Below are positions 1 through 64,000 of a DNA stretch of 64,000 bases, one piece after another. The notes below the pieces were generated by a model. The model was not told where the DNA came from, did not search any database, and worked only from the letters and a program-made list of their open reading frames with translations. Position 1 is the stretch's first letter, and each line of letters begins with the position of its first letter. The translations under genes and the position numbers were made by a program. Source of the stretch: an uncultured Dehalococcoidaceae bacterium. Its GTDB lineage: Bacteria > Chloroflexota > Dehalococcoidia > Dehalococcoidales > RBG-16-60-22. The stretch is from assembly GCA_964597015.1 (NCBI GenBank), contig CAZQWO010000001.1:1291-65290 (forward strand), written 5' to 3'.

Positions 1-971
1 TCATTCCACTGGGCATCAAGTCCGTAGCCTCCCGCCGTGACATCGCGGATAAGGCGGACATCGTTGGCAGCGCTCTCCCCGACGACATATACTTTTCGCT
101 TCAGGTTTTTAGCTTCATTATGCACCGAGTGCGCCAGTTCTTCTATGAAGGTGAAGGGGGACATATCAAGTATGGAATGGAGGGCATCCAGCCTCAGGGC
201 ATCAACGTGGAACTCCCGTATCCAGTAAAGCGCGTTTTCAATGAAGAAGCGGCGAACCTCATCGCTATCGGGCCCGTCAAAGTTCAGCGCTCGCCCCCAC
301 GGCGTCTGGTAGCGCCCGGTGAAGTACGGCCCAAAATCGGCAAGATAATTGCCCTCCGGCCCGAGGTGGTTATACACCACGTCCAGAATAACGGCCATCC
401 CCTGACGGTGGCAGGTGTCAACGAGCTGCTTCAAGCCCTCGGGGCCTCCATATGATTCCTGCACGGCGAAAGGGTATACCCCGTCATAACCCCAGTTACG
501 GTTTCCCGGGAACTGCGCCACCGGCATGAGCTCCAGGGCGGTAACCCCCAGCTCCCTGAGCATATCGAGGTGTGGGATAATGGCGGTGAAGGTGCCCTCT
601 GTGGTGAACGTTCCCGTATGCAGCTCGTAGATAATATAGTCCTCAAGCGGCGGGCCGGTCCAGCCTTCATCCTCCCATGAGAAGTTGCTGTCCACCACCT
701 GGGAGGGGCCATGGACACCCTGCGGCTGGAACCTGGAGGCGGGGTCAGGGTGCTCAGTCTTTCCATTCAGGCGGTAGAAGTAAAGGCTGCCCGGCGTCAC
801 GTTTTCGACGATGGTGCGATGATATCCTTTGCCATCTCTTTCAAGGGAAAGAACACGCTCATCGGGCGCAGTAAGACGGACTTCAACCTTGTCCGCAAAT
901 GGTGCCCAGACAAGAAATCGGCAGCGTCTATTGCCGAGATAGGTGGCACCAAGTCGGTCTTGACCTTTCAT
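1..971 (-). CDS. treZ: malto-oligosyltrehalose trehalohydrolase (TreZ-like GH13), 5' part; continues beyond the left edge
   Basis: Open on the minus strand to position 1, so it has no stop in the window and is absent from the ORF track. Own translation from ATG 971: [92 protein letters not shown]. The ATG overlaps the glgB stop (ATGA). Confidence 0.8.
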
Positions 972-2929
972 TTGCCTCGTTTCCTTGGTTTGAAGAAAAC
1001 GATGGCCAGCGACGGAAGGGTTATGGTGAGAGAATAGGGACGGCCGTGGCAGCCCTGCGATGAGGCTTTAATGCTTTTCGGATTTCCCTGGCCGCTACCG
1101 CCGTACTCGACAGCGTCGCTGTTCAGGACCTCAACCCACCGGCCGCCACAGGGGACGCCCACTTTATACTGGGTATGCATCGTCGGAGTGAAATTGCAGA
1201 CGACGAGAACAGGAGTATCATCTGACTTCCCCCGACGTATGAAGCTGAGGGTGCTCTGCAGAGCGTCGCTGGTATCAATCCACTCAAAACCGGCCGGCTC
1301 GCAGTCAAGCTCATGCAGTGCTGGCTCGCTGCGGTAGACGCGGTTGAGCGCCTGCACCCAGTGCTGCACGGCGGCGTGCCGGTCATAGTCCAGCAGGTCC
1401 CAGTCGAGGCTGCCGTCGTGGCGCCATTCACTCCACTGTCCGAACTCGCCTCCCATGAAGAGCAGCTTCTTTGCCGGCTGCGCATACATGTAACCGAAGA
1501 GGAGTCTCAGGTTGGCCATTTTCTGCCAGTCATCCCCGGGCATCTTGCCCAAGAGGGAGCCCTTGCCGTAGACCACCTCATCGTGGGAGAGGGGCAGAAT
1601 GAAATTTTCACTGAAGGCGTATAGCATGCGGAAGGTGAGGTCATTTTGGTGGTATTTGCGGTGGACGGGGTTTCGGCGCATGTACTGCAAGGTATCATGC
1701 ATCCAGCCCATGTCCCATTTCATGCCGAAGCCGAGTCCGCCGAGGTAGGTCGGCCGCGATACCATGGGCCAGGCAGTGGACTCTTCGGCAATGGTCTGCA
1801 CGTCGGGGAAGCGCAGATATATCTCCTCATTGAGCTTGCGCAGGAAATCGAGGGCTTCCAGGTTCTCCCGCCCCCCGTATTGGTTCGGTATCCACTCCCC
1901 TTTCTTCCGCGAGTAATCCAGGTAGAGCATGGAGGCAACGGCGTCCACGCGCAGTCCGTCAACGTGGTACTTGTCCAGCCAGTAAAGGGCGTTGCTGATG
2001 AGGAAGTTGCGCACCTCGCTGCGCCCGTAGTTGAAGATATAGCTTTTCCAGTCGGGGTGAAAGCCCTTCCGCATGTCGGCGTGTTCATAAAGGTGCGTGC
2101 CATCAAAGAAGCCCAGCCCGTGCTCATCGGTGGGGAAATGGGAGGGCACCCAGTCCAGAATGACGCCGATGCCCTGCTGGTGCAGGTAGTCAATCAGGTA
2201 CATGAAGTCCTGCGGGGTTCCGTGGCGGCTGGAGGGGGCAAAGTAGCCGGTTATCTGGTAGCCCCACGAGCCGAAGAAGGGGTGCTCCATCACCGGCAGG
2301 AATTCCACGTGGGTAAACCCCATCTTGTTCACGTAATCAGCCAGAAGCGGTGCCAGTTCACGGTATGAGAGCGAGCGATAATTTTCGGCAGGCACCCTTT
2401 GCCAGGAGCCAAGGTGCACCTCGTAGACGGAGATGGGGGCAGCAAGCGCATTGCGACCACGTCGATTTGCCATCCATTCTCCGTCCCCCCAGGAGTAATC
2501 CAGGTCCCAGGTAACACACGCCGTCTTGGGTGGGATTTCGGTGAAAATGGCAAACGGGTCAGCCTTGTCAACCTGGTATCCCTTGTAGCGGGAGACAATG
2601 TGGTACTTGTAAAGGCGGCCCCTGCCCAGCTTTGGAATAAATCCCTCCCATATGCCGGACTGTCCCCGGGTTCGAAGAAGGTGACTGGTGTTGTTCCAGC
2701 CGTTGAAATCGCCAGCGACGGAGACCTGCCGGGCATCAGGTGCCCACACGGCAAAGTATGTCCCCTGCTCGGCACCGGCGGTGGCCGGGTGCGCGCCCAG
2801 CTTCTCATAAAGCCGGTGGTGTGAGCCTTCGTTGAACAGGTAGAGGTCGTCATCGGAAAGAAATGTCACCTCATAGGACACGGCTTCAGTATTCTTCAAG
2901 CCCGTTTGTGTTTCCTTTTTCCGTGTCAT
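968..2929 (-). CDS. glgB: 1,4-alpha-glucan branching enzyme
   Basis: Track ORF 968-3001 trimmed to Met MTRKKETQ at 2929, whose ATG overlaps the malQ stop (ATGA). GH13 branching-enzyme motifs: [39 protein letters not shown]. Confidence 0.9.
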
Positions 2930-5058
2930 CACCGAGGTTCTCCTCTCCTTCGGATTCGGTCCACCATACGTAGTGTAGCAACTACCCGGGGCATCTGGCA
3001 AAGTTCGTCAAGGCGATAGCGGGCCTTGTGGCGCCAGTTGGGATAGATGTCATCAGTAGTGGTCGGTATGTTCTGTGGCCTGGTCTCAAGCCAGAGGTCT
3101 TCCATGTTAACCAGCACCATCCCGGCGTCGCTGGTGCTCAAAAACGCCAGACAGGCCTTCAGAACTTCTTCAGCGCTGGCCGGTGTCCTATCCAGAAATC
3201 CCTTTGCCTGCAACAGTCTGACCAGTGCTCTTTTCTTTTCCTCCCAGAGCCTTCTCTCGCGGTTAGCCGCTACCCTGCCCAGAAGACCAAGGGCTGCCCT
3301 TTGCTCTATGTCTGTCCCGTTCCAGACAGCGGCAAAGGGAAACATATCGTGGGTATTAAGGCTGGCGATGGAGTCGCCGGGAACGGGTTTGAGGATTTTC
3401 CCTTTGTCAGCGGAGGCGAGTTCGTAGTGCAGAACGTACATACGGTAGACACCATGCTTTTTCATCGCCGGTCGGACATAGTGAGGCACTGTGCCCAGGT
3501 CCTCCCCGACGATTACTGTCCGGCTGCGATGGGACTCAAGGGATAAAATGGCGTAGAGCTCATCAGGATGGTAACGCACGTATGTACCCTCGCTGGCAGC
3601 CATACCTTTCGGTATGCAGAAGAGGCGGTGCAGCCCCATGACGTGGTCAATACGCAGCACGCCGGTGGACCTGAGGTGGTGGCGCAGGTAGGCAATGAAG
3701 TAGCGGTAGCCTTGATTCCGTATCCTTTCAGGGTGCAACGGCGGGAAGCCCCAGTTCTGTCCCTTGCTGAAAACGGCATCTGGAGGTGCCCCCGCGGAGA
3801 TGCCGGAAATGAAGGCATCGCGCTCCCGCCAGACGTCATAGCCCTCGGGGTGAATCCCAAGCGGGAGGTCCAGGTACAGCGTAACGTTACCGGATTGCGC
3901 TGTTTTTAACAGGCTGTTCATCTGTTCCTGTATCAACCACTGCGAGTAGAGATAATAACGTTTTGTCCCCTCGTCATAATCTCCTTCTTTGATAACACCA
4001 TTCGAGAGCGGTCGAGGCCACGCTTTCCATGAGGGCCCATGCCGTTCTCTGGCGGCACGGAAACAGGCGTAGTCCTCAACGACCGGGTTGGTTTTAATGA
4101 AGCGTAAAAGCGCATCGCGACGTTTTGAGGGTACGGCGAACAGGCACCGACATAACTCTTCCAGAATCTGCCGTTTCTTTATCATAATGCGGTGGTAATC
4201 CACTTGAGAGGCGCTACGCAGCGCCTCAATCTCCTTCTGAAACGACGCCGAGTCGAAAAGGGCCCGGGCTTTCGGGCAACTCCCCAGCTCCGGGACACTC
4301 ATAATGTCGAGGTAGAACTCATTCCAGAGAAGCCGGCTGGCCGGAATGTACGGACTCGGGTCTGTGGTATCGTCGAGAAAGGACGCGAGCATCGGCAGCA
4401 TGCCGACAATATTTCCACCCATCTCGCCCACCCAAGAAACGAGAGCCTGGAGGTCGGAAAGGTCGCCGCTGCCCCACCCCTTTCCTCTGGTGAGGGCATA
4501 CAGGGGTATAAAAACGCCCCATTTCCGATATGCTTCTGCTTCAGGGAGGTGATAGAACCGGGATGGGGCGGAGATGACCAGAGTCTCGGCAGTCTCACCG
4601 TTGACCTGGACCGAAAGCCGGTGGTATCCGAGTGGCAATATGCCTTTCCAGCGGAGCTCCTTTACTTCGTATTTCATCCCTTCCAGTTCTGCTATTTCCA
4701 GCGTCTTGAGGTCGCGGGCGAGATATGACTGTTCCCGGCACTCGCCGTTCTCCAGCGTCAGATGGCAGGTTAACGCAACTTCAGCCAGAGAGGCAGGAAG
4801 CCGTAAACTGAGTGAAGAGAGGTTGCCATTCCAGACCACGGTCACCGGCTCGAGGGGGCGCTGCCAGAGCTCTTTTCGCCGCGCCCGCAGGGCCGAGGGA
4901 ACGTCCTCCAGCCTTTCCAGAGGAGCCCCCAGGGCTTTCAGGATGATAAGCAGCGCGTCCACGGAGGTTGGCCGGCGCTGGTGAAGAACGCTGTAGTATG
5001 CCGTTTGCACACCATAGAGGTAGGCAAGTTCGTGGAGAGGCCCTGTAGCCGTACCCAT
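2929..5058 (-). CDS. malQ: 4-alpha-glucanotransferase (amylomaltase, long form)
   Basis: 709-aa ORF. GH77-like C-terminal half ([42 protein letters not shown]) with a long N-terminal extension. Confidence 0.85.
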
Positions 5059-5059
5059 C

Positions 5060-8000
5060 TCACTCTTCAGCTTCCAGTATCTGCAGGACGCCCTGAAGTG
5101 GCAGATTAACCCAGTCTGGCCGGTTGTTCAGCTCGTAGTTTATCTCGTAAAGGGCTTTCTCCATGAGATACGCATCAAGGAGGACCTTTTTACCTTCCTT
5201 GGCTGCTGGCAGTATTGGTAAGTCAGAAATCAATTCCAGATAAGCCTTGAGAAACGCCACCGATACCCACAGGTACCAGGCTTTAGACCACTCCTCCAGT
5301 ATGGGGAGGTCCTCCTCCCGAAGCACTGTGGCTGCCCGGCTGCGCAGCGCGGCGTATGCGGCGTAATGGAAGGAACGTATCATGCCCGCCACATCCCTGA
5401 GCGGGGAGCGCTTGATGCGTCGTTCGGTGAGATAGCGGGCAGGTTCGCCTTCAAAGTCAATGATGACGAAGTCATCGCCCGTATAGAGCACCTGCCCCAA
5501 GTGGTAGTCACCGTGGCAGCGGATGCGCATACCCGTGATACTTTGCCTGGTAATTCTCTGAAAACGCTGGATAATGGTGCTTTCCTCATCGAGAATCGTC
5601 CTGGCAATAGGCCCGGCATCATCCGGCAGCTTTGGCAATCGCTGCTGCAGAAGGCGCAACACCCGATTGGCGAAACTTCTCATCGAATGGAAGAGAGAAC
5701 GCTGGTAGGCAAGAGAAAATGGCTCCGGCGTGAACCGGGCGTCAACACTGGCCGACGCCAGCATCAGGTGCAGCTCGGCGGTACGTTGCGCCAGACGCTG
5801 TGCTGATGTAAGGTAGGGGCCAATGGTCTCCTCCGCTGTCGACGGTATGCTCATTTCAATAATGTCTAACAAAGAACCTTTTATAAGCGGCGGCGACTCT
5901 ACTTCCGGGTGGGCTAACGCCCGGTCGAAGAAAAAGCCGAGCTCATCCAGAGTATAGCGCCAGGCGTCTCCCTCGTTGGGTATATAGCCGTGAAGTATAC
6001 CGAGTGTTACCGGTTCCGGGATGAACCGGTTGTGGTATTCAAGGGCGCCGGCCACAGGAGGCGCATTGGGGAAAGACGCTTTCTCGGTGAGAAACCGGCC
6101 TATCTCAAGTTCCGGGCTTATCCCTTCTTGCATGCGGCGGAAGAGTTTGAGCATCAAGCGGTCACCGTACATGATTGAGGTGTTGGTCTGCTCCGCCTTC
6201 AGAACAGTCTGAGACAGAGTTTCGGTAGCTGGCCCCAGTAATTTATGGAAAGCACGGGTTGGGAAGGCAGCTATCCTTCCCTCCTGTCCTTTCCAGCGTC
6301 GGCGCCGGGCTATGGCCTCAAGAAGAGCAGCGGTGAAATCATCCTCAATCAGGGCGTCAAAGATGACGCCTTCACTGTTTTCACCCCTGCGCTTTGACTC
6401 TAGCCGCGCGATTACGGACTGCGGCGATCCGCTTGTTATTTCACTGGCCCGTTCCCCAGAGGCGAAGGCAATGGGGATTAGGTAGGTTTCAGGGTCGCCC
6501 TCGGTATATTCTATATTCAAGAAAATAAACTGGGCGCTGGAACCATCACACGGTATGCTGACAAAGTCTCTTATGCTCGCAGCACGAGGGTGGCGCGCCT
6601 TGCCGCCAAACCAGCGCTTCTGACGCACATAGCTGAGCAGCACTGTGGCCAAAAAGGGCCGGATTTCACGTTTGAGCAGGTCCGCCCAGCCTCCCCTGAT
6701 GCTGAGCACGGGTACAGAGAGCTCGGCCGGTATCGCCGTTGGGCTTATCACAACTGGCTGTCTCGATTCCAGGGAAAACCAGTAGAAGGCGAAAGGGCCT
6801 AAAGTGAGCGGGTAGGGAGAGTCCTCAATGGCGGGGAATTCGGACTGCCCGAAGGCCTCAACAGGTATCTTGCCTCCATCGTTAGAAAGGTCAAGGTTGG
6901 CATGCTGTGCCAGTCGGGAGAGGTTGGCCACCACCAGAACGGTTTCTTCCTGAAAGCGGCGTATAAAGGCCAGAACCTTTCGGTTATCAGCCTGTACAAA
7001 TTCAAGGCTCCCCCGTCCGAAGGCCCGGAACCGTTTCCTCTGGGTAATCAAGTGCTTTGTCCACCAGAGCAGGGAATCGGCGTTATTCTGCTGGTTTTCC
7101 ACGTTGATTGCCTGGTAGTTATATTCAGGGTCGATAATCGGTGGCAGGTAGAGCCGCTGGGGGTTGGCACTGGAGAAGCCAGCATTCTTCTCCGGGCTCC
7201 ACTGCATCGGAGTGCGGACACCGTTGCGGTCGCCGAGGTAGAAGTTGTCCCCCATGCCGATTTCGTCCCCGTAATAGAGTACCGGCGTGCCGGGCAGTGA
7301 AAACAAAAGCCCATTCATTAATTCTATTTTCCGACGGTCGTTGTTGAGCAGAGGGGCGAGCCGTCGTCTTATGCCCAGATTTACCCTTGCCTGGGGGTCA
7401 AAGGCGTAAACCCGGTACATATAGTCCCGCTCTTCGTCGGTTACCATCTCAAGCGTGAGCTCATCGTGGTTACGCAGGAACAAAGCCCACTGAGAGGTGT
7501 CTGGAATGGCCGGCGTATGCTGCAGGATGTCCATGATGGGGAAGCGATCCTCCATGCGGATAGCCATGAACAGACGTGGCATCAGCGGGAAATGGTAAGC
7601 CATGTGGCACTCATCTCCATCACCGAAGTAAGCTATCGCGTCCTCCGACCACTGGTTAGCCTCGGCAAGCAACATGCGATTCTGGAATTGCCCGTCAACC
7701 TCATGGCGCAATTTTTTCAGGAAGGCGTGCGTTTCTTCAAGGTTCTCGCAATTCGTCCCTTCTCGCTCGAAGAGATAAGGCACGGCATCAAGGCGCAGCC
7801 CGGATACCCCCATATTCATCCAGAAATTGACGGCTCTTATAAGAGCCTTCTGGACCTGCTCATTATCGAAATTCAGGTCGGGCTGGTGAGAGTAAAACCG
7901 GTGCCAGTAATAGGCTTTGGCGATGGGGTCAAAGGACCAGTTTGATGATTCGAAATCCTTGAAAATAATCCGCGCATCCTTGTATTTATCCGGTGAATCG

Positions 8001-8425
8001 CTCCAGACATAGAAGTCCCGGAAGCCGCTTCGCTTCTTGGCGCGGCGTGCCCGCTGGAACCACGGGTGCTGGTCAGAGGTATGGTTGAGCACGAGCTCGG
8101 TGATGACGCGCAGGCCACGGGCATCGGCCTCTCGCAGTAAAATCCTGAAATCCCGTATCGTCCCGTATACGGGCTGGATACCGGTGTAATTGGAAATATC
8201 GTAGCCGTCGTCTTTGAGAGGAGACGGATAGAAAGGTAGAAGCCAGATGGTATTAATCCCCAGGTCCTGTAGATAATTGAGCTTCTCGGTGAGCCCGGGA
8301 AAGTCACCTACACCATCTCCATCACTGTCGTAGAAAGCCCGGGGATGGAGCTCGTAGATGATGGCGTCCTTATACCAGAGAGGGTCACTATCCTGCCAGA
8401 AATATTCTTTGTTTCTAGGTGACAT
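5060..8425 (-). CDS. treS: trehalose synthase fused to maltokinase (TreS-Pep2/Mak)
   Basis: 1121-aa ORF. N-terminal GH13 trehalose-synthase pattern (WYKDAIIYELHPRAFYDSDGDGVGDF, GLRLDAVPYL, LRNHDELTLEMV). C-terminal kinase-like half (RCHGDYHLGQVL, IIDFEGEP). Confidence 0.9.
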   Translation of the reverse strand: MSPRNKEYFWQDSDPLWYKDAIIYELHPRAFYDSDGDGVGDFPGLTEKLNYLQDLGINTIWLLPFYPSPLKDDGYDISNYTGIQPVYGTIRDFRILLREADARGLRVITELVLNHTSDQHPWFQRARRAKKRSGFRDFYVWSDSPDKYKDARIIFKDFESSNWSFDPIAKAYYWHRFYSHQPDLNFDNEQVQKALIRAVNFWMNMGVSGLRLDAVPYLFEREGTNCENLEETHAFLKKLRHEVDGQFQNRMLLAEANQWSEDAIAYFGDGDECHMAYHFPLMPRLFMAIRMEDRFPIMDILQHTPAIPDTSQWALFLRNHDELTLEMVTDEERDYMYRVYAFDPQARVNLGIRRRLAPLLNNDRRKIELMNGLLFSLPGTPVLYYGDEIGMGDNFYLGDRNGVRTPMQWSPEKNAGFSSANPQRLYLPPIIDPEYNYQAINVENQQNNADSLLWWTKHLITQRKRFRAFGRGSLEFVQADNRKVLAFIRRFQEETVLVVANLSRLAQHANLDLSNDGGKIPVEAFGQSEFPAIEDSPYPLTLGPFAFYWFSLESRQPVVISPTAIPAELSVPVLSIRGGWADLLKREIRPFLATVLLSYVRQKRWFGGKARHPRAASIRDFVSIPCDGSSAQFIFLNIEYTEGDPETYLIPIAFASGERASEITSGSPQSVIARLESKRRGENSEGVIFDALIEDDFTAALLEAIARRRRWKGQEGRIAAFPTRAFHKLLGPATETLSQTVLKAEQTNTSIMYGDRLMLKLFRRMQEGISPELEIGRFLTEKASFPNAPPVAGALEYHNRFIPEPVTLGILHGYIPNEGDAWRYTLDELGFFFDRALAHPEVESPPLIKGSLLDIIEMSIPSTAEETIGPYLTSAQRLAQRTAELHLMLASASVDARFTPEPFSLAYQRSLFHSMRSFANRVLRLLQQRLPKLPDDAGPIARTILDEESTIIQRFQRITRQSITGMRIRCHGDYHLGQVLYTGDDFVIIDFEGEPARYLTERRIKRSPLRDVAGMIRSFHYAAYAALRSRAATVLREEDLPILEEWSKAWYLWVSVAFLKAYLELISDLPILPAAKEGKKVLLDAYLMEKALYEINYELNNRPDWVNLPLQGVLQILEAEE

Positions 8426-8431
8426 TTTTAA

Positions 8432-10414
8432 TTAACCTCGCTTTCTCCGGCTTCGTTTTTCCACCCGGAAAATATGAGCGGGTAGTTTCACAGGGTTGAG
8501 CTCCACGTAGTTGCGCGGGCCCTTCCATGTGTAAGTGGCATCATCGAGGAGGTCATGTACCTGGTACTGCTGGTCCTGAGCAATCCCCAGTTCATCGAGA
8601 GAGAGGGTTACCCAGCCCGATTGCTGGTATCGGTAGTCCAGATTCACGACAACCAGCACTACGTTTGAGTAATCCTGAGTGCATTTGCTGTAGCAGATAA
8701 GCTGGTCATTGTCCACGGCATGAAAACGCAGGCTTTGGTCGCTCTGGAGCGCCGGGTTTTCCCGGCGAGCTTTATTGATAAGGCTTATAATACCCTTCAA
8801 GCTATCCTGCCGTTCAATGTCCCAGCGTTTGATTTCATATTTCTCCGAGTCCAGATATTCCTCGCTTACGGTATCCTTGCGGCGGTTTTCGCAGAGCTCA
8901 AAAGCGGGTCCGTAAATTCCATAGTTTGCCCCAAGGGTGGCGGCCAGGACCAGTCTTGCTATGAAAGCAGGCCTGCCTCCGTCGCGGAGGTGATTGCTCA
9001 GGATATCGGGGGTATTTGGCCAGAGACTGGAGCGGTAGAACTCCCTCACCGGTGTCCGGGTCAGTTTGGTAAAGTACTGCTCCAGCTCCCACTTGACATT
9101 GCGCCAGGTGAAGTACGTGTAGGACTGGCTGAAACCGAGCTTGGCAAGCTGGTACATGATTTTGGGACGGGTAAACGCTTCGGCCAGAAAGATGACATCA
9201 GGGTGGTCAGCTTTGATACCGCCGATTAACCACTCCCAGAACGCGAACGGTTTGGTGTGGGGATTGTCAATGCGGAAGATGCACACGCCGTTTTCTATCC
9301 AGAACAGCAGCACGCTCTTCATCTCCTCCCAGAGCTCCTGCCAGTTCTCGGACTCAAAATCCAGGGGGTAGATGTCCTGATATTTTTTGGGCGGGTTTTC
9401 CGCGTACTGAATCGTGCCATCGGGTCGCCGCTGGAACCATTCCGGATGCTCCCTGACATAGGGATGGTCGGGAGAACATTGAAAGGCGATATCAAGCGCA
9501 ACTTCGATGCCGTAATCGCTGGCCTTATGGACAAGTCTCTGGAAGTCATTCAGTGTGCCGAGCTGTGGCTGGATGGCTTTATGTCCCCCTTCCTCGGAGC
9601 CGATGGCCCAGGGAGTTCCGGGGTCGTCCGGTGCCGCGGTGAGGGCATTGTTCTTCCCCTTGCGGTTGGTGTGCCCAATAGGATGAACAGGCGGTAAGTA
9701 GAGGACATCGAATCCCAGTTCCGCGATATAAGGCAGGCGGGCTTCGCAATCCCGGAAGGTCCCGTGCCGGTCCGGCTTCGGGGAACAGGAGCGGGGAAAC
9801 ATCTCGTACCACGAACTGAAACGTGCTTTCTCGCGGTCAACTGTTACCACCAGTTCCCTGGGATAGGTAACGGCAAATCGCCGGTCAGCGTAACGCTCCA
9901 TAATCCGGCCTACAGCGTCGCTCAGCGCCAGCCGCACTTTTTCTTTCTGGGCGACCTGCTTCGACTGCAGGGTGTCTATCCACTCCGCTATCAGCCTGCT
10001 GTCCCGGCTGGAGGCTCCTGGCTGTGCCCCCGCAATTATATTGGCACCAATCAAGAGATTGACCCCGATGTCCCTCTGGCGGGCATCCACGCGTTTAACC
10101 AGGTCCTGGCGCCATGATTTGAACTTGTCAACCCAGGCGATTATGGTATATCGGTAACACCCGATTTTTTCCACAGCGAAATAGCCACGCCATCGGTCGT
10201 TTACCAGGGACTCCATAGGCGTCTCGGTCCAGTCTGGCTCGTCCTCACCGCGGTGCAGCAGGCATGCCGAGAGGGATTCATGGCCATCGGCGAATATGTC
10301 TGCCTCTACCGTAACCTCCTCGCCAATCACCCGTTTAATGGGGAAACGCCCCCCATCGATTTCAGGCTGGACTCCTTCAATAATTACTCTTGTTTTACCT
10401 TCTACAATCGGCAT
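8432..10414 (-). CDS. glgE: alpha-1,4-glucan:maltose-1-phosphate maltosyltransferase
   Basis: GlgE-type GH13 motifs (FRIDNPHTKP, FLAEAFTRPK, WPNTPDIL). First ATG is at 10414 (MPIVEGK); the track start at 10426 is a TTG 4 codons upstream. Confidence 0.88.
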   Translation of the reverse strand: MPIVEGKTRVIIEGVQPEIDGGRFPIKRVIGEEVTVEADIFADGHESLSACLLHRGEDEPDWTETPMESLVNDRWRGYFAVEKIGCYRYTIIAWVDKFKSWRQDLVKRVDARQRDIGVNLLIGANIIAGAQPGASSRDSRLIAEWIDTLQSKQVAQKEKVRLALSDAVGRIMERYADRRFAVTYPRELVVTVDREKARFSSWYEMFPRSCSPKPDRHGTFRDCEARLPYIAELGFDVLYLPPVHPIGHTNRKGKNNALTAAPDDPGTPWAIGSEEGGHKAIQPQLGTLNDFQRLVHKASDYGIEVALDIAFQCSPDHPYVREHPEWFQRRPDGTIQYAENPPKKYQDIYPLDFESENWQELWEEMKSVLLFWIENGVCIFRIDNPHTKPFAFWEWLIGGIKADHPDVIFLAEAFTRPKIMYQLAKLGFSQSYTYFTWRNVKWELEQYFTKLTRTPVREFYRSSLWPNTPDILSNHLRDGGRPAFIARLVLAATLGANYGIYGPAFELCENRRKDTVSEEYLDSEKYEIKRWDIERQDSLKGIISLINKARRENPALQSDQSLRFHAVDNDQLICYSKCTQDYSNVVLVVVNLDYRYQQSGWVTLSLDELGIAQDQQYQVHDLLDDATYTWKGPRNYVELNPVKLPAHIFRVEKRSRRKRG

Positions 10415-10517
10415 GATGCAACTCAATCTGTAACGATTTATATTCTGCTATTATACTATATATTTCCGCCTATTTTAGCTACTGGATGTATATACTGCGG
10501 TAGAGTTGGATATATGC

Positions 10518-11252
10518 TCATCCTGCGGCGTTTCCGCGCAATCTGGCTAATTCGCCACGCAGGCTTTCTATTTCTTTCGACAACTGGGACAGGGCTTTCT
10601 TTTCCGTGTCACTTCCTTTAACCAGAAACGAAGCCAGGTTTGCCGTCACCCCGCTGAAAAAGGCCACTCCCCCCAGCATCAGTACAGTAGCCACCGCTCT
10701 ACCGGCTGCTGTTACGGGCACCATGTCCCCGTAGCCGACAGTGGTAATCGTAACCACCGCCCACCAGAGCGCATCGCCGAAAGAATTAATGGAAGCCTGT
10801 TCCCCTCCTTCAACAGAGGCTGTCACTGTCGCAGCAATAATAACAAGGCCTATTCCGTAAACCAGCAGGAAATCAACGTGCACCAAACGTCTGAAGCCAA
10901 TCCAGGCCCGGGAACCGAAAATAAATATCCTGATAATGCGTAGCGGCCGGAAAAAGGGCACGACAACAACCAGTACTTCAAGCCAGTGCCTGCGGAGATA
11001 GGGCAATCTGTGGGGAGCAATGGCTGTTTTGATAATCAGGTCAACCGCAAACAGTGCCCATATTAATGAATCAAGGGTAAGAAACAAACTTTCTTCCTGC
11101 GCGGAGAGCTCCCATAAGAAAGGACCAACCAGAAGCGGAATCATAACGAAAGACAGAATCAGCAGCGGCGCTTCGGTTATCCTCTCTATTCGCAGCAGTA
11201 AAGCTTCCCTCTGGGAAATATCCGGTCGGTGAATGTTCGCCAGTTTTTTCAT
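10518..11252 (-). CDS. voltage-gated-type potassium channel (ion transport family)
   Basis: K+ selectivity filter TTVGYGD. S4-like arginine ladder RPLRIIRIFIFGSRAWIGFRR. Start moved to ATG 11252 (MKKLANI), which follows an AAGGAGGA Shine-Dalgarno. Confidence 0.85.
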   Translation of the reverse strand: MKKLANIHRPDISQREALLLRIERITEAPLLILSFVMIPLLVGPFLWELSAQEESLFLTLDSLIWALFAVDLIIKTAIAPHRLPYLRRHWLEVLVVVVPFFRPLRIIRIFIFGSRAWIGFRRLVHVDFLLVYGIGLVIIAATVTASVEGGEQASINSFGDALWWAVVTITTVGYGDMVPVTAAGRAVATVLMLGGVAFFSGVTANLASFLVKGSDTEKKALSQLSKEIESLRGELARLRGNAAG

Positions 11253-11317
11253 GGCATCCTCCTTACTTTGGTTACAACTGCCTGGCAAGTTGTATGTTTA
11301 TACTATAACTATACCTA

Positions 11318-11509
11318 ATATTTAACCTCTCTTGCCACGTCAAGGCATTTGCTCAGGGCGCGGACGGGGTGCTTGTCTGCGGCAGACATCCCGGCGAGTG
11401 TCATTACCGGGACGGTAATATGCAGACGAAGCGCTGCATACCTCTCCTGAAGAAGATGCCGGAACAGTTTGGCATTATCGTTCTATCCATTAATATGGCA
11501 CGTCGCTAA
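11318..11509 (+). pseudogene. remnant of an MvhD/FlpD-family (hydrogenase/heterodisulfide-reductase-associated) gene
   Basis: Frame open from the stop at 11315, with no start codon. It reads YFNLSCHVKAFAQGADGVLVCGRHPGECHYRDGNMQTKRCIPLLKKMPEQFGI, then diverges to a stop at 11507. It matches the family core (..AF.EGADGVLV.GCH.GDCHY..GN....R...LKK....GI) but lacks the N-terminal Cys-rich ~75 aa and the C-terminus. Confidence 0.5.
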
Positions 11510-11753
11510 CTTTGGTTAATTCCCGACAAACAAGTAAAAACACTGCCCGGCACAGCTTCTATATTTCTTCAGTTCAGTCAAGCAACGGGTAACCAAGTTA
11601 AGTATTAATAACTAGTCTTGGCCAAGAGAATAAGTGTAAATACCAATACTTTTGGAAGCTGAAAATAGGCAACATAGCGGAAGTCTAGAGGGATAGTCAG
11701 GTGTTAAACTGAAAATAGAAAAGGGGGGAAGTTAAACAAAGGAGGGCAAGAAG

Positions 11754-11933
11754 ATGGAGTGGCAAATTATAGTAGCTCTAGTGATAGCAATACCGATCAT
11801 CCTTATACCGGTAGTATTCGTCTGGTACCTGAATGCGGGAGGAGTCTACCATGCTCTTCAAGTATCTAGACAAAGGAGAAGAGCAGCTCGGGAGAGGATG
11901 GTGGAAGCTGCATCTGAGACTGATTCGAGGTAG
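11754..11933 (+). CDS. small single-pass membrane protein (59 aa, below the ORF-track cutoff)
   Basis: Own translation: MEWQIIVALVIAIPIILIPVVFVWYLNAGGVYHALQVSRQRRRAAREREMVEAASETDSR. Strong SD AAAGGAGGG sits 6 nt upstream. One hydrophobic helix is followed by a basic tail. Confidence 0.45.
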   Translation: MEWQIIVALVIAIPIILIPVVFVWYLNAGGVYHALQVSRQRRRAARERMVEAASETDSR

Positions 11934-12098
11934 TAATTGTCCGGGATTTTGATTTTAGCTGTTTTCAGTATGGCTATCACGGAAATAGAATCTATCTCCG
12001 ATAAGCTGCCGCTATGGTTAAAGAATAATCATTAGGATTAGCTGATTTGTCCTTATTTAATCGAAGTAAGGGGTTGACATGAGAGGAAGTTTGCCCAC

Positions 12099-12127
12099 TT
12101 GTCAGCCCCTCTCTTGTGCAGTAAAAT
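12099..12127 (+). promoter_or_regulatory. putative sigma-70 promoter of the formate dehydrogenase operon
   Basis: TTGTCA, 17-nt spacer, TAAAAT, about 25 nt upstream of the GTG start. A second TTGACA hexamer lies at 12074. Confidence 0.35.
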
Positions 12128-12152
12128 CTGAGCAGAAAGGAGGGGATACTTT

Positions 12153-15100
12153 GTGGAACTGAACCGCAGAGATTTTTTGAAGCTATCAGGAACCGGCGTC
12201 GGTGCCGCCGTGGCTCTCAGCTTCCTACCCGACGGAACCGTGATGGCTGCCCCCAGAGAGTTTCCGCTAACAAGGAAGGTTAAAGAGACCTCTACCATCT
12301 GCTGTTACTGCTCTGTTGGTTGCGGAGCAATTGTAACGGCATATGAGGATGGAATCATCAAGATTGAGGGCGATCCTGACCATCCCATCAATGAGGGTGC
12401 ACTATGTCCTAAGGGGCTTGCCATGTCTCAGATTCGTCAGGTAAATGGCAAGATTAATCCATACCGGCTTACCAAGCCACTCTACAGGGCTCCAAACGCT
12501 ACCGACTGGGAAGAGAAGCCGTGGGACTGGATGATAGAGACAATCGCCAAGCGAGCTAAAGACACGCGCGACAATAACTGGAATACTGTGGCAAACCGAA
12601 CCGACGCCCTAGCCAGCCTTGGTGGTGGTGAGCTGGACAATGAGGAATGTTACCTTCTGTCCAAGATGGACCGTGCCCTTGGAGTAGTCTATTTGGAGCA
12701 CTGTGCCCGTATATGACATTCCTCTACTGTCGCCAGTCTGGCGGAAAGCTTCGGCAGGGGGGCAATGACCAATCATTATATTGACCTCAGAAATGCGGAC
12801 TGCGTGATGATTATTGGCTCCAACGCAGCTGAGAATCATCCCATATCTTTCAAATGGATTACCAGGGCGATGGAGAAGGGCGCCAAACTCATCAGCGTTG
12901 ACCCGCGCTTCACCCGCACCTCTTCCAAGGCAGATATCTATGCTCCGATAAGGTCGGGGACTGACATCGCCTTTATTGGTGGAATGATTAAATATGTACT
13001 GGATGACATGGAGAGAAATCCTGATAACTACAATATGGAATACGTGAAGCAGTATACCAATGCCGCTCTCATTATCAATCCTGAATTTACCTTCAATGAT
13101 GGGCTATTCGGCGAAGTAAAGGACGGCAAATATACCACCGATGCCAAGAATACCTGGAAGTATGCCGACACTAAGACTCCCGCCGCTGACCTGTCCCTGG
13201 AAGACCCCGATTGCGTCTTCCAGCTGTTGAAGAAACATTATTCCCGCTATGACGTGGATACGGTCTGCAATATTACCGGGACACCAAAGGATGTTTACCT
13301 TGAGGTAATAAAGACTTATACCGCAACAGGCAAAAGGGATAAGGCAGGTACCATTTGTTATGCCATGGGCGCTACTCAGCATACATATGGCACCCAGAAT
13401 ATCAGGACCTATGCGATACTTCAGCTCTTGCTGGGGAATATGGGTGTGGCCGGTGGTGGCATCAACGCCTTGCGAGGTACATCCAATGTTCAAGGGTCAA
13501 CTGATATGTGCCTGTTAAGTCATATTCTTCCTGGCTATCTTAATGTTCCGTTGGAAAGCGATACTGATCTTGAGGCATATTTGAAGCGAACTGGTAAACA
13601 CCCGGGCGACACCATCACACCTCGGGGCCTGGCCGGGGACAAAAGCGCCAACTGGTGGGGCAATGCCAAGAAGTACATGGTCAGCTTGCTCAAGGCCTGG
13701 TACGGAAATGCCGCTAACCAAGATAATGACTTCTGCTTTAATTACCTGCCCAAGGTTGACCCCGGTGTAAACTATACTCACATCGGGATGTTTGAGGCGA
13801 TGGGCCAGGGCAAAATCAAGGGGCTCTGGGTCTGGGGACAGAACCCGGCAGCGGGTGGTCCTAATTCTAACGGGGAGCGAGAGGCCCTGGGGAACTTAGA
13901 CTGGCTTGTTGCCGCCGACATATGGATGAATGAAACCTCAGAGTTCTGGAAGAGACCGGGGGTAGATCCGTCTGGCATCAAGACCGAAGTCTTCGTTCTC
14001 CCTGCTGCCTGCTCCTATGAAAAGGAGGGGAGCATCAGTAATAGCGGTCGCTGGGCACAATGGCGCTACAAGGCAGTGGAGCCACCGGGAGAAGCCATGG
14101 CCGACCTGGAGATTATGAACCTCGTTATGCTGAAGCTGAAGGAACTTTATCAGGCAGAGAGCACCCCACAGGCCAGGCCAATCATAGACCTGGACTGGAA
14201 TTACGGGGAGCATATTACTGCTGATGCCATAGCAAGAGAGGTCAATGGCTACGACCTGACCACCGGCAAGCTGGCCGCCAGCTTTACGGCACTAAAGGAC
14301 GACGGTACTACCACGTCCGGCAACTGGCTGTACTGCAATCAGTACACCGAGGAGGACGGGAATAAATGCGCCCGGCGTGGCACGGTGGATACACATCCCA
14401 AGCAAATAGGTCTGTATTCCGACTGGTCCTGGTGCTGGCCGCTTAACCGGAGGATTATCTACAACCGGGCATCCGTTGACCTTGATGGGGTGGCTTGGGA
14501 TAGCGAGCAGCCTGTTATCTATTATGATGCCGCAGCGAAGAAATGGGAGGGTGATGTTCCCGATGGAGGCTGGCCACCGATAAACCAGGCTAAAGAAGGA
14601 GAGAAGTACCTGCCCTTTATTATGAAGCCGGAAGGCGTTGCTCGTCTCTGGGGCTACGGCCTTGCAGAAGGACCGGTACCCGAGGTCTACGAGCCGTGGG
14701 AAAGCCCGTTAGATAAAAACTTGATGTCAGGTACCAATAACAATCCCTGTGCCTTCATTGGCACCTATATGAATAAGCGAGGCACATCTAATCAATATCC
14801 TTATGTGGGCACCACCTATCGCTGCACCGAGCACTGGCAGACCGGCATCATGACTCGAAACCTGCCCTGGCTGGTAGAACTCATGCCCAATATGTACGTG
14901 GAAATGGGCCAGGAACTGGCTGCCGAGAAGGGCATTGAAAGCGGAGATAATGTCGTTGTGAGCTCGGCGCGGGGAGCGATTACGGCAGTAGCTGTGGTCA
15001 CCAGACGCCTCCAGCCACTCAGAGTGGCAGGGAAGACCATTCACCATGTCGGCGTTATCTGGCACTTTGGTTACAGTGGCATGGCGAAAGGCGACAGTGG

Positions 15101-15185
15101 CAACATTCTCACTCCCCACGTTGGTGATGCCAACACGACCATCCCGGAGTATAAGACATTCCTGTGCAATGTAAGGAGGGCATAA
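12153..15185 (+). CDS. fdnG: formate dehydrogenase catalytic subunit; molybdopterin enzyme, Tat-exported, selenocysteine-containing
   Basis: Track ORFs 12153-12716 and 12765-15185 are in the same frame (offset 612 nt) and are joined by TGA 12714-12716. Read-through gives ..[29 protein letters not shown].., the FDH Sec/His active-site motif. Twin-arginine signal MELNRRDFLK. N-terminal 4Fe-4S motif CCYCSVGC. GTG start follows AAAGGAGGGG. Confidence 0.9.
12717..12761 (+). promoter_or_regulatory. SECIS-like hairpin downstream of the UGA
   Basis: Apical hairpin CGCCA-GUC-UGGCG at 12731-12743, beginning 15 nt after the UGA. From memory, E. coli fdhF has GCAGGUCUGC at the equivalent place. A possible lower stem pairs UCCUCU (12720-25) with AGGGGG (12756-61), including G-U pairs. 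Confidence 0.55.
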
Positions 15186-15187
15186 TT

Positions 15188-15991
15188 ATGAGTAAAGGAG
15201 TGCTGTATGACGCAACCAAATGCATAGGATGCCGGGCATGTCAGGTGGCCTGCAAGCAGTGGAATGAACTGCCAGCAGTGGCGACTACCAACACTGGCAC
15301 ATACGAGAATCCTCCGAAAATGGATGCCTACACCTTTACCAGGATACACTTTACCGAGACAGAATATAATGGCAAGTTCCGTTGGGTCTTTAACAAGCTC
15401 CAGTGCATGCACTGTGAGCATCCAGCGTGTGTAGAGGCCTGTATTGTAGGCGCTTTAGAGAAGAGGTCAGATGGACCGGTAACCTACGATGATAGCAAGT
15501 GCATCGGTTGCCGCTACTGCCAGGTTGCCTGTCCCTTTGGCATACCGAACTTTGAGTGGGATAAGCCGATACCCTGGATACGCAAGTGTACCTTTTGCGC
15601 TGACCGGCAGGGTGCGGGACTCAAGCCAGCCTGTGTCACTGCCTGTCCCACCGGTGCCCTCAAGTTCGGCGAGCGTGATGACCTCATCGCCGAAGCCAGG
15701 GAACGTATCGCGGCTGTACCGGGCAGATATGTAGACCATATCTATGGAGAGAAAGAGGTAGGCGGCACGTCCTGGCTATATCTCTCCCCCGTCCCCTTTG
15801 AGCAGCTGGGGTTTGCCAGTCACAGTTCCGAACCGGTGACTGTCAATGCGGCGCGTGCCATGGGTGCAGTTCCGCCAGTGCTCTTGGGCGTAGCGGCGGT
15901 TATGACTGGCATCTACTGGCTCACCAAACGCCGGCAGAAGATTAGCCAGACAGAGGATAGCGACAAAGAAAAAACAGGGGTGACGAAATGA
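15188..15991 (+). CDS. fdnH: formate dehydrogenase iron-sulfur subunit (4x 4Fe-4S ferredoxin-type, C-terminal membrane helix)
   Basis: Repeated CxxCxxCxxxCP motifs (CIGCRACQVAC, CMHCEHPACVEAC, CIGCRYCQVACP, CTFC..CVTACP). C-terminal helix VLLGVAAVMTGIYWL. Start moved to ATG 15188 behind AAGGAGGG. Confidence 0.85.
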   Translation: MSKGVLYDATKCIGCRACQVACKQWNELPAVATTNTGTYENPPKMDAYTFTRIHFTETEYNGKFRWVFNKLQCMHCEHPACVEACIVGALEKRSDGPVTYDDSKCIGCRYCQVACPFGIPNFEWDKPIPWIRKCTFCADRQGAGLKPACVTACPTGALKFGERDDLIAEARERIAAVPGRYVDHIYGEKEVGGTSWLYLSPVPFEQLGFASHSSEPVTVNAARAMGAVPPVLLGVAAVMTGIYWLTKRRQKISQTEDSDKEKTGVTK

Positions 15992-17157
15992 TACAGCAGA
16001 AACGCGCCTTTCCCTGGGGCATATCTGTCCTGACTATCCTGGTCATCCTTGGTATCATCCCCATAATCATTCGCTACATCAATGGGCTTGGTGCCGTCAG
16101 CAACCTGAGCGATGGCCGTCCCTGGGGGTTCTGGATCAGTTTTGACCTGTACTGCGGCGTTGCCTTGGCAGCAGGAGGTTTTACTCTGGCGGGGTGGGTC
16201 TACCTCTTTAACCGGGAAAAATATCATGCTGTAGCCAGGCCAGCGGTCCTGACTGCTTTCCTGGGTTACACGCTGGTTATCCTGGCTCTGCTGGTAGACC
16301 TGGGACAACCCTGGTACATCTGGCATGCCATGATATACTGGAACATCCGTTCCCCACTGTTCGAAGTAGCAATATGCGTGATGACATACACTGCGGTGCT
16401 GGCCCTGGAATTTAGCCCCGCGGTCTTTGAGGGCTTAAGCAAGAGCAACCTCCCCGTTGTTAGGCGATTCAACTGGCACATCCCTTTGCGAGTTATTCGG
16501 ACGATTCAGATTCCCCTGGTAATTGCTGGCGTTGTTCTCTCAACTTTACACCAGTCCTCCCTGGGCTCAATGTTGTTGATGATGCCGGAAACATTGCATC
16601 CCCTGTGGTACACGCCGATACTGCCGATATTGTTCCTCACTTCGGCAATAGCCGTAGGGCCAGCTATGGTCATCTTCGAAACTACACTTAGCAGCAGGGT
16701 CTTTGGCCATAAGTTACCTATGGATATCCTTAGCGGCCTGGGCAGGGCAATTCCCTATATTCTCGGAGTATACCTGCTGCTCAAATTAATGGACCTGACG
16801 GCTACAGGAGAAACAGGCCTAATCTTTACTGCATATCCGCAAAATTTGCTGTGGTGGGGTGAAATAATCATCGGGGTCATTTTGCCCTTAATCCTCTTCT
16901 CCATGCCCAGTGTGAGACATAGTGGGAGAGGGGTATTCTGGAGCGCAGTGCTGGTTGTCCTGGGGCTGGTATTTAACCGCTTCAACGTGAGCATGCTGGC
17001 TCTGGCTATGCGACCGGGCTTTGCTTACTTCCCCCACTGGATGGAGGTCGCCATTTCGGTAGCGCTCGTCGCCGATGCCTTGCTCGTAATTTGGTTGGCC
17101 TACCGGTTTTTGCCCATGACTCATAGTGAAGAAGTAGTGGAGATGAATGTACAGTGA
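15988..17157 (+). CDS. NrfD/PsrC/HybB-family integral membrane quinone-interacting subunit
   Basis: 389-aa polytopic membrane protein. N-terminus ..LGAVSNLSDGRPWGFWISFDLYCGVALAAGGF is typical of the NrfD family. ATGA overlap with the upstream gene. Confidence 0.8.
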   Translation: MIQQKRAFPWGISVLTILVILGIIPIIIRYINGLGAVSNLSDGRPWGFWISFDLYCGVALAAGGFTLAGWVYLFNREKYHAVARPAVLTAFLGYTLVILALLVDLGQPWYIWHAMIYWNIRSPLFEVAICVMTYTAVLALEFSPAVFEGLSKSNLPVVRRFNWHIPLRVIRTIQIPLVIAGVVLSTLHQSSLGSMLLMMPETLHPLWYTPILPILFLTSAIAVGPAMVIFETTLSSRVFGHKLPMDILSGLGRAIPYILGVYLLLKLMDLTATGETGLIFTAYPQNLLWWGEIIIGVILPLILFSMPSVRHSGRGVFWSAVLVVLGLVFNRFNVSMLALAMRPGFAYFPHWMEVAISVALVADALLVIWLAYRFLPMTHSEEVVEMNVQ

Positions 17158-17393
17158 CAGGATGGAGAAAAGTATGCTGCTTTGCGGATGGTGTCATTTA
17201 TGTTTGGGGAAACAAACGTAAGGTTATTACCCCTGGGATACTATGCTGCTGGCATTTTACGCATTGGGGATGAAAACACTCTACTTCAGGCTGCATATTG
17301 AACAATAGCAAGTAGGGCGCAACTCCTGGATATCTTGTTGAATATCCGAGACTGAATGATCGATATCAGTATCCTGCGGCAATGGGCGGCCGT

Positions 17394-17437
17394 CACTCTT
17401 AATCAGCCGGTTGGGGGTTCGAGTCCTCCGCGGCTCA
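17394..17437 (+). other. tRNA-Lys(CUU) 3' fragment (anticodon loop to discriminator); not a complete tRNA
   Basis: A-CTCTTAA-TCAGC-CGGTT-GGGGG-TTCGAGT-CCTCC-GCGGCTC-A corresponds to anticodon loop, 3' anticodon stem, variable loop, T arm and 3' acceptor strand. No complementary 5' acceptor strand (GAGCCGC or wobble variants) and no 5' anticodon-stem strand (GCTGA) occur upstream. Confidence 0.55.
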
Positions 17438-17523
17438 CGTTCAACCAGGAGAATTTTTTCACCAATTTATGTTAGTATTGCAGTGAATTGCCAGCGCTGC
17501 ATTTTTATGGAGGTTAATTCATT

Positions 17524-19386
17524 ATGAGCGATGCTATCCGCGGCGGCTATTCTGGAACGACCGTCAGGGTCAACCTTACCGAAAACCGGATTTCAGCGGA
17601 AAAAACCGATGATGAGCTCTGCAAGAAATACCTCGGGGGAGCCGGTTTTGTCGCCCACTACCTCTGGAAGGAAATTGCCCCCAGAGTTGACGCCCTGGGG
17701 CCTGATAACAAGCTGATTTTCGCCTGCGGGCCTCTCACGGGCGTGCCATTTCCGGGAAACGGACGCAATTGCATTGGCGCCAAATCGCCGCTGACCGGCG
17801 GCGTGGCCAAATCAGAGGTGGGGGAGTTCTGGGGAGCTGAACTCAAGCGCGCCGGCATCGATGTCCTCATTGTTGAGGGTAAGTCAGCCAAGCCGGTTTA
17901 CCTGTGGGTCAACGATGGCGAAGTCAGCATAAGAAATGCGGCACACCTGTGGGGCAAGAACACCAAGGAAACGCAGCAAAAAATCAGGAATGAGCTCGGC
18001 GATGACCGGATAAGAGTGGCCAGCATCGGGCCCGCAGGAGAGAACCTGGTTCTTTATGCCTGCGCGATGAACGGCCTGTATGATGCCGCCGGAAGGGGCG
18101 GAATAGGTGCGGTCATGGGCTCCAAGAACCTGAAAGCAGTCGCCGTCAGGGGCCATAAAGCACCAAAGGTCATTGATGCCAAGCCGGCCAAAGACATTGC
18201 GAAATGGCTGAAGGCTAACTGGGAGTCGATGCGGGGTTTCTGGGAAGTCGGTACCGGATTACCCATGGACGGCTTTGAGGCTATGGGCAACCTGCCGGTG
18301 AGAAACTTCCGCGACGGTCTCTTCCCGGCGGTTAAAAAGATAGACGCTCCGGCCGTTATGAAAACCATCGGTATCAAGATGGACGCGTGTTATGCCTGCC
18401 CGGTGCGCTGCAAGAAAGTGGTAAAAATGGACAAGCCCTATAAAGTGGACCCCGATTACGGCGGCCCCGAATATGAAACACTGGCTTCACTGGGCTCCAA
18501 CTGCGGCATCGAAGACCTGCCAGCCATCGCCAGGGGCAACGAGCTCTGCAATGCCTATTCACTGGACACGATTTCCACCGGAGAGGTCATCGCCTTCGCC
18601 ATGGAGTGCTTTGAGAACGGATTGCTCACCGCCAAGGATACCGGTGGCATAGAACTCAGGTTCGGCAATGCGGAAGCGATGCTCAAACTTATTGACCTTA
18701 TTGCCCATCGTGAAGGAATCGGCGACCTCCTTGCCGATGGTGTTACCAGAGCCGCACAGAAAATCGGCAACGGTGCGGAAAAATTCGCCATTGCCGTGAA
18801 GGGCCTGGAGGCTGGTATGCACGAGCCCAGGGCAAAACCCGGGCTTGGCATCGGCTACATGGTGAATCCGCACGGCGCCGACCACTGCTTTAACCTTCAC
18901 GACCATGCGTACTCAAATCAGGACAGCCTGCAGGTGAAAGATGTTGAAGCTGTGGGACTGCGCGGTCCGTTTCCGGTTGATGATATCGGGCCGAAAAAGG
19001 TCGAGCTTTTCCAGTACAGGCAACGCCTGATGGCCATATTTGATTCCCTGATAGTCTGTCTATTCTTTCCATACAGTCTGACACAATTAGCCGGGCTGCT
19101 TAACGCGGTTACCGGCCAGAATGTGACTGTTAAAGAACTGCTGGAAATTGCCGACCGAACGATAACAACCTTACGGCTTTTTAACCTCCGCGAAGGGTTT
19201 TCGGCGGCCGATGACAAGCTGCCCCAGCGCTTCTATGAGCCGAAAACTGACGGCGTGCTGGCAGACAAACCCCTTGACCCGGCCAGAATGGAAGAGGCAA
19301 AGCACTACTATTATTCCCTGATGGGCTGGGATGAAACCACCGGTGAGCCTGAAGAGGAGACATTAAAGGCACTGGGTATAAAATAA
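17524..19386 (+). CDS. aor: aldehyde:ferredoxin oxidoreductase (tungstopterin AOR family)
   Basis: 620-aa ORF. N-terminus GGYSGTTVRVNLTENRISAEK..YLGGAGF; 4Fe-4S ligand region CYACPVRC. Length is typical of the AOR family. SD GGAGG present. Confidence 0.88.
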   Translation: MSDAIRGGYSGTTVRVNLTENRISAEKTDDELCKKYLGGAGFVAHYLWKEIAPRVDALGPDNKLIFACGPLTGVPFPGNGRNCIGAKSPLTGGVAKSEVGEFWGAELKRAGIDVLIVEGKSAKPVYLWVNDGEVSIRNAAHLWGKNTKETQQKIRNELGDDRIRVASIGPAGENLVLYACAMNGLYDAAGRGGIGAVMGSKNLKAVAVRGHKAPKVIDAKPAKDIAKWLKANWESMRGFWEVGTGLPMDGFEAMGNLPVRNFRDGLFPAVKKIDAPAVMKTIGIKMDACYACPVRCKKVVKMDKPYKVDPDYGGPEYETLASLGSNCGIEDLPAIARGNELCNAYSLDTISTGEVIAFAMECFENGLLTAKDTGGIELRFGNAEAMLKLIDLIAHREGIGDLLADGVTRAAQKIGNGAEKFAIAVKGLEAGMHEPRAKPGLGIGYMVNPHGADHCFNLHDHAYSNQDSLQVKDVEAVGLRGPFPVDDIGPKKVELFQYRQRLMAIFDSLIVCLFFPYSLTQLAGLLNAVTGQNVTVKELLEIADRTITTLRLFNLREGFSAADDKLPQRFYEPKTDGVLADKPLDPARMEEAKHYYYSLMGWDETTGEPEEETLKALGIK

Positions 19387-19398
19387 TTTAGTTCGGAA

Positions 19399-20595
19399 TC
19401 AGCCCAGCGCGCTGACCAGCGAGGGTGCTGGCTCGTCCGGTTCTTCCAGGTGGGGAATGAACGAGGCCTGCTTTTCCCACTCCAGCATACCCTGAAACCA
19501 GATATACTGGGCAGCCCTCGATGTTACCACCCTCATCTTCCTCAGCATCCGCATGGAATCGATGCTGTGCTCACGCCTGGCTTCAGTTATTCGCTGTGCT
19601 GATACCGGGCCGATGCCGGGCACGCGCAGCAGCTCCCCATAGCTCGCCCGGTTGACATCCACCGGAAACAGCCAGGGCTGATTTTCGGCAATGACCAGCT
19701 TCGGGTCCTTCCGTAACGACAGGTCTCCTTTCTCGCCGAGCGCCAGCTCGACCTCCGGCAGCGGGAAGCCATATATTCTGAGCAGCCAGTCCGACTGGTA
19801 AAGCCGATGGGCGCGCAGCGGATTGGCCGGCGGCCGACCTTCCAGCGGCGAGTTCCGCACCGGACGGAAGGGGCTGAAATAAGCCCTCCGCAGGTCGACT
19901 TCATGGTAAAGGGCAGCGGTGGTTCGCAGTAAATCCCGGTCGCTTTCACCGGCCGCCCCGATGACAAACTGCGTGGTCTGCCCGGACGGCACCAGCCTCT
20001 CGTCGGATGCGGTAAGTTTCTTAACCCAGCGCATCGGTGCCACGATATTATTATGCAGGTCCTTGCGCTTGCTCAGTCGAGAAAGGTGCTGGACGGTGGG
20101 TGCTTCCATATTTACCGAGACGCGGTCGGCCAGCTTACATCCTTCGGCAACGCAGTCGAACGACGCTCCGGGCAGTATCTTGAGGTGAATGTAACCTTTA
20201 AAACCATAGCGGTAGCGCAGGATTTCCACCGTCTTGACCATGGCCTCCATGGTGCGGGTGGGGTTATCGGCGATGCCGGAACTGAGGAAGAGCCCCCGTA
20301 CCATTCTCCGCTCGTAGAGCTGCATAAAAACCCGGGCCAGTTCTTCGGGTAGAAAAGCGTGTCGCGGAACGTCCCTGGCGACGCGATTGCTGCAGTAGGC
20401 GCAGTCATTCATGCAGACGTTGGTCAGCAGTACCTTGAACAGGCAGACCGAGCCGCCGCCGGGCAGCGTTGAGCGGTAGATGAAGCGCTGCGGCGACGGT
20501 ATAAAATCGCGCACGCCGCTGTAGCCGCAGATGTCAAACTTCGCCGCCGCCGTCAGGGCTCTTAGTTTATCTTCAACCTCCATCTTCCCTATCAC
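19399..20595 (-). CDS. radical SAM protein of the putative DNA modification/repair type, with C-terminal helix-hairpin-helix
   Basis: CAYCSNR radical-SAM cluster motif. C-terminal VDVNRASYGELLRVPGIGPVSAQRI HhH motif. Confidence 0.75.
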   Translation of the reverse strand: MIGKMEVEDKLRALTAAAKFDICGYSGVRDFIPSPQRFIYRSTLPGGGSVCLFKVLLTNVCMNDCAYCSNRVARDVPRHAFLPEELARVFMQLYERRMVRGLFLSSGIADNPTRTMEAMVKTVEILRYRYGFKGYIHLKILPGASFDCVAEGCKLADRVSVNMEAPTVQHLSRLSKRKDLHNNIVAPMRWVKKLTASDERLVPSGQTTQFVIGAAGESDRDLLRTTAALYHEVDLRRAYFSPFRPVRNSPLEGRPPANPLRAHRLYQSDWLLRIYGFPLPEVELALGEKGDLSLRKDPKLVIAENQPWLFPVDVNRASYGELLRVPGIGPVSAQRITEARREHSIDSMRMLRKMRVVTSRAAQYIWFQGMLEWEKQASFIPHLEEPDEPAPSLVSALG

Positions 20596-20731
20596 CCTTT
20601 TAATAGAACACTTGTACTATAGCACAGAGGGAAAAAGGGGTCAATAGCTGGAAGAAGTGGGGGTGATACTTGTATCCGTGGCGGTGTCAGATACAGTCAA
20701 TATTATGAAGTCGCGAAATCGCCGAAGGCGC

Positions 20732-21367
20732 TTATTTTTTCTCTTCTTCCTTCTTCTGCCCGGACAGCTGCTCCCGCTGCCAGCGGTGAATTTCGTCGAG
20801 CGCCGGCGGCGAAACGCTGAACACCTCTATATCTTCGGGGAACTGCGCCAGGTGGCCTTCCCGGATGAAGAGCAGTCCCGCCTGGTCTGCTTCCAGTGTC
20901 CCATCAATCTGCTTGACAATATGTTCATAGCGCTTGCGCAGCGCCTCGACGTATAGCTCAGAGACCTGCTGCGCCACCTTCTGGCTGATAAAGCCCGTGA
21001 GGATGAACCGCTCCCAGTCAATGCTCTCCTCGGCCAGGGCCCTGTCCTCAACGGCTTCAATCAGGGCACCGGCCTCGCTCTTCTCTTTAACGACCCGGCC
21101 GCTATCGGTGTTGAATTTCTGTATCGCCTCAAGCCCTTCCTTGCCCGCCTGATAGACAGACTCGTGATAGACGTGCCCCACTTTGCCGAGCTTGGCCTCC
21201 AGGTTCGCCAGCTGTTCGCCGACCTGCTGCCAGTAACGCTGGTACTTTTCCGCGTAATCTTCCGGCGCGTTCTTTCCCGTGAAAAGCAGTGGCACAAGAT
21301 AAAGCTTCCTTTTACTGGCGAATTCCTTCGCTTCCGGTTTCTCAATCTTACCCAGCGGCTCTGCCAT
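20732..21367 (-). CDS. hypothetical protein (211 aa), Lys/Glu-rich C-terminal tail
   Basis: Track ORF trimmed to ATG 21367 (MAEPLGKIEKPE) behind GAAAGGA. No family recognised by eye. Confidence 0.55.
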   Translation of the reverse strand: MAEPLGKIEKPEAKEFASKRKLYLVPLLFTGKNAPEDYAEKYQRYWQQVGEQLANLEAKLGKVGHVYHESVYQAGKEGLEAIQKFNTDSGRVVKEKSEAGALIEAVEDRALAEESIDWERFILTGFISQKVAQQVSELYVEALRKRYEHIVKQIDGTLEADQAGLLFIREGHLAQFPEDIEVFSVSPPALDEIHRWQREQLSGQKKEEEKK

Positions 21368-21471
21368 GGCGCACCATCCTTTCTCTCCACCCATTCTACC
21401 CTCTGTTCTCTCCCTGAACAAGAGGCACAGGCTGTGATATACTTATACTTTCAGAGAGGCGATAATCAATC

Positions 21472-22140
21472 ATGGTCAAGGACTACTACCAGATTCTGGG
21501 CGTACCGAGGAACGCCAGCCAGGACCAGATTAAAAAGGCATACCGGAAGCTGGCGATGCAGTACCATCCCGACCGCAATCCGGGCAAGGAATCTTGGGCC
21601 AACGAGAAGTTCAAGGAAATCAATGAGGCCTTCGGCGTTCTCGGTAACCCGCAGAAGCGGCAGCAGTTCGACCAGTTTGGCACCGTCGGCAACATCGGTG
21701 ATATCTTCGGCAGCCCCTTTACCAGGACAACTTTTGAAGACCTGATGAAGGACTTCGGCGGCTCCGGGCTGGGCTTCGATTTCCTGGACAATATCTTCGG
21801 TGATGCTTTAAGAGGCCGGGGATTTTCTTTCCGGACGTTCAGTCGTGGCGCTCGCGGCCCGGGAAGAGGCATCAGGTTTGAGGCGCCGGGCGGCATAAAC
21901 CTAGAGGAGATATTCGGTCGGCCCCGGCCGACACGCCGCCCCGAAGTACGCTATGAGGTAGTCATTTCCAGAGAGCAGGCCGCTCAGGGATTGGAAAAAG
22001 ACCTTGTGCGGAGGGGTAAAAAGCTGAGGGTGAAAATCCCCGCCGGCGTGAAGAACGGCGGTAAAGTGAGGCTGCGCAACGCCCGCCAACTCACCGATGG
22101 GCAGCCGGGTGACATTATTATAGTGGTCAGGGTAAAGTAG
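21472..22140 (+). CDS. J-domain protein (DnaJ/CbpA-like, no zinc-finger region)
   Basis: [34 protein letters not shown]-domain with the HPD motif. Gly/Phe-rich linker. Short DnaJ-C-like end. Confidence 0.85.
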
Positions 22141-22280
22141 GATGAACTCCTGGGCTTAAAGAATGTAGGTTAGAACATTAGATACAGAACCAACCTCGTC
22201 AATCTAACAATGTAATATTAACAGGATATGTCACCTATCTCGTGGTAAATTAAATTCCGCCACTAATTGAGTTTGCTAGT

Positions 22281-22466
22281 TCAGGTAGTCCTGTCTTCTA
22301 CGGGGGCTGTTGCAGCATTTTTTTTAACAGATTCAATCCCATTTATCGCGTTGGCTTTCGTCGTGTAACCTTCTCCTGAATCAGCAACTATCTGTCCGTT
22401 TTCGTGGCGAAGCCTCCACCGATACTCTCCTGCTCTGTCCTTGTAGAGCTCAAATGTTGCTGCCAT
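22281..22466 (-). CDS. YegP/DUF1508 family protein
   Basis: MAATFELYKDRAGEYRWRLRHENGQIVADSGEGYTTKANAINGIESVKKNA matches the single DUF1508 repeat pattern. Confidence 0.8.
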   Translation of the reverse strand: MAATFELYKDRAGEYRWRLRHENGQIVADSGEGYTTKANAINGIESVKKNAATAPVEDRTT

Positions 22467-22676
22467 AATACGTACCTCCTTTTACTTAAATTAAAAATGG
22501 CGCCAGCCACGCATTCTATTTAGCGGTCACTGACACCCCTTTTCCATCACCGCAACTCCATTAGTCTATGTTTTTCAGGTCTCTTTCATATCAGGTAAGT
22601 GCTATTATAGTCCCATCTGATTAAATGTCAATACTCTAAAATGCCGGATAAACAGTAAAATAGCTAATATAATTTC

Positions 22677-22705
22677 TTGCAACCCTGCCTTCCTTGAACT
22701 ATAAT
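22677..22705 (+). promoter_or_regulatory. putative sigma-70 promoter for hyi and the reductase gene
   Basis: TTGCAA, 17-nt spacer, TATAAT. Confidence 0.5.
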
Positions 22706-22773
22706 GCTGTTTGGACTTTCCGTAGATAATATCACCGCAAACTGTTAAAACTGTCGTGTAAGGAGGGATGAGT

Positions 22774-23553
22774 ATGCCCAAGTTCAGTGCCAATCTGTCC
22801 ATGCTGTTTACCGAAGTTGGTTTTGCTGACCGTTTTGAACGGGCGGCCAGAGCTGGTTTCAAAGCCGTGGAATGCCAGTTTCCTTATGAGCTGCCCAAGG
22901 AAAATATCGCCGAGACGCTGGATAAATACGGCCTGCAAATGGTCCTGCACAACGTGCCATCGGGCGACTGGGCGGCCGGGGAGAGGGGCATCGCCGTCCT
23001 GCCGGGACGGGAGAGTGAGTTCCAGGATGGGGTGGGGAAAGCCATTGAATACGCCAAAGCGCTCAAGTGCCCCCGCCTCAACTGTCTGGTCGGCCTTACC
23101 CCGAAGGGCGTTCCGGCGGACAAGGTGCGCCAGACCGTGATAAGCAACCTTAAATTCGCCGCCGGGGCAATGCAGAAAGAAGGCATCGCCACGCTGGTTG
23201 AATCACTTAACAGCTATGATGTCGCCGGCTTTAACCTGACCTGCTCCGCGGAAGTATTTCAACTCATTGATGAAGTCAATCATCCCAACCTTTCATATCA
23301 GTATGACATCTACCATATGCAGGTCATGGAAGGCAACCTGACCAAGACAATCCGGGATAACATCAAGCGTATCGGTCATATCCAGCTCGCCGATGTGCCG
23401 GGCAGGCATGAACCGGGTACCGGCGAGATTAACTTCCCCAATCTGTTCAAGTTCATTGACGAGGCAGGATACACCGGCTGGATTGGCTGCGAATACAAGC
23501 CGGCCGGTGCTACTGAAGCTGGCCTGGGATGGGTCAAACCTTATCTAAAATAA
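22774..23553 (+). CDS. hyi: hydroxypyruvate isomerase
   Basis: MPKFSANLSMLFTEVGFADRFERAARAGFKAVE.. is a Hyi/TIM-barrel pattern. The second ATG (22774) is chosen because AAGGAGGG directly abuts the first ATG (22768). Confidence 0.85.
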   Translation: MPKFSANLSMLFTEVGFADRFERAARAGFKAVECQFPYELPKENIAETLDKYGLQMVLHNVPSGDWAAGERGIAVLPGRESEFQDGVGKAIEYAKALKCPRLNCLVGLTPKGVPADKVRQTVISNLKFAAGAMQKEGIATLVESLNSYDVAGFNLTCSAEVFQLIDEVNHPNLSYQYDIYHMQVMEGNLTKTIRDNIKRIGHIQLADVPGRHEPGTGEINFPNLFKFIDEAGYTGWIGCEYKPAGATEAGLGWVKPYLK

Positions 23554-23581
23554 TAAAGGAAAAGGAGGAAAGATATACAAA

Positions 23582-24472
23582 ATGGCAAATCTTGGATTCA
23601 TTGGCGTAGGCATAATGGGCAAGCCGATGGCCGGTCACCTGATGGAGGCAGGCCATAAAGTCCACGTTTACGACGTGGTTGACGCGCCGGTCAAAGAGCT
23701 GGCGGCAAAAGGGGCCGTTGCCTGTGGCACCTGCAAAGAGGTGGCCGAGAAAGCGGATATCGTCTTCATGATGGTACCCGATACGCCAGACGTGGAAGCC
23801 GCTCTCTTCGGTAAAGGCGGCGTTATCGAAGGTGTCAAGAAGGGCTCGATTGTGGTGGATATGAGCTCCATCTCCCCGATCGCCACCAAAGAGTTCGCCA
23901 AGAAGCTCGCGGAAAAGGGCGTGGAAATGCTCGACGGCCCGGTTTCCGGCGGCCAGGTGGGCGCACAGAACGCCACCCTGTCTATAATGGTCGGCGGCAA
24001 GCCGGCGGTATTCGCCAAGATAAAGCCCTACTTCGAGCTTATGGGCAAGAACATCGTCCACATTGGCGGCAACGGTGACGGTCAGACCTGCAAGGTGGCC
24101 AACCAGATTGTGGTCGGCGAGACCATCATGGCCATCAGCGAAGCCCTTTTATTCGCCTCCAAGGCTGGCGCTGACCCGAGCAAGGTGCGAGAGGCGCTGC
24201 TCGGCGGCTTCGCGCAGAGTCGCATCCTCGACCTGCACGGCAAGCGGATTATCGAGCGGACTTTTCAGCCGGGCTTCCGCATTCGCCACCAGCAGAAGGA
24301 CCTGAACAACGCTCTGCAGGGCGCCCGCAGCCTGGGCATGAGCCTGCCGGGTTGCGCGGTAGCGCAGGAACTTTTCAATGCCCTCGCCGCCCAGGGCGAT
24401 AGCGACCTTGACCATTCCGCGCTGGTGCTGGCACTGGAGAAGCTCGCCAACCACAAGGTCGCCGGTAAATAG
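23582..24472 (+). CDS. 2-hydroxy-3-oxopropionate (tartronate semialdehyde) reductase
   Basis: NAD-binding N-terminus LGFIGVGIMGKPMAGHL. Beta-hydroxyacid dehydrogenase family length. Adjacent to hyi. Confidence 0.85.
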   Translation: MANLGFIGVGIMGKPMAGHLMEAGHKVHVYDVVDAPVKELAAKGAVACGTCKEVAEKADIVFMMVPDTPDVEAALFGKGGVIEGVKKGSIVVDMSSISPIATKEFAKKLAEKGVEMLDGPVSGGQVGAQNATLSIMVGGKPAVFAKIKPYFELMGKNIVHIGGNGDGQTCKVANQIVVGETIMAISEALLFASKAGADPSKVREALLGGFAQSRILDLHGKRIIERTFQPGFRIRHQQKDLNNALQGARSLGMSLPGCAVAQELFNALAAQGDSDLDHSALVLALEKLANHKVAGK

Positions 24473-24504
24473 ACAAGCCGGTTCTTAATTGAATACGGGA
24501 ATCA

Positions 24505-24536
24505 GGAGAGAGGCGGTGCCTCTCTCCAATTTTTTT
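24505..24536 (+). terminator. rho-independent terminator
   Basis: GGAGAGAGG-CGGTG-CCTCTCTCC (perfect 9-bp stem) followed by AATTTTTTT. Confidence 0.75.
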
Positions 24537-24703
24537 ACCTTGCCCCGGATACCGCAAGACAAATGGCATGCGAATTTTAGAAAATATTTAGAAATCGGGC
24601 TCGCATCTTTACCTTTTATTTAGCATCATGGCCTTATCCTGTAAAGGCGAATAAAGCAAACGCATGTATGGAATAACGCTTATTACCTATGACTAAAGAG
24701 CTA

Positions 24704-24732
24704 TTGTCATTTGCCATTTGGCTAGATAAGAT
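24704..24732 (+). promoter_or_regulatory. putative promoter of pilus gene set 1
   Basis: TTGTCA, 17-nt spacer, TAAGAT, about 45 nt upstream of the pilB start. Confidence 0.3.
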
Positions 24733-24778
24733 AGCTTCAGTGAGCGTGCGTTAAACAGCTTAACGGGAGAAACAGCCA

Positions 24779-26317
24779 TTGACGCCTGAAGTAAATATTG
24801 AAGAAGCTCAAATCGAGACGCCGCAGACCAGGCTGCACAAGCACCTGATCCAGCCGGAAGCGCTGCGCCTTATCCCTGAAGCTGTGGCGAGAAAGCACGC
24901 CGCCATTCCTCTGGAAATAAGCGGCAATGTGCTCCACGTTGCCATGGTCAACCCATCCGACATCATTGCCCTGGAGGCGCTGGCCACCCGAAGCCAGATG
25001 CACGTTGTGCCGGTGAAAGCCAGCGCGCAGGAAATCCAGGACGCCATAGATTTCAACTACCAGTCATATGAAGAAATTGAAAAACAGATATCCAGCATCT
25101 CGCTGGAAGAAGAGAAAACCGAGCCGCAGGTAAAGCTGGACACGGTAACCGATGCCCCGGTGGCCATGGCACTCGCCCTCATTATCGACGAAGCGGTTAA
25201 AGCCCGCGCCTCGGACATACATCTCCAGCCCCAGGAAGATAAGCTGCTGGTACGCTACCGCATCGATGGCACGCTGCACACCATGCTGTCGCTGCCGCTG
25301 TCAACGGCCACGCCGCTTATTTCTCGCATCAAGGTTCTGGCCAATATGAATATCGCCGACCATCACCGTCCTCAGGACGGTCATCTTTCGGTGCGAACCA
25401 AAAGCGGGCAGGCAATAGATATCCGCGTCGGCACCGTGGCCACGGTGTATGGAGAGATGGGTGCCTTGAGGCTCCTCGACAAGTCCAGGGCCATCATGAC
25501 CCTGACTGACCTCGGTTTTCTGTCCCAGAGCCTGTCCAAGTACGAAGAGATGCTCAAAATCCCGTACGGCATGCTTCTGGCCAGCGGACCCACCGGCGCC
25601 GGTAAAACCACCACCCTTTACGCTTCCATAAACTGCCTGGACTGCGTGGGCCGGAACATTATTACCATCGAGGACCCGGTGGAATACCGGTTCAAGCACA
25701 TTAACCAGATTCAGGTTAATCCACGTGCTGGACTCACCTTTGCCAGCGGGCTCAGGTCCATACTGCGCCTCGACCCGGACGTTATCCTGGTCGGTGAGAT
25801 ACGTGACGCGGAAACAGCCCGCATCGCCATTCAGTCGGCGCTCACCGGTCACCTGGTACTGTCTTCAATCCATGCCAATGATGCCGTTGGGGTGGTGTTC
25901 CGACTCCTGGACCTTGGTATTGAGCCTTTCCTGGTCGCCTCAGCGCTTATTGGTGTCATCGCCCAGCGGATGGTGCGGCGGGTCTGCCCCGACTGCGGGC
26001 AGATGACCCCGGTTCCACTCGTGGAGCAGATGGGTTATGAGAAAGAAATAGGCGAAGAACGAAAAGAGTTTCACAGCGGCAAGGGCTGCAAGTCATGTTC
26101 CAATACCGGCTACCACGGTCGGTTGGGGCTGTTTGAGATTCTGCAGGTCAGTGATGAAATACGGATGATGCTGCTCAACGGCACCACCACCGCCGAGCTT
26201 AGAAATCAAGCAACCAAGGATGGGATGGTGCCTTTAGTCAAGGACGGTATGTTGAAGGTTAAAGAGAATTTGACCACCCCTGCTGAAGTTCTCCGCAACG
26301 CATACTCCGTGGACTAG
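24779..26317 (+). CDS. pilB: type IV pilus assembly ATPase (GspE/PilB family), copy 1
   Basis: Walker A GPTGAGKTTTL. T2SSE N-domain LIPEAVARKHAAIPLE. Tetracysteine CPDC..CKSC. TTG start. Confidence 0.9.
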   Translation: MTPEVNIEEAQIETPQTRLHKHLIQPEALRLIPEAVARKHAAIPLEISGNVLHVAMVNPSDIIALEALATRSQMHVVPVKASAQEIQDAIDFNYQSYEEIEKQISSISLEEEKTEPQVKLDTVTDAPVAMALALIIDEAVKARASDIHLQPQEDKLLVRYRIDGTLHTMLSLPLSTATPLISRIKVLANMNIADHHRPQDGHLSVRTKSGQAIDIRVGTVATVYGEMGALRLLDKSRAIMTLTDLGFLSQSLSKYEEMLKIPYGMLLASGPTGAGKTTTLYASINCLDCVGRNIITIEDPVEYRFKHINQIQVNPRAGLTFASGLRSILRLDPDVILVGEIRDAETARIAIQSALTGHLVLSSIHANDAVGVVFRLLDLGIEPFLVASALIGVIAQRMVRRVCPDCGQMTPVPLVEQMGYEKEIGEERKEFHSGKGCKSCSNTGYHGRLGLFEILQVSDEIRMMLLNGTTTAELRNQATKDGMVPLVKDGMLKVKENLTTPAEVLRNAYSVD

Positions 26318-26382
26318 CGCTGCCCTGAGCCCATATTAAATCACCGCAAACATAGAGCAGGAGTGCCTCTGGGGAGAGACAG

Positions 26383-27603
26383 ATGGTTTTCCGATACATC
26401 GCCTATAACGAAAAGGGAGAGGTAGTTAAAGGCAAACTGCCGGCGGTCAATGAAGAAGCCGCCAACGACCTGCTTGGCTATGCCGGCTATCTGGCAATTA
26501 GCCTCAAGCCTTATATTCCTTTCCTTAATCCTTTCCTTAATATCGATAAGCTGACGTCCGGTCTGTCGCAGGTTAAGCCCGGCGATATCATCCTCGTGTA
26601 CCGGCAGATGGCCATGCTTCTGGAGTCGGGCATCGATATCGTGACGGCACTGGAACTGCTGCAGGAGCAGGCTACCAATCGGGCACTGAAGAGGGTCCTC
26701 GACGACGTAATCGCAGAACTGCGCGCTGGTCATCAGCTCTCCAGGGCGCTGAGCAAGCACCCCCATGTCTTTTCCCCCATTTACTGCAAACTGATAGGCG
26801 TCGGTGAGCAGAGCGGAGACCTTGAGACGATTCTCAGACAGGTGGCCGATTATATGGAAAAAGAAGTTACCACCGCCAAGGAGACCAAGAGCGCCTTGAT
26901 GTATCCGGCGATTACTTCGGTAGTGACGGTCGTGGTCATCGCGATCCTGGTGACGTTTGTCTTACCCAGCTTTGGCAGTCTGTACAGCTCGCTTGGCGTT
27001 GACATGCCCGCATCCGCCCAGCTGCTCATCGACCTGTCCGGTAAGCTGAAGGAGTACTGGACCTATCTCATGCTGGGCACACTGGCGGCTCTCGGCCTGA
27101 CTTATGTCTACATCAAAACGCCGAAAGGTCGCGCCAAACGGGACCGGCTGATTCTGCGCCTGCCATTGCTCGGGCGCGTGTGCCACCTGAACGAACTCGC
27201 CCGGATATGCCGGAGCATGTCGCTGCTGTTTCGCACCGGGCTGCCACTGACGGAAATACTCCCCCTGCTCATCCAGAGCAGCCGGAACCGGGCACTATCC
27301 CAGGCGCTGACCAATGTCCAGCAGGACATGATAAAGGGCGAGGGCATATCAAAGCCAATGTCCAAGAACCATCTCTTCCTGCCCATGATGGTGCAGATGG
27401 TAAGGGTCGGCGAGGAAACAGGCAACCTTGACGCCACACTGCTGGCAGTGTCCCGAAGTTACGAAGCCGAGGCCGAGGACAAGACACGCTCCCTCATCGC
27501 GCTAATCCAGCCGGTGATGACGCTGATTATCGGCATGATTATCGCTGGCATGGCCTTTTCCCTGGTTTCGGCGATGTATTCCATCTATGGACAGGGGTTC
27601 TAA
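26383..27603 (+). CDS. pilC: type IV pilus platform protein (GspF/PilC family), copy 1
   Basis: 406-aa protein with duplicated T2SSF domains and three membrane segments. Confidence 0.9.
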   Translation: MVFRYIAYNEKGEVVKGKLPAVNEEAANDLLGYAGYLAISLKPYIPFLNPFLNIDKLTSGLSQVKPGDIILVYRQMAMLLESGIDIVTALELLQEQATNRALKRVLDDVIAELRAGHQLSRALSKHPHVFSPIYCKLIGVGEQSGDLETILRQVADYMEKEVTTAKETKSALMYPAITSVVTVVVIAILVTFVLPSFGSLYSSLGVDMPASAQLLIDLSGKLKEYWTYLMLGTLAALGLTYVYIKTPKGRAKRDRLILRLPLLGRVCHLNELARICRSMSLLFRTGLPLTEILPLLIQSSRNRALSQALTNVQQDMIKGEGISKPMSKNHLFLPMMVQMVRVGEETGNLDATLLAVSRSYEAEAEDKTRSLIALIQPVMTLIIGMIIAGMAFSLVSAMYSIYGQGF

Positions 27604-27617
27604 CCGGGGAATTGATT

Positions 27618-28019
27618 ATGAGATTCTGGCAGAAAATTATGAATATCTATCGGCGGGAGTCAGGCATAACCTTTATGGAAACGGTTATTGCTCTGGCCAT
27701 CCTGGGCACTGTTTCCGTTTGTTTTCTCCACGGCTTAACCACGGCTTCCAAATCCGTTTTCATCACTGATGAGCATTCCACCGCCGAAAGCCTGGCCCAG
27801 AGCCAGATGGCATGGGTGAAAGATGCCAGCTATTCCTACAACGCCACCTCATACTCCGCCGCGCCGATTCCCGGCGGCAAGGATTACCGACAATACTCGG
27901 CCACGGTGTTAGCCGAGCCGCTACATACGCCGGATGATGGCCTCCAGAAAATCACCATAACCATTGAGCGCTCCGGCAAAGGAATATTTAATCTTGCAGG
28001 GTATAAGGTCAACCGATGA
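27618..28019 (+). CDS. prepilin-type minor pilin/pseudopilin
   Basis: ..RRESG/ITFMETVIALAILG is a class III signal with Gly-1 and Glu+5. Start is ambiguous among TTG 27612, ATG 27618 (GGGGA SD) and ATG 27639. Confidence 0.75.
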   Translation: MRFWQKIMNIYRRESGITFMETVIALAILGTVSVCFLHGLTTASKSVFITDEHSTAESLAQSQMAWVKDASYSYNATSYSAAPIPGGKDYRQYSATVLAEPLHTPDDGLQKITITIERSGKGIFNLAGYKVNR

Positions 28020-28546
28020 AACGCGGTGAGAAAGGGTACACACTTATCGAATTAGCCGTAGCTGTCACCATCATGGTGCTGGTGAGCGGTGCCGCCTCCA
28101 TAGCCATAATTCAGATTTTAAAGGGTACGGAGACGAACAATACCCATATGAACGCCGTGCGCCAAGTGCAGAATGCCGGTTACTCGATATGCCGTGATGC
28201 GAGAATGGCACAGAGCATTGATACGGATAATTTGACGGCACCGGATTTCCTGGTCTTCAACTGGACGGAATGGGATAGCGAAGACGAGGAAATATATCAT
28301 TCGGCTACCTATTCTTTTGAAGGCCTGGCCGAAGGTATAGGTAGCCTGAAAAGAGCTCACTGGAGCAGCGCCGGGGCAAATGAACAGACCCTTATCGCAC
28401 AGCATATTTATTACAGTCCGGCGAACCCGGATGACAGCAGTAAAGCTGCCTATCCGGCCCCATTGCTGACCCTGCAACTCACCTCCATCGTTGGGGATGA
28501 AATGGAGATAAGAGAATACCGCATCAAACATCGACCCAATATCTAG
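28016..28546 (+). CDS. prepilin-type minor pilin
   Basis: MKRGEKG/YTLIELAVAVTIMVLV N-terminal methylation motif. ATGA overlap with the upstream gene. Confidence 0.8.
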   Translation: MKRGEKGYTLIELAVAVTIMVLVSGAASIAIIQILKGTETNNTHMNAVRQVQNAGYSICRDARMAQSIDTDNLTAPDFLVFNWTEWDSEDEEIYHSATYSFEGLAEGIGSLKRAHWSSAGANEQTLIAQHIYYSPANPDDSSKAAYPAPLLTLQLTSIVGDEMEIREYRIKHRPNI

Positions 28547-28560
28547 CGGGTGGAAAACCA

Positions 28561-29415
28561 ATGCGTAGAATCTGGCGATTAATAATGAAAGGAGAACTGG
28601 GGCAGGCTTTCCCGATTACGCTGGCCTTCTTAATTATCGGCGGGCTGACCATTCTGCCCAGCCTGAACCTGACTTATTCCAGTGCCAAAACAAGTAACAT
28701 GCTTCAGGACGGCATAAAGGGCACCTATGCGGCCGATGCCGGTATTGAAGATACTCTGTGGGCGCGGGCACACGACGCGGAGCCTTCCAGCCAGCTATCA
28801 GAAAATATCAACGGCATGCCGGTAAATATCCAGACCGTAGACGAAGGCGAATATACCCTTTATCTTGGTGAATTTATTGAACCCGGTGACCACAATGACT
28901 ATCTTGACGTGGCCGGTAATATTACCTGGGATGCCGGAGCCGGTGCTTGCAAATATACCATTACCGTCATCTGGCAGCCGGAATCCGGATTACCGAAAAT
29001 ACATCTGGTGGGAGTTGGCGCCAGGATTCCTCCCGGCTACAGTTATGTGGCGGGGTCGGCGGCTGATTTTACGGAAAACCTGTCCACTGATGAACCGGAT
29101 GAAACCCTGGATTCGCAGGGCGCGTACCTGCTGGACTGGGAACTGGACTCGCCATATCCCTACGTGACCGAGACCGAACCGGTGAAAACACAGATTTTCT
29201 ACATAACCGGAAGCGGAGACCTGGAGGGATATTACGCCTGGGTGGTCGCCAACCGGAATGATATCGGTGCGGTGGGTGAAATCACCGGCACATTCTACGA
29301 AATCACCGCCACCGCCCTTAATCCAGAGAATAACCAGGCCTCGGCAACAATCGTTGCCAAGGCAATGATTGGCGGTGGAAACACGTATATTACATCACGG
29401 CATATCAGCAATTAA
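28561..29415 (+). CDS. PilX-like pilus-associated protein
   Basis: N-terminal hydrophobic segment GQAFPITLAFLIIGGL followed by YAADAGIEDTLW, resembling the PilX N-terminal pattern. No Glu+5. Confidence 0.5.
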   Translation: MRRIWRLIMKGELGQAFPITLAFLIIGGLTILPSLNLTYSSAKTSNMLQDGIKGTYAADAGIEDTLWARAHDAEPSSQLSENINGMPVNIQTVDEGEYTLYLGEFIEPGDHNDYLDVAGNITWDAGAGACKYTITVIWQPESGLPKIHLVGVGARIPPGYSYVAGSAADFTENLSTDEPDETLDSQGAYLLDWELDSPYPYVTETEPVKTQIFYITGSGDLEGYYAWVVANRNDIGAVGEITGTFYEITATALNPENNQASATIVAKAMIGGGNTYITSRHISN

Positions 29416-29436
29416 TGGAAAAACCGGGAAGTAAGA

Positions 29437-29988
29437 ATGAAGATTAGTAAGAAAAGCTGGTTGTCCATCGGCGTCGGCCTGTTCCTCATTGCCTTGGTGG
29501 GCCTGTGGACGGTCTATTCACAACAGTCCGGCGAGAAGAACCAGCTGAAAGAAGAGCTTGCCCAGGCCAAGGCAAGGCTGACCTTGATTCAGATCGAGCA
29601 GCTGGCGAACCAGCAGAGTGAGCTCGAGTGGCAACTCGATGAAACAATGCGGCAGTCTGAATCTGCCCGGGAAACGCTCTCACAGCCGATGAACAGCATA
29701 ATCATCAGCGATATTTTATTCCGCACGGCCGAGGCCAACAGCGTGAATATCACCACGATAAGCTCCTCAGGGGCAAGCCAGATGACCCTGGCTGGCGTTC
29801 CCTGCCAGGCGCTGCCTCTCACCGCCAATATCGAGGGAGAAGTGGCCGACCTGGTTGCTTTCATCACCGAGCTCAATGGCGACCTTGCTACTATTAATTT
29901 AAAGGCAGTGAGCATGGAAATACCCGCTGGAGACAGGAAGCCCACTGCCAGCATTCAGATAGAAGCTTACACGTACGAAGGAAGTTAG
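29437..29988 (+). CDS. PilO-like pilus alignment protein
   Basis: One N-terminal TM helix, a coiled-coil (QLKEELAQAKARLTLIQIEQL), and a C-terminal ferredoxin-like segment ..IEGEVADLVAFITELN.. Confidence 0.6.
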   Translation: MKISKKSWLSIGVGLFLIALVGLWTVYSQQSGEKNQLKEELAQAKARLTLIQIEQLANQQSELEWQLDETMRQSESARETLSQPMNSIIISDILFRTAEANSVNITTISSSGASQMTLAGVPCQALPLTANIEGEVADLVAFITELNGDLATINLKAVSMEIPAGDRKPTASIQIEAYTYEGS

Positions 29989-29991
29989 GCG

Positions 29992-31446
29992 ATGTCAGAT
30001 AGAGTAATCACTTTATATATCGACGATACCAGCATCCGGCTTCTGGTAACCGGCGGCAAACGGATCAAGAAATGGGCGGATGTAGCTCTGGAACCGGGCA
30101 TGGTGAAAAATGCCGTGGTGCTGAAGCAGGAAGAGGTTGCCACTAAAATAAAGCAGCTTTTCAAAGTCCGGAAGATAAACGCGAAGAGAGTTACCCTTGG
30201 CATCAGTGGGCTGCACTGCCTCACCCGGCCGATTCTACTGCCTCAGATGCCAAAAGACATGCTGCAGGAAGCAGTAAGGCGGGAGGCAAACCGGGTACTG
30301 CCGGTTTCTTCCGAGCAGCTTTATCTCCAGTGGCAGTCCATCCCCGCACCGGAGGGAAAACTGCAGGTCTTCCTGGTAGCGATTCCCCGTACTGCCACCG
30401 ATGCCCTGTTCAGTACGCTGCGGCTGGCTGGCCTCAAGCCAGACCTGATGGACCTGAAACCGATGCTCCTGGCCAGAATGGTAAAGGATACCATGGCGGT
30501 TATCGTGGATGTTCAGCCAAACGAATTTGATATCGTTGTCATGGCGGGCGGAATTCCCCAGCCCATCCGCTCCGTCCATTTCCCCGATGAAGCACCATCT
30601 TGGGCGGAAAAGATGACAATGATTAAAGACGATGTCAGCCGGACCATTGAATTCTACAACACCAACAATCCGGAAATGCCACTGGCGACAACGCTGCCTA
30701 TCTGGGTTTCCGGGGAACTGGCCAATGAAGCCGAACAGTGCCAGGTACTCTCCGATGGACTTAAGCGGCCGGTCCTGCCTCTGGCGCCACCGTTTGAGAG
30801 CCCCGATGGACTTGACCCGAATCGTTACACGGCGAATATGGGCCTGGTTCTCAAGAAAACCGCCCCAACAAACGGCACGGGACTTCTGGTAAACGAGCTC
30901 AATGTACTGCCCGCTGCCTACCAGCCCGAGCCCATTTCTCTCACCAGAATCCTGATGGTGCCCGGTGTGGTCGTCGCCATCAGCCTGCTCCTGTTCCTGG
31001 CGCTTATGATTCAAAACACTACCGCTGACACCGCCGAAATGCGGGACCAGTTAAATACTACCAATCAGCTCCTGCAGCAGAAAATGGCCCAGAAGCAAGA
31101 ATATGCCGATGCTATCGCTGAGCTGCAGAAGAAAAATAAAAATGCTGAGACCTCTGGCGGTAATTTTGCCCTCGCCGTGTCTAACCTGAAAACACAGAGC
31201 AAAGCAGTGAACGGCAACCTGGAAATAACCGTTAACAGCCTGCCGGAGACGGTGAGCCTGAGTGGTATCAGCCAAGCTCAGAATTCAATGACCATCAGGG
31301 GACAGGCCCAGAGCGAGGAGCATATCCTGTCATACCTGAGAGGGCTTGAAGCCAGTGAGCGCTTCTCCAGCATTACCATTACCAGTCTCACCAGAACATC
31401 TGGCGGGAATATCGGTTTCAATGCCATTCTTAAGGCGGGAGAATAA
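29992..31446 (+). CDS. PilM-PilN fusion protein, copy 1
   Basis: Actin-like PilM N-terminal ~310 aa, a TM helix (MVPGVVVAISLLLFLALMI), then a coiled-coil/PilN-like C-terminus. Confidence 0.75.
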   Translation: MSDRVITLYIDDTSIRLLVTGGKRIKKWADVALEPGMVKNAVVLKQEEVATKIKQLFKVRKINAKRVTLGISGLHCLTRPILLPQMPKDMLQEAVRREANRVLPVSSEQLYLQWQSIPAPEGKLQVFLVAIPRTATDALFSTLRLAGLKPDLMDLKPMLLARMVKDTMAVIVDVQPNEFDIVVMAGGIPQPIRSVHFPDEAPSWAEKMTMIKDDVSRTIEFYNTNNPEMPLATTLPIWVSGELANEAEQCQVLSDGLKRPVLPLAPPFESPDGLDPNRYTANMGLVLKKTAPTNGTGLLVNELNVLPAAYQPEPISLTRILMVPGVVVAISLLLFLALMIQNTTADTAEMRDQLNTTNQLLQQKMAQKQEYADAIAELQKKNKNAETSGGNFALAVSNLKTQSKAVNGNLEITVNSLPETVSLSGISQAQNSMTIRGQAQSEEHILSYLRGLEASERFSSITITSLTRTSGGNIGFNAILKAGE

Positions 31447-31449
31447 GCT

Positions 31450-32520
31450 ATGGATATTTTTAATCTGGTTCGATCGGCCGCGGAAAAGGGTGCTTCAGAC
31501 CTGCATCTGGTGGCAGATAATGCTCCCATTTTCCGCATCAACGGCCTGCTTCAGCCTGAAGCCGACCTTCCACTCCTGACACCGGATGACATCACTCAGG
31601 CCTTCCAGCAAGTTACCTCGGAAAAAGAAAGGGCTGATTTTCATCGCCGGATGGAGCTTGACTTTGGCCATACACTACCTGATGTTGGCCGAATGCGCTG
31701 CAACGCTGGCAGACAGCGCGGCACCCTTACCCTTACCATCAGGCTCATCCCCCTGGTCATTCCCACTCTGGAAGAACTTGGTTTGCCGGCGATATGCCGG
31801 GACCTCATCATGAAGCCCAGGGGACTGGTGGTGGTCAGCGGACCCAGCGGCAGCGGCAAATCCACCACGCTGGCGGCCATGATTAATTATCTGAACTCCA
31901 CGGAAAACAGGCGCGTGATTACCCTTGAAGACCCGATTGAATATATTTATGCCAACAACCGGTGTACCATCACACAGCGTGAACTGGGCAGTGACACCCT
32001 GTCGTTCGCTGATGCTCTGAAGCATATACTGCGTCAGGACCCGGATATCATTCTGGTGGGCGAGATGAGAGACCCGGAAACAGCCGCGGCCGTGCTTACT
32101 GTGGCCGAGACCGGCCACCTGGTCCTGACCACCGGGCATGCTACCAGCGCCGCGCAGGCGGTGGAAAGAATCATTGACCTTTTCCCCACCCATGAACGGG
32201 ACCTTGCCCAGACCCGGCTGGCTTCCCTGCTCATCGGCATTCTATGCCAGACACTGGTCCCCAAATTGGATGGCGCCGGGAGGGCGGCCGCGATTGAGGT
32301 CATGCTGGCCCTGCCGGCCGTGAAAAACATCATCCGCGAGGGCAGAATTCACCAGCTGCCCAACACCATCGCGACACAGACCCAATCGGGGATGATGCTG
32401 CTGGACCATGCCCTGTTAAACCTTTACCGCAGTGGCATCATCAGCGGCGATAGCCTGTTTTCGGTATGTAACGACCGTGAAGAGGTGGCCAAGCTCATGG
32501 GCAAAGTCGGGGTGGAGTAA
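31450..32520 (+). CDS. pilT: twitching-motility retraction ATPase
   Basis: ASDLHL..PIFRINGLL. Walker A GPSGSGKST. ILVGEMRD. 356 aa, PilT-sized. Confidence 0.9.
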   Translation: MDIFNLVRSAAEKGASDLHLVADNAPIFRINGLLQPEADLPLLTPDDITQAFQQVTSEKERADFHRRMELDFGHTLPDVGRMRCNAGRQRGTLTLTIRLIPLVIPTLEELGLPAICRDLIMKPRGLVVVSGPSGSGKSTTLAAMINYLNSTENRRVITLEDPIEYIYANNRCTITQRELGSDTLSFADALKHILRQDPDIILVGEMRDPETAAAVLTVAETGHLVLTTGHATSAAQAVERIIDLFPTHERDLAQTRLASLLIGILCQTLVPKLDGAGRAAAIEVMLALPAVKNIIREGRIHQLPNTIATQTQSGMMLLDHALLNLYRSGIISGDSLFSVCNDREEVAKLMGKVGVE

Positions 32521-32565
32521 AGTCAACCAAAGGCCTCGCCTCCCCCGGCCACTTCCTCATCACCC

Positions 32566-32601
32566 AGTCCCCTCCTGCTCTCCCGGGAGGGGACTTTTTT
32601 A
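32566..32601 (+). terminator. rho-independent terminator after pilT
   Basis: AGTCCCCTCC-(10-nt loop)-GGAGGGGACT, a perfect 10-bp stem, followed by TTTTTT. Confidence 0.7.
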
Positions 32602-32644
32602 TAAATCTTGACTAATTGAGGAAAAACGCTCAAAATACGGCGAA

Positions 32645-33457
32645 ATGGATGTAATTCTGGCTATTGTCTTGGCCATGTTCGGTGCTGCCGTAGGCAGCTT
32701 CCTGAATGTGTGCATTGACCGCCTGCCCGTGGGCAAGTCAATACTTCGCCCGCCCTCGCACTGTGACTCCTGCCAGCACCCGCTTTCCCCCGCCGACCTG
32801 GTTCCTCTATTCAGCTACCTGTGCCTGCGCCGTCGCTGCCATTACTGCAATGCGCCCATTCCCTGGCGGCCCTTCTGGGTGGAACTGGGCACGGCGCTGC
32901 TCTTCGCCCTGAGCTACTGGTTCTTTGGGCTGAGCGTTCAATTTGCGGTCATTGCTTTTTACGGCAGCTTATTTCTGGTCATCGGCATCATTGACCTGGA
33001 ACACCAGCTGATACTCAACAAAATCTCCTACCCCGCGATGGCGCTGGCGCTGGTTATTTCTATATTCCAGCCTCCACCGGGATTTGCAGATACCTTTTCT
33101 TTACCATGGCCTTTATATGGAATCATTAACGGCATCACGGGTGCTGCTATAGGATTGGTGTATATTCTGATTGTCTATTATATATACCTTTGGCTTCGTA
33201 AACGTGAGGGGTTTGGAATTGGAGATTTTAAACTGGTAATACTGATGGGCCTGGTAACGGGTTCAGGAATGATAATAGTAGCCATAACCCTGGGTGCGCT
33301 CATTGGTAGTGCCGCTGGCATTATTCTGCTTCTGATGAAGAAAAAGAAGTGGCTGGGCTGTCTTCCCTTCGGCACTTTTCTGGCCATCGCCACCATGCTC
33401 ACCCTCATCTGGGGAAATGACATCCTCGGCTGGTATCTGGGACTGCTGCATTTATAG
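32645..33457 (+). CDS. pilD: prepilin peptidase (A24 family)
   Basis: N-terminal GSFLNVCIDRLP, Zn-type cysteines CDSC..CHYC, polytopic membrane body. Confidence 0.88.
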   Translation: MDVILAIVLAMFGAAVGSFLNVCIDRLPVGKSILRPPSHCDSCQHPLSPADLVPLFSYLCLRRRCHYCNAPIPWRPFWVELGTALLFALSYWFFGLSVQFAVIAFYGSLFLVIGIIDLEHQLILNKISYPAMALALVISIFQPPPGFADTFSLPWPLYGIINGITGAAIGLVYILIVYYIYLWLRKREGFGIGDFKLVILMGLVTGSGMIIVAITLGALIGSAAGIILLLMKKKKWLGCLPFGTFLAIATMLTLIWGNDILGWYLGLLHL

Positions 33458-33569
33458 ATTCTCACCGACGCCGTGTCCTGACCAGCCAGATAAAGAGCCA
33501 AATGAGTCATTTTTAGTCTGCGGTAACAGGCCACAGTGGTTTCTTTCAGCTAAATTTCTTTCCATAATG

Positions 33570-33598
33570 TTGACAAATAGCCGAATGATTAGTACAAT
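33570..33598 (+). promoter_or_regulatory. near-consensus sigma-70 promoter
   Basis: TTGACA, 17-nt spacer, TACAAT, about 30 nt upstream of the wHTH gene. Confidence 0.55.
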
Positions 33599-33626
33599 AG
33601 TCCTGCCAATAAAGTAATGGAGGCCA

Positions 33627-33911
33627 GTGGTGAGGGTAAATCGGCGGCGTTCTGACATCGAGATTATTGCCGATATGTTAAAAGTGGGCGAGAATGGCGC
33701 GGGCAAGACCGAAATCATGTACAGCGCCAATATGAGCTATCGCCAGATACAGAAGTATCTCGGCTTCCTAGTGGGTCACGGCTTTATTGACAAGATGAAG
33801 ATGGGCAATCCCTCTGTGACCTACCAGATAACAGACAACGGCCTGAAACTCCTTCATCTGATAAACAATATCAAAGAAATGCTTGAGCCGGATGAGGATT
33901 ACAGTTTTTAG
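33627..33911 (+). CDS. small winged-helix DNA-binding protein
   Basis: 94 aa. RRSDIEIIADMLKVGENGAGKTEIMYSANMSYRQIQKYLGFLVGHGFI resembles archaeal-type wHTH. GTG start (33627 or 33630). Confidence 0.6.
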   Translation: MVRVNRRRSDIEIIADMLKVGENGAGKTEIMYSANMSYRQIQKYLGFLVGHGFIDKMKMGNPSVTYQITDNGLKLLHLINNIKEMLEPDEDYSF

Positions 33912-33935
33912 TCCTGGCATCGCATCGGCGATAAT

Positions 33936-33970
33936 GACCTGAGGACAGCCGGGTCTTCGGGTCGTTTTTT
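33936..33970 (+). terminator. rho-independent terminator
   Basis: GACCTGAGG-(10-nt loop)-CTTCGGGTC, a 9-bp stem including 2 G-U pairs, followed by GTTTTTT. Confidence 0.5.
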
Positions 33971-33988
33971 AAATACAGAATTAAGGAG

Positions 33989-34321
33989 ATGAGCGTGGCA
34001 GATAAAAGAATGTTAATCGTTGATGCCGACATCGCCAGAAAGATTGACGATAACCGCGGTGATATGAGCTACTCGGAGTTTCTGGACTTCCTGATTGACA
34101 GCCAGTTGAAAGCGCCGACCGGTAGCAACAATAATTACGTTGATAAAGATGAATTCAACCATTTCGCCGCGGGCATGAAAGAGCTGCTGCGCAATTTCCT
34201 GGAGTTTTTCCTCAGTTACGGGCTGGAACTGGGTAAACAGCCCCAGGACAAGACCTTTCAGGAGTTGAGCCACAAGCTACAGGAACTGGGCAGTTCCGGC
34301 AACAAAGGTAAAAACCTCTAA
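33989..34321 (+). CDS. hypothetical protein, possible ribbon-helix-helix N-terminus
   Basis: KRMLIVDADIARKIDDNRGDMSYSEFLDFLI fits a strand-helix-helix pattern. Start is ambiguous (ATG 33989 or GTG 33995). Confidence 0.45.
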   Translation: MSVADKRMLIVDADIARKIDDNRGDMSYSEFLDFLIDSQLKAPTGSNNNYVDKDEFNHFAAGMKELLRNFLEFFLSYGLELGKQPQDKTFQELSHKLQELGSSGNKGKNL

Positions 34322-34470
34322 CCCTCCCTCCCCCATTCCTTCGCGACCGTGCTTCCCTGACCAGACTAACCCACAGCTAAATAGAACTATGTTCTAGAAC
34401 ACAATCACTTCCCCACCCTATTTTTACGTGTCATAGTCAACTGATAGTGACGTTGGCTCGGGGGTGATTC

Positions 34471-36138
34471 GTGTTAAAAGCGGTCGAGCTTCTACAGCAG
34501 GGCAGGTCAGAAGAGCTATGGCAGATGTGCTGTGGCTACCTCAAGCTCTCTCTGGAGCAGTTTATGGATATACAGAAGAGGCTGCTCCTGGAACAGATAA
34601 GGTTGCTCAACGGGTGCACGCTGGGCAGAAAGCTCATGCGCGGCGCCAGACCGGAAACGGTAGAAGAATTCCGCGAGCAGGTGCCTCTGACGACCTACGC
34701 TGACTACTGCCCCGAGCTCAGCAAGAAAAGAGAGGCCCCGCTACCTGCCGACCCCGCCTTCTGGGTGCATACTTCAGGGCGTTCCGGCGATTATCCGAGC
34801 AAGTGGGTACCAATCACGCGGTCATTTGCTGAGGAACTGAGCTCCATAATGTACGGCGTGGGTATGCTTTCCAGCTGCAAGGAGTGGGGAGACACTTCCC
34901 AGATTAACGACCACCCCAAGTTCGTATACACGGTAGCGCCCCGACCTTACATGTCCGGTACCATGGCCGAAATGCTCGGCATGCAGACGCCGACGCATTA
35001 CATGCCCCCGCTGGAAGAAGCCGAGGAGCTCTCCTTCGAAGACAGGATAAAGCTGGGCTTCAAGCAGGCCCTGTCCCAGGGGCTTGATTACTTCTTCGGG
35101 CTGTCCATGGTCCTGGTGGTGGTGGGGAACAAGTTCAGCGATCCGTCCAATAAGGTTGACATTCGTCCCCTGCTCACCCAGCCCAGAGCCCTGTTTCGTC
35201 TGGCCAGGGGAATGGCCAGGAGCAAGCTGGCACAGCGCCAGATGCTGCCCAGGGACATCTGGCCGGTGAAGGGCATTATAAGCAGCGGCCTTGACAGTGG
35301 TGTCTACCGTGACAAGATAAAGGCGCTCTGGGGAAAATATCCGCTGGATATCTACTCCGGTACCGAGGGCGGCATCATCGCCACGCAGACCTGGGACTAC
35401 GAGAGCATGACCTTCGTTCCCAGCCTGAACTTCCTTGAGTTCATTCCGGAAAAGGAACACTTCAAGTGGCGTCTTGACCCTGAATATCAGCCCAAGACGG
35501 TGCTTCTTGACGAAGTGGAGGCTGGTGAAAATTACGAGATTGTCATCTCCAACTTCCATGGCGGGGTGATGACCAGGTACCGTCCCGGAGACATGATTCG
35601 CATCACCTCGCTACGCAATGAGCAGCTGGGCATCGAAATCCCGCAGATGACATTTGAGCGGCGCGCCGATGACCTGCTTGATTTCGTCTTTATCCGGCTC
35701 ACCGAAAAGACAATCTGGCAGGCAATTGAAAATACCGGCACCGCCTACGAAGACTGGACCGCCTTCAAGAAGGAGGGACAGCCAGTGCTCAGTTTGCACC
35801 TTGAGCTGAAAAACGGCTACCAGGGCAGCGAGGCGGAAGTCGCCACCGCCATACGGGAACAGATTATAAGGTCGGACAGCCAGAGCAAAGACACGGAAGC
35901 GCTGTACCGCAATGACTTTGCCGCCATGATAGACTTCAAGGTTGAGGTGAATGTGCTGTCGCCCGGGGCTTTCGCCCACTTCACGGAGCAACGACGGGCG
36001 GAGGGGGCCGACCTGGCACACCTCAAGCCGCCGCACATAAACCCATCTCAACGAGTGCTGGAGCTTCTGACGCAGAAACCAACGGAGGCGGTCAGGGTCA
36101 GCTCCGGGACCATGGTTGAGACAGCCGCGGTCAGGTAG
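34471..36138 (+). CDS. GH3-family acyl-acid amido synthetase-like (adenylate-forming) protein
   Basis: FREQVPLTTYADYCPEL and HTSGRSGDYPSKWVPIT match bacterial GH3 N-terminal and adenylation motifs. 555 aa. Confidence 0.75.
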   Translation: MLKAVELLQQGRSEELWQMCCGYLKLSLEQFMDIQKRLLLEQIRLLNGCTLGRKLMRGARPETVEEFREQVPLTTYADYCPELSKKREAPLPADPAFWVHTSGRSGDYPSKWVPITRSFAEELSSIMYGVGMLSSCKEWGDTSQINDHPKFVYTVAPRPYMSGTMAEMLGMQTPTHYMPPLEEAEELSFEDRIKLGFKQALSQGLDYFFGLSMVLVVVGNKFSDPSNKVDIRPLLTQPRALFRLARGMARSKLAQRQMLPRDIWPVKGIISSGLDSGVYRDKIKALWGKYPLDIYSGTEGGIIATQTWDYESMTFVPSLNFLEFIPEKEHFKWRLDPEYQPKTVLLDEVEAGENYEIVISNFHGGVMTRYRPGDMIRITSLRNEQLGIEIPQMTFERRADDLLDFVFIRLTEKTIWQAIENTGTAYEDWTAFKKEGQPVLSLHLELKNGYQGSEAEVATAIREQIIRSDSQSKDTEALYRNDFAAMIDFKVEVNVLSPGAFAHFTEQRRAEGADLAHLKPPHINPSQRVLELLTQKPTEAVRVSSGTMVETAAVR

Positions 36139-36219
36139 TACTTTAGTCCACAGCACTTTGGTCAAACGACTTTAGTTTTGCTTGACAGTCTCCATGAATG
36201 AGGTAATAATTACCTCGTA

Positions 36220-39200
36220 ATGAATGTTTACACCCTGTTCCCGTTAATCGCTGTAATTGCGTATATACCGCTGCTGATTACCACGTTGAGCAGCCGCCCC
36301 TGGCAGACGCGTCACAAGCTTTTCATCGTATTTCTGCTTGTCGCCATGAGCTGGAGCCTCACCTCTGTTTTCCTGCGCAGCAATTTTTTCCCGCAACATA
36401 ATTTCTTTCTACTTCAGCTTATTCTGGTTACCTATGCCTTTACGGCGATACAATTCTATGTCTTTCTCTCTTCTTTCTTTGTCCCAGGTGAAAAGCGCTG
36501 GCTTCCCCTCGCTTACGCAACTCTGGCCCTGGTCATCATTTTAATTGCGCTGGGTGTTATGCCGGAAGGGATTCACGCTGAGGGAGACAGACTCTATCTT
36601 GATTACGGAAAAGGTATTATCTTTCTGATTGCGCCCCTGATGGTCCTGGGGGGCAGAGCCGGGTTCCTCTTCTGGAGAAGGCTGAAGATTCTGGATAATC
36701 CCATGCTTCACAGTCAGATACTCTCCCTGCTTCTGGGCCTCTCTATGTTTGTTTTCTTCACTTTTGCGTCCCTTCTCCCATGGGGAAGAGAATATGCCGT
36801 GTCTCACCTTGGCAACGCAATTATGGCCGTCATCTTCAGCTACGCGGTTATCAGACATCAACTGGTCGACATCAGGATAGTTTTACGGCGTGGTTTGGGC
36901 TGGGTAAGCCTGGGGTTTATCGGCATTCTCTGTTATGGATTATTACTGGTTATCCTCAATGCAACCCTCGGCCTTAAGTTAGATGTGGTCACCGCTTCCT
37001 CGGCCACAGCCATTGCGATTGTCGTCGCCATAATCATATTCAAACTGCGTAACCTCCTCTTTGCTACTCTGGGGAAAGCCCTGCAGGGACAGAGCTATGA
37101 CTACCGCCAGAAGTTATCTGAATTCGCCCGCAGGATACACAATGTCTTCAGCTTGAAAGAACAGGGCGGCGAACTTCTCTCGCTGGTCACCAAGGCCGTT
37201 GGCTGCCGGCGGGCCCGCCTCCTCTTCGTGGAAGTGGGCGGGCAGGATTTTACCACCCAGTTTGTTGAGCCCAGGGTAAAAGACGACTCCCTGTATCAGT
37301 TCAGCCTGAGCAGTAAAAGTCCGATAGCCGATTACCTGCTACGGGAACGCAAGCTGCTGACCAAGGAGCGTCTGTCCATTCTGCCCGAATTGCGGGGGCT
37401 ATGGGAGGAGGAGAAAAGCGAAATAGATGCGCATGAGATAGAGCTCTTCATGCCGTTAATAAGTCGGGAACGACTCATCGGCATTCTGGTGCTGGACAAA
37501 AAAGCGTCCGGCCGGTACTCTCTGGAAGACCTCCGCCTGCTTGAGGAGGTTACCAACCAGGTAGCGGTCAGCATGGAAAAGGAATACCTCCGCGAGCGTC
37601 TCCGAGAACGTGAAGAGGAGCTATCGGTGATAAACCGCTGCAGCGCCATTATCACGTCAAGCATGAATATTCAGGAAATCTATGACAGCTTCATTGGTGA
37701 GTTGAAGAAAGTGGTGGACATTAGCTGGTCATCCATCGTCCTCATCGAGAACAGCCATCTCAGCCTCCTGACTCTTTATTCCGATATAGGCTCGGCCTGG
37801 AAGCTCGGTGAGCAAATTCCCATCAGAGGCACGGGAACGGAATGGGTAGCCATTAATAAAAAGGCTTTACTGGAATCCGACCTGAAACAGGGCGGGCAGT
37901 TTGTCACCGCAAAGTATCACTACAAGCAAGGGATACGCACCATCGCCTACCTCCCGCTCATCGCGAAAGGATTGGTCATCGGCAGTTTCATTGTCGCCAC
38001 CGTCAATCCGAATGCGTACTCTCAGAGACATCTAACGCTTCTCGAGCAACTGGCTGCCCAGATTGCCATGTCAATAGAGAACTCCCGCCTGTATACTGAA
38101 GCCGAAGAGAAGGCACGGATTGATGAGCTTACTGACCTGCTGAATCGCCGCTCCCTGAATGAACTGATGACTACGGAAATTAACCGGCACTCACGCTATG
38201 GCGGCGTCTTCTCGCTGATTATACTTGACCTGGACAATTTCAAAGCCTTTAATGATAACTACGGGCACGTGGCCGGCGACAAGCTGCTCAAGGAAATTGG
38301 CGGTGTCCTTAAGAGCACCATACGGAGCACTGACCAGGCTTTCCGTCACGGCGGCGATGAGTTTGCCATTCTATTGCCGAATACACCTATTGACGCCGCC
38401 TCTCAGGTGGCGGACCGTGCCCGCCGTCATGTTGCCGCCAATGTAAAGGCGGGGCATATCACCATAACCGTCAGCCTTGGCCTGGCAAACTGGCCTGCGG
38501 ACGGCACGGCTGCCGATGAAATAGTGGCGGCGGCTGATGGTGCGCTTTACCGCGCCAAGCGTGCAGGCGGCAATCGTTGTTACTGTGCTTCGGGAACTTT
38601 ACTGGAACTGGAAGATAAGCCACTCAGATTAATAGATAGCAAGGACGGCTATATGCTGAGCGCCATCTTTGCCCTGGCGGAAACTGTTGATGCCAAGGAA
38701 CATCATACCGAAAGTCACTGGAAAAAAGTGAGAGAGCAAGCTGTCTACCTGGCCACAGCCATGGAGCTTGATGAAGAGGAAATTCGCCAGCTTGAAACCA
38801 GTGCTTTACTGCATGACATTGGTAAAATCAGCATCAGTGAAAAAATATTGAATAAGCGCGACCCGCTGACGGCTGGAGAATGGGAAGTAATCAAAACACA
38901 TCCTCAGGTCGGGGTTAATATCGCCAGCCGTGCCCCGGAACTGGCCCCATGCCTTCCCGGCATCCTGCATCACCATGAGAGATATGATGGGACCGGATAT
39001 CCAATTGGTCTGAAAGGCGAGGAGATACCTCTGGAGGCCCGCATTCTGGCCATAGCTGATGCTTTTGCTGCCATGACCACGGTACGGAGCTACTCCGAGG
39101 CCCTGTCAACTGAGGAAGCTTTAGAAGAACTGAAACGAGGTGCCGGTACCCAGTTTGACCCGAATCTGGTGGAAATTTTTTATGCCGCTACTCAGAGCAC

Positions 39201-39270
39201 CTCGCAAACACCGAAGGATATGGAAAGCGAGGAGGTAGCCTCACCAGAGGCTGGCTCTGCAGAAAATTAA
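36220..39270 (+). CDS. membrane sensor with GAF domains, GGDEF diguanylate cyclase and HD-GYP phosphodiesterase domains
   Basis: About 7 N-terminal TM helices. Intact GGDEF (RHGGDEF) with an RSTD I-site 5 residues upstream. HD-GYP signature LLHDIGK..HHERYDGTGYP. Confidence 0.85.
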   Translation: MNVYTLFPLIAVIAYIPLLITTLSSRPWQTRHKLFIVFLLVAMSWSLTSVFLRSNFFPQHNFFLLQLILVTYAFTAIQFYVFLSSFFVPGEKRWLPLAYATLALVIILIALGVMPEGIHAEGDRLYLDYGKGIIFLIAPLMVLGGRAGFLFWRRLKILDNPMLHSQILSLLLGLSMFVFFTFASLLPWGREYAVSHLGNAIMAVIFSYAVIRHQLVDIRIVLRRGLGWVSLGFIGILCYGLLLVILNATLGLKLDVVTASSATAIAIVVAIIIFKLRNLLFATLGKALQGQSYDYRQKLSEFARRIHNVFSLKEQGGELLSLVTKAVGCRRARLLFVEVGGQDFTTQFVEPRVKDDSLYQFSLSSKSPIADYLLRERKLLTKERLSILPELRGLWEEEKSEIDAHEIELFMPLISRERLIGILVLDKKASGRYSLEDLRLLEEVTNQVAVSMEKEYLRERLREREEELSVINRCSAIITSSMNIQEIYDSFIGELKKVVDISWSSIVLIENSHLSLLTLYSDIGSAWKLGEQIPIRGTGTEWVAINKKALLESDLKQGGQFVTAKYHYKQGIRTIAYLPLIAKGLVIGSFIVATVNPNAYSQRHLTLLEQLAAQIAMSIENSRLYTEAEEKARIDELTDLLNRRSLNELMTTEINRHSRYGGVFSLIILDLDNFKAFNDNYGHVAGDKLLKEIGGVLKSTIRSTDQAFRHGGDEFAILLPNTPIDAASQVADRARRHVAANVKAGHITITVSLGLANWPADGTAADEIVAAADGALYRAKRAGGNRCYCASGTLLELEDKPLRLIDSKDGYMLSAIFALAETVDAKEHHTESHWKKVREQAVYLATAMELDEEEIRQLETSALLHDIGKISISEKILNKRDPLTAGEWEVIKTHPQVGVNIASRAPELAPCLPGILHHHERYDGTGYPIGLKGEEIPLEARILAIADAFAAMTTVRSYSEALSTEEALEELKRGAGTQFDPNLVEIFYAATQSTSQTPKDMESEEVASPEAGSAEN

Positions 39271-39283
39271 CTGGTAAAATAGG

Positions 39284-39967
39284 GTGCTGACAATGAACAA
39301 AATACAGGTAATTATCGTTAGCCAGCAGGTGCTTTTCCGGCAGGGAATAGAACACTCTCTTTCCAGAACAAAGGATATTCAGATTTCGGCCACGGCTGAT
39401 GTTTCAGATGAGGTGCTGTCGATAATCGATAACCTGCCACCTGATGTCGCCCTGCTGGATATTGACACTCCGTCTGACAACGGGCTGAAGCTGGCGCGCC
39501 GAATAAAACAGCGCCTGCCGACAATCGGCGTGGTGGTGCTTACCTCCGGCCTGGATGACGCCCAGCTGTTCCAGGCACTCAAAGCTCAGGCGGTTGCCTA
39601 TTTAAGCAAGGAGGTCACCGCCAGTGAGCTGGTCAATACCATAAGGCGCGTTTCCCGGGGTGAGCACCCCATAAATGAAAGCCTGACTGCCCGACCCAAG
39701 CTGGCCGAACAGGTGCTAAGGCAGTTTCAGGAACTGTCGCTGCGCAGCGAAGCGGAGCAGTTCATCGCCCCGCTTACTCCGAGAGAGATGGAAATCCTGA
39801 AATACATTGCTCAGGGCTATCTGAACAAGCAGATTGCCGCCGAGCTGGACATCAGCGAACAGACAATTAAAAACCATGTTACCTCCATTTTGCGCAAGCT
39901 GAATGCTAACGCCCGTACGGAAGCGGTCGTCGTCGCCATCAAGCAGGGTTTGATTTCCCTCACCTAA
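39284..39967 (+). CDS. NarL/LuxR-type response regulator with an atypical receiver domain
   Basis: C-terminal LuxR HTH (LTPREMEILKYIAQGYLNKQIA). The receiver keeps Asp (LLDIDTP), Thr (VLTS) and Lys (YLSKE), but the N-terminal acidic pair is VSQQ instead of DD. The start may be ATG 39293. Confidence 0.8.
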   Translation: MLTMNKIQVIIVSQQVLFRQGIEHSLSRTKDIQISATADVSDEVLSIIDNLPPDVALLDIDTPSDNGLKLARRIKQRLPTIGVVVLTSGLDDAQLFQALKAQAVAYLSKEVTASELVNTIRRVSRGEHPINESLTARPKLAEQVLRQFQELSLRSEAEQFIAPLTPREMEILKYIAQGYLNKQIAAELDISEQTIKNHVTSILRKLNANARTEAVVVAIKQGLISLT

Positions 39968-40030
39968 TGAGCAGCTTCTACCGCAAAGGTATCTGTCATC
40001 TTCCTGTAACTTAATTCTTTATGTCTAGTC

Positions 40031-40059
40031 TTGACATCGGGCGCGCCGCGAATTACCAT
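40031..40059 (+). promoter_or_regulatory. putative promoter of the kinase-regulator pair
   Basis: TTGACA, 17-nt spacer, TACCAT. Confidence 0.35.
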
Positions 40060-40092
40060 TGAAACGGATAAAGGTGCAGCAAAAGGTGTAAA

Positions 40093-41262
40093 ATGCGTTA
40101 CCGCTACGAAAAAGAGGCGTACCAGTTTCTCGCCGTTTACCGCTTCCTGGGGTTTGCGCTGGCGGTGCTCTTCTCACAGGTTACGCCGGTAATGAGCGCA
40201 TTACCTCAGGTTCAGCTCATCACCATTTTCAGCACGCTTGGTATCTATACCATCCTGAAGGTTTTCTCACCCCTGCGCTGGCAGGCGAGGGGCACCATGA
40301 CCTACCTGATACTGAGCGGCGATTTTCTCCTCTGCATCCTGCTCGTCATCTACACAAATGGCCTGAACAGTAGCTTCCTGCTTTATTCCCTGACTCCCAT
40401 CATGACCGCAGCCCTGCTCTTTGAAGAAAAACTTGCCCTTGGTCTCGCTTCCACCGCATCCATTGTCCTTTCGCTCACGCACGTATTCCTTGCCCAGTTC
40501 ACATCACGATTTGCCTGGATTATGCAGGGGTATAACCTCACCCTCCTCATCGTCTATACGCTCTTCTCCCTGGTTGTGGCCACGGTGCCATACCGCATAA
40601 ACCTGAATATACGGCGCCGCATCGAAAGGGATGCCATAATTGAAGAGCGGCGCCGTATTGCCAGAGAGATACATGACGGTGTTGCTCAGTCATTAAGCTA
40701 TCTCAACCTGAAGACAAAGTCGGTAAGTGACCTGCTTACGTCAAAAGATACCGTGCAGGCAATTGCCGAGCTAACTGAAATCCGCGATGTGGTGCAGGAT
40801 ACCTACGAGGATATCCGGGAGTCAATCGACCAGTTAAGCACCGAAATAAAAAGCGTCTCCATTCTGGCCGCTCTGGGCAGCTATGTCCGGGAGTTCAGCA
40901 GCAACAATGGTATTCCGGTAAAGTTTGAGATTGCCAAGCCCTTTGCCCGGCTTTCCCCGGTTGCGGAACTGCAATTGCTGCGCATCGGCCAGGAAGCGCT
41001 GACCAATGTCCGGCGTCACGCGATGGCCAGCAGCGTTAAGGTAACGCTGAGAAACACCGCGGACGCGGTGGAAATGATAGTCAAAGACGATGGCCAGGGT
41101 TTTGACCTTAAAGTACTGGAGGAATACCCGCCCGGCTATCACGGTTTGGCCATCATCAAGGAGCGGGCCGAGGGGCTTGGTGGCAAAGTCTGGATTGAGA
41201 CTACTCCCGGCCAGGGTACAGAAGTAAAGGTCCATCTACCGGTGGAGAAAGTGAGGATGTGA
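40093..41262 (+). CDS. sensor histidine kinase (HisKA_3/NarX-DegS type) with polytopic membrane N-terminus
   Basis: H-box IAREIHDGVAQSL. HATPase region with GYHGLAIIKERAEGLGG. Five predicted TM helices. Confidence 0.85.
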   Translation: MRYRYEKEAYQFLAVYRFLGFALAVLFSQVTPVMSALPQVQLITIFSTLGIYTILKVFSPLRWQARGTMTYLILSGDFLLCILLVIYTNGLNSSFLLYSLTPIMTAALLFEEKLALGLASTASIVLSLTHVFLAQFTSRFAWIMQGYNLTLLIVYTLFSLVVATVPYRINLNIRRRIERDAIIEERRRIAREIHDGVAQSLSYLNLKTKSVSDLLTSKDTVQAIAELTEIRDVVQDTYEDIRESIDQLSTEIKSVSILAALGSYVREFSSNNGIPVKFEIAKPFARLSPVAELQLLRIGQEALTNVRRHAMASSVKVTLRNTADAVEMIVKDDGQGFDLKVLEEYPPGYHGLAIIKERAEGLGGKVWIETTPGQGTEVKVHLPVEKVRM

Positions 41263-41263
41263 A

Positions 41264-41935
41264 ATGGAACCAGTAAAGGTACTGGTCGTAGATGACCACG
41301 CCCTTTTTCGTCGTGGCATTGTCGCCGTTCTGACAAATCAGGAGAATATACGTGTGGTGGGGGAGGCGACCAATGGGCTTGAGGCAATCGAAAAAGCGGC
41401 AGAACTGGTGCCTGATGTTATCGTGATGGACCTGAATATGCCGCAGTGCAGCGGGCTGGAAGCAACGCAGGCGCTCCAGGCCAAGATGCCTCATCTGAAT
41501 ATCCTGGTTTTAACGGTCTCCGATAATGAGGCTGACCTTTTCAGTGCCATCAAGTTCGGGGCTACCGGTTATATCCTGAAGAACACGGAGCCGGAGGAAC
41601 TCGTCCAGGCTATTTATCACATCGCTCACGGTGGCGTTATTATTTCCCCCGTTATGGCCATAAAACTGCTTGCCGAATTCAGAGATTCGACTACCGGTGC
41701 CCCGGCCAGGGTGACCGCCGATGAAGAGGCCAAGCTGAGTCCCCGGGAGGATGAAGTGCTGCGGCTGGTGTCCCAGGGCGCCACCAACAAGGAAATAGCT
41801 GACTCCCTGTTCATCTCGGAGAACACCGTGAAAACGCACCTGCGCAACATAATGGACAAGCTCCACCTGGCAAACCGCAGCCAGGCGGCCGCTTACGCCG
41901 TGAAACGAGGCCTTGTGCCCGACAGCCAGAAATAG
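41264..41935 (+). CDS. NarL/LuxR-type response regulator (canonical receiver)
   Basis: VLVVDDHALFR, VIVMDLNMP, LVLTVS, GYILKN, and a LuxR HTH. Starts 1 nt after the kinase stop. Confidence 0.88.
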   Translation: MEPVKVLVVDDHALFRRGIVAVLTNQENIRVVGEATNGLEAIEKAAELVPDVIVMDLNMPQCSGLEATQALQAKMPHLNILVLTVSDNEADLFSAIKFGATGYILKNTEPEELVQAIYHIAHGGVIISPVMAIKLLAEFRDSTTGAPARVTADEEAKLSPREDEVLRLVSQGATNKEIADSLFISENTVKTHLRNIMDKLHLANRSQAAAYAVKRGLVPDSQK

Positions 41936-42016
41936 CCGGTTATCAGGCAACAAGTACTGTGTCCACTCACCCGAAAGGATTAGTACCCCACGCGTGAAAA
42001 TCACCTCTTCGCAGGA

Positions 42017-42045
42017 TTGTAAGTGAAATCGCCATGCTCTATGAT
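42017..42045 (+). promoter_or_regulatory. putative pilin promoter
   Basis: TTGTAA, 17-nt spacer, TATGAT, about 65 nt upstream of the first pilin ATG. Confidence 0.35.
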
Positions 42046-42109
42046 GCAAGTGTTGCCTCGTAATTTCTTTTTAGCACAAGGTAATAATCGCGAATAAGGA
42101 GGTGAAGAA

Positions 42110-42583
42110 ATGAGGTTACCAAAGAGAGGCGAGAAGGGGTTCACACTGATTGAGTTGCTCATCGTGGTCGCCATCCTGGGCGTGCTGGCGGCGGTGGTCA
42201 TCCCCAATGTGGGCCGGTTCATCGGCCGCGGTGAAACGGAGGCGGCGCAAACGGAGTTTGCCAACGTCCAGGCAGCGACGGTCGCCATGATGACCGACAA
42301 CGAGGTAAGTGTGCTGAGAAATGCCCGCGACGGCGCTGCCAACGCCACCAGAAACATGAGCATCTTTCCCGATGACAGCGCAGTCGGCGACAAGTACCCG
42401 GACGCCAATGGAGTCAACTTCTCAGCCGGTGACGGCATCGGCTTCGTGCTCTACCAGCACGATATAGACGCTGACGCCGCCAACACCAGCCTGGTCAACT
42501 ACGTTGCCACGCAGTACACCAAGGGCACCTACTATGTTAATGCGCAAGGCACGGTAACGCAGCACACCACCGGGTATGAGTAA
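42110..42583 (+). CDS. type IV major pilin, paralog 1 (no cysteine)
   Basis: MRLPKRGEKG/FTLIELLIVVAILGVLAAVVIP is a canonical prepilin leader with Glu+5. SD AAGGAGGTG. Confidence 0.9.
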   Translation: MRLPKRGEKGFTLIELLIVVAILGVLAAVVIPNVGRFIGRGETEAAQTEFANVQAATVAMMTDNEVSVLRNARDGAANATRNMSIFPDDSAVGDKYPDANGVNFSAGDGIGFVLYQHDIDADAANTSLVNYVATQYTKGTYYVNAQGTVTQHTTGYE

Positions 42584-42623
42584 AGCAATCTTATTCCTAT
42601 AGAGGAGAGGAGGAGGTGAAGCA

Positions 42624-43097
42624 ATGAGGTTACCGAAAAGAGGCGAGAAGGGGTTCACGCTGATTGAGCTGCTCATCGTGGTCGCCATCTTGGGCGTACT
42701 GGCGGCGGTGGTCATCCCCAATGTGGGGCGGTTCATCGGCCGCGGCGAATCGGAGGCGGCGGATACCGAGCTGAGCAACGTCCAGTCTGCGGTGGTCGCC
42801 ATGATGGTTGACAACCAGATATCCACACTAAGAAATGCCAAGGACGGCGCTGCCAACGCCACCAGAAATATGTGCATCTTTCCCGATGACAGCGCAGTCG
42901 GCGACAAGTACCCGGACGCCAATGGTGATAACTTCTCAGCTGGTGACGGCATCGGCTTCGTGCTCTACCAGCACGATATGAATGCTGACGCCGCCAACAC
43001 CAGCCTGGTCAACTATGTCGCCACGCAGTACACCAAGGGCACCTATACGTGTGACGCGTCAGGCACGGTGACCCAGCGTGAGACGGGGTATGATTAA
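42624..43097 (+). CDS. type IV major pilin, paralog 2 (two cysteines)
   Basis: First 42 residues identical to paralog 1. C-terminal ..NMCIFPDD.. and ..TYTCDASG... Confidence 0.9.
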   Translation: MRLPKRGEKGFTLIELLIVVAILGVLAAVVIPNVGRFIGRGESEAADTELSNVQSAVVAMMVDNQISTLRNAKDGAANATRNMCIFPDDSAVGDKYPDANGDNFSAGDGIGFVLYQHDMNADAANTSLVNYVATQYTKGTYTCDASGTVTQRETGYD

Positions 43098-43175
43098 AAT
43101 CGCTTACATGTGACGGGCGGTGGAAGTTGGGCGGCGGAGAATAAGCTAGGAGAGGTGGTTGAGGGGGTGAGGTCA

Positions 43176-43209
43176 GAGAGAAGCCCGAAATGGGCTTCTC
43201 TCTCTTTTT
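43176..43209 (+). terminator. rho-independent terminator after the pilin pair
   Basis: GAGAGAAGCCC-GAAAT-GGGCTTCTCTC, a perfect 11-bp stem, followed by TCTTTTT. Confidence 0.8.
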
Positions 43210-43295
43210 ATGGCCATTTTGACCTGAAGTATTCGGGTAGCAAAGGCAGGATGGTCTATCTATCAATCAATAATTCACGCCGTGCCGATAACTCA

Positions 43296-44837
43296 CTACC
43301 CGCTGGTTTGAGTCGTCAGCTGGATAGAACCACCGGAGGTATACGGGTAACCTTCCGGAGGGGGTATGGGCGTGGCAAAGCGTCCGCTTTCCTCAAGTGC
43401 CGTAAGATAGTATCGAAAAGACAGGTAATCACCCGCCATACAGTTAATACTTATATCGTTACCCTTGTGTGATAATGTACTCACCTCGACGCCCAGTTTT
43501 TCCGCCTCCTGTACAATTACCCTGATATCATCGTTGAAACTCTTGTCCCTGACAATAATGGAACTATATTCACTGATGGCCTGCTGCAGAGGTTCACGCC
43601 GCTCTATTTCCGCTTTCTTCCTTAACAACTGGGCATTGAGGGCAACATCTTTCATTGCCATAACTGACGTCTTCCTCATTTCCTCGCCCGTAAGCTGCCA
43701 TAATGGAAAGACAAGGGCAATGGCGGCTATGATAGTAACGACTGAGTAGACCTGCTTTAAGGTTGGCCGCCAGGGCATATAAGTCTGGGGAAGCAGATTC
43801 ATATCGAGCGTTACGGCTCCAGCATCACCATTGCCATTGACATCTCGCATTGCCATTTCCTTACGCATGGCAAGCCCGATATTCGCCGCATACTGGGATA
43901 TCGGCAGGAACTCGGGACAATCCAGCGGTGGTGCCAGTGGCTCTATATTAAATTCAAGCCCGCCCAGCAGCTTCTCCATCAGTTCCGGATTAACAGACAT
44001 CTGCCCGGTGATGTAGAGTGGAGTGGCCATATCAAACGGCGTAGCAACATGACCGGCGTTATAATGTTCAACTATCATACCAAGTTGTGCCGCCAGATAC
44101 TCGGCGGCATCTTCAATGCTCATATTATCCGGCCGCCACGCCAGTGAATGCATGACTTCAGGCACACCTTTAACCAAAATGACAATGTCGAAGTTTGTGG
44201 GTTCAATATTCAGAATCAGAGCCTCCTTTTTACCGACGGCCCTGGCCAGTGCCATCGTCTTGAGCTCAATGCTCTGGGTAGTGATACCGGCCGCCTTCAA
44301 GGCAAGCACTATGTCATCAATAATCTCTCTGGGCACACCGACTGTGAATACATGGCTATCCTTCTCATCAGCGCTCAGTGTCTGCCAGAAAAAGTAGAGG
44401 ATTTCCTTGGGAACAGGCATTATATCCCGGGCAATCTCATCGACCGACTCCGCAAGGGTTGGTGCTGGTGGCAGGCTGGGCGTGGGTATGAGACGGCTTA
44501 TTGTGTAGAGACCACTTATGCTGATATTTACCTTGCTGGCTTTGATACCGCTTGAATTCATTAGCCGCTTGACGAAGACACCCAGGTCGGGCTCGACTCT
44601 GTCACCTATTTGCTCTGCTTCTTCCGATTCAAACGGGGCATCAGCCCATCTTTTAACCACCCCGCCACTCGTCTCCATGATGCTTACGCCGGTTGTGCTG
44701 ATATCAAGAGTAACAACCTTCCCAGAAACAAACCGCGCCAGCACTCTCTCCATTGTTTTCAGGAGCTTCTTAATCGCGGTGCTTAAGTCAAGAGCCAGCA
44801 CACCTTGAGATTTAACTTCGCTTTTCTGTTCCGCCAA
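43296..44837 (-). CDS. PilM-PilN fusion protein, copy 2
   Basis: Same architecture as 29992-31446: an actin-like N-terminal part, a TM helix (VYSVVTIIAAIALVFPLW), and a PilN-like end ..YLTALEESGRFA... TTG start behind GAGGTGG. Confidence 0.7.
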   Translation of the reverse strand: MAEQKSEVKSQGVLALDLSTAIKKLLKTMERVLARFVSGKVVTLDISTTGVSIMETSGGVVKRWADAPFESEEAEQIGDRVEPDLGVFVKRLMNSSGIKASKVNISISGLYTISRLIPTPSLPPAPTLAESVDEIARDIMPVPKEILYFFWQTLSADEKDSHVFTVGVPREIIDDIVLALKAAGITTQSIELKTMALARAVGKKEALILNIEPTNFDIVILVKGVPEVMHSLAWRPDNMSIEDAAEYLAAQLGMIVEHYNAGHVATPFDMATPLYITGQMSVNPELMEKLLGGLEFNIEPLAPPLDCPEFLPISQYAANIGLAMRKEMAMRDVNGNGDAGAVTLDMNLLPQTYMPWRPTLKQVYSVVTIIAAIALVFPLWQLTGEEMRKTSVMAMKDVALNAQLLRKKAEIERREPLQQAISEYSSIIVRDKSFNDDIRVIVQEAEKLGVEVSTLSHKGNDISINCMAGDYLSFRYYLTALEESGRFATPIPPPEGYPYTSGGSIQLTTQTSG

Positions 44838-44873
44838 GATAAACCACCTCTTATCGCATCGCCGCCAGTCTAG

Positions 44874-45824
44874 TTACCCTTGGGGCGGTTTAGAATACAA
44901 TTCAATAGCTAACTTAGCCACAGTGTCATAGACAGTCTCTTCACTGCCAAAGAATTCCTCTGCTGTTTCCACATCCGACCCATCAAACTGCCGGACAGTG
45001 CCATCGGCCTCGCAGGTGTAATAATATTCAGTAACCGGTATGTCAATATAACTCATCTTCTGATAACTAGATGTATTGTCCGCTGTAATCCGGTCATGCT
45101 CATACAGCAAATAACCAGCTGACGGTGTTCCTTCTCCGGTATACCCCTTTTCCCCAGCGGTGGTGATAGCATCGGGAAAAGCTGTCATATCGTTAATCGC
45201 AATTCCGTCTTCAAAATATGTCGGGTTAGGAATCTCATCAAGGCCGTTGTCCGCCATCATATCGGACACGGCCTGTATTACAGCGCTGAATTCAGCTCTT
45301 CGCATCGCTTCCTCTTCCTCTAATTGCACTTGTACCCAATTGAGCTCCACTTTTTTAAGAATCATGGTTTCCAACGTTTTGCCGGCATCAAGGTCGGCTA
45401 TGAAAGCCATAATGGTATCAAAGTCAGCCTGTACCCTGATATCACCAAAGGATAGAACGTGATAGGTGCGCTCACCCATTTTTTTGGCTGAGGGTTTGCC
45501 GGGGGCAGAAATATGAAACTTGCCGCTTTCTGGAGTAACATCGATGCCGTTTTCCCTGGCGATATCAACGATTTTCGCCAGGGCATCAGGCGTTTCTATT
45601 GGCTCCAGAGCTTCGTTTACCTTATCATATTTGTCCTGCAATTCCTCCATACTAGGTAAAGGCTTGTTCACCACCACCAGGGTTTTATTTATCTTTTCAT
45701 TAAGTTCCTTCTGTTGTGGTCCCTGCTGGATGTAAACAAAGCCAAGTCCAATGTATATAATGACGCAGACACCCACTACGACGAGAAATCCTACGCGGCG
45801 TATTCTGGTCAATATTTCCTGCAT
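44874..45824 (-). CDS. PilO-like membrane protein with a C-terminal pilin-head-like extension
   Basis: N-terminal TM helix, coiled-coil, and a ..VQADFDTIMAFIADLDAG.. segment parallel the set-1 PilO-like protein. The last ~110 aa contain GYLLYEHD..ADNTSS..YYYTCEADGTVRQ, colinear with pilin paralog 2 GFVLYQHD..ADAANTS..GTYTCDASGTVTQ. Confidence 0.6.
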   Translation of the reverse strand: MQEILTRIRRVGFLVVVGVCVIIYIGLGFVYIQQGPQQKELNEKINKTLVVVNKPLPSMEELQDKYDKVNEALEPIETPDALAKIVDIARENGIDVTPESGKFHISAPGKPSAKKMGERTYHVLSFGDIRVQADFDTIMAFIADLDAGKTLETMILKKVELNWVQVQLEEEEAMRRAEFSAVIQAVSDMMADNGLDEIPNPTYFEDGIAINDMTAFPDAITTAGEKGYTGEGTPSAGYLLYEHDRITADNTSSYQKMSYIDIPVTEYYYTCEADGTVRQFDGSDVETAEEFFGSEETVYDTVAKLAIELYSKPPQG

Positions 45825-45898
45825 TTCCGCCTGCTCCTCGGTCTTCCGCTCTTTACTCCATATTCGTCAATGAAGTACAAGGTAAATACTCTCCTCGC

Positions 45899-46294
45899 TT
45901 ACTTCCACCGCTCGCGCAGTGCCCGCTGTACCGTCTCCTCAATCGTTTCTTCTAAGGTCTTGGTTACTTTCTTATCTCTCTTGTCTTTCTCTTCCGCTTC
46001 TTTTGCTTCCCTCTGCAACCTGACGAGCTCATCATCGTAGAAAGTCCAGTATAGCTGTCGTCCACGCCTCCAACCTACTATCCAGACCATTACCAGGCCA
46101 AAGATGGCAACCGGCGCCACAATCCCAATGTTGATATCCTGAAAGAGCAGGATGATAACGATGATTAATACGACAAAGAGAAATACCGCCACATCAAGGT
46201 CCCACCTGGCAACCCTGGCCCTCTCTTTCGCCCGGCGAGCCGCTTCCCGTCTTATTTCTTCTCTTACTGGCCAGGGTGTGCTCTCTTGGCTCAA
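45899..46294 (-). CDS. hypothetical two-helix membrane protein with charged termini
   Basis: 131 aa. Two hydrophobic helices flanked by Arg/Glu/Lys-rich segments. TTG start behind AAGGAGGGG. Confidence 0.55.
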   Translation of the reverse strand: MSQESTPWPVREEIRREAARRAKERARVARWDLDVAVFLFVVLIIVIILLFQDINIGIVAPVAIFGLVMVWIVGWRRGRQLYWTFYDDELVRLQREAKEAEEKDKRDKKVTKTLEETIEETVQRALRERWK

Positions 46295-46521
46295 CGTGCC
46301 CCTCCTTTCGCCCGGTCGATACAGGCCACAGGTTTGAAATTATTATACTCCATTAATCATCAGCTCAAATATGGGAATTTTTGGTATTAACGGAAAAGTA
46401 TCCTGACGCTTTTCTATTTCAGCAAGTCCGGCGTTCTTCACCTCTAATACCGGCAGCTTCCGAAGCCGCACAGAGTCCATATTTCTGCCATCAGTGTAAT
46501 GGGTGAATTGCCTTCTGTCAA

Positions 46522-47772
46522 TTATCCGAAGGCACCAGTAAGCGTATACATAGGCATAACAACGGAGAGAGCAATGAATCCAACCATAAGGGCGATGCCG
46601 ATAGTGCTGACAGGGCCTATCATGCCCACCATGGCAGATATCTTCTCTTCCGCCGTCGTTTCAAAGAAATCCGCCACCACCCCCATGGTGAAATCAAGGG
46701 TATTGCTTTCCTCTCCCACGGCAACCATCTGCACCAGTAAAGGCGGAAACACGCTTATTCGGGACATCGGTCCCGCTAATCCCTCACCGAGAAGCAACCG
46801 TTCGTTCACCCTGTTCAGGGCGTCACGGAAGACCATATTGGTGGTCGACTGTGGCAGTATCTCCATTGTTTCCTGCAGTTTAATTCCAGCACTGACCATC
46901 ACTGACAGCGTTCTGGCGAAGCGTCCCAGTTCTGACATGAGTGCCGGGGGGCCGATAATCGGCATGCTTATGCGCAGACGGTCAAGTATCCGTTTCCCGG
47001 ACGGCCTTTTCATCATCCAGAGCGCGACGGCAAATAATACCGCGCCGCCAACGACAAGATGCAGCGGATAATTCTGCACAAACTCGGTCAGCGCAATGAG
47101 TATTCTGGTGGGTAAAGGTAATTCAACACTCATCGCGGTGAACATATCGAGCATCTTGGGCATGACAAAGGTAATCATCAGAATGACCACAGCGACGCCA
47201 ACGCCCATGACTATCATTGGGTAACTCAACGCTTTTTTAACCCTCTGGGTCATCGCCGAGTGCCGCTCCAAGTAATCAGCCATCTGGTTGAGTACTGAGT
47301 CCAGATTGCCTGTTTCCTCACCAACAGCAATGGTACGGCAGTAAATTTCACTAAAGGCTTTCGGGTGCTTCTTTACTGCCTGTGAGAAAGAACCTCCGGA
47401 ACGGATGTCATTTAATACGCTGGATAAAATGCTTTTGAAAGCGCGGCTGCTGGCCACCTGTCCCTGCAGTATTTCCAGCGCTGGCAGCAGTGAAATGCCG
47501 GAGCGCAGCAAAGTGGCCATCTGGCGGGAAAAAACGACGATATCACGGGACTTTAGCGTGAAGAGCGAAGGCAAAGCCTCCTCCAGGCTGAACATGGACG
47601 GGGCAACTTCAACATGCTCCGGAATATATCCCTTGGCGATTAGCTGTCGCTCGGCAGCAATCTCACTGGTTGCCTTAATATTGCCCTTTACCAGATTGCC
47701 TTCTCTGGTGGTCGCTATATAGCGGTAGTTAATTTCTTTCAGTTTTCCGGGCGCTTCAATCGTTCCCGCCAT
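46522..47772 (-). CDS. pilC: type IV pilus platform protein (GspF/PilC family), copy 2
   Basis: 416 aa with duplicated T2SSF domains. Confidence 0.9.
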   Translation of the reverse strand: MAGTIEAPGKLKEINYRYIATTREGNLVKGNIKATSEIAAERQLIAKGYIPEHVEVAPSMFSLEEALPSLFTLKSRDIVVFSRQMATLLRSGISLLPALEILQGQVASSRAFKSILSSVLNDIRSGGSFSQAVKKHPKAFSEIYCRTIAVGEETGNLDSVLNQMADYLERHSAMTQRVKKALSYPMIVMGVGVAVVILMITFVMPKMLDMFTAMSVELPLPTRILIALTEFVQNYPLHLVVGGAVLFAVALWMMKRPSGKRILDRLRISMPIIGPPALMSELGRFARTLSVMVSAGIKLQETMEILPQSTTNMVFRDALNRVNERLLLGEGLAGPMSRISVFPPLLVQMVAVGEESNTLDFTMGVVADFFETTAEEKISAMVGMIGPVSTIGIALMVGFIALSVVMPMYTLTGAFG

Positions 47773-47781
47773 TGCTTCCCC

Positions 47782-49485
47782 TTAAGTGATTGAGAATACG
47801 TTACGCAGGATCTCATATGGAGTGGTAACTCCCTCTTTAACCTTCATCATCCCGTCATGCCACAGAGAGATCATGCCTTCCTTGTTGGCTTCCTGGCGCA
47901 TTTCATCGGAATCGGTACCTTTGATAATTATGCGGCGGATGGCCTCAGTGACTACTAGAACTTCAAAGATGCCGGTTCGCCCCAGATAGCCTGTACCGGC
48001 GCAGAAATTACAACCGGCACCAATAATAAATTCAGAGCGTTTTTCTCCCATTTCTTCTTCATAAGCTTCCCGCTCGTCAGGGGCTATCTCAGTGGGGTGA
48101 GAACAGTACGGGCAGACACGCCGTACCATTCTCTGGGCAATAACGCCAATCAACGCCGAAGAAATGAGGAATGGCTCAATACCCAGGTCAACCATTCGGA
48201 TAATGGTGCTCACGGTATCATTGGCGTGGACTGAAGACAACACCAGATGGCCGGTAAGGGCCGCCTGCGTGGAAATCTGCGCCGTTTCCGCGTCACGTAT
48301 CTCACCGACCAGTATCACGTCAGGGTCAAGCCGCATTGTGGCTCTCAGTCCGGTGGCGAAGGTAACAGCGGCTGACGGATTGACCTGCATCTGATTGATA
48401 TTGGCAAAATGATATTCCACCGGGTCTTCAATGGTGATAATCTTGCGTCCAACCGAGTCCAGCGTGTTTACCGAGGCATACTGGGTAGTCGTTTTACCGG
48501 AACCGGTGGGACCGCTGATCAGTATCATGCCAAAAGGCGTCTTCAGCATCATCATGTATTTTCCCAGTGATTCCGGCAGGAATCCGATTTCCGGCAATGG
48601 CATGAAGGCGAAAGCCTTGTCCAGGATTCTCATCACCGCCATCTCACCGTATATCGTGTTGGAAGTAGCCACACGGATATCCACCTCACGGTCACCCATA
48701 TCAAAGGTAATCTGACCGTCCTGAGGTCGACGGCGCTCGGCGATGTTCAACGCCGCCATGATTTTCACGCGGGAAAGTAGCGGCGCATGCACGCTTAACG
48801 GCAGGGCCATCACCTCGTTCAGGATACCGTCAATCCGGTAGCGAACGCGCAACCTGTCTTCTTGAGGTTCAACATGTACATCGGAGGCACGGTCCCGTAC
48901 CGCCTGTTTTATCAGCAGGTCAATAGCACGCACCACCGGGGCCTGGGCGATTATTTCCGGTGAAACCCGTGCTTCTCTCATCCCGGCGGCGCCACGGTAC
49001 CGGGTGGGAATCTGACTCAGCTGTTCTTCAAGTTCACCACCGATGCGGTAGTTCAGGTCTATCATTTCCTGAATGTCCTGAGCCGTACTGATAACCGGCT
49101 CAATTCTTCTCATGGTTATTGCCGCCAGGTCTTCAATCGCCTCTATATCCTTGGGGTCTTCCATGGCAATCACGATGGCCCCGTCTTTCAAGGCCACCGG
49201 GATGATGCCGTATTTCCTGGCCACTGATTCCGGGATTAATTTCACCGCATCGGTCTTTACACCTTCTCTTCTCAGGTTGATGAACGGTATTCCCAGCTGC
49301 AGACTGATAAAGAATGCCAGTTGCTGCTGCGTAACCATACGTTGCTGAACCAAAATATGCTCTAGCCGGTCACCCGTCTTCTGCTGCAGCTCATGGGCAC
49401 GCTGTACCTGCTCATCGTTTATAATTCCGGCCTCAACCAGAATATTCAGGACATTTCTCTTCACGCTTTTTGCCGGCGCTTCCAT
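47782..49485 (-). CDS. pilB: type IV pilus assembly ATPase (GspE/PilB family), copy 2
   Basis: Walker A GPTGSGKTTTQ. Tetracysteine CPYC..CNFC. N-terminal T2SSE_N domain. Confidence 0.9.
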   Translation of the reverse strand: MEAPAKSVKRNVLNILVEAGIINDEQVQRAHELQQKTGDRLEHILVQQRMVTQQQLAFFISLQLGIPFINLRREGVKTDAVKLIPESVARKYGIIPVALKDGAIVIAMEDPKDIEAIEDLAAITMRRIEPVISTAQDIQEMIDLNYRIGGELEEQLSQIPTRYRGAAGMREARVSPEIIAQAPVVRAIDLLIKQAVRDRASDVHVEPQEDRLRVRYRIDGILNEVMALPLSVHAPLLSRVKIMAALNIAERRRPQDGQITFDMGDREVDIRVATSNTIYGEMAVMRILDKAFAFMPLPEIGFLPESLGKYMMMLKTPFGMILISGPTGSGKTTTQYASVNTLDSVGRKIITIEDPVEYHFANINQMQVNPSAAVTFATGLRATMRLDPDVILVGEIRDAETAQISTQAALTGHLVLSSVHANDTVSTIIRMVDLGIEPFLISSALIGVIAQRMVRRVCPYCSHPTEIAPDEREAYEEEMGEKRSEFIIGAGCNFCAGTGYLGRTGIFEVLVVTEAIRRIIIKGTDSDEMRQEANKEGMISLWHDGMMKVKEGVTTPYEILRNVFSIT

Positions 49486-49564
49486 TTCTCCCCCCTCAAA
49501 TTATCCCCATAGTATAAACCTGAAATTTCTTCAGCTCAGTGTTTACCCTGCCGGTGACTAACGG

Positions 49565-50470
49565 CTATTGACTCCTCGGTGAAATGGTTATTCGGCGCAC
49601 CCCTCTTCTTTCCGGCACGTTATCCTTTCCTTCCGGTCGCTCCGGTGAAATGTTAGCCTCGGGCAATTTGGCAACGAGCCCGGCAAGCAAGGGAGCAGGC
49701 TTATCCAGCACTATGGTTATGATGCTTCCCTTATTCCAGGAACCTGCGGTACGGACAAATTTTAGTTCAGGTGTGGTCTGCAGGTAGCTATACAATTTGG
49801 CCACCATTGTTGGCTCAATCGGCACTTCAACGTTTAACTCAACCTCGCCAGTATACAGTGACTCGCTTTCCTCCTTGGTTAAAACCACCGCTGGCGCTTC
49901 TTTCGCCACTGCCCTCCGTTCTTTGCCAGTCTTTTTGGGCTCTATTACTTCCGCTGCTGGCTCAACAACAGCCGACACCTCAGGCAGCGGCACCGCTTCT
50001 TCGGCCACCGGTTCTTCAACCTGACTCTCAAGCGGCTCCGGTTTTTCCTCCTCCGCAACCACTTCTTCTGGAGCCGGGACTGGCTCTGCCATTTTCTCCT
50101 CAGCGACCGGCTCGGCTATGGAAGCAATATCTTCTGCGGTCTCTTTCTGCACTGGCCTCTTTTGGCTTTTTACCTTCTCCGCTTCCTTTTTAGCCTCCGC
50201 AATAATCTTGTCTGCTTCCTGCCGGGCCTCTGCCGCCACCTGCGTTTTTACGCTGTCAACAATCTGCTCGGCACTGCTGATTGCCGCCTTGAGTATAGAG
50301 CGGACCGAAGACGAAGAAGAAGTGTCGCGCTGCTCCACGAGACCGTTCACCTGGTCAAACAGCTGTTCCGCATTTCCCTTATCTTCAGCAATCTCTCCCC
50401 CGCTGCTTTCCGCCTGCGGTTTGCTTTCCGTTCCCTTTGCTTCACGTTTCCGTCCGAGCAACCTGAACAT
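49565..50470 (-). CDS. hypothetical Glu/Ala/Pro-rich protein leading pilus gene set 2
   Basis: ATG 50470 lies 10 nt after GGAGGA; the track start at 50479 is TTG. An N-terminal helical AEARQEADKIIAEAKKEAEKV segment, an acidic proline-rich linker, and a ~100-aa C-terminal globular segment. Confidence 0.55.
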   Translation of the reverse strand: MFRLLGRKREAKGTESKPQAESSGGEIAEDKGNAEQLFDQVNGLVEQRDTSSSSSVRSILKAAISSAEQIVDSVKTQVAAEARQEADKIIAEAKKEAEKVKSQKRPVQKETAEDIASIAEPVAEEKMAEPVPAPEEVVAEEEKPEPLESQVEEPVAEEAVPLPEVSAVVEPAAEVIEPKKTGKERRAVAKEAPAVVLTKEESESLYTGEVELNVEVPIEPTMVAKLYSYLQTTPELKFVRTAGSWNKGSIITIVLDKPAPLLAGLVAKLPEANISPERPEGKDNVPERRGVRRITISPRSQ

Positions 50471-50761
50471 GCCGTACAATTCCTCCGCTCTTCCCCAGGC
50501 CGTTTTCAGTTCGATTTACCATAAATAATATTAGTTTGATGAGTGTCAAATGTCAAGTAAACCAAGTGTAGGTCGTCGGCCCGTAATTGTCAATGTAACC
50601 ATCAGTTAAGATAACGGTGCCACATGCCTGTGAAGCTGATATCCATAATAAAATCCAGGTACCGGCAAGCCAGATTCCGCTTCCTATTTGAAAAGATGGT
50701 GTTTTTGCGTTATAAATATAAGAGCATTCTACACAAATGAATAATTAAGAAGGATTTAAAC

Positions 50762-52021
50762 TTGGCCAAGAAAAAACCGGATAAACCACAGCATATACTA
50801 ACGCCGCGCCAGATTTCACGCTGGGAGCAGCAGAGAAAGCGACAGCGCATTATCTTTATAACGGGCATCTCCATCATCGCTCTAGTGCTGGCTTTCGTCG
50901 GCATGGGCTGGTATTATGGCCAGTATAAACCATTCCGTGAGACCGCCATCGAGGTCAATGGCACTGAGTTCACCATGGGTTATTTTGTGGAAATGCTGAA
51001 ACTGGAAGGCGCTGACCAGCCGGAAGAGAGCCTGCCCACCATTGCCGATAACGTGCTGGAAAACATAAAGCGCAACGAATTAATCAGACAGGGCGCTCTG
51101 GAGCTGGGCATCAGCGTCACCGAGGAAGAAGTGAAAAAGGTTATCAAGGACAATGACCTGCCTGATAAAGAGGTCTATCGTGCCCTGGTCAGCTATCAGC
51201 TGCTCATTGAGCGCCTGCTGGACTCCCATTTTGATTCCCAGGTGCCAATGTATGCTGAGCACAGGCAGGTTTTGGCGATGATGCTGGAGAACGAACCGCA
51301 GGCCCTTGAAGTTAGAAGCAAACTGGTGAATGGAGAGGACTTCGGCGAGCTCGCGGAAGAGATGAGCCTGGAACTGTTTTCCAAGAATAAAGGGGGCGAC
51401 TTTGGCTGGGTCCCCAGGGCTATTTTACAGGACATGCTGAAGACGTCGATAGTCGATGAAATCTTCAGTCACAAAATAGGCGAGCTGAGCCAGCCGATAT
51501 ATGATGAAGAAGCGGAGAAATGGGTTGGCTACTGGCTGGTAAAGGTCCTGGAGCGAAACGAGGAGGAAGATGAGACCCATCTTCAGATAATGCTCCTGGG
51601 TAACGAAGAAGAAGCGTGGAGCATCAGGAAAGAACTGGAGGCGGGCGCTGATTGGGGTGACCTTGCCGTGGCGCATTCCCAGATAAAGGGAGTCGAGGAA
51701 AACCTCGGTGAGTATCAGTTATCAAAGGGCATGGCGGCGCCGCCGATAGATGAATATGCCCACAGCCCGGATACAGAAATAGGCGAAATCAGCGAGCCGC
51801 TCCGTGACGAGGATGTATCCACCAAGGGTGGCTACTGGCTGATAAAGGTTCTCGACGAAGATAACGAGCGACGTGTCGATGCTGATTACAGGGATTACCT
51901 GAAAGCCAAAGCCCTTGATGAGTGGGCGGCTACAATTATCGACAACAAAGACAATGAAATCATAAATTACATTGAACCGGAGAAGAAGTCCTGGGCGATT
52001 GAACAGGCGCTGAGAGGCTAG
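50762..52021 (+). CDS. membrane-anchored parvulin-type peptidyl-prolyl isomerase (PrsA/SurA-like)
   Basis: N-terminal TM anchor. Two PpiC-like segments (..GEDFGELAEEMS..GGDFGWV.. and ..GADWGDLAVAHS..). TTG start. Confidence 0.75.
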   Translation: MAKKKPDKPQHILTPRQISRWEQQRKRQRIIFITGISIIALVLAFVGMGWYYGQYKPFRETAIEVNGTEFTMGYFVEMLKLEGADQPEESLPTIADNVLENIKRNELIRQGALELGISVTEEEVKKVIKDNDLPDKEVYRALVSYQLLIERLLDSHFDSQVPMYAEHRQVLAMMLENEPQALEVRSKLVNGEDFGELAEEMSLELFSKNKGGDFGWVPRAILQDMLKTSIVDEIFSHKIGELSQPIYDEEAEKWVGYWLVKVLERNEEEDETHLQIMLLGNEEEAWSIRKELEAGADWGDLAVAHSQIKGVEENLGEYQLSKGMAAPPIDEYAHSPDTEIGEISEPLRDEDVSTKGGYWLIKVLDEDNERRVDADYRDYLKAKALDEWAATIIDNKDNEIINYIEPEKKSWAIEQALRG

Positions 52022-52044
52022 AGACAAAGCGAGGTACGGGTGGT

Positions 52045-53349
52045 ATGAAAAACAGAAGCATAGGCATCGGCATGATGGGGCTGGGGATAATCGGCGGGCA
52101 GGTAGCCAGGGTCCTGACGGAAAAAGTTGACATGCTTGCCGAACAGGCCGGCTGTGCACTGGTCCTGCGCAAGGTAAAGGTGCTGCCCGTCGACCTGGAA
52201 AGGCCGCTGGCCAAGGAGATGCCCGCGGAGCTCCTCACCACGGATGACGATGAGTTTTTCAATGAGCCCGGGCTTGATATCATGATTGAGGCCATCGGTG
52301 GCGAGAACCCGGCCCGCGAGTACCTGAAGCGGGCCATCACCAGCGGCCGATACGTGGTAACCTCAAACAAGGAAGTCATCGCCAAGCACGGCGCCGAACT
52401 TCAGGCCCTGGCCCAGAAACATAATGTCGGGCTGCGCTATGAAGCCAGCGTCGGCGGCGGCATCCCGCTGATTGCACCGTTCAAGTACGACCTGGTGGCC
52501 AACGATATCACCGGCATTTACGCCATCATCAACGGCACGACCAACTACATCCTCACCCGGATGGCGCGCGAGGGCATCGATTTCCCCATAGCGCTGAAGA
52601 GCGCCCAGGAGCTGGGCTATGCCGAAGCCAACCCCGAAAATGATATCGAGGGCATTGACGCCAACTACAAGCTGGCCATCATGGCCTCGCTGGCCTTTCA
52701 GACCGTGGTCAAGCCGGAAGACATCTACCGGGAAGGTATCTCCCGGATTGGCAGCCGGGACTTCCTCTACGCCCGCGAACTGGGCCTGGCCATCAAGCTC
52801 CTGGCCATCGCCAAACGCGCTGACAACTCGATTGAGGTAAGGGTGCATCCGGTCCTTATTCCGGAGGACTCGCTTCTGGCCAAGGTCGATGGCGTCTACA
52901 ATGGCATTCTGGTGGAAGGCGACCTCATCGGCAAGATTATGTTTTACGGCCAGGGCGCCGGTCCGCTGGCCACCAGCAGCGCCGTGGTCGCCGACATTGT
53001 GGCCTCGGCGCAGGACATCACCTTCAACGTGGGCAACCGACTGAAATGGAAGCCGGAGTCAGGAAAGCGAATCAAGCCCATGGCTGAGATTGAGACCCAG
53101 TACTACCTCCGGCTGAACTGCGCCGACCGCCCCGGCGTGCTGGCCCAGATTGCCAAGATACTGGGTGATAATATGATTAGCATCGCCTCGGCGATTCAGA
53201 AAGAGGCCGACGCTGCCGCCCAGACCGCAGAGGTTGTCCTGACCACCCACCCGTCATCAGAAAAAGCGATGCGGCGGGCTTTAAATAAGATTGAACAGCT
53301 AGAGATGGTGAAGGAAATAAGCAACTTCATCCGCATAGAACACATTTAG
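52045..53349 (+). CDS. hom: homoserine dehydrogenase
   Basis: [17 protein letters not shown]-binding site, a catalytic core, and a C-terminal ACT-like segment. Confidence 0.9.
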
Positions 53350-53377
53350 TGAATACGGAAATCAGGTGTTCAGCCCG

Positions 53378-54433
53378 ATGATAAAATCAGGTGTCCTGCA
53401 CAGATATAAAGACCTCCTCCCCATCACCCCTAAAACACCGCTGTTTTCCCTGGGAGAGGGAAACACGCCACTGGTTAAAGCCGACCGGCTGGCGGGGGAA
53501 ATCGGCTGCGGGGAACTGTACCTCAAACTGGAGGGGTGCAATCCCACCGGTTCCTTCAAGGACAGAGGTATGGTGGTGGCGGTGGCCAAGGCATTAGAAG
53601 AGAAAAGCCAGGCCATCATGTGCGCTTCCACGGGCAACACCAGTGCCTCCGCGGCTGCCTATGCCGCCTGCTGCGACCTGACGGCCATCATCGTTGTCCC
53701 CGGGGGCAAAATCGCCCTAGGCAAACTGGCGCAGGCGATTGTCTATGGCGCCAAAATCCTGACCATCGACGGCAACTTTGACCAGGCGCTGCAGATTGTC
53801 CGCGCACTTACCGAGAAGCACCCGGTCACCCTGGTGAACTCGCTGAACCCGCACCGTATCGAAGGGCAGAAGACGGCTGCTTTTGAAATCATCGACGTAC
53901 TGGGCGACGCCCCCGACTTCCTGTTCATCCCCGTGGGTAACGCCGGCAATATCACCGCCTACTGGAAGGGATTTAAAGAATATTATGAAATGGGCAAGGC
54001 GAGTAAAAAGCCGGTGATGATGGGCTTCCAGGCGGAAGGCGCCGCCCCCATTGTCCACGGCCATCCGATTGAAAAGCCGGAGACGGTGGCCACGGCGATA
54101 CGCATCGGCAACCCGGCCAGCTGGCAGAAAGCGGAGGCGGCGCGTGATGAATCCGGCGGCCTAATTGACATGGTCAGCGACGCTGAAATCCTGTCGGCGC
54201 AGAAGCTGCTCGCCACCAGGGCCGGCGTCTTTGGCGAGCCGGCGTCGGCGGCTTCCATAGCCGGGCTGGTCAAGCTGTCCGGACAGGGCCGGGACTTTAA
54301 GAATAAAAGGATTGCCTGCGTCATCACGGGCACCGGACTGAAGGATACCGATACCGCCCTGAAAGATGCCCCGCCATTTCTCCGATTACCTGCCGATATA
54401 AAAGAAGTGGAGAAGGCACTGGGCTGGGGATAA
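53378..54433 (+). CDS. thrC: threonine synthase
   Basis: ..LGEGNTPLV.. and the PLP lysine motif [13 protein letters not shown] 53378 is preferred over GTG 53366. Confidence 0.9.
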
Positions 54434-54452
54434 AACCGGGTTTCAGGAGAAG

Positions 54453-55022
54453 ATGATGTTTGACGAGGCTAAAATCAGGAAGGCGATAAATGACATAATT
54501 GAGGCCATCGGGGAAGACCCCAAGCGTGAGGGTCTGGTGGGTACGCCGGAACGTGTGGCCGAGATGTATGCCGAGCTTTTCGGCGGGCTGCACCAGAACC
54601 CGACCGAGGAGCTGAAGGTTGGTTTTGAACTCGGCCACCGCGAGATGGTGGTGCTGCGGGACATCCCTTTCTACTCAATGTGCGAGCATCATCTGCTGCC
54701 ATTTTACGGCGTCGCCCACATCGGCTACATCCCCAACGAAGAGGGTCGAATCGTCGGCATCAGCAAGCTGGCCCGTGTGGTGGAAGTCATTTCCAAGCGA
54801 CCCCAGCTTCAGGAAAGGATGACCACCGAGATTGCCGACGCCATCATGGACGCCATCAAGCCGGACGGGGTGGCAGTGGTCATTCAGGCAGAACACCTGT
54901 GCATGATTATGCGCGGCATCAAAAAGCCGGGCAGCAACGTGATTACCTCAGCCCTAAGGGGCATCTTCAGTCGCAAAGCGGCCAGCCGGGCGGAGTTTTT
55001 CTCCATAATTCAGGGGAAGTAG
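54453..55022 (+). CDS. folE: GTP cyclohydrolase I
   Basis: [28 protein letters not shown] motifs. Confidence 0.92.
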
Positions 55023-55036
55023 GGTTACCTTTACCC

Positions 55037-56971
<1,935 letters not shown>

Positions 56972-57133
56972 TTAAGCCCCCTAAGAAAAAAGCAAGCTCT
57001 CAGATAATCAAGAGCCTGCCTTTAACACGCGTGTGAATTTTGCATTTACGCACGTTTAAGTGTAGCACAAATCAGCTTCAAAGTAAAGGCGGGGGAACAT
57101 ATGATTATTTGCTTTAAAAACACACGAATTATA

Positions 57134-57162
57134 TTGAACAAAATTTCTAGTTGTGTTATATT
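57134..57162 (+). promoter_or_regulatory. putative pyr operon promoter
   Basis: TTGAAC, 17-nt spacer, TATATT. Confidence 0.4.
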
Positions 57163-57176
57163 AATTCAGGACAAAA

Positions 57177-57268
57177 CCTTTAAGCTGGTCCGGTGAGGCT
57201 GGCAAGGACATAAAAGAGACACACCGCAACGTTGACCTCTTGCCAGCCCCGGCAGGGGGTTATTTTTA
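57177..57268 (+). promoter_or_regulatory. PyrR-binding attenuator leader
   Basis: PyrR-box-like GUCCGGUGAGGCU (57188-57200) lies within hairpin 57177-57207. Alternative antiterminator pairing: GGCTGGCAAG (57197-206) with CTTGCCAGCC (57239-248). Terminator/SD-sequestering hairpin CCTCTTGCC-AGCCCC-GGCAGGGGG (57236-57259) is followed by TTATTTTTA. Confidence 0.6.
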
Positions 57269-57873
57269 TGGCTAAAAAAGTCGTTATGACCCGGGAAGAC
57301 ATACGACGCACCCTGGCGCGCATCGCCCATGAAATCATCGAGCAGAACAAAGCGATAGACCAGCTGATACTGGTGGGGATGCGGACGCGGGGCGTGCCGC
57401 TGGCCAGGCGCCTGGCCGCCAATATTCAAAAGTTCGAAAATACGGCTGTCCCCGTGGGCGCCCTCGATTTCAGCCTCTACCGCGATGACATCTCCCACCT
57501 GGACAAGCAGCCCGTCGTCCAGCACACGGATATCCCGACGAGCGTCGACGGCAAGTCCATCGTGCTCGTTGACGACGTGCTGTACACCGGGCGCAGCACG
57601 CGGGCGGCCATGGACGCGCTCATTGACCGCGGCCGCCCCCGGCAGATTCAGCTGGCAGTGCTCATTGACCGCGGCCACCGCGAGATGCCAATACGTCCCG
57701 ACTACATCGGCAAGAACATACCCAGCGCCCGTCATGAGGAGATACAGGTCCACCTGGTGGAGACCGATGGCGTTGACGAGGTGGCCATTATCAGCGACCA
57801 GCCAAGCGCAGGCGATAATCAAATGCAGCCGGCCAGCGCCGGGAAAAGGAGGGGCCATGACACTGGCAAATAG
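57268..57873 (+). CDS. pyrR: bifunctional pyr operon regulator/uracil phosphoribosyltransferase
   Basis: Track ORF trimmed to [27 protein letters not shown] motif [13 protein letters not shown]. Confidence 0.9.
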
Positions 57874-59278
57874 AAGTCTGGTCACCATTGACGACCTTTC
57901 TTACGGGGAAATCGAAGCGCTCTTCAACCTGGCGGACGAGATGTCCGGGGCCATGGATGAGCAGTACGGGCTGTGCCGGGGCAAGATTATGGCCAGCCTC
58001 TTCTTTGAGCCCAGCACCCGTACGCGTCTCTCCTTTGAGACGGCCATGCACCGCCTCGGTGGGAGCGTCATCACCGCCGCCGATGTCGGGGCAACATCAC
58101 TGGCCAAGGGCGAGAGCATCGCCGATATGGCCAGGGTGGTCGGCAGCTACGTTGACATGATTGTCATCCGCCATCCCTGGGAGGGGGCGGCCAAGGTGGT
58201 GTCTGACTATGCCGGCGTGCCGGTCATAAATGCCGGCGATGGCGGGCACCAGCACCCCACTCAGACGCTGCTCGACCTCTATACCATTAAAAAGGAGAAG
58301 AAGACCTTAAAAGGGCTGAAGATAGGGCTGTGGGGCGACCTCAAGTACGGGCGGACGATACACTCGCTGATTTTCGCCCTGGCCAAGTTCGGGGCCAATA
58401 TATTCTTCTACCCCACCCGGGGCCTGGAAGTACCCGAGCACGTACTGGAAAAACTCACCACCGAATACGGCGGCGAGCTGGAGACTTATGAGGCTCTCAA
58501 CCCGACAGCTAGAGAAAGTCTACTTCCCCTTGACGCTATCTATCTAACGCCGAGCAGTCCGCACCAGCTGGCCATGATGCCCGACGTGAATATCCAGGTT
58601 GAACTGAAGACGGGAATCGATGCTCTCTACGTCACCCGGCCCCAGAAGGAACGGTTTTCCGCCGCCGAGAAAGGCAAGGAGATGAAAGGGCAATTCTCCG
58701 TGGTGGACAAGAAACTGCTCAGGGGCAAGGAGTTCAAAAAGACGCTGGTGATGCACCCGCTGCCCCGCGTCGACGAGCTGGCCCTGGAGCTGGATGCCGA
58801 CCCGAGGAGCATGTATTTCAAGCAGGCGGCGCGCGGGGTGCCGGTGCGGATGGCGCTCATCGCCCTGCTGCTGGGTTTGAAAGAGGCAGCCATTCCGCAG
58901 GAAAAAACGCCGCCAGTAACATACCCCGTTTACCATCGTGATTACGGCCCCAGGTGCCCCAACCCGCGCTGTGTCTCGGTGCAGGAGACGGAAATCAAAT
59001 ACCTCAAGCCCGAATATAAAATCGTCAACCGCAGACCGCTCACCCTGCGCTGCACTTACTGCGAGCACGGCTTTGAGCCGGAGTATGTTGCCAGTTCCGA
59101 CTGGTATGAGGGCAAAACGGCCACCAAGAAGTACCACAGCGCGGCCAGCCACTGGGCGAGGAAAATCAGGCCCGGGAACCTGATTGCCTTCCGCTCGGAA
59201 CACGACGCGGAAACACTCGGCTTCAAGCCGAGTCGATACGTTAAAGTGCGACGACGCAGAAAGGGCGACACGAAATGA
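57857..59278 (+). CDS. pyrB: aspartate carbamoyltransferase catalytic chain fused to a PyrI-type zinc domain and a C-terminal tail
   Basis: Track ORF 57485-59278 trimmed to ATG 57857 ([14 protein letters not shown]) behind AAAGGAGGGG. ATCase motifs [18 protein letters not shown]. Followed by CPNPRC..(26 aa)..CTYC. Confidence 0.88.
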
Positions 59279-60579
59279 AACCATTACTGATTAAAGACGG
59301 CCAGATTATTGACCCGAGCCGGGGCATAGACGAGCGGGGCAGCCTGCTGCTCAGCGAAGGTAAAATAGAGTGGCATGGTGTGACCCCACCTCAGATTGAT
59401 TGCGAAATTCTGCACGCGCAGGGGATGGTGGTCTGCCCGGGGTTCGTTGACCTGCACTGCCACCTCAGGCAGCCCGGTTTTGAACAGAAGGAGACAATCG
59501 CCACCGGCACCCAGGCGGCGGCACGGGGAGGCTTCACCACCGTCTGCGCCATGCCCAATACCAGCCCGCCGCTGGACAATAAGGAAACCATAGACTATGT
59601 CATATCTGAGGCTGAGAAATCGGGGATTGTCCGCGTGCTGCCCATTGGCTGCGTCACCAGGGGCAGGGAGGGAAAAGAGCTGGCGGACATGGCGGCACTG
59701 GCTCAGGCGGGAGCCATCGGTTTCAGCGACGACGGCAGCCCGGTGAAAGACCCGGAAATAATGCGCCAGGCGCTGGAAAAGAGCAACGAGCTCGGCCTGC
59801 CGGTCATAGACCACTGCGAGGAGCCCTCACTCGTTGAGGGCGGGCAGATGAACGAAGGGGAGCTTGCCAAAAGGCTCGGCCTGCGCGGCATATCGTCGGC
59901 CTCCGAAGAGATTATGGTATCGCGGGACATTATGCTCGCCGGAATGACCGGGGGGCATGCGCACATCGCCCACGTCAGCACCGCGGGCGCGGTCGCCCTC
60001 ATCCGCGACGCCAAAAAGCGGGGAGTAAAGGTTACCGCCGAGGTCACCCCCCACCACCTCACCCTCACCGAGGAAGAGTGCAACGGCTACAACACCAACG
60101 CCAAGGTCTCGCCGCCTCTGCGCACGCGACGGGACAACCAGTCGCTGCTCAGGGGACTGAAAGACGGCACCATCGATATCATCGCCACCGACCATGCCCC
60201 GCACGCGCGGTCGGACAAGGAGTGCGATTTTGTCAAAGCGGCCTGCGGCATCGCCAATTTTGAGACCGCGCTGGGCAGCCTGCTCATTATAGTGCACAGC
60301 GGGCAGCTTGCGCTGGACCGACTCATCGCCAGGCTCACCTGTGAGCCAGCTAAACTTTTGAAAGACGACCTGCTCGGGACGCTGAAAATCGGGGCGCCCG
60401 CGGACGTAACCATCTTCGACCCGTATAAAGAGTGGACGGTCGACCCGGCGTCGTTCGTCTCTAAAGGAAAGAACACGCCGCTGGCCGGCCGGGTGCTCAA
60501 GGGCAAAACGATGGTCACCATCTACGGCGGCAAGCTGGTCTATAAAGATATCGCCGTTACCTTTATCGGGGAATACTAG
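59275..60579 (+). CDS. pyrC: dihydroorotase
   Basis: GFVDLHCHLRQPG metal-binding motif. DHAPH. ATGA overlap with pyrB. Confidence 0.9.
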   Translation: MKPLLIKDGQIIDPSRGIDERGSLLLSEGKIEWHGVTPPQIDCEILHAQGMVVCPGFVDLHCHLRQPGFEQKETIATGTQAAARGGFTTVCAMPNTSPPLDNKETIDYVISEAEKSGIVRVLPIGCVTRGREGKELADMAALAQAGAIGFSDDGSPVKDPEIMRQALEKSNELGLPVIDHCEEPSLVEGGQMNEGELAKRLGLRGISSASEEIMVSRDIMLAGMTGGHAHIAHVSTAGAVALIRDAKKRGVKVTAEVTPHHLTLTEEECNGYNTNAKVSPPLRTRRDNQSLLRGLKDGTIDIIATDHAPHARSDKECDFVKAACGIANFETALGSLLIIVHSGQLALDRLIARLTCEPAKLLKDDLLGTLKIGAPADVTIFDPYKEWTVDPASFVSKGKNTPLAGRVLKGKTMVTIYGGKLVYKDIAVTFIGEY

Positions 60580-60628
60580 AGGAGCTAATTTTAAAATCGG
60601 GGTGTTTAAGAGAGGCACAAATATAAGC

Positions 60629-60713
60629 AGGGAGTTTTAGAGGGGCGCAGCCCCTCTTCCCAGAATATCCCCCCTCTCCTTTGAAGGAGAGGGGGACACA
60701 GGGGGTAAGGTAG
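60629..60713. repeat. A-type twin-hairpin element, copy 1
   Basis: GTTTTAGAGGGGC-GCA-GCCCCTCT..CCCCCTCTCC-TTTGAA-GGAGAGGGGG..AGGGGGT. Near-identical to 62445-62532. A degenerate half copy (GGGGTGTTTAAGAGAGGC) lies at 60599-60616. Confidence 0.85.
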
Positions 60714-61841
60714 ATTACAAATAAAAAGACATCGCTGGTACTGGCCGACGGCTCGGTATACGAGGGCTTATCATTCGGCGCTGAGGTTGACGCCTACGGC
60801 GAGGTGGTCTTCAACACCAGCATGATAGGCTACCAGGAGATGCTGACCGACCCCTCTTACGCCGGGCAGATTGTGGTGCCCACTTACCCATTAATCGGCA
60901 ACTACGGCACCAGCCAGCAGGACGTTGAGTCGAATAGAATCCAGGTCAGGGGCTTCGTCGTCAGGGAGGAGTGCGTGCAGCCGAACCACTACCTGAACCA
61001 GAAGACCCTCCACGATTATCTGCTGGAAAATCATATCCCCGGCCTCCACGGCATTGACACGCGGTCGCTCACCCGCAAGCTGCGCTCGCACGGGGTGATG
61101 ATGGGCTACCTCACCGCCGAAAAGTCTCCCGAAGAGGCTCTGGCAGCCCTGAAAAGGTTGCCCGACTACGGCAGCGTTGATTTTGTAAGAAAGGTATCCA
61201 CCCCCCACCCCTACACCTGGGAGCCGGAGGCTGATGATGAAACCCTGCCTCATATCGTCGTGCTGGACTGCGGGCTGAAGTACAACATTTTGAGACTGTT
61301 AAAGAAGCAGGGCTGCCGCGTCACCGCCGTGCCCTGCGCCACATCGGCCAAAGACATATTGGGAATGAACCCCGACGGCATTTTGCTGTCCCCCGGCCCC
61401 GGCGACCCCGAGCTTTTGGATTATATCGTTGAAACGGTGAAGGGGCTGCTGGACAAAAGACCGATGATGGGCATCTGTCTGGGGAACCAGCTTATCGCCC
61501 GCGCCTTCGGCGGGAAGAATTTTAAGCTGAAGTTCGGCCACCGCGGCGGCAACCACCCCGTCAGGGATTTGAAAACGAGCCGGATACACATCACCGCCCA
61601 GAACCACGGCTACGCCGTTGACCCGGACACGTTGAAAGACGGCCTCGAGGTAACGCATATCAACCTGAACGACGGCACGGTGGAGGGTTTAAAACACAAG
61701 GAACTGCCCATCTTCTGCATCCAGTACCACTCCGAGGCCTCCCCCGGCCCCCTGGATAATACCTACCTCTTTGCGGATTTTATGAAGATGGTGATGGGAT
61801 TAATCCCCCTTAATCCCCCTTTTACAAAGGGGGAAATATAG
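60714..61841 (+). CDS. carA: carbamoyl-phosphate synthase small (glutaminase) subunit
   Basis: GYQEMLTDPSYAGQI, GICLGNQL, QYHSEASPGP. The conserved N-terminal strand KKTSLVLADGSVYEGLSFGA is encoded upstream of the first canonical start (GTG 60804). The frame opens after TAG 60711 and the only start-like codons are ATT 60714 and CTG 60735/60741, so the 5' end is uncertain. Confidence 0.8.
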   Translation: MTNKKTSLVLADGSVYEGLSFGAEVDAYGEVVFNTSMIGYQEMLTDPSYAGQIVVPTYPLIGNYGTSQQDVESNRIQVRGFVVREECVQPNHYLNQKTLHDYLLENHIPGLHGIDTRSLTRKLRSHGVMMGYLTAEKSPEEALAALKRLPDYGSVDFVRKVSTPHPYTWEPEADDETLPHIVVLDCGLKYNILRLLKKQGCRVTAVPCATSAKDILGMNPDGILLSPGPGDPELLDYIVETVKGLLDKRPMMGICLGNQLIARAFGGKNFKLKFGHRGGNHPVRDLKTSRIHITAQNHGYAVDPDTLKDGLEVTHINLNDGTVEGLKHKELPIFCIQYHSEASPGPLDNTYLFADFMKMVMGLIPLNPPFTKGEI

Positions 61842-61855
61842 CATGAGGGGGATTT
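61797..61855. repeat. B-type hairpin element, short copy (B0)
   Basis: TAATCCCCCTTAATCCCCC-TTTTACAAA-GGGGG..GAGGGGGATTT. It shares the 5' ~35 nt and the terminal GGGATT with units B1/B2, and it encodes the carA C-terminus IPLNPPFTKGEI. Confidence 0.75.
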
Positions 61856-61856
61856 A

Positions 61857-62267
61857 ATGTTGCCCTACAACAGGAACCTGAAACAGTATTCAAGGCAACT
61901 CAGAGAGAATATGACCGATGCGGAAAGGCAACTCTGGGCGAAGATAAGGGTGAAACAACTTAAGGGACACCAGTTCTACCGGCAGAAACCCATCGGCGAT
62001 TACATAGTCGACTTCTTTTGTCCCAGGGCAAAGCTGGCTATCGAAATCGACGGTAGCCACCACCTCGTTGGTGAGACGATTGAGTATGACAGGATAAGGG
62101 ATGATTACCTGAGCAGTCTTGGTCTGAGAGTGCTGAGGTTTAGTAACACCGATGTACTGACAAATATCGAGGGCGTCGCTAAGAGAATAGAGGAGAAAAT
62201 CCCCCTTAATCCCCCTTTTTCAAAGGGGGAGACGGCAACTTCTCCCTCTGCGAAGGGGGAGACATGA
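61857..62267 (+). CDS. DUF559 (Vsr-like endonuclease fold) domain protein
   Basis: MTDAERQLWAKIR..FYRQKPIGDYIVDFFCPRAKLAIEIDGSHH..DRIRDDYLSSLGLRVLRFSNTDV is the DUF559 pattern. The last ~22 aa (IPLNPPFSKGETATSPSAKGET) are read from repeat B1. Confidence 0.8.
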   Translation: MLPYNRNLKQYSRQLRENMTDAERQLWAKIRVKQLKGHQFYRQKPIGDYIVDFFCPRAKLAIEIDGSHHLVGETIEYDRIRDDYLSSLGLRVLRFSNTDVLTNIEGVAKRIEEKIPLNPPFSKGETATSPSAKGET

Positions 62268-62439
62268 TAGCTTCTCCCTTTGGTAAAGGGAGAATGAGAG
62301 GGATTGTAGAAATCCCCCTTTGTCCAGAGAAAATCCCCCTTAATCCCCCTTTTTCAAAGGGGGAGATGGCAACTTCTCCCTTTGCGAAGGGGGAGACATG
62401 ATAGCTTCTCCCTTTGGTAAAGGGAGAGTGAGAGGGATT
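62195..62439. repeat. two tandem B-type 111-nt units (B1 62195-62305, B2 62329-62439), 134-bp period
   Basis: By direct comparison the units differ at 3 of 111 positions. Each contains hairpins CCCCC-TTTTTCAAA-GGGGG, TCTCCC..GGGAGA and TTCTCCCTTT-GGT-AAAGGGAGAA, with termini AAAATCCCCC...GAGGGATT. Confidence 0.85.
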
Positions 62440-62444
62440 TCAAC

Positions 62445-62532
62445 GGGGGTGTTTTAGAGGGGCTGCGCCCCTCTCCCAAAAACCTCCCCCCTCTCCTTTG
62501 AAGGAGAGGGGGACTAAGGGGGTGAGATAGAG
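62445..62532. repeat. A-type twin-hairpin element, copy 2
   Basis: Same as copy 1 except that the hairpin-1 loop is TGC instead of GCA, a few spacer changes, and 2 extra nt before the ATG. Confidence 0.85.
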
Positions 62533-62955
62533 ATGAACAATAAGAAGAAAATTAAAATATTAAATCAACTACTTGATGATGGCAAGCAATTAATCGGATT
62601 ATCTCGCAATAATCAACGCTACCCGCAATGGTTAGCGCAAGTCAGAAAAACGTTAGAAATGTTGTTCAATAATAATTCAAGAGAAGCGATTAATTTTAAT
62701 GAGCATGTGCGAAGTTGGAATGCTTTTACACCACCAACCGAACAGGAAAAGCAAGAAAGATATGATAAAGAGTTAGCAATAAACTTGGATTACGCACAAG
62801 AACTAATCAGTGGGTTAGAGAGTGAAATAGAAATTCGTAAAAAATTTCGTCTGGAACTTGCTTGTCAAAAAGCAAGCCAATGCTTGCGCAAGTTCTGGCA
62901 AGTTACCGTAGAAGCCGCGGTTGAAGGCTTAATTAATAACCTTAAGAAACACTGA
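62533..62955 (+). CDS. hypothetical protein encoded by a strikingly AT-rich orphan ORF
   Basis: 140 aa (MNNKKKIKILNQLLDDGKQ..). The ATG immediately follows A-element copy 2. Composition is visibly far more AT-rich than all flanking genes. Confidence 0.55.
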   Translation: MNNKKKIKILNQLLDDGKQLIGLSRNNQRYPQWLAQVRKTLEMLFNNNSREAINFNEHVRSWNAFTPPTEQEKQERYDKELAINLDYAQELISGLESEIEIRKKFRLELACQKASQCLRKFWQVTVEAAVEGLINNLKKH

Positions 62956-62976
62956 CAACTTAAAGGAGTAAAATTT

Positions 62977-64000
62977 TTGAAACTCTCTAAAGTCTTGATT
63001 ATAGGGTCGGGGCCCATCATAATCGGGCAGGCGGCGGAGTTTGACTACGCCGGCACGCAGGCCTGCAAGGCCATGCGCGAGGAGGGCGTCATTTCGGTAC
63101 TGGTCAACTCCAACCCGGCCACCATCATGACCGACGAGGACATCGCCGACGTCGTCTACATTGAGCCGCTCACCGTGGAGGTGATTTCCCGCATCATAGA
63201 AAGGGAGCGACCCGACGGCCTTTTGCCCACTCTCGGCGGGCAGACCGGCCTGAATCTGGCCGTGGCCCTGGCCGACGCCGGTGTTCTGGACAAGTACAAT
63301 GTGAAATGCCTCGGCACGCCCATCCAGACCATCCGCAACGCCGAGGACAGGGAGCTTTTCAAGCAATTATTAATCAGAATCGGCCAGCCGGTGCCGCCCA
63401 GCAAAACGGTCAACACGCTGGAAGATGCCCGCAAAGTGGCGGCGGAAATCGGTCTGCCGGTCATCATCCGCCCCGGCTACACGCTGGGGGGGACGGGGGG
63501 CGGCATGGCCTATACCTGGGACGAGCTCGACCAGGTGGCCAGAAGCGGGCTCGCCGCCAGCCCCATCCACCAGGTGCTCGTCGAACAATCGGTCGTTGGC
63601 TGGAAGGAAATCGAGTACGAGGTCATGCGCGACGCCGCCAATACCTGTATCACCGTCTGCAACATGGAGAACATCGACCCCATGGGCGTGCACACCGGCG
63701 ACAGCATCGTGGTCGCCCCCAGCCAGACGCTGACCAACAAGGAATACCAGATGCTGCGCACCGCCGGCCTGGATATAATCCGGGCGCTGGGGATTGAGGG
63801 GGGCTGCAATGTCCAGTTCGCCCTGGACCCCAAAAGCCAGCAGTACTACGTTATCGAGGTCAACCCCCGCGTCAGCCGCTCTTCCGCCCTGGCCAGCAAG
63901 GCCACCGGCTACCCCATAGCCCGCGTCGCCTCCAAGATAGCGGTGGGCAAACGGCTTGACGAGATACCCAACGCCGTCACCGGCAAGACCATGGCCTCCT
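62977..64000 (+). CDS. carB: carbamoyl-phosphate synthase large subunit, 5' part; continues beyond the right edge
   Basis: Not in the track because there is no stop in the window. Own translation from TTG 62977 behind AAAGGAG: [71 protein letters not shown].. Confidence 0.9.

Follow-up and report, generated by a model that had tools for sequence, protein, structure and literature searches.

Layout of the carA-carB junction

In the 64,000-nucleotide stretch of DNA analysed here, referred to as the window, 1135 bp separate the end of the carA stop codon (61841) from the TTG start codon of carB (62977). Within this insert are a DUF559/Vsr-like nuclease gene, two types (B and A) of hairpin repeat module and an open reading frame of 140 codons, orf140 (Table 1); an earlier note on this DNA had given the same coordinates and the same list of elements for 61842-62976. 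The arrangement is identical in at least six independent assemblies (L001-L008) and is thus not an assembly artefact. Within 10 kb upstream of the insert lie surA-like, hom, thrC-like, folE, gyrB, pyrR, pyrBI and pyrC genes, and carB follows directly downstream; no integrase or recombinase gene was found within those 10 kb. A scan of positions 60000-64000 with Rfam returned no known RNA family, just a chance-level miRNA match. Some assemblies break at the repeats (L002, L003, L006, L007).

Table 1. Features of the carA-carB junction and its flanks, in window coordinates.
Feature	Position	Strand	Remarks
A-type two-hairpin element, copy 1	60630-60714	+	Leader just upstream of carA; ends in strong SD GGGGGTAAGG
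carA (carbamoyl-phosphate synthase small chain)	60714-61841	+	Pfam CPSase_sm_chain and GATase
Short B module	61802-61855	+	Outer stem AATCCCCC/GGGGGATT around hairpin 1 (61814-61834); 3' arm is the DUF559 SD
DUF559/Vsr-like PD-(D/E)XK nuclease gene	61857-62267	+	Core 61857-62201; last ~21 codons read into B hairpins
B module, unit 1	62193-62305	+	Left arm AAATCCCCC, hairpins 1-3, right arm GAGAGGGATT (62296-62305)
Partial B start	62306-62326	+	Begins GTAGAAATCCCCCTTTGTCC; lies between the two full units; repeat family D4
B module, unit 2	62327-62439	+	97% identical to unit 1
A-type two-hairpin element, copy 2	62447-62531	+	85% identical to copy 1; ends in SD AAGGGGGTGAG, 8 nt before the orf140 ATG
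orf140 (140 aa), AT-rich cassette gene	62533-62955	+	N-terminal ~95-aa helical domain, then long C-terminal helix
carB SD and start codon	62961-62979	+	SD AAAGGAG (62961-62967), TTG start (62977); Pfam CPSase_L_D1/D2 from the first residues

The repeats contribute coding sequence to both of the genes that run into them, as had been proposed earlier. The 13 final codons of carA (LIPLNPPFTKGEI) are encoded by the B module, with the TAG stop at 61839-61841 reached by read-through, and the DUF559 frame likewise ends within repeat sequence. At relatives with an empty junction the carA product terminates in ..FLEMV(R/K)xxx-stop, and relative to these sites the insert takes the place of the last few carA codons. 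At its other end, the N-terminal residues of carA are conserved among relatives from 60714 onward, and the gene probably starts at a non-canonical ATT near 60714 rather than at the first canonical start codon. The position of the carB start is the same in relatives, as TTG or ATG. Gene callers mis-annotate such loci, extending ORFs into the repeats and misplacing the start of carA.

Each gene from DUF559 onward has one strong Shine-Dalgarno sequence of its own: GAGGGGGAT for DUF559, AAGGGGGTGAG for orf140 and AAAGGAG for carB. Scans of the insert for promoter and terminator consensus sequences gave matches at chance level and no terminator on the + strand. The earlier expectation that carB remains expressed from its own SD is consistent with both observations. 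We infer from this arrangement that the inserted genes use read-through transcription of the pyrR-pyrBI-pyrC-carA-carB operon.

The hairpin modules

The hairpin motif of these modules occurs seven times, against 0.03 occurrences expected by chance. All B copies of the window, with the ends AAATCCCCC and GGGGGATTT, sit in the carA-carB junction. No further B or A copies were found elsewhere in the 64 kb; one other hairpin with C- and G-runs is present there, and hairpin density away from DUF559 is 0.06 per kb. Downstream of the DUF559 core, the tandem B repeat does consist of two units as first described, but these are not 111 nt long: the period is 134, with two 113-nt units and a 21-nt partial unit between them. 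The three hairpins of unit 1 (62210-62230, 62241-62262 and 62272-62294) fold together as a single long imperfect palindrome (-58.6 kcal/mol, z -4.1). The short module ahead of DUF559 folds as RNA at -34.1 kcal/mol (z -2.8) with the DUF559 SD paired. As a general role of the 5' hairpin, SD sequestration was given less weight, since many relatives do not show it even though the window does. The stems of hairpin 1 are near-invariant (CCCCC/GGGGG) and do not covary. A 45-aa ORF at 62264-62401 consists of repeat sequence spanning the B units, has no Pfam match and was dismissed as a gene.

The inverted repeat formed by GGGGGATTT (61847-61855) and AAATCCCCC (62197-62205) is exact. It had been read as a bracket around DUF559; its two halves belong instead to different B modules, the first being the right end of the module at 61802-61855 and the second the left end of the one that follows. 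DUF559 thus has a copy of a palindromic module on either side, the two being direct repeats. The two hairpins of the A-type element have a dG of -49 kcal/mol (z -3.7) in copy 1. In many relatives this element is found at -70/-36 before carA, with compensatory changes in the stems, and it also precedes an orf140 homologue of 81% identity in L169.

In L091 and L118, solo B modules are present and DUF559 is absent. The junction of L096 contains a cassette without any hairpin, which implies that the hairpins are not needed for insertion. Similar hairpin brackets surround DUF559 genes in other phyla; this cross-phylum enrichment is real but moderate, at 33-fold relative to all other DNA and 4.3-fold relative to other non-ORF DNA. 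MITEs have terminal inverted repeats, target-site duplications and many copies; within the window, no target-site duplication was seen at the insert.

The DUF559 nuclease gene

The DUF559 ORF matches PF04480 over profile positions 2-108 of 109 (E=9.5e-36; 122.4 bits against a cut-off of 20.6), and its product matches PDB 3hrl at E=1e-20. Residues D52, E63, D65 and H69, which make up a D...ExD...H active-site pattern, are at least 97% conserved in 120 close homologues. The protein thus belongs, on its sequence, to the DUF559/Vsr-like PD-(D/E)XK nuclease family and is predicted to be catalytic. Across homologues the ORF varies in length from 121 to 194 aa with the extent of read-through into the hairpins, and dN/dS values of 0.09-0.32 indicate purifying selection. 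The GC content of the gene is 0.49, and in relatives it is preceded by the motif TGAG(G/A)GGGATTT(A/T)ATG. Among the papers searched, none has DUF559 in its title or abstract.

All close homologues (>72% identity) with visible context lie in the carA-carB junction of other Dehalococcoidales species, a distribution that contradicts the idea of a recent, private insertion; more distant DUF559 genes occur in many unrelated contexts. For the suggestion that the cassette might be multi-copy no sign was found: DUF559 is single-copy in the 64 kb and the scan gave at most one close DUF559 gene per species genome. A multi-copy transposon was rejected on the same counts, together with the lack of further B or A copies in the 64 kb.

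Variability of the junction among relatives

To place the window among its relatives we used carA-anchored metagenome loci, mostly on metagenome contigs and MAGs, with carA 72-90% identical; both ends were seen for 53 junctions. Nine (L103, L104, L107, L124, L152, L157, L160, L166 and L168) are empty: carA runs right up to the carB start codon or overlaps it. Three have short spacers and 41 are filled. The empty sites define the ancestral, tight carA-carB junction, and their discovery bears out the earlier reading of the 1.1 kb as accessory DNA inserted there. The filled junctions carry 35 distinct inserts, with DUF559 in 10 of the 41 and absent from the other 31, and contents differ even between relatives whose carA genes are 88-90% identical. 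The carA-carB junction is therefore a core-gene-flanked accessory hotspot, with the same flanks, differing cargo and empty alleles.

This slot is occupied by about 20 protein families. Most of the genes that adjoin carB are AT-rich, and they often encode abortive-infection or defence-type domains: CAP12/Pycsar TIR-like and PADLOC PDC-S35 domains, Hypoth_Ymh (HEPN-like) and AbiJ_NTD4, all above threshold, as well as two-TM proteins. An EVE domain is also found among the cassettes, as is a weak Mrr_cat match below the Pfam cut-off; a HicA/HicB-like pair and small GIY-YIG-like nucleases were recognised from reading translations only. TIR-like, full-length relatives of PDC-S35 occupy the slot in L018, L091, L102, L148 and L180. 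This domain content suggests that the slot genes may be abortive-infection or defence genes. PADLOC detected no complete validated system among the slot cassettes, many of which had no match at all. GC-normal, housekeeping-like inserts (a 314-aa EVE-domain protein and a gene of ~486 aa) imply that the slot is not purely defensive. For several cassettes no domain could be recognised.

In the fetched loci, more than a dozen unrelated genes are found downstream of DUF559, and relatives of orf140 occur without DUF559 in L183, L186, L146 and L154. The insert is accordingly not the single cassette or fixed two-gene module that the earlier note had envisaged. Within populations the same DUF559 allele is always found with the same cassette, which indicates that turnover is slow.

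The AT-rich gene next to carB

The GC content of orf140 is 0.36-0.37, where the mean of the window is 0.539 (sd 0.046); nowhere in the 64 kb is GC lower, which supports the gene's being compositionally foreign. Other low-GC patches (11.3-12.1 kb, 22.1-22.8 kb and 50.5-50.8 kb) are non-coding and are not further cassettes. The gene had been called an AT-rich orphan; windowed GC confirms the composition, but the gene is no orphan, as its N-terminal domain has relatives among the slot cassettes (blastp E 2e-7 to 2e-5). Remote relatives number 16 among 1.84 billion proteins, and four of the five checked (P0128, P0124, P0123 and P0131) adjoin carA and/or carB. The dN/dS of orf140 against its homologue in L169 is 0.35.

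The protein matches positions 1-103 of the 264 in the PADLOC candidate model PDC-S35 (E=2.6e-5); the match does not extend to the full length of the model, and Pfam detects no TIR domain in orf140. PDC-S35 is a candidate family only; a literature search for "PDC-S35" found nothing, and one for "8xMP" found unrelated papers only. An AlphaFold2 model of orf140 is all-helical (mean pLDDT 90.5), with a single long helix over residues 70-139, and a fold search of this model against the PDB gave no match at E<0.001. TIR-like, HEPN-like and TM-tailed proteins from this slot have the N-terminal domain too. As orf140 has only this domain and the long helix, with no effector domain, it may be an adaptor that works alone or else a reduced form.

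Probable exchange of the nuclease module between lineages

The pairwise identities of DUF559 and carA correlate weakly (Spearman 0.17 over 350 pairs). Two loci, L099 and L101, share a segment of ~450 bp that runs from the carA tail through hairpin 1 and includes a DUF559 core of 96% identity, in a background where carA is ~80% identical and the downstream DNA is unrelated. When the window is aligned with L089 or with L094, similarity is lost at hairpin 1 or 2. These observations agree with the earlier view of a mobile cassette as far as the hairpin-bounded DUF559 segment is concerned: shared segments end at hairpins and track carA weakly. The hairpin-DUF559-hairpin unit behaves as a separate exchangeable module, probably swapped between lineages as a whole. 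Simple ancestry with vertical inheritance of DUF559 is ruled out by the carA-anchored sample and the weak correlation with carA. At every locus examined, the last cassette before carB has no hairpin module after it.

Interpretation and alternative explanations

We consider it probable that the junction is a hypervariable accessory-gene slot inside the pyr operon, and that the window holds one two-part allele of it with defence-type cargo and recombinational turnover. The carA-carB junction of this Dehalococcoidales clade would act as a swap-in slot whose content differs between lineages. One part of the allele would be the hairpin-DUF559-hairpin module, with the nuclease gene between direct copies of the palindromic B module; the other would be an AT-rich single-gene cassette adjoining carB. 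The cassettes would belong to a pool of genes found largely at this slot; in other lineages, members of the pool have the same N-domain fused to TIR-like, HEPN-like (Ymh) or transmembrane effector parts. For the exchange of slot contents two routes seem the most likely: replacement of alleles by way of the conserved carA and carB flanks, and recombination between hairpin modules. The latter would explain solo B modules, tandem B units and the presence or absence of DUF559. As a tentative extension, the hairpin-DUF559-hairpin unit could be a widespread, undescribed selfish nuclease module: the nuclease might recognise its own palindromes (TCCCCCTT...AAGGGGGA), spread by recombination there across phyla (Dehalococcoidales, Brocadia, Cloacimonadota, Clostridia and Gallionella), and seed or maintain an integrase-free slot in an essential operon as a private exchange site for abortive-infection-type genes.

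The hairpin modules may instead be mainly RNA-level devices (stabilisers, insulators or translational couplers) that let foreign genes sit in an essential operon, recombination being incidental. Their strong RNA folding (z -2.8 to -4.1) fits this reading, as do the pairing of the DUF559 SD by the 5' module in the window, the passage of carA translation through the structure, the conserved SD-bearing A-type leader of carA with its compensatory stem changes, and the C-run and G-run arms, which mimic anti-SD and SD sequences. We nevertheless find it doubtful as the main role, given the many relatives with a single hairpin beside a free SD, the absence of a hairpin in L089, the invariant rather than covarying stems of hairpin 1 and the shared DUF559 segments that end at hairpins. 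Furthermore, the same hairpin sequence surrounds DUF559 in unrelated phyla, which points to sequence-specific recognition or co-transfer.

Alternatively, DUF559 could be a free-standing homing endonuclease ("intronless homing") that cuts the empty or DUF559-less junction of an incoming related genome and is copied in by repair, with the hairpins limiting its expression and protecting the host operon. GIY-YIG is a known homing endonuclease family, and the GIY-YIG-like nucleases in the same slot, read from translations and not scanned, would suit such a process. The same may be said of a small nuclease gene placed exactly between two conserved, normally coupled genes, the patchy distribution of DUF559 (10 of the 53 junctions) alongside nine empty sites, a DUF559 tree that does not follow carA, the near-identical segment in the diverged backgrounds of L099 and L101, and the purifying selection on the gene. 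Within the VSR/DUF559 group of PD-(D/E)XK enzymes, one member (PDB 3r3p) is a homing endonuclease of a group I intron (PMC3424549), and intergenic free-standing homing endonucleases have been described in T4-like phages (PMC2988022). Against this, the slot varies without the nuclease in 31 of the 41 filled junctions, the comparison of L099 and L101 reveals no clear co-conversion gradient into carA, and distant DUF559 genes sit in many unrelated contexts. We know of no cleavage site or activity for any DUF559 protein, and homing would require two alleles per cell in organisms whose gene transfer is uncharacterised. On balance we regard homing as rather unlikely.

It is very unlikely that the B modules serve an integron-like system as attC-like recombination sites, with an unlinked recombinase moving the cassettes. 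Chromosomal integron repeats do resemble direct imperfect palindromes of ~113 nt such as those that bracket DUF559 in direct orientation, the single ORFs are promoterless with a promoter upstream, tandem and solo modules exist, and similarity breaks at the hairpin. Yet neither an integrase nor a recombinase lies in the 10 kb upstream, and directly downstream is carB; the last cassette lacks a following module, the L096 cassette has no modules, and GTTRRRY-type core sites are absent from the sequence. A reading of DUF559 and orf140 as one nuclease-plus-partner system acquired together draws on their adjacency and co-orientation in all assemblies of this species and on weak matches of both to defence-related PADLOC models. 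It is largely refuted by the co-occurrence data, namely the many unrelated genes downstream of DUF559 and the orf140 relatives that lack it, and the two genes differ in GC (0.49 and 0.36); we consider it highly improbable.

Comparison with known systems

RNA hairpins near phage free-standing homing endonuclease genes restrain the expression of those genes. With the seg and mob genes of T4-like phages (PMC2988022) the DUF559 locus shares a small intergenic nuclease gene, a patchy distribution and a phylogeny incongruent with its flanks. It differs in that the host is a cellular chromosome and that the slot varies also without the nuclease. To our knowledge, no member of the DUF559/Vsr-like family has been shown to home.

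REP elements and their REP-associated tyrosine transposases (RAYT) form REPtrons, in which, as here, short GC-rich palindromes lie on both sides of a gene for a small DNA-processing enzyme, and the association recurs across distant bacteria. A REP/RAYT identity was rejected, as the enzyme is DUF559, with a PD-(D/E)XK fold and not an HUH/Y1 transposase, the B modules are direct and not inverted, and the hairpins are rare elsewhere and not dispersed in high copy. Chromosomal integrons have promoterless ORFs separated by imperfect palindromes of ~110-130 nt and an upstream promoter, features shared with the present locus. Integron identity was likewise rejected: here IntI and attI were not found within 10 kb upstream, there are no attC core sites, some cassettes have no palindrome, the terminal cassette has none after it, and at no locus does an attC follow each cassette.

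The likeness of orf140 to PDC-S35 and CAP12/Pycsar-type TIR effectors lies in the N-terminal 103 model positions and in the full-length relatives that share the slot; orf140 differs from these effectors in having a long C-terminal helix in place of the TIR-like domain. The slot is a compact, sequence-defined place to mine for single-gene immune or toxin candidates in uncultured Chloroflexota; one N-terminal domain recurs there in fusion with TIR-like, HEPN-like or membrane parts. For the DUF559 family, which is large and uncharacterised, the conserved palindrome association and the module-like exchange that ends at the palindromes provide a testable lead.

The closest parallels in overall organization are with the core defence hotspots of Pseudomonas aeruginosa (PMC10250203) and the defence island repertoire of E. 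coli (PMC10121019), where varying and often defence-type genes are exchanged at a fixed site between conserved genes, with empty alleles and AT-rich cargo. In contrast to these, the carA-carB slot lies inside an operon, between the normally translationally coupled subunit genes of one essential enzyme. It carries one to three promoterless genes, not multi-kb islands, it has no integrase or mobile-element backbone, part of its gene pool appears tied to the slot, and the defence role is putative. An essential biosynthetic operon can host variable cargo between the subunit genes of a single enzyme without an integrase, in a hotspot that scans for "defence islands" or integrons would miss.

Organization of the carA-carB junction

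The window closes with a pyr operon in which pyrR, pyrBI, pyrC, carA and carB follow in that order, and carA is separated from carB by 1135 bp holding a DUF559 ORF (a Vsr-like nuclease gene), repeat units, a two-hairpin element and orf140, an AT-rich ORF. These elements, described in an earlier note on this DNA, were all found. No fewer than six independent assemblies of the species (L001-L008) show them in the same order, so this is not an artefact. The conspicuous AT-richness claimed for orf140 was borne out, its GC content being the lowest in the window (mean 0.539, sd 0.046). Seven copies of the hairpin motif CCCCCTT-N4-AAGGGGG lie in the carA-carB region, where 0.03 would be expected. The palindromic B repeats do form a tandem array, but not of 111-nt units; likewise, the inverted arms flanking DUF559 exist, but not as a bracket formed by one repeat, since they belong to two successive B modules and the gene sits between direct module copies.

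Features of the pyr operon end of the window
Feature	Position	Remarks
pyrC	59275-60579	upstream of carA
A-type element copy	60630-60714	directly before carA
B module left of DUF559	61802-61855	palindromic; right arm borders DUF559
carA stop	61839-61841	TAG; frame open up to there
DUF559 ORF	61857-62267	PF04480, E=9.5e-36
B module right of DUF559	62193-62305	palindromic; left arm borders DUF559
Tandem B array		period 134; two 113-nt units and a 21-nt partial unit
A-type element copy	62447-62531	85% identical to the 60630-60714 copy
orf140	62533-62955	140 aa; GC 0.36-0.37
carB start	62977	TTG, preceded by AAAGGAG

Several short-read assemblies of the same species (L002, L003, L006, L007) are interrupted precisely where the B/A repeats lie, their contigs stopping after DUF559 or opening just before orf140. 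Protein P0004 begins with a spurious stretch, MGSEMCIRDS, of a kind typically produced at contig ends. Elsewhere in the window, the sole other perfect C/G-run hairpin outside the pyr operon lies at 24505-24527 (GGAGAGAGGCGGTGCCTCTCTCC), and a 300-nt direct repeat (87% identical, start-to-start 514 nt) occupies 42097-42396 and 42611-42910.

Variability of the junction and its cassettes

A metagenome scan anchored on carA instead of DUF559 yielded 80 loci with carA 72-90% identical, in 53 of which both junction ends were visible. The empty site sought by the earlier note is present in nine (at most 40 nt); three have a short spacer (87-180 nt), ten are filled with DUF559 and 31 are filled without it. 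Among the 41 filled junctions there are 35 distinct inserts. Where the site is empty, carA terminates in ..FLEMV(R/K)xxx*, abutting or overlapping the carB start; the window insert therefore takes the place of the last few carA codons, which confirms the proposal that a repeat supplies the carA tail. Contents differ even among relatives with carA 88-90% identical: DUF559 and a 203-aa gene in L089, a solo B module and a 287-aa TIR-like gene in L091, other hairpins and a two-TM gene in L093, and in L096 a 273-aa membrane protein without hairpins, its ATG overlapping the carA stop. The gene adjoining carB is nearly always AT-rich (GC 0.33-0.42 versus 0.55-0.62 for carA), and its stop codon abuts the carB SD.

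These cassettes cluster into about 20 families, including CAP12/Pycsar-type TIR-like proteins with the PADLOC candidate PDC-S35 (L018, L180), Hypoth_Ymh (L154, L136), AbiJ_NTD4 (L156), a weak Mrr-like nuclease match under the Pfam cut-off (L150), weakly matching 8xMP two-TM proteins, a GC-normal 314-aa EVE gene and what we take from translations to be a HicA/HicB-like pair. Predicted domains of this sort are what one expects of abortive-infection and defence islands. Other inserts look like housekeeping genes. A GC-normal gene of about 486 aa, presumably an archaeal-type PEP carboxylase judging from its N-terminal sequence, separates carA from DUF559 or the cassette in L019 (4344-5807), L142 and L150. 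In the gaps of L109/L111, L119, L125, L142 and L167, translations show small genes (about 95-120 aa) that we assume to be GIY-YIG-like nucleases; they adjoin peptides of a different type, likewise derived from repeats (SLRGALATKQSR.., LLRFARNDN), which suggests a second nuclease-plus-palindrome pairing. The TIR-like cassettes of L018 and L091, whose host carA genes are 72% and 89% identical to that of the window, have by eye highly similar C-terminal halves and unrelated N-terminal halves, suggesting domain shuffling within the slot.

orf140 belongs to the slot gene pool

A word-indexed search of 5.8 billion proteins returned only orf140 itself and one 81% variant, in L169, with the same order of A element, ORF and carB (dN/dS 0.35). 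The orphan status given to it earlier did not survive an exhaustive HMMER run against 1.84 billion representatives, which found 16 relatives with a common N-domain of about 95 aa, followed by TIR-like (P0130) or Hypoth_Ymh (P0131) domains, a transmembrane tail or a short helix. Four of the five whose contigs were fetched adjoin carA and/or carB (P0128, P0124, P0123, P0131). orf140 aligns with positions 1-103 of the 264 in the PDC-S35 model and shares 27-33% identity with other slot cassettes at their N-termini. Its AlphaFold2 model is confident (pLDDT 90.5) and all-helical, with a single helix across residues 70-139, and has no fold match in the PDB. Given the shared N-domain and the position beside carA and carB, orf140 genuinely belongs to a pool of genes that is for the most part bound to the slot, but it has no effector domain.

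Apparent independent exchange of the DUF559 module

With the DUF559 core as query and one genome per species, the close homologues (72-85% identical; L009-L020, L023) all come from Dehalococcoidales MAGs, and in every locus reaching neighbour genes except L016 the gene lies between carA and carB. In L016 (5700-6345) it directly follows pyrC and carA is absent; in L126 (74-418) a 67% identical gene lies upstream, not downstream, of carA. Exact-sequence look-up of other alleles gave the same junction context (P0020 on 21 contigs, P0085 on 8). The hairpin-encoded peptide IPLxPP(F/L)xKGE forms the C-terminus of 118 of the 120 closest proteins, with ORFs 121 to 194 aa long; the gene runs fortuitously into a conserved array of hairpins on its downstream side. 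DUF559 is under purifying selection (dN/dS 0.09-0.32) and retains D52, E63, D65 and H69; its nearest solved relative, 3hrl, is itself uncharacterised.

The association with hairpins extends to other phyla. At the 67 DUF559 loci examined in a wide range of phyla, the density of perfect C-run/G-run hairpins is 2.01 per kb at distances of up to 250 nt from the gene, compared with 0.06 per kb in all other DNA and 0.47 per kb in other non-ORF DNA; 40 loci have at least one, and 9 of the 11 with hairpins on both sides carry the same arm on each. In the Brocadia contig L033, DUF559 is flanked by direct copies of a 135-nt module with two hairpins, with similar cases in Clostridia, Cloacimonadota and Gallionella. 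A published screen gives, uncommented, a 14-fold enrichment of "DUF559 domain-containing protein" among inverted-repeat-overlapped genes (PMC9881135); our literature search found no paper with DUF559 in its title or abstract.

Pairwise identities of DUF559 and carA are barely coupled (Spearman 0.17 over 350 pairs): the window and L015 share 70% in carA and 85% in DUF559, L013 and L165 85% and 63%. L099 and L101 have in common a segment of about 450 bp, comprising the last 25 nt or so of carA, the 5' hairpin, DUF559 (core 96% identical, versus about 80% for carA) and hairpin 1, directly after which their sequences are unrelated; similarity of the window to L089 and L094 is also lost at hairpin 1 or 2. 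Solo B modules without DUF559 occur in L091 and L118, and tandem units in the window. Weak tracking of carA, segment ends at hairpins and solo or tandem modules fit recombination at B modules, which would act together with allelic exchange via carA and carB; the allele is stable at the population level. On these comparisons, we conclude that the DUF559 module appears to be exchanged independently.

The carA start and the A-type leader

The carA frame opens with ATT at 60714, immediately after a TAG and with a strong SD 8 nt upstream (window 60711-60830); this codon is ATA in the closest relatives and ATG in more distant ones. Gene callers placed the start at one canonical codon, GTG 60804 or ATG 60822. 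These, the first canonical starts, would cost at least 30 conserved N-terminal residues; a non-canonical start codon is probable for carA. The A-type element is a conserved leader of the pyrC-carA spacer in many lineages, at -70/-36 upstream of carA in L089-L092, L096, L101, L009, L011, L118, L123, L134, L137, L140 and L149. Its stems vary by compensatory changes (CTCTCC/GGAGAG versus CTTCCCC/GGGGAAG, for example), and it has no Rfam match. On the minus strand, hairpin b of the A element (62486-62513) has a T-run behind it and a terminator-like score; antisense transcription into the operon could be stopped there.

Expression and interpretation

The insert has no plus-strand terminator or promoter above chance, and a strong SD stands in front of each gene. 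The insert is most likely read within the pyr operon transcript. Hairpins acting at the RNA level are a tentative proposal: the DUF559 SD of the window is paired by the 5' module in a structure of -34 kcal/mol, which carA translation would open, but this pairing is not general among relatives. A homing role for DUF559 is somewhat less probable still, and we consider it unlikely; the gene and its palindromes resemble free-standing homing endonucleases but fall outside their definition. Both roles are compatible additions to, rather than exclusive rivals of, the reading we favour with reasonable confidence, in which the junction is a hypervariable slot for accessory genes within the operon, built from two independent parts. 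The fixed two-gene system of DUF559 and orf140 suggested earlier gives way to these parts. The mobile cassette is upheld as accessory, exchangeable and missing from some relatives, but it is neither one cassette nor private to this genome, and no sign of multiple copies was seen; there is no recombinase within 10 kb of the locus.

The DUF559-palindrome module is similar to REP/RAYT systems too, but does not fit their definition. The carA-carB slot as a whole represents a novel form of core-gene-flanked hotspot, linked here to a nuclease-plus-palindrome module.
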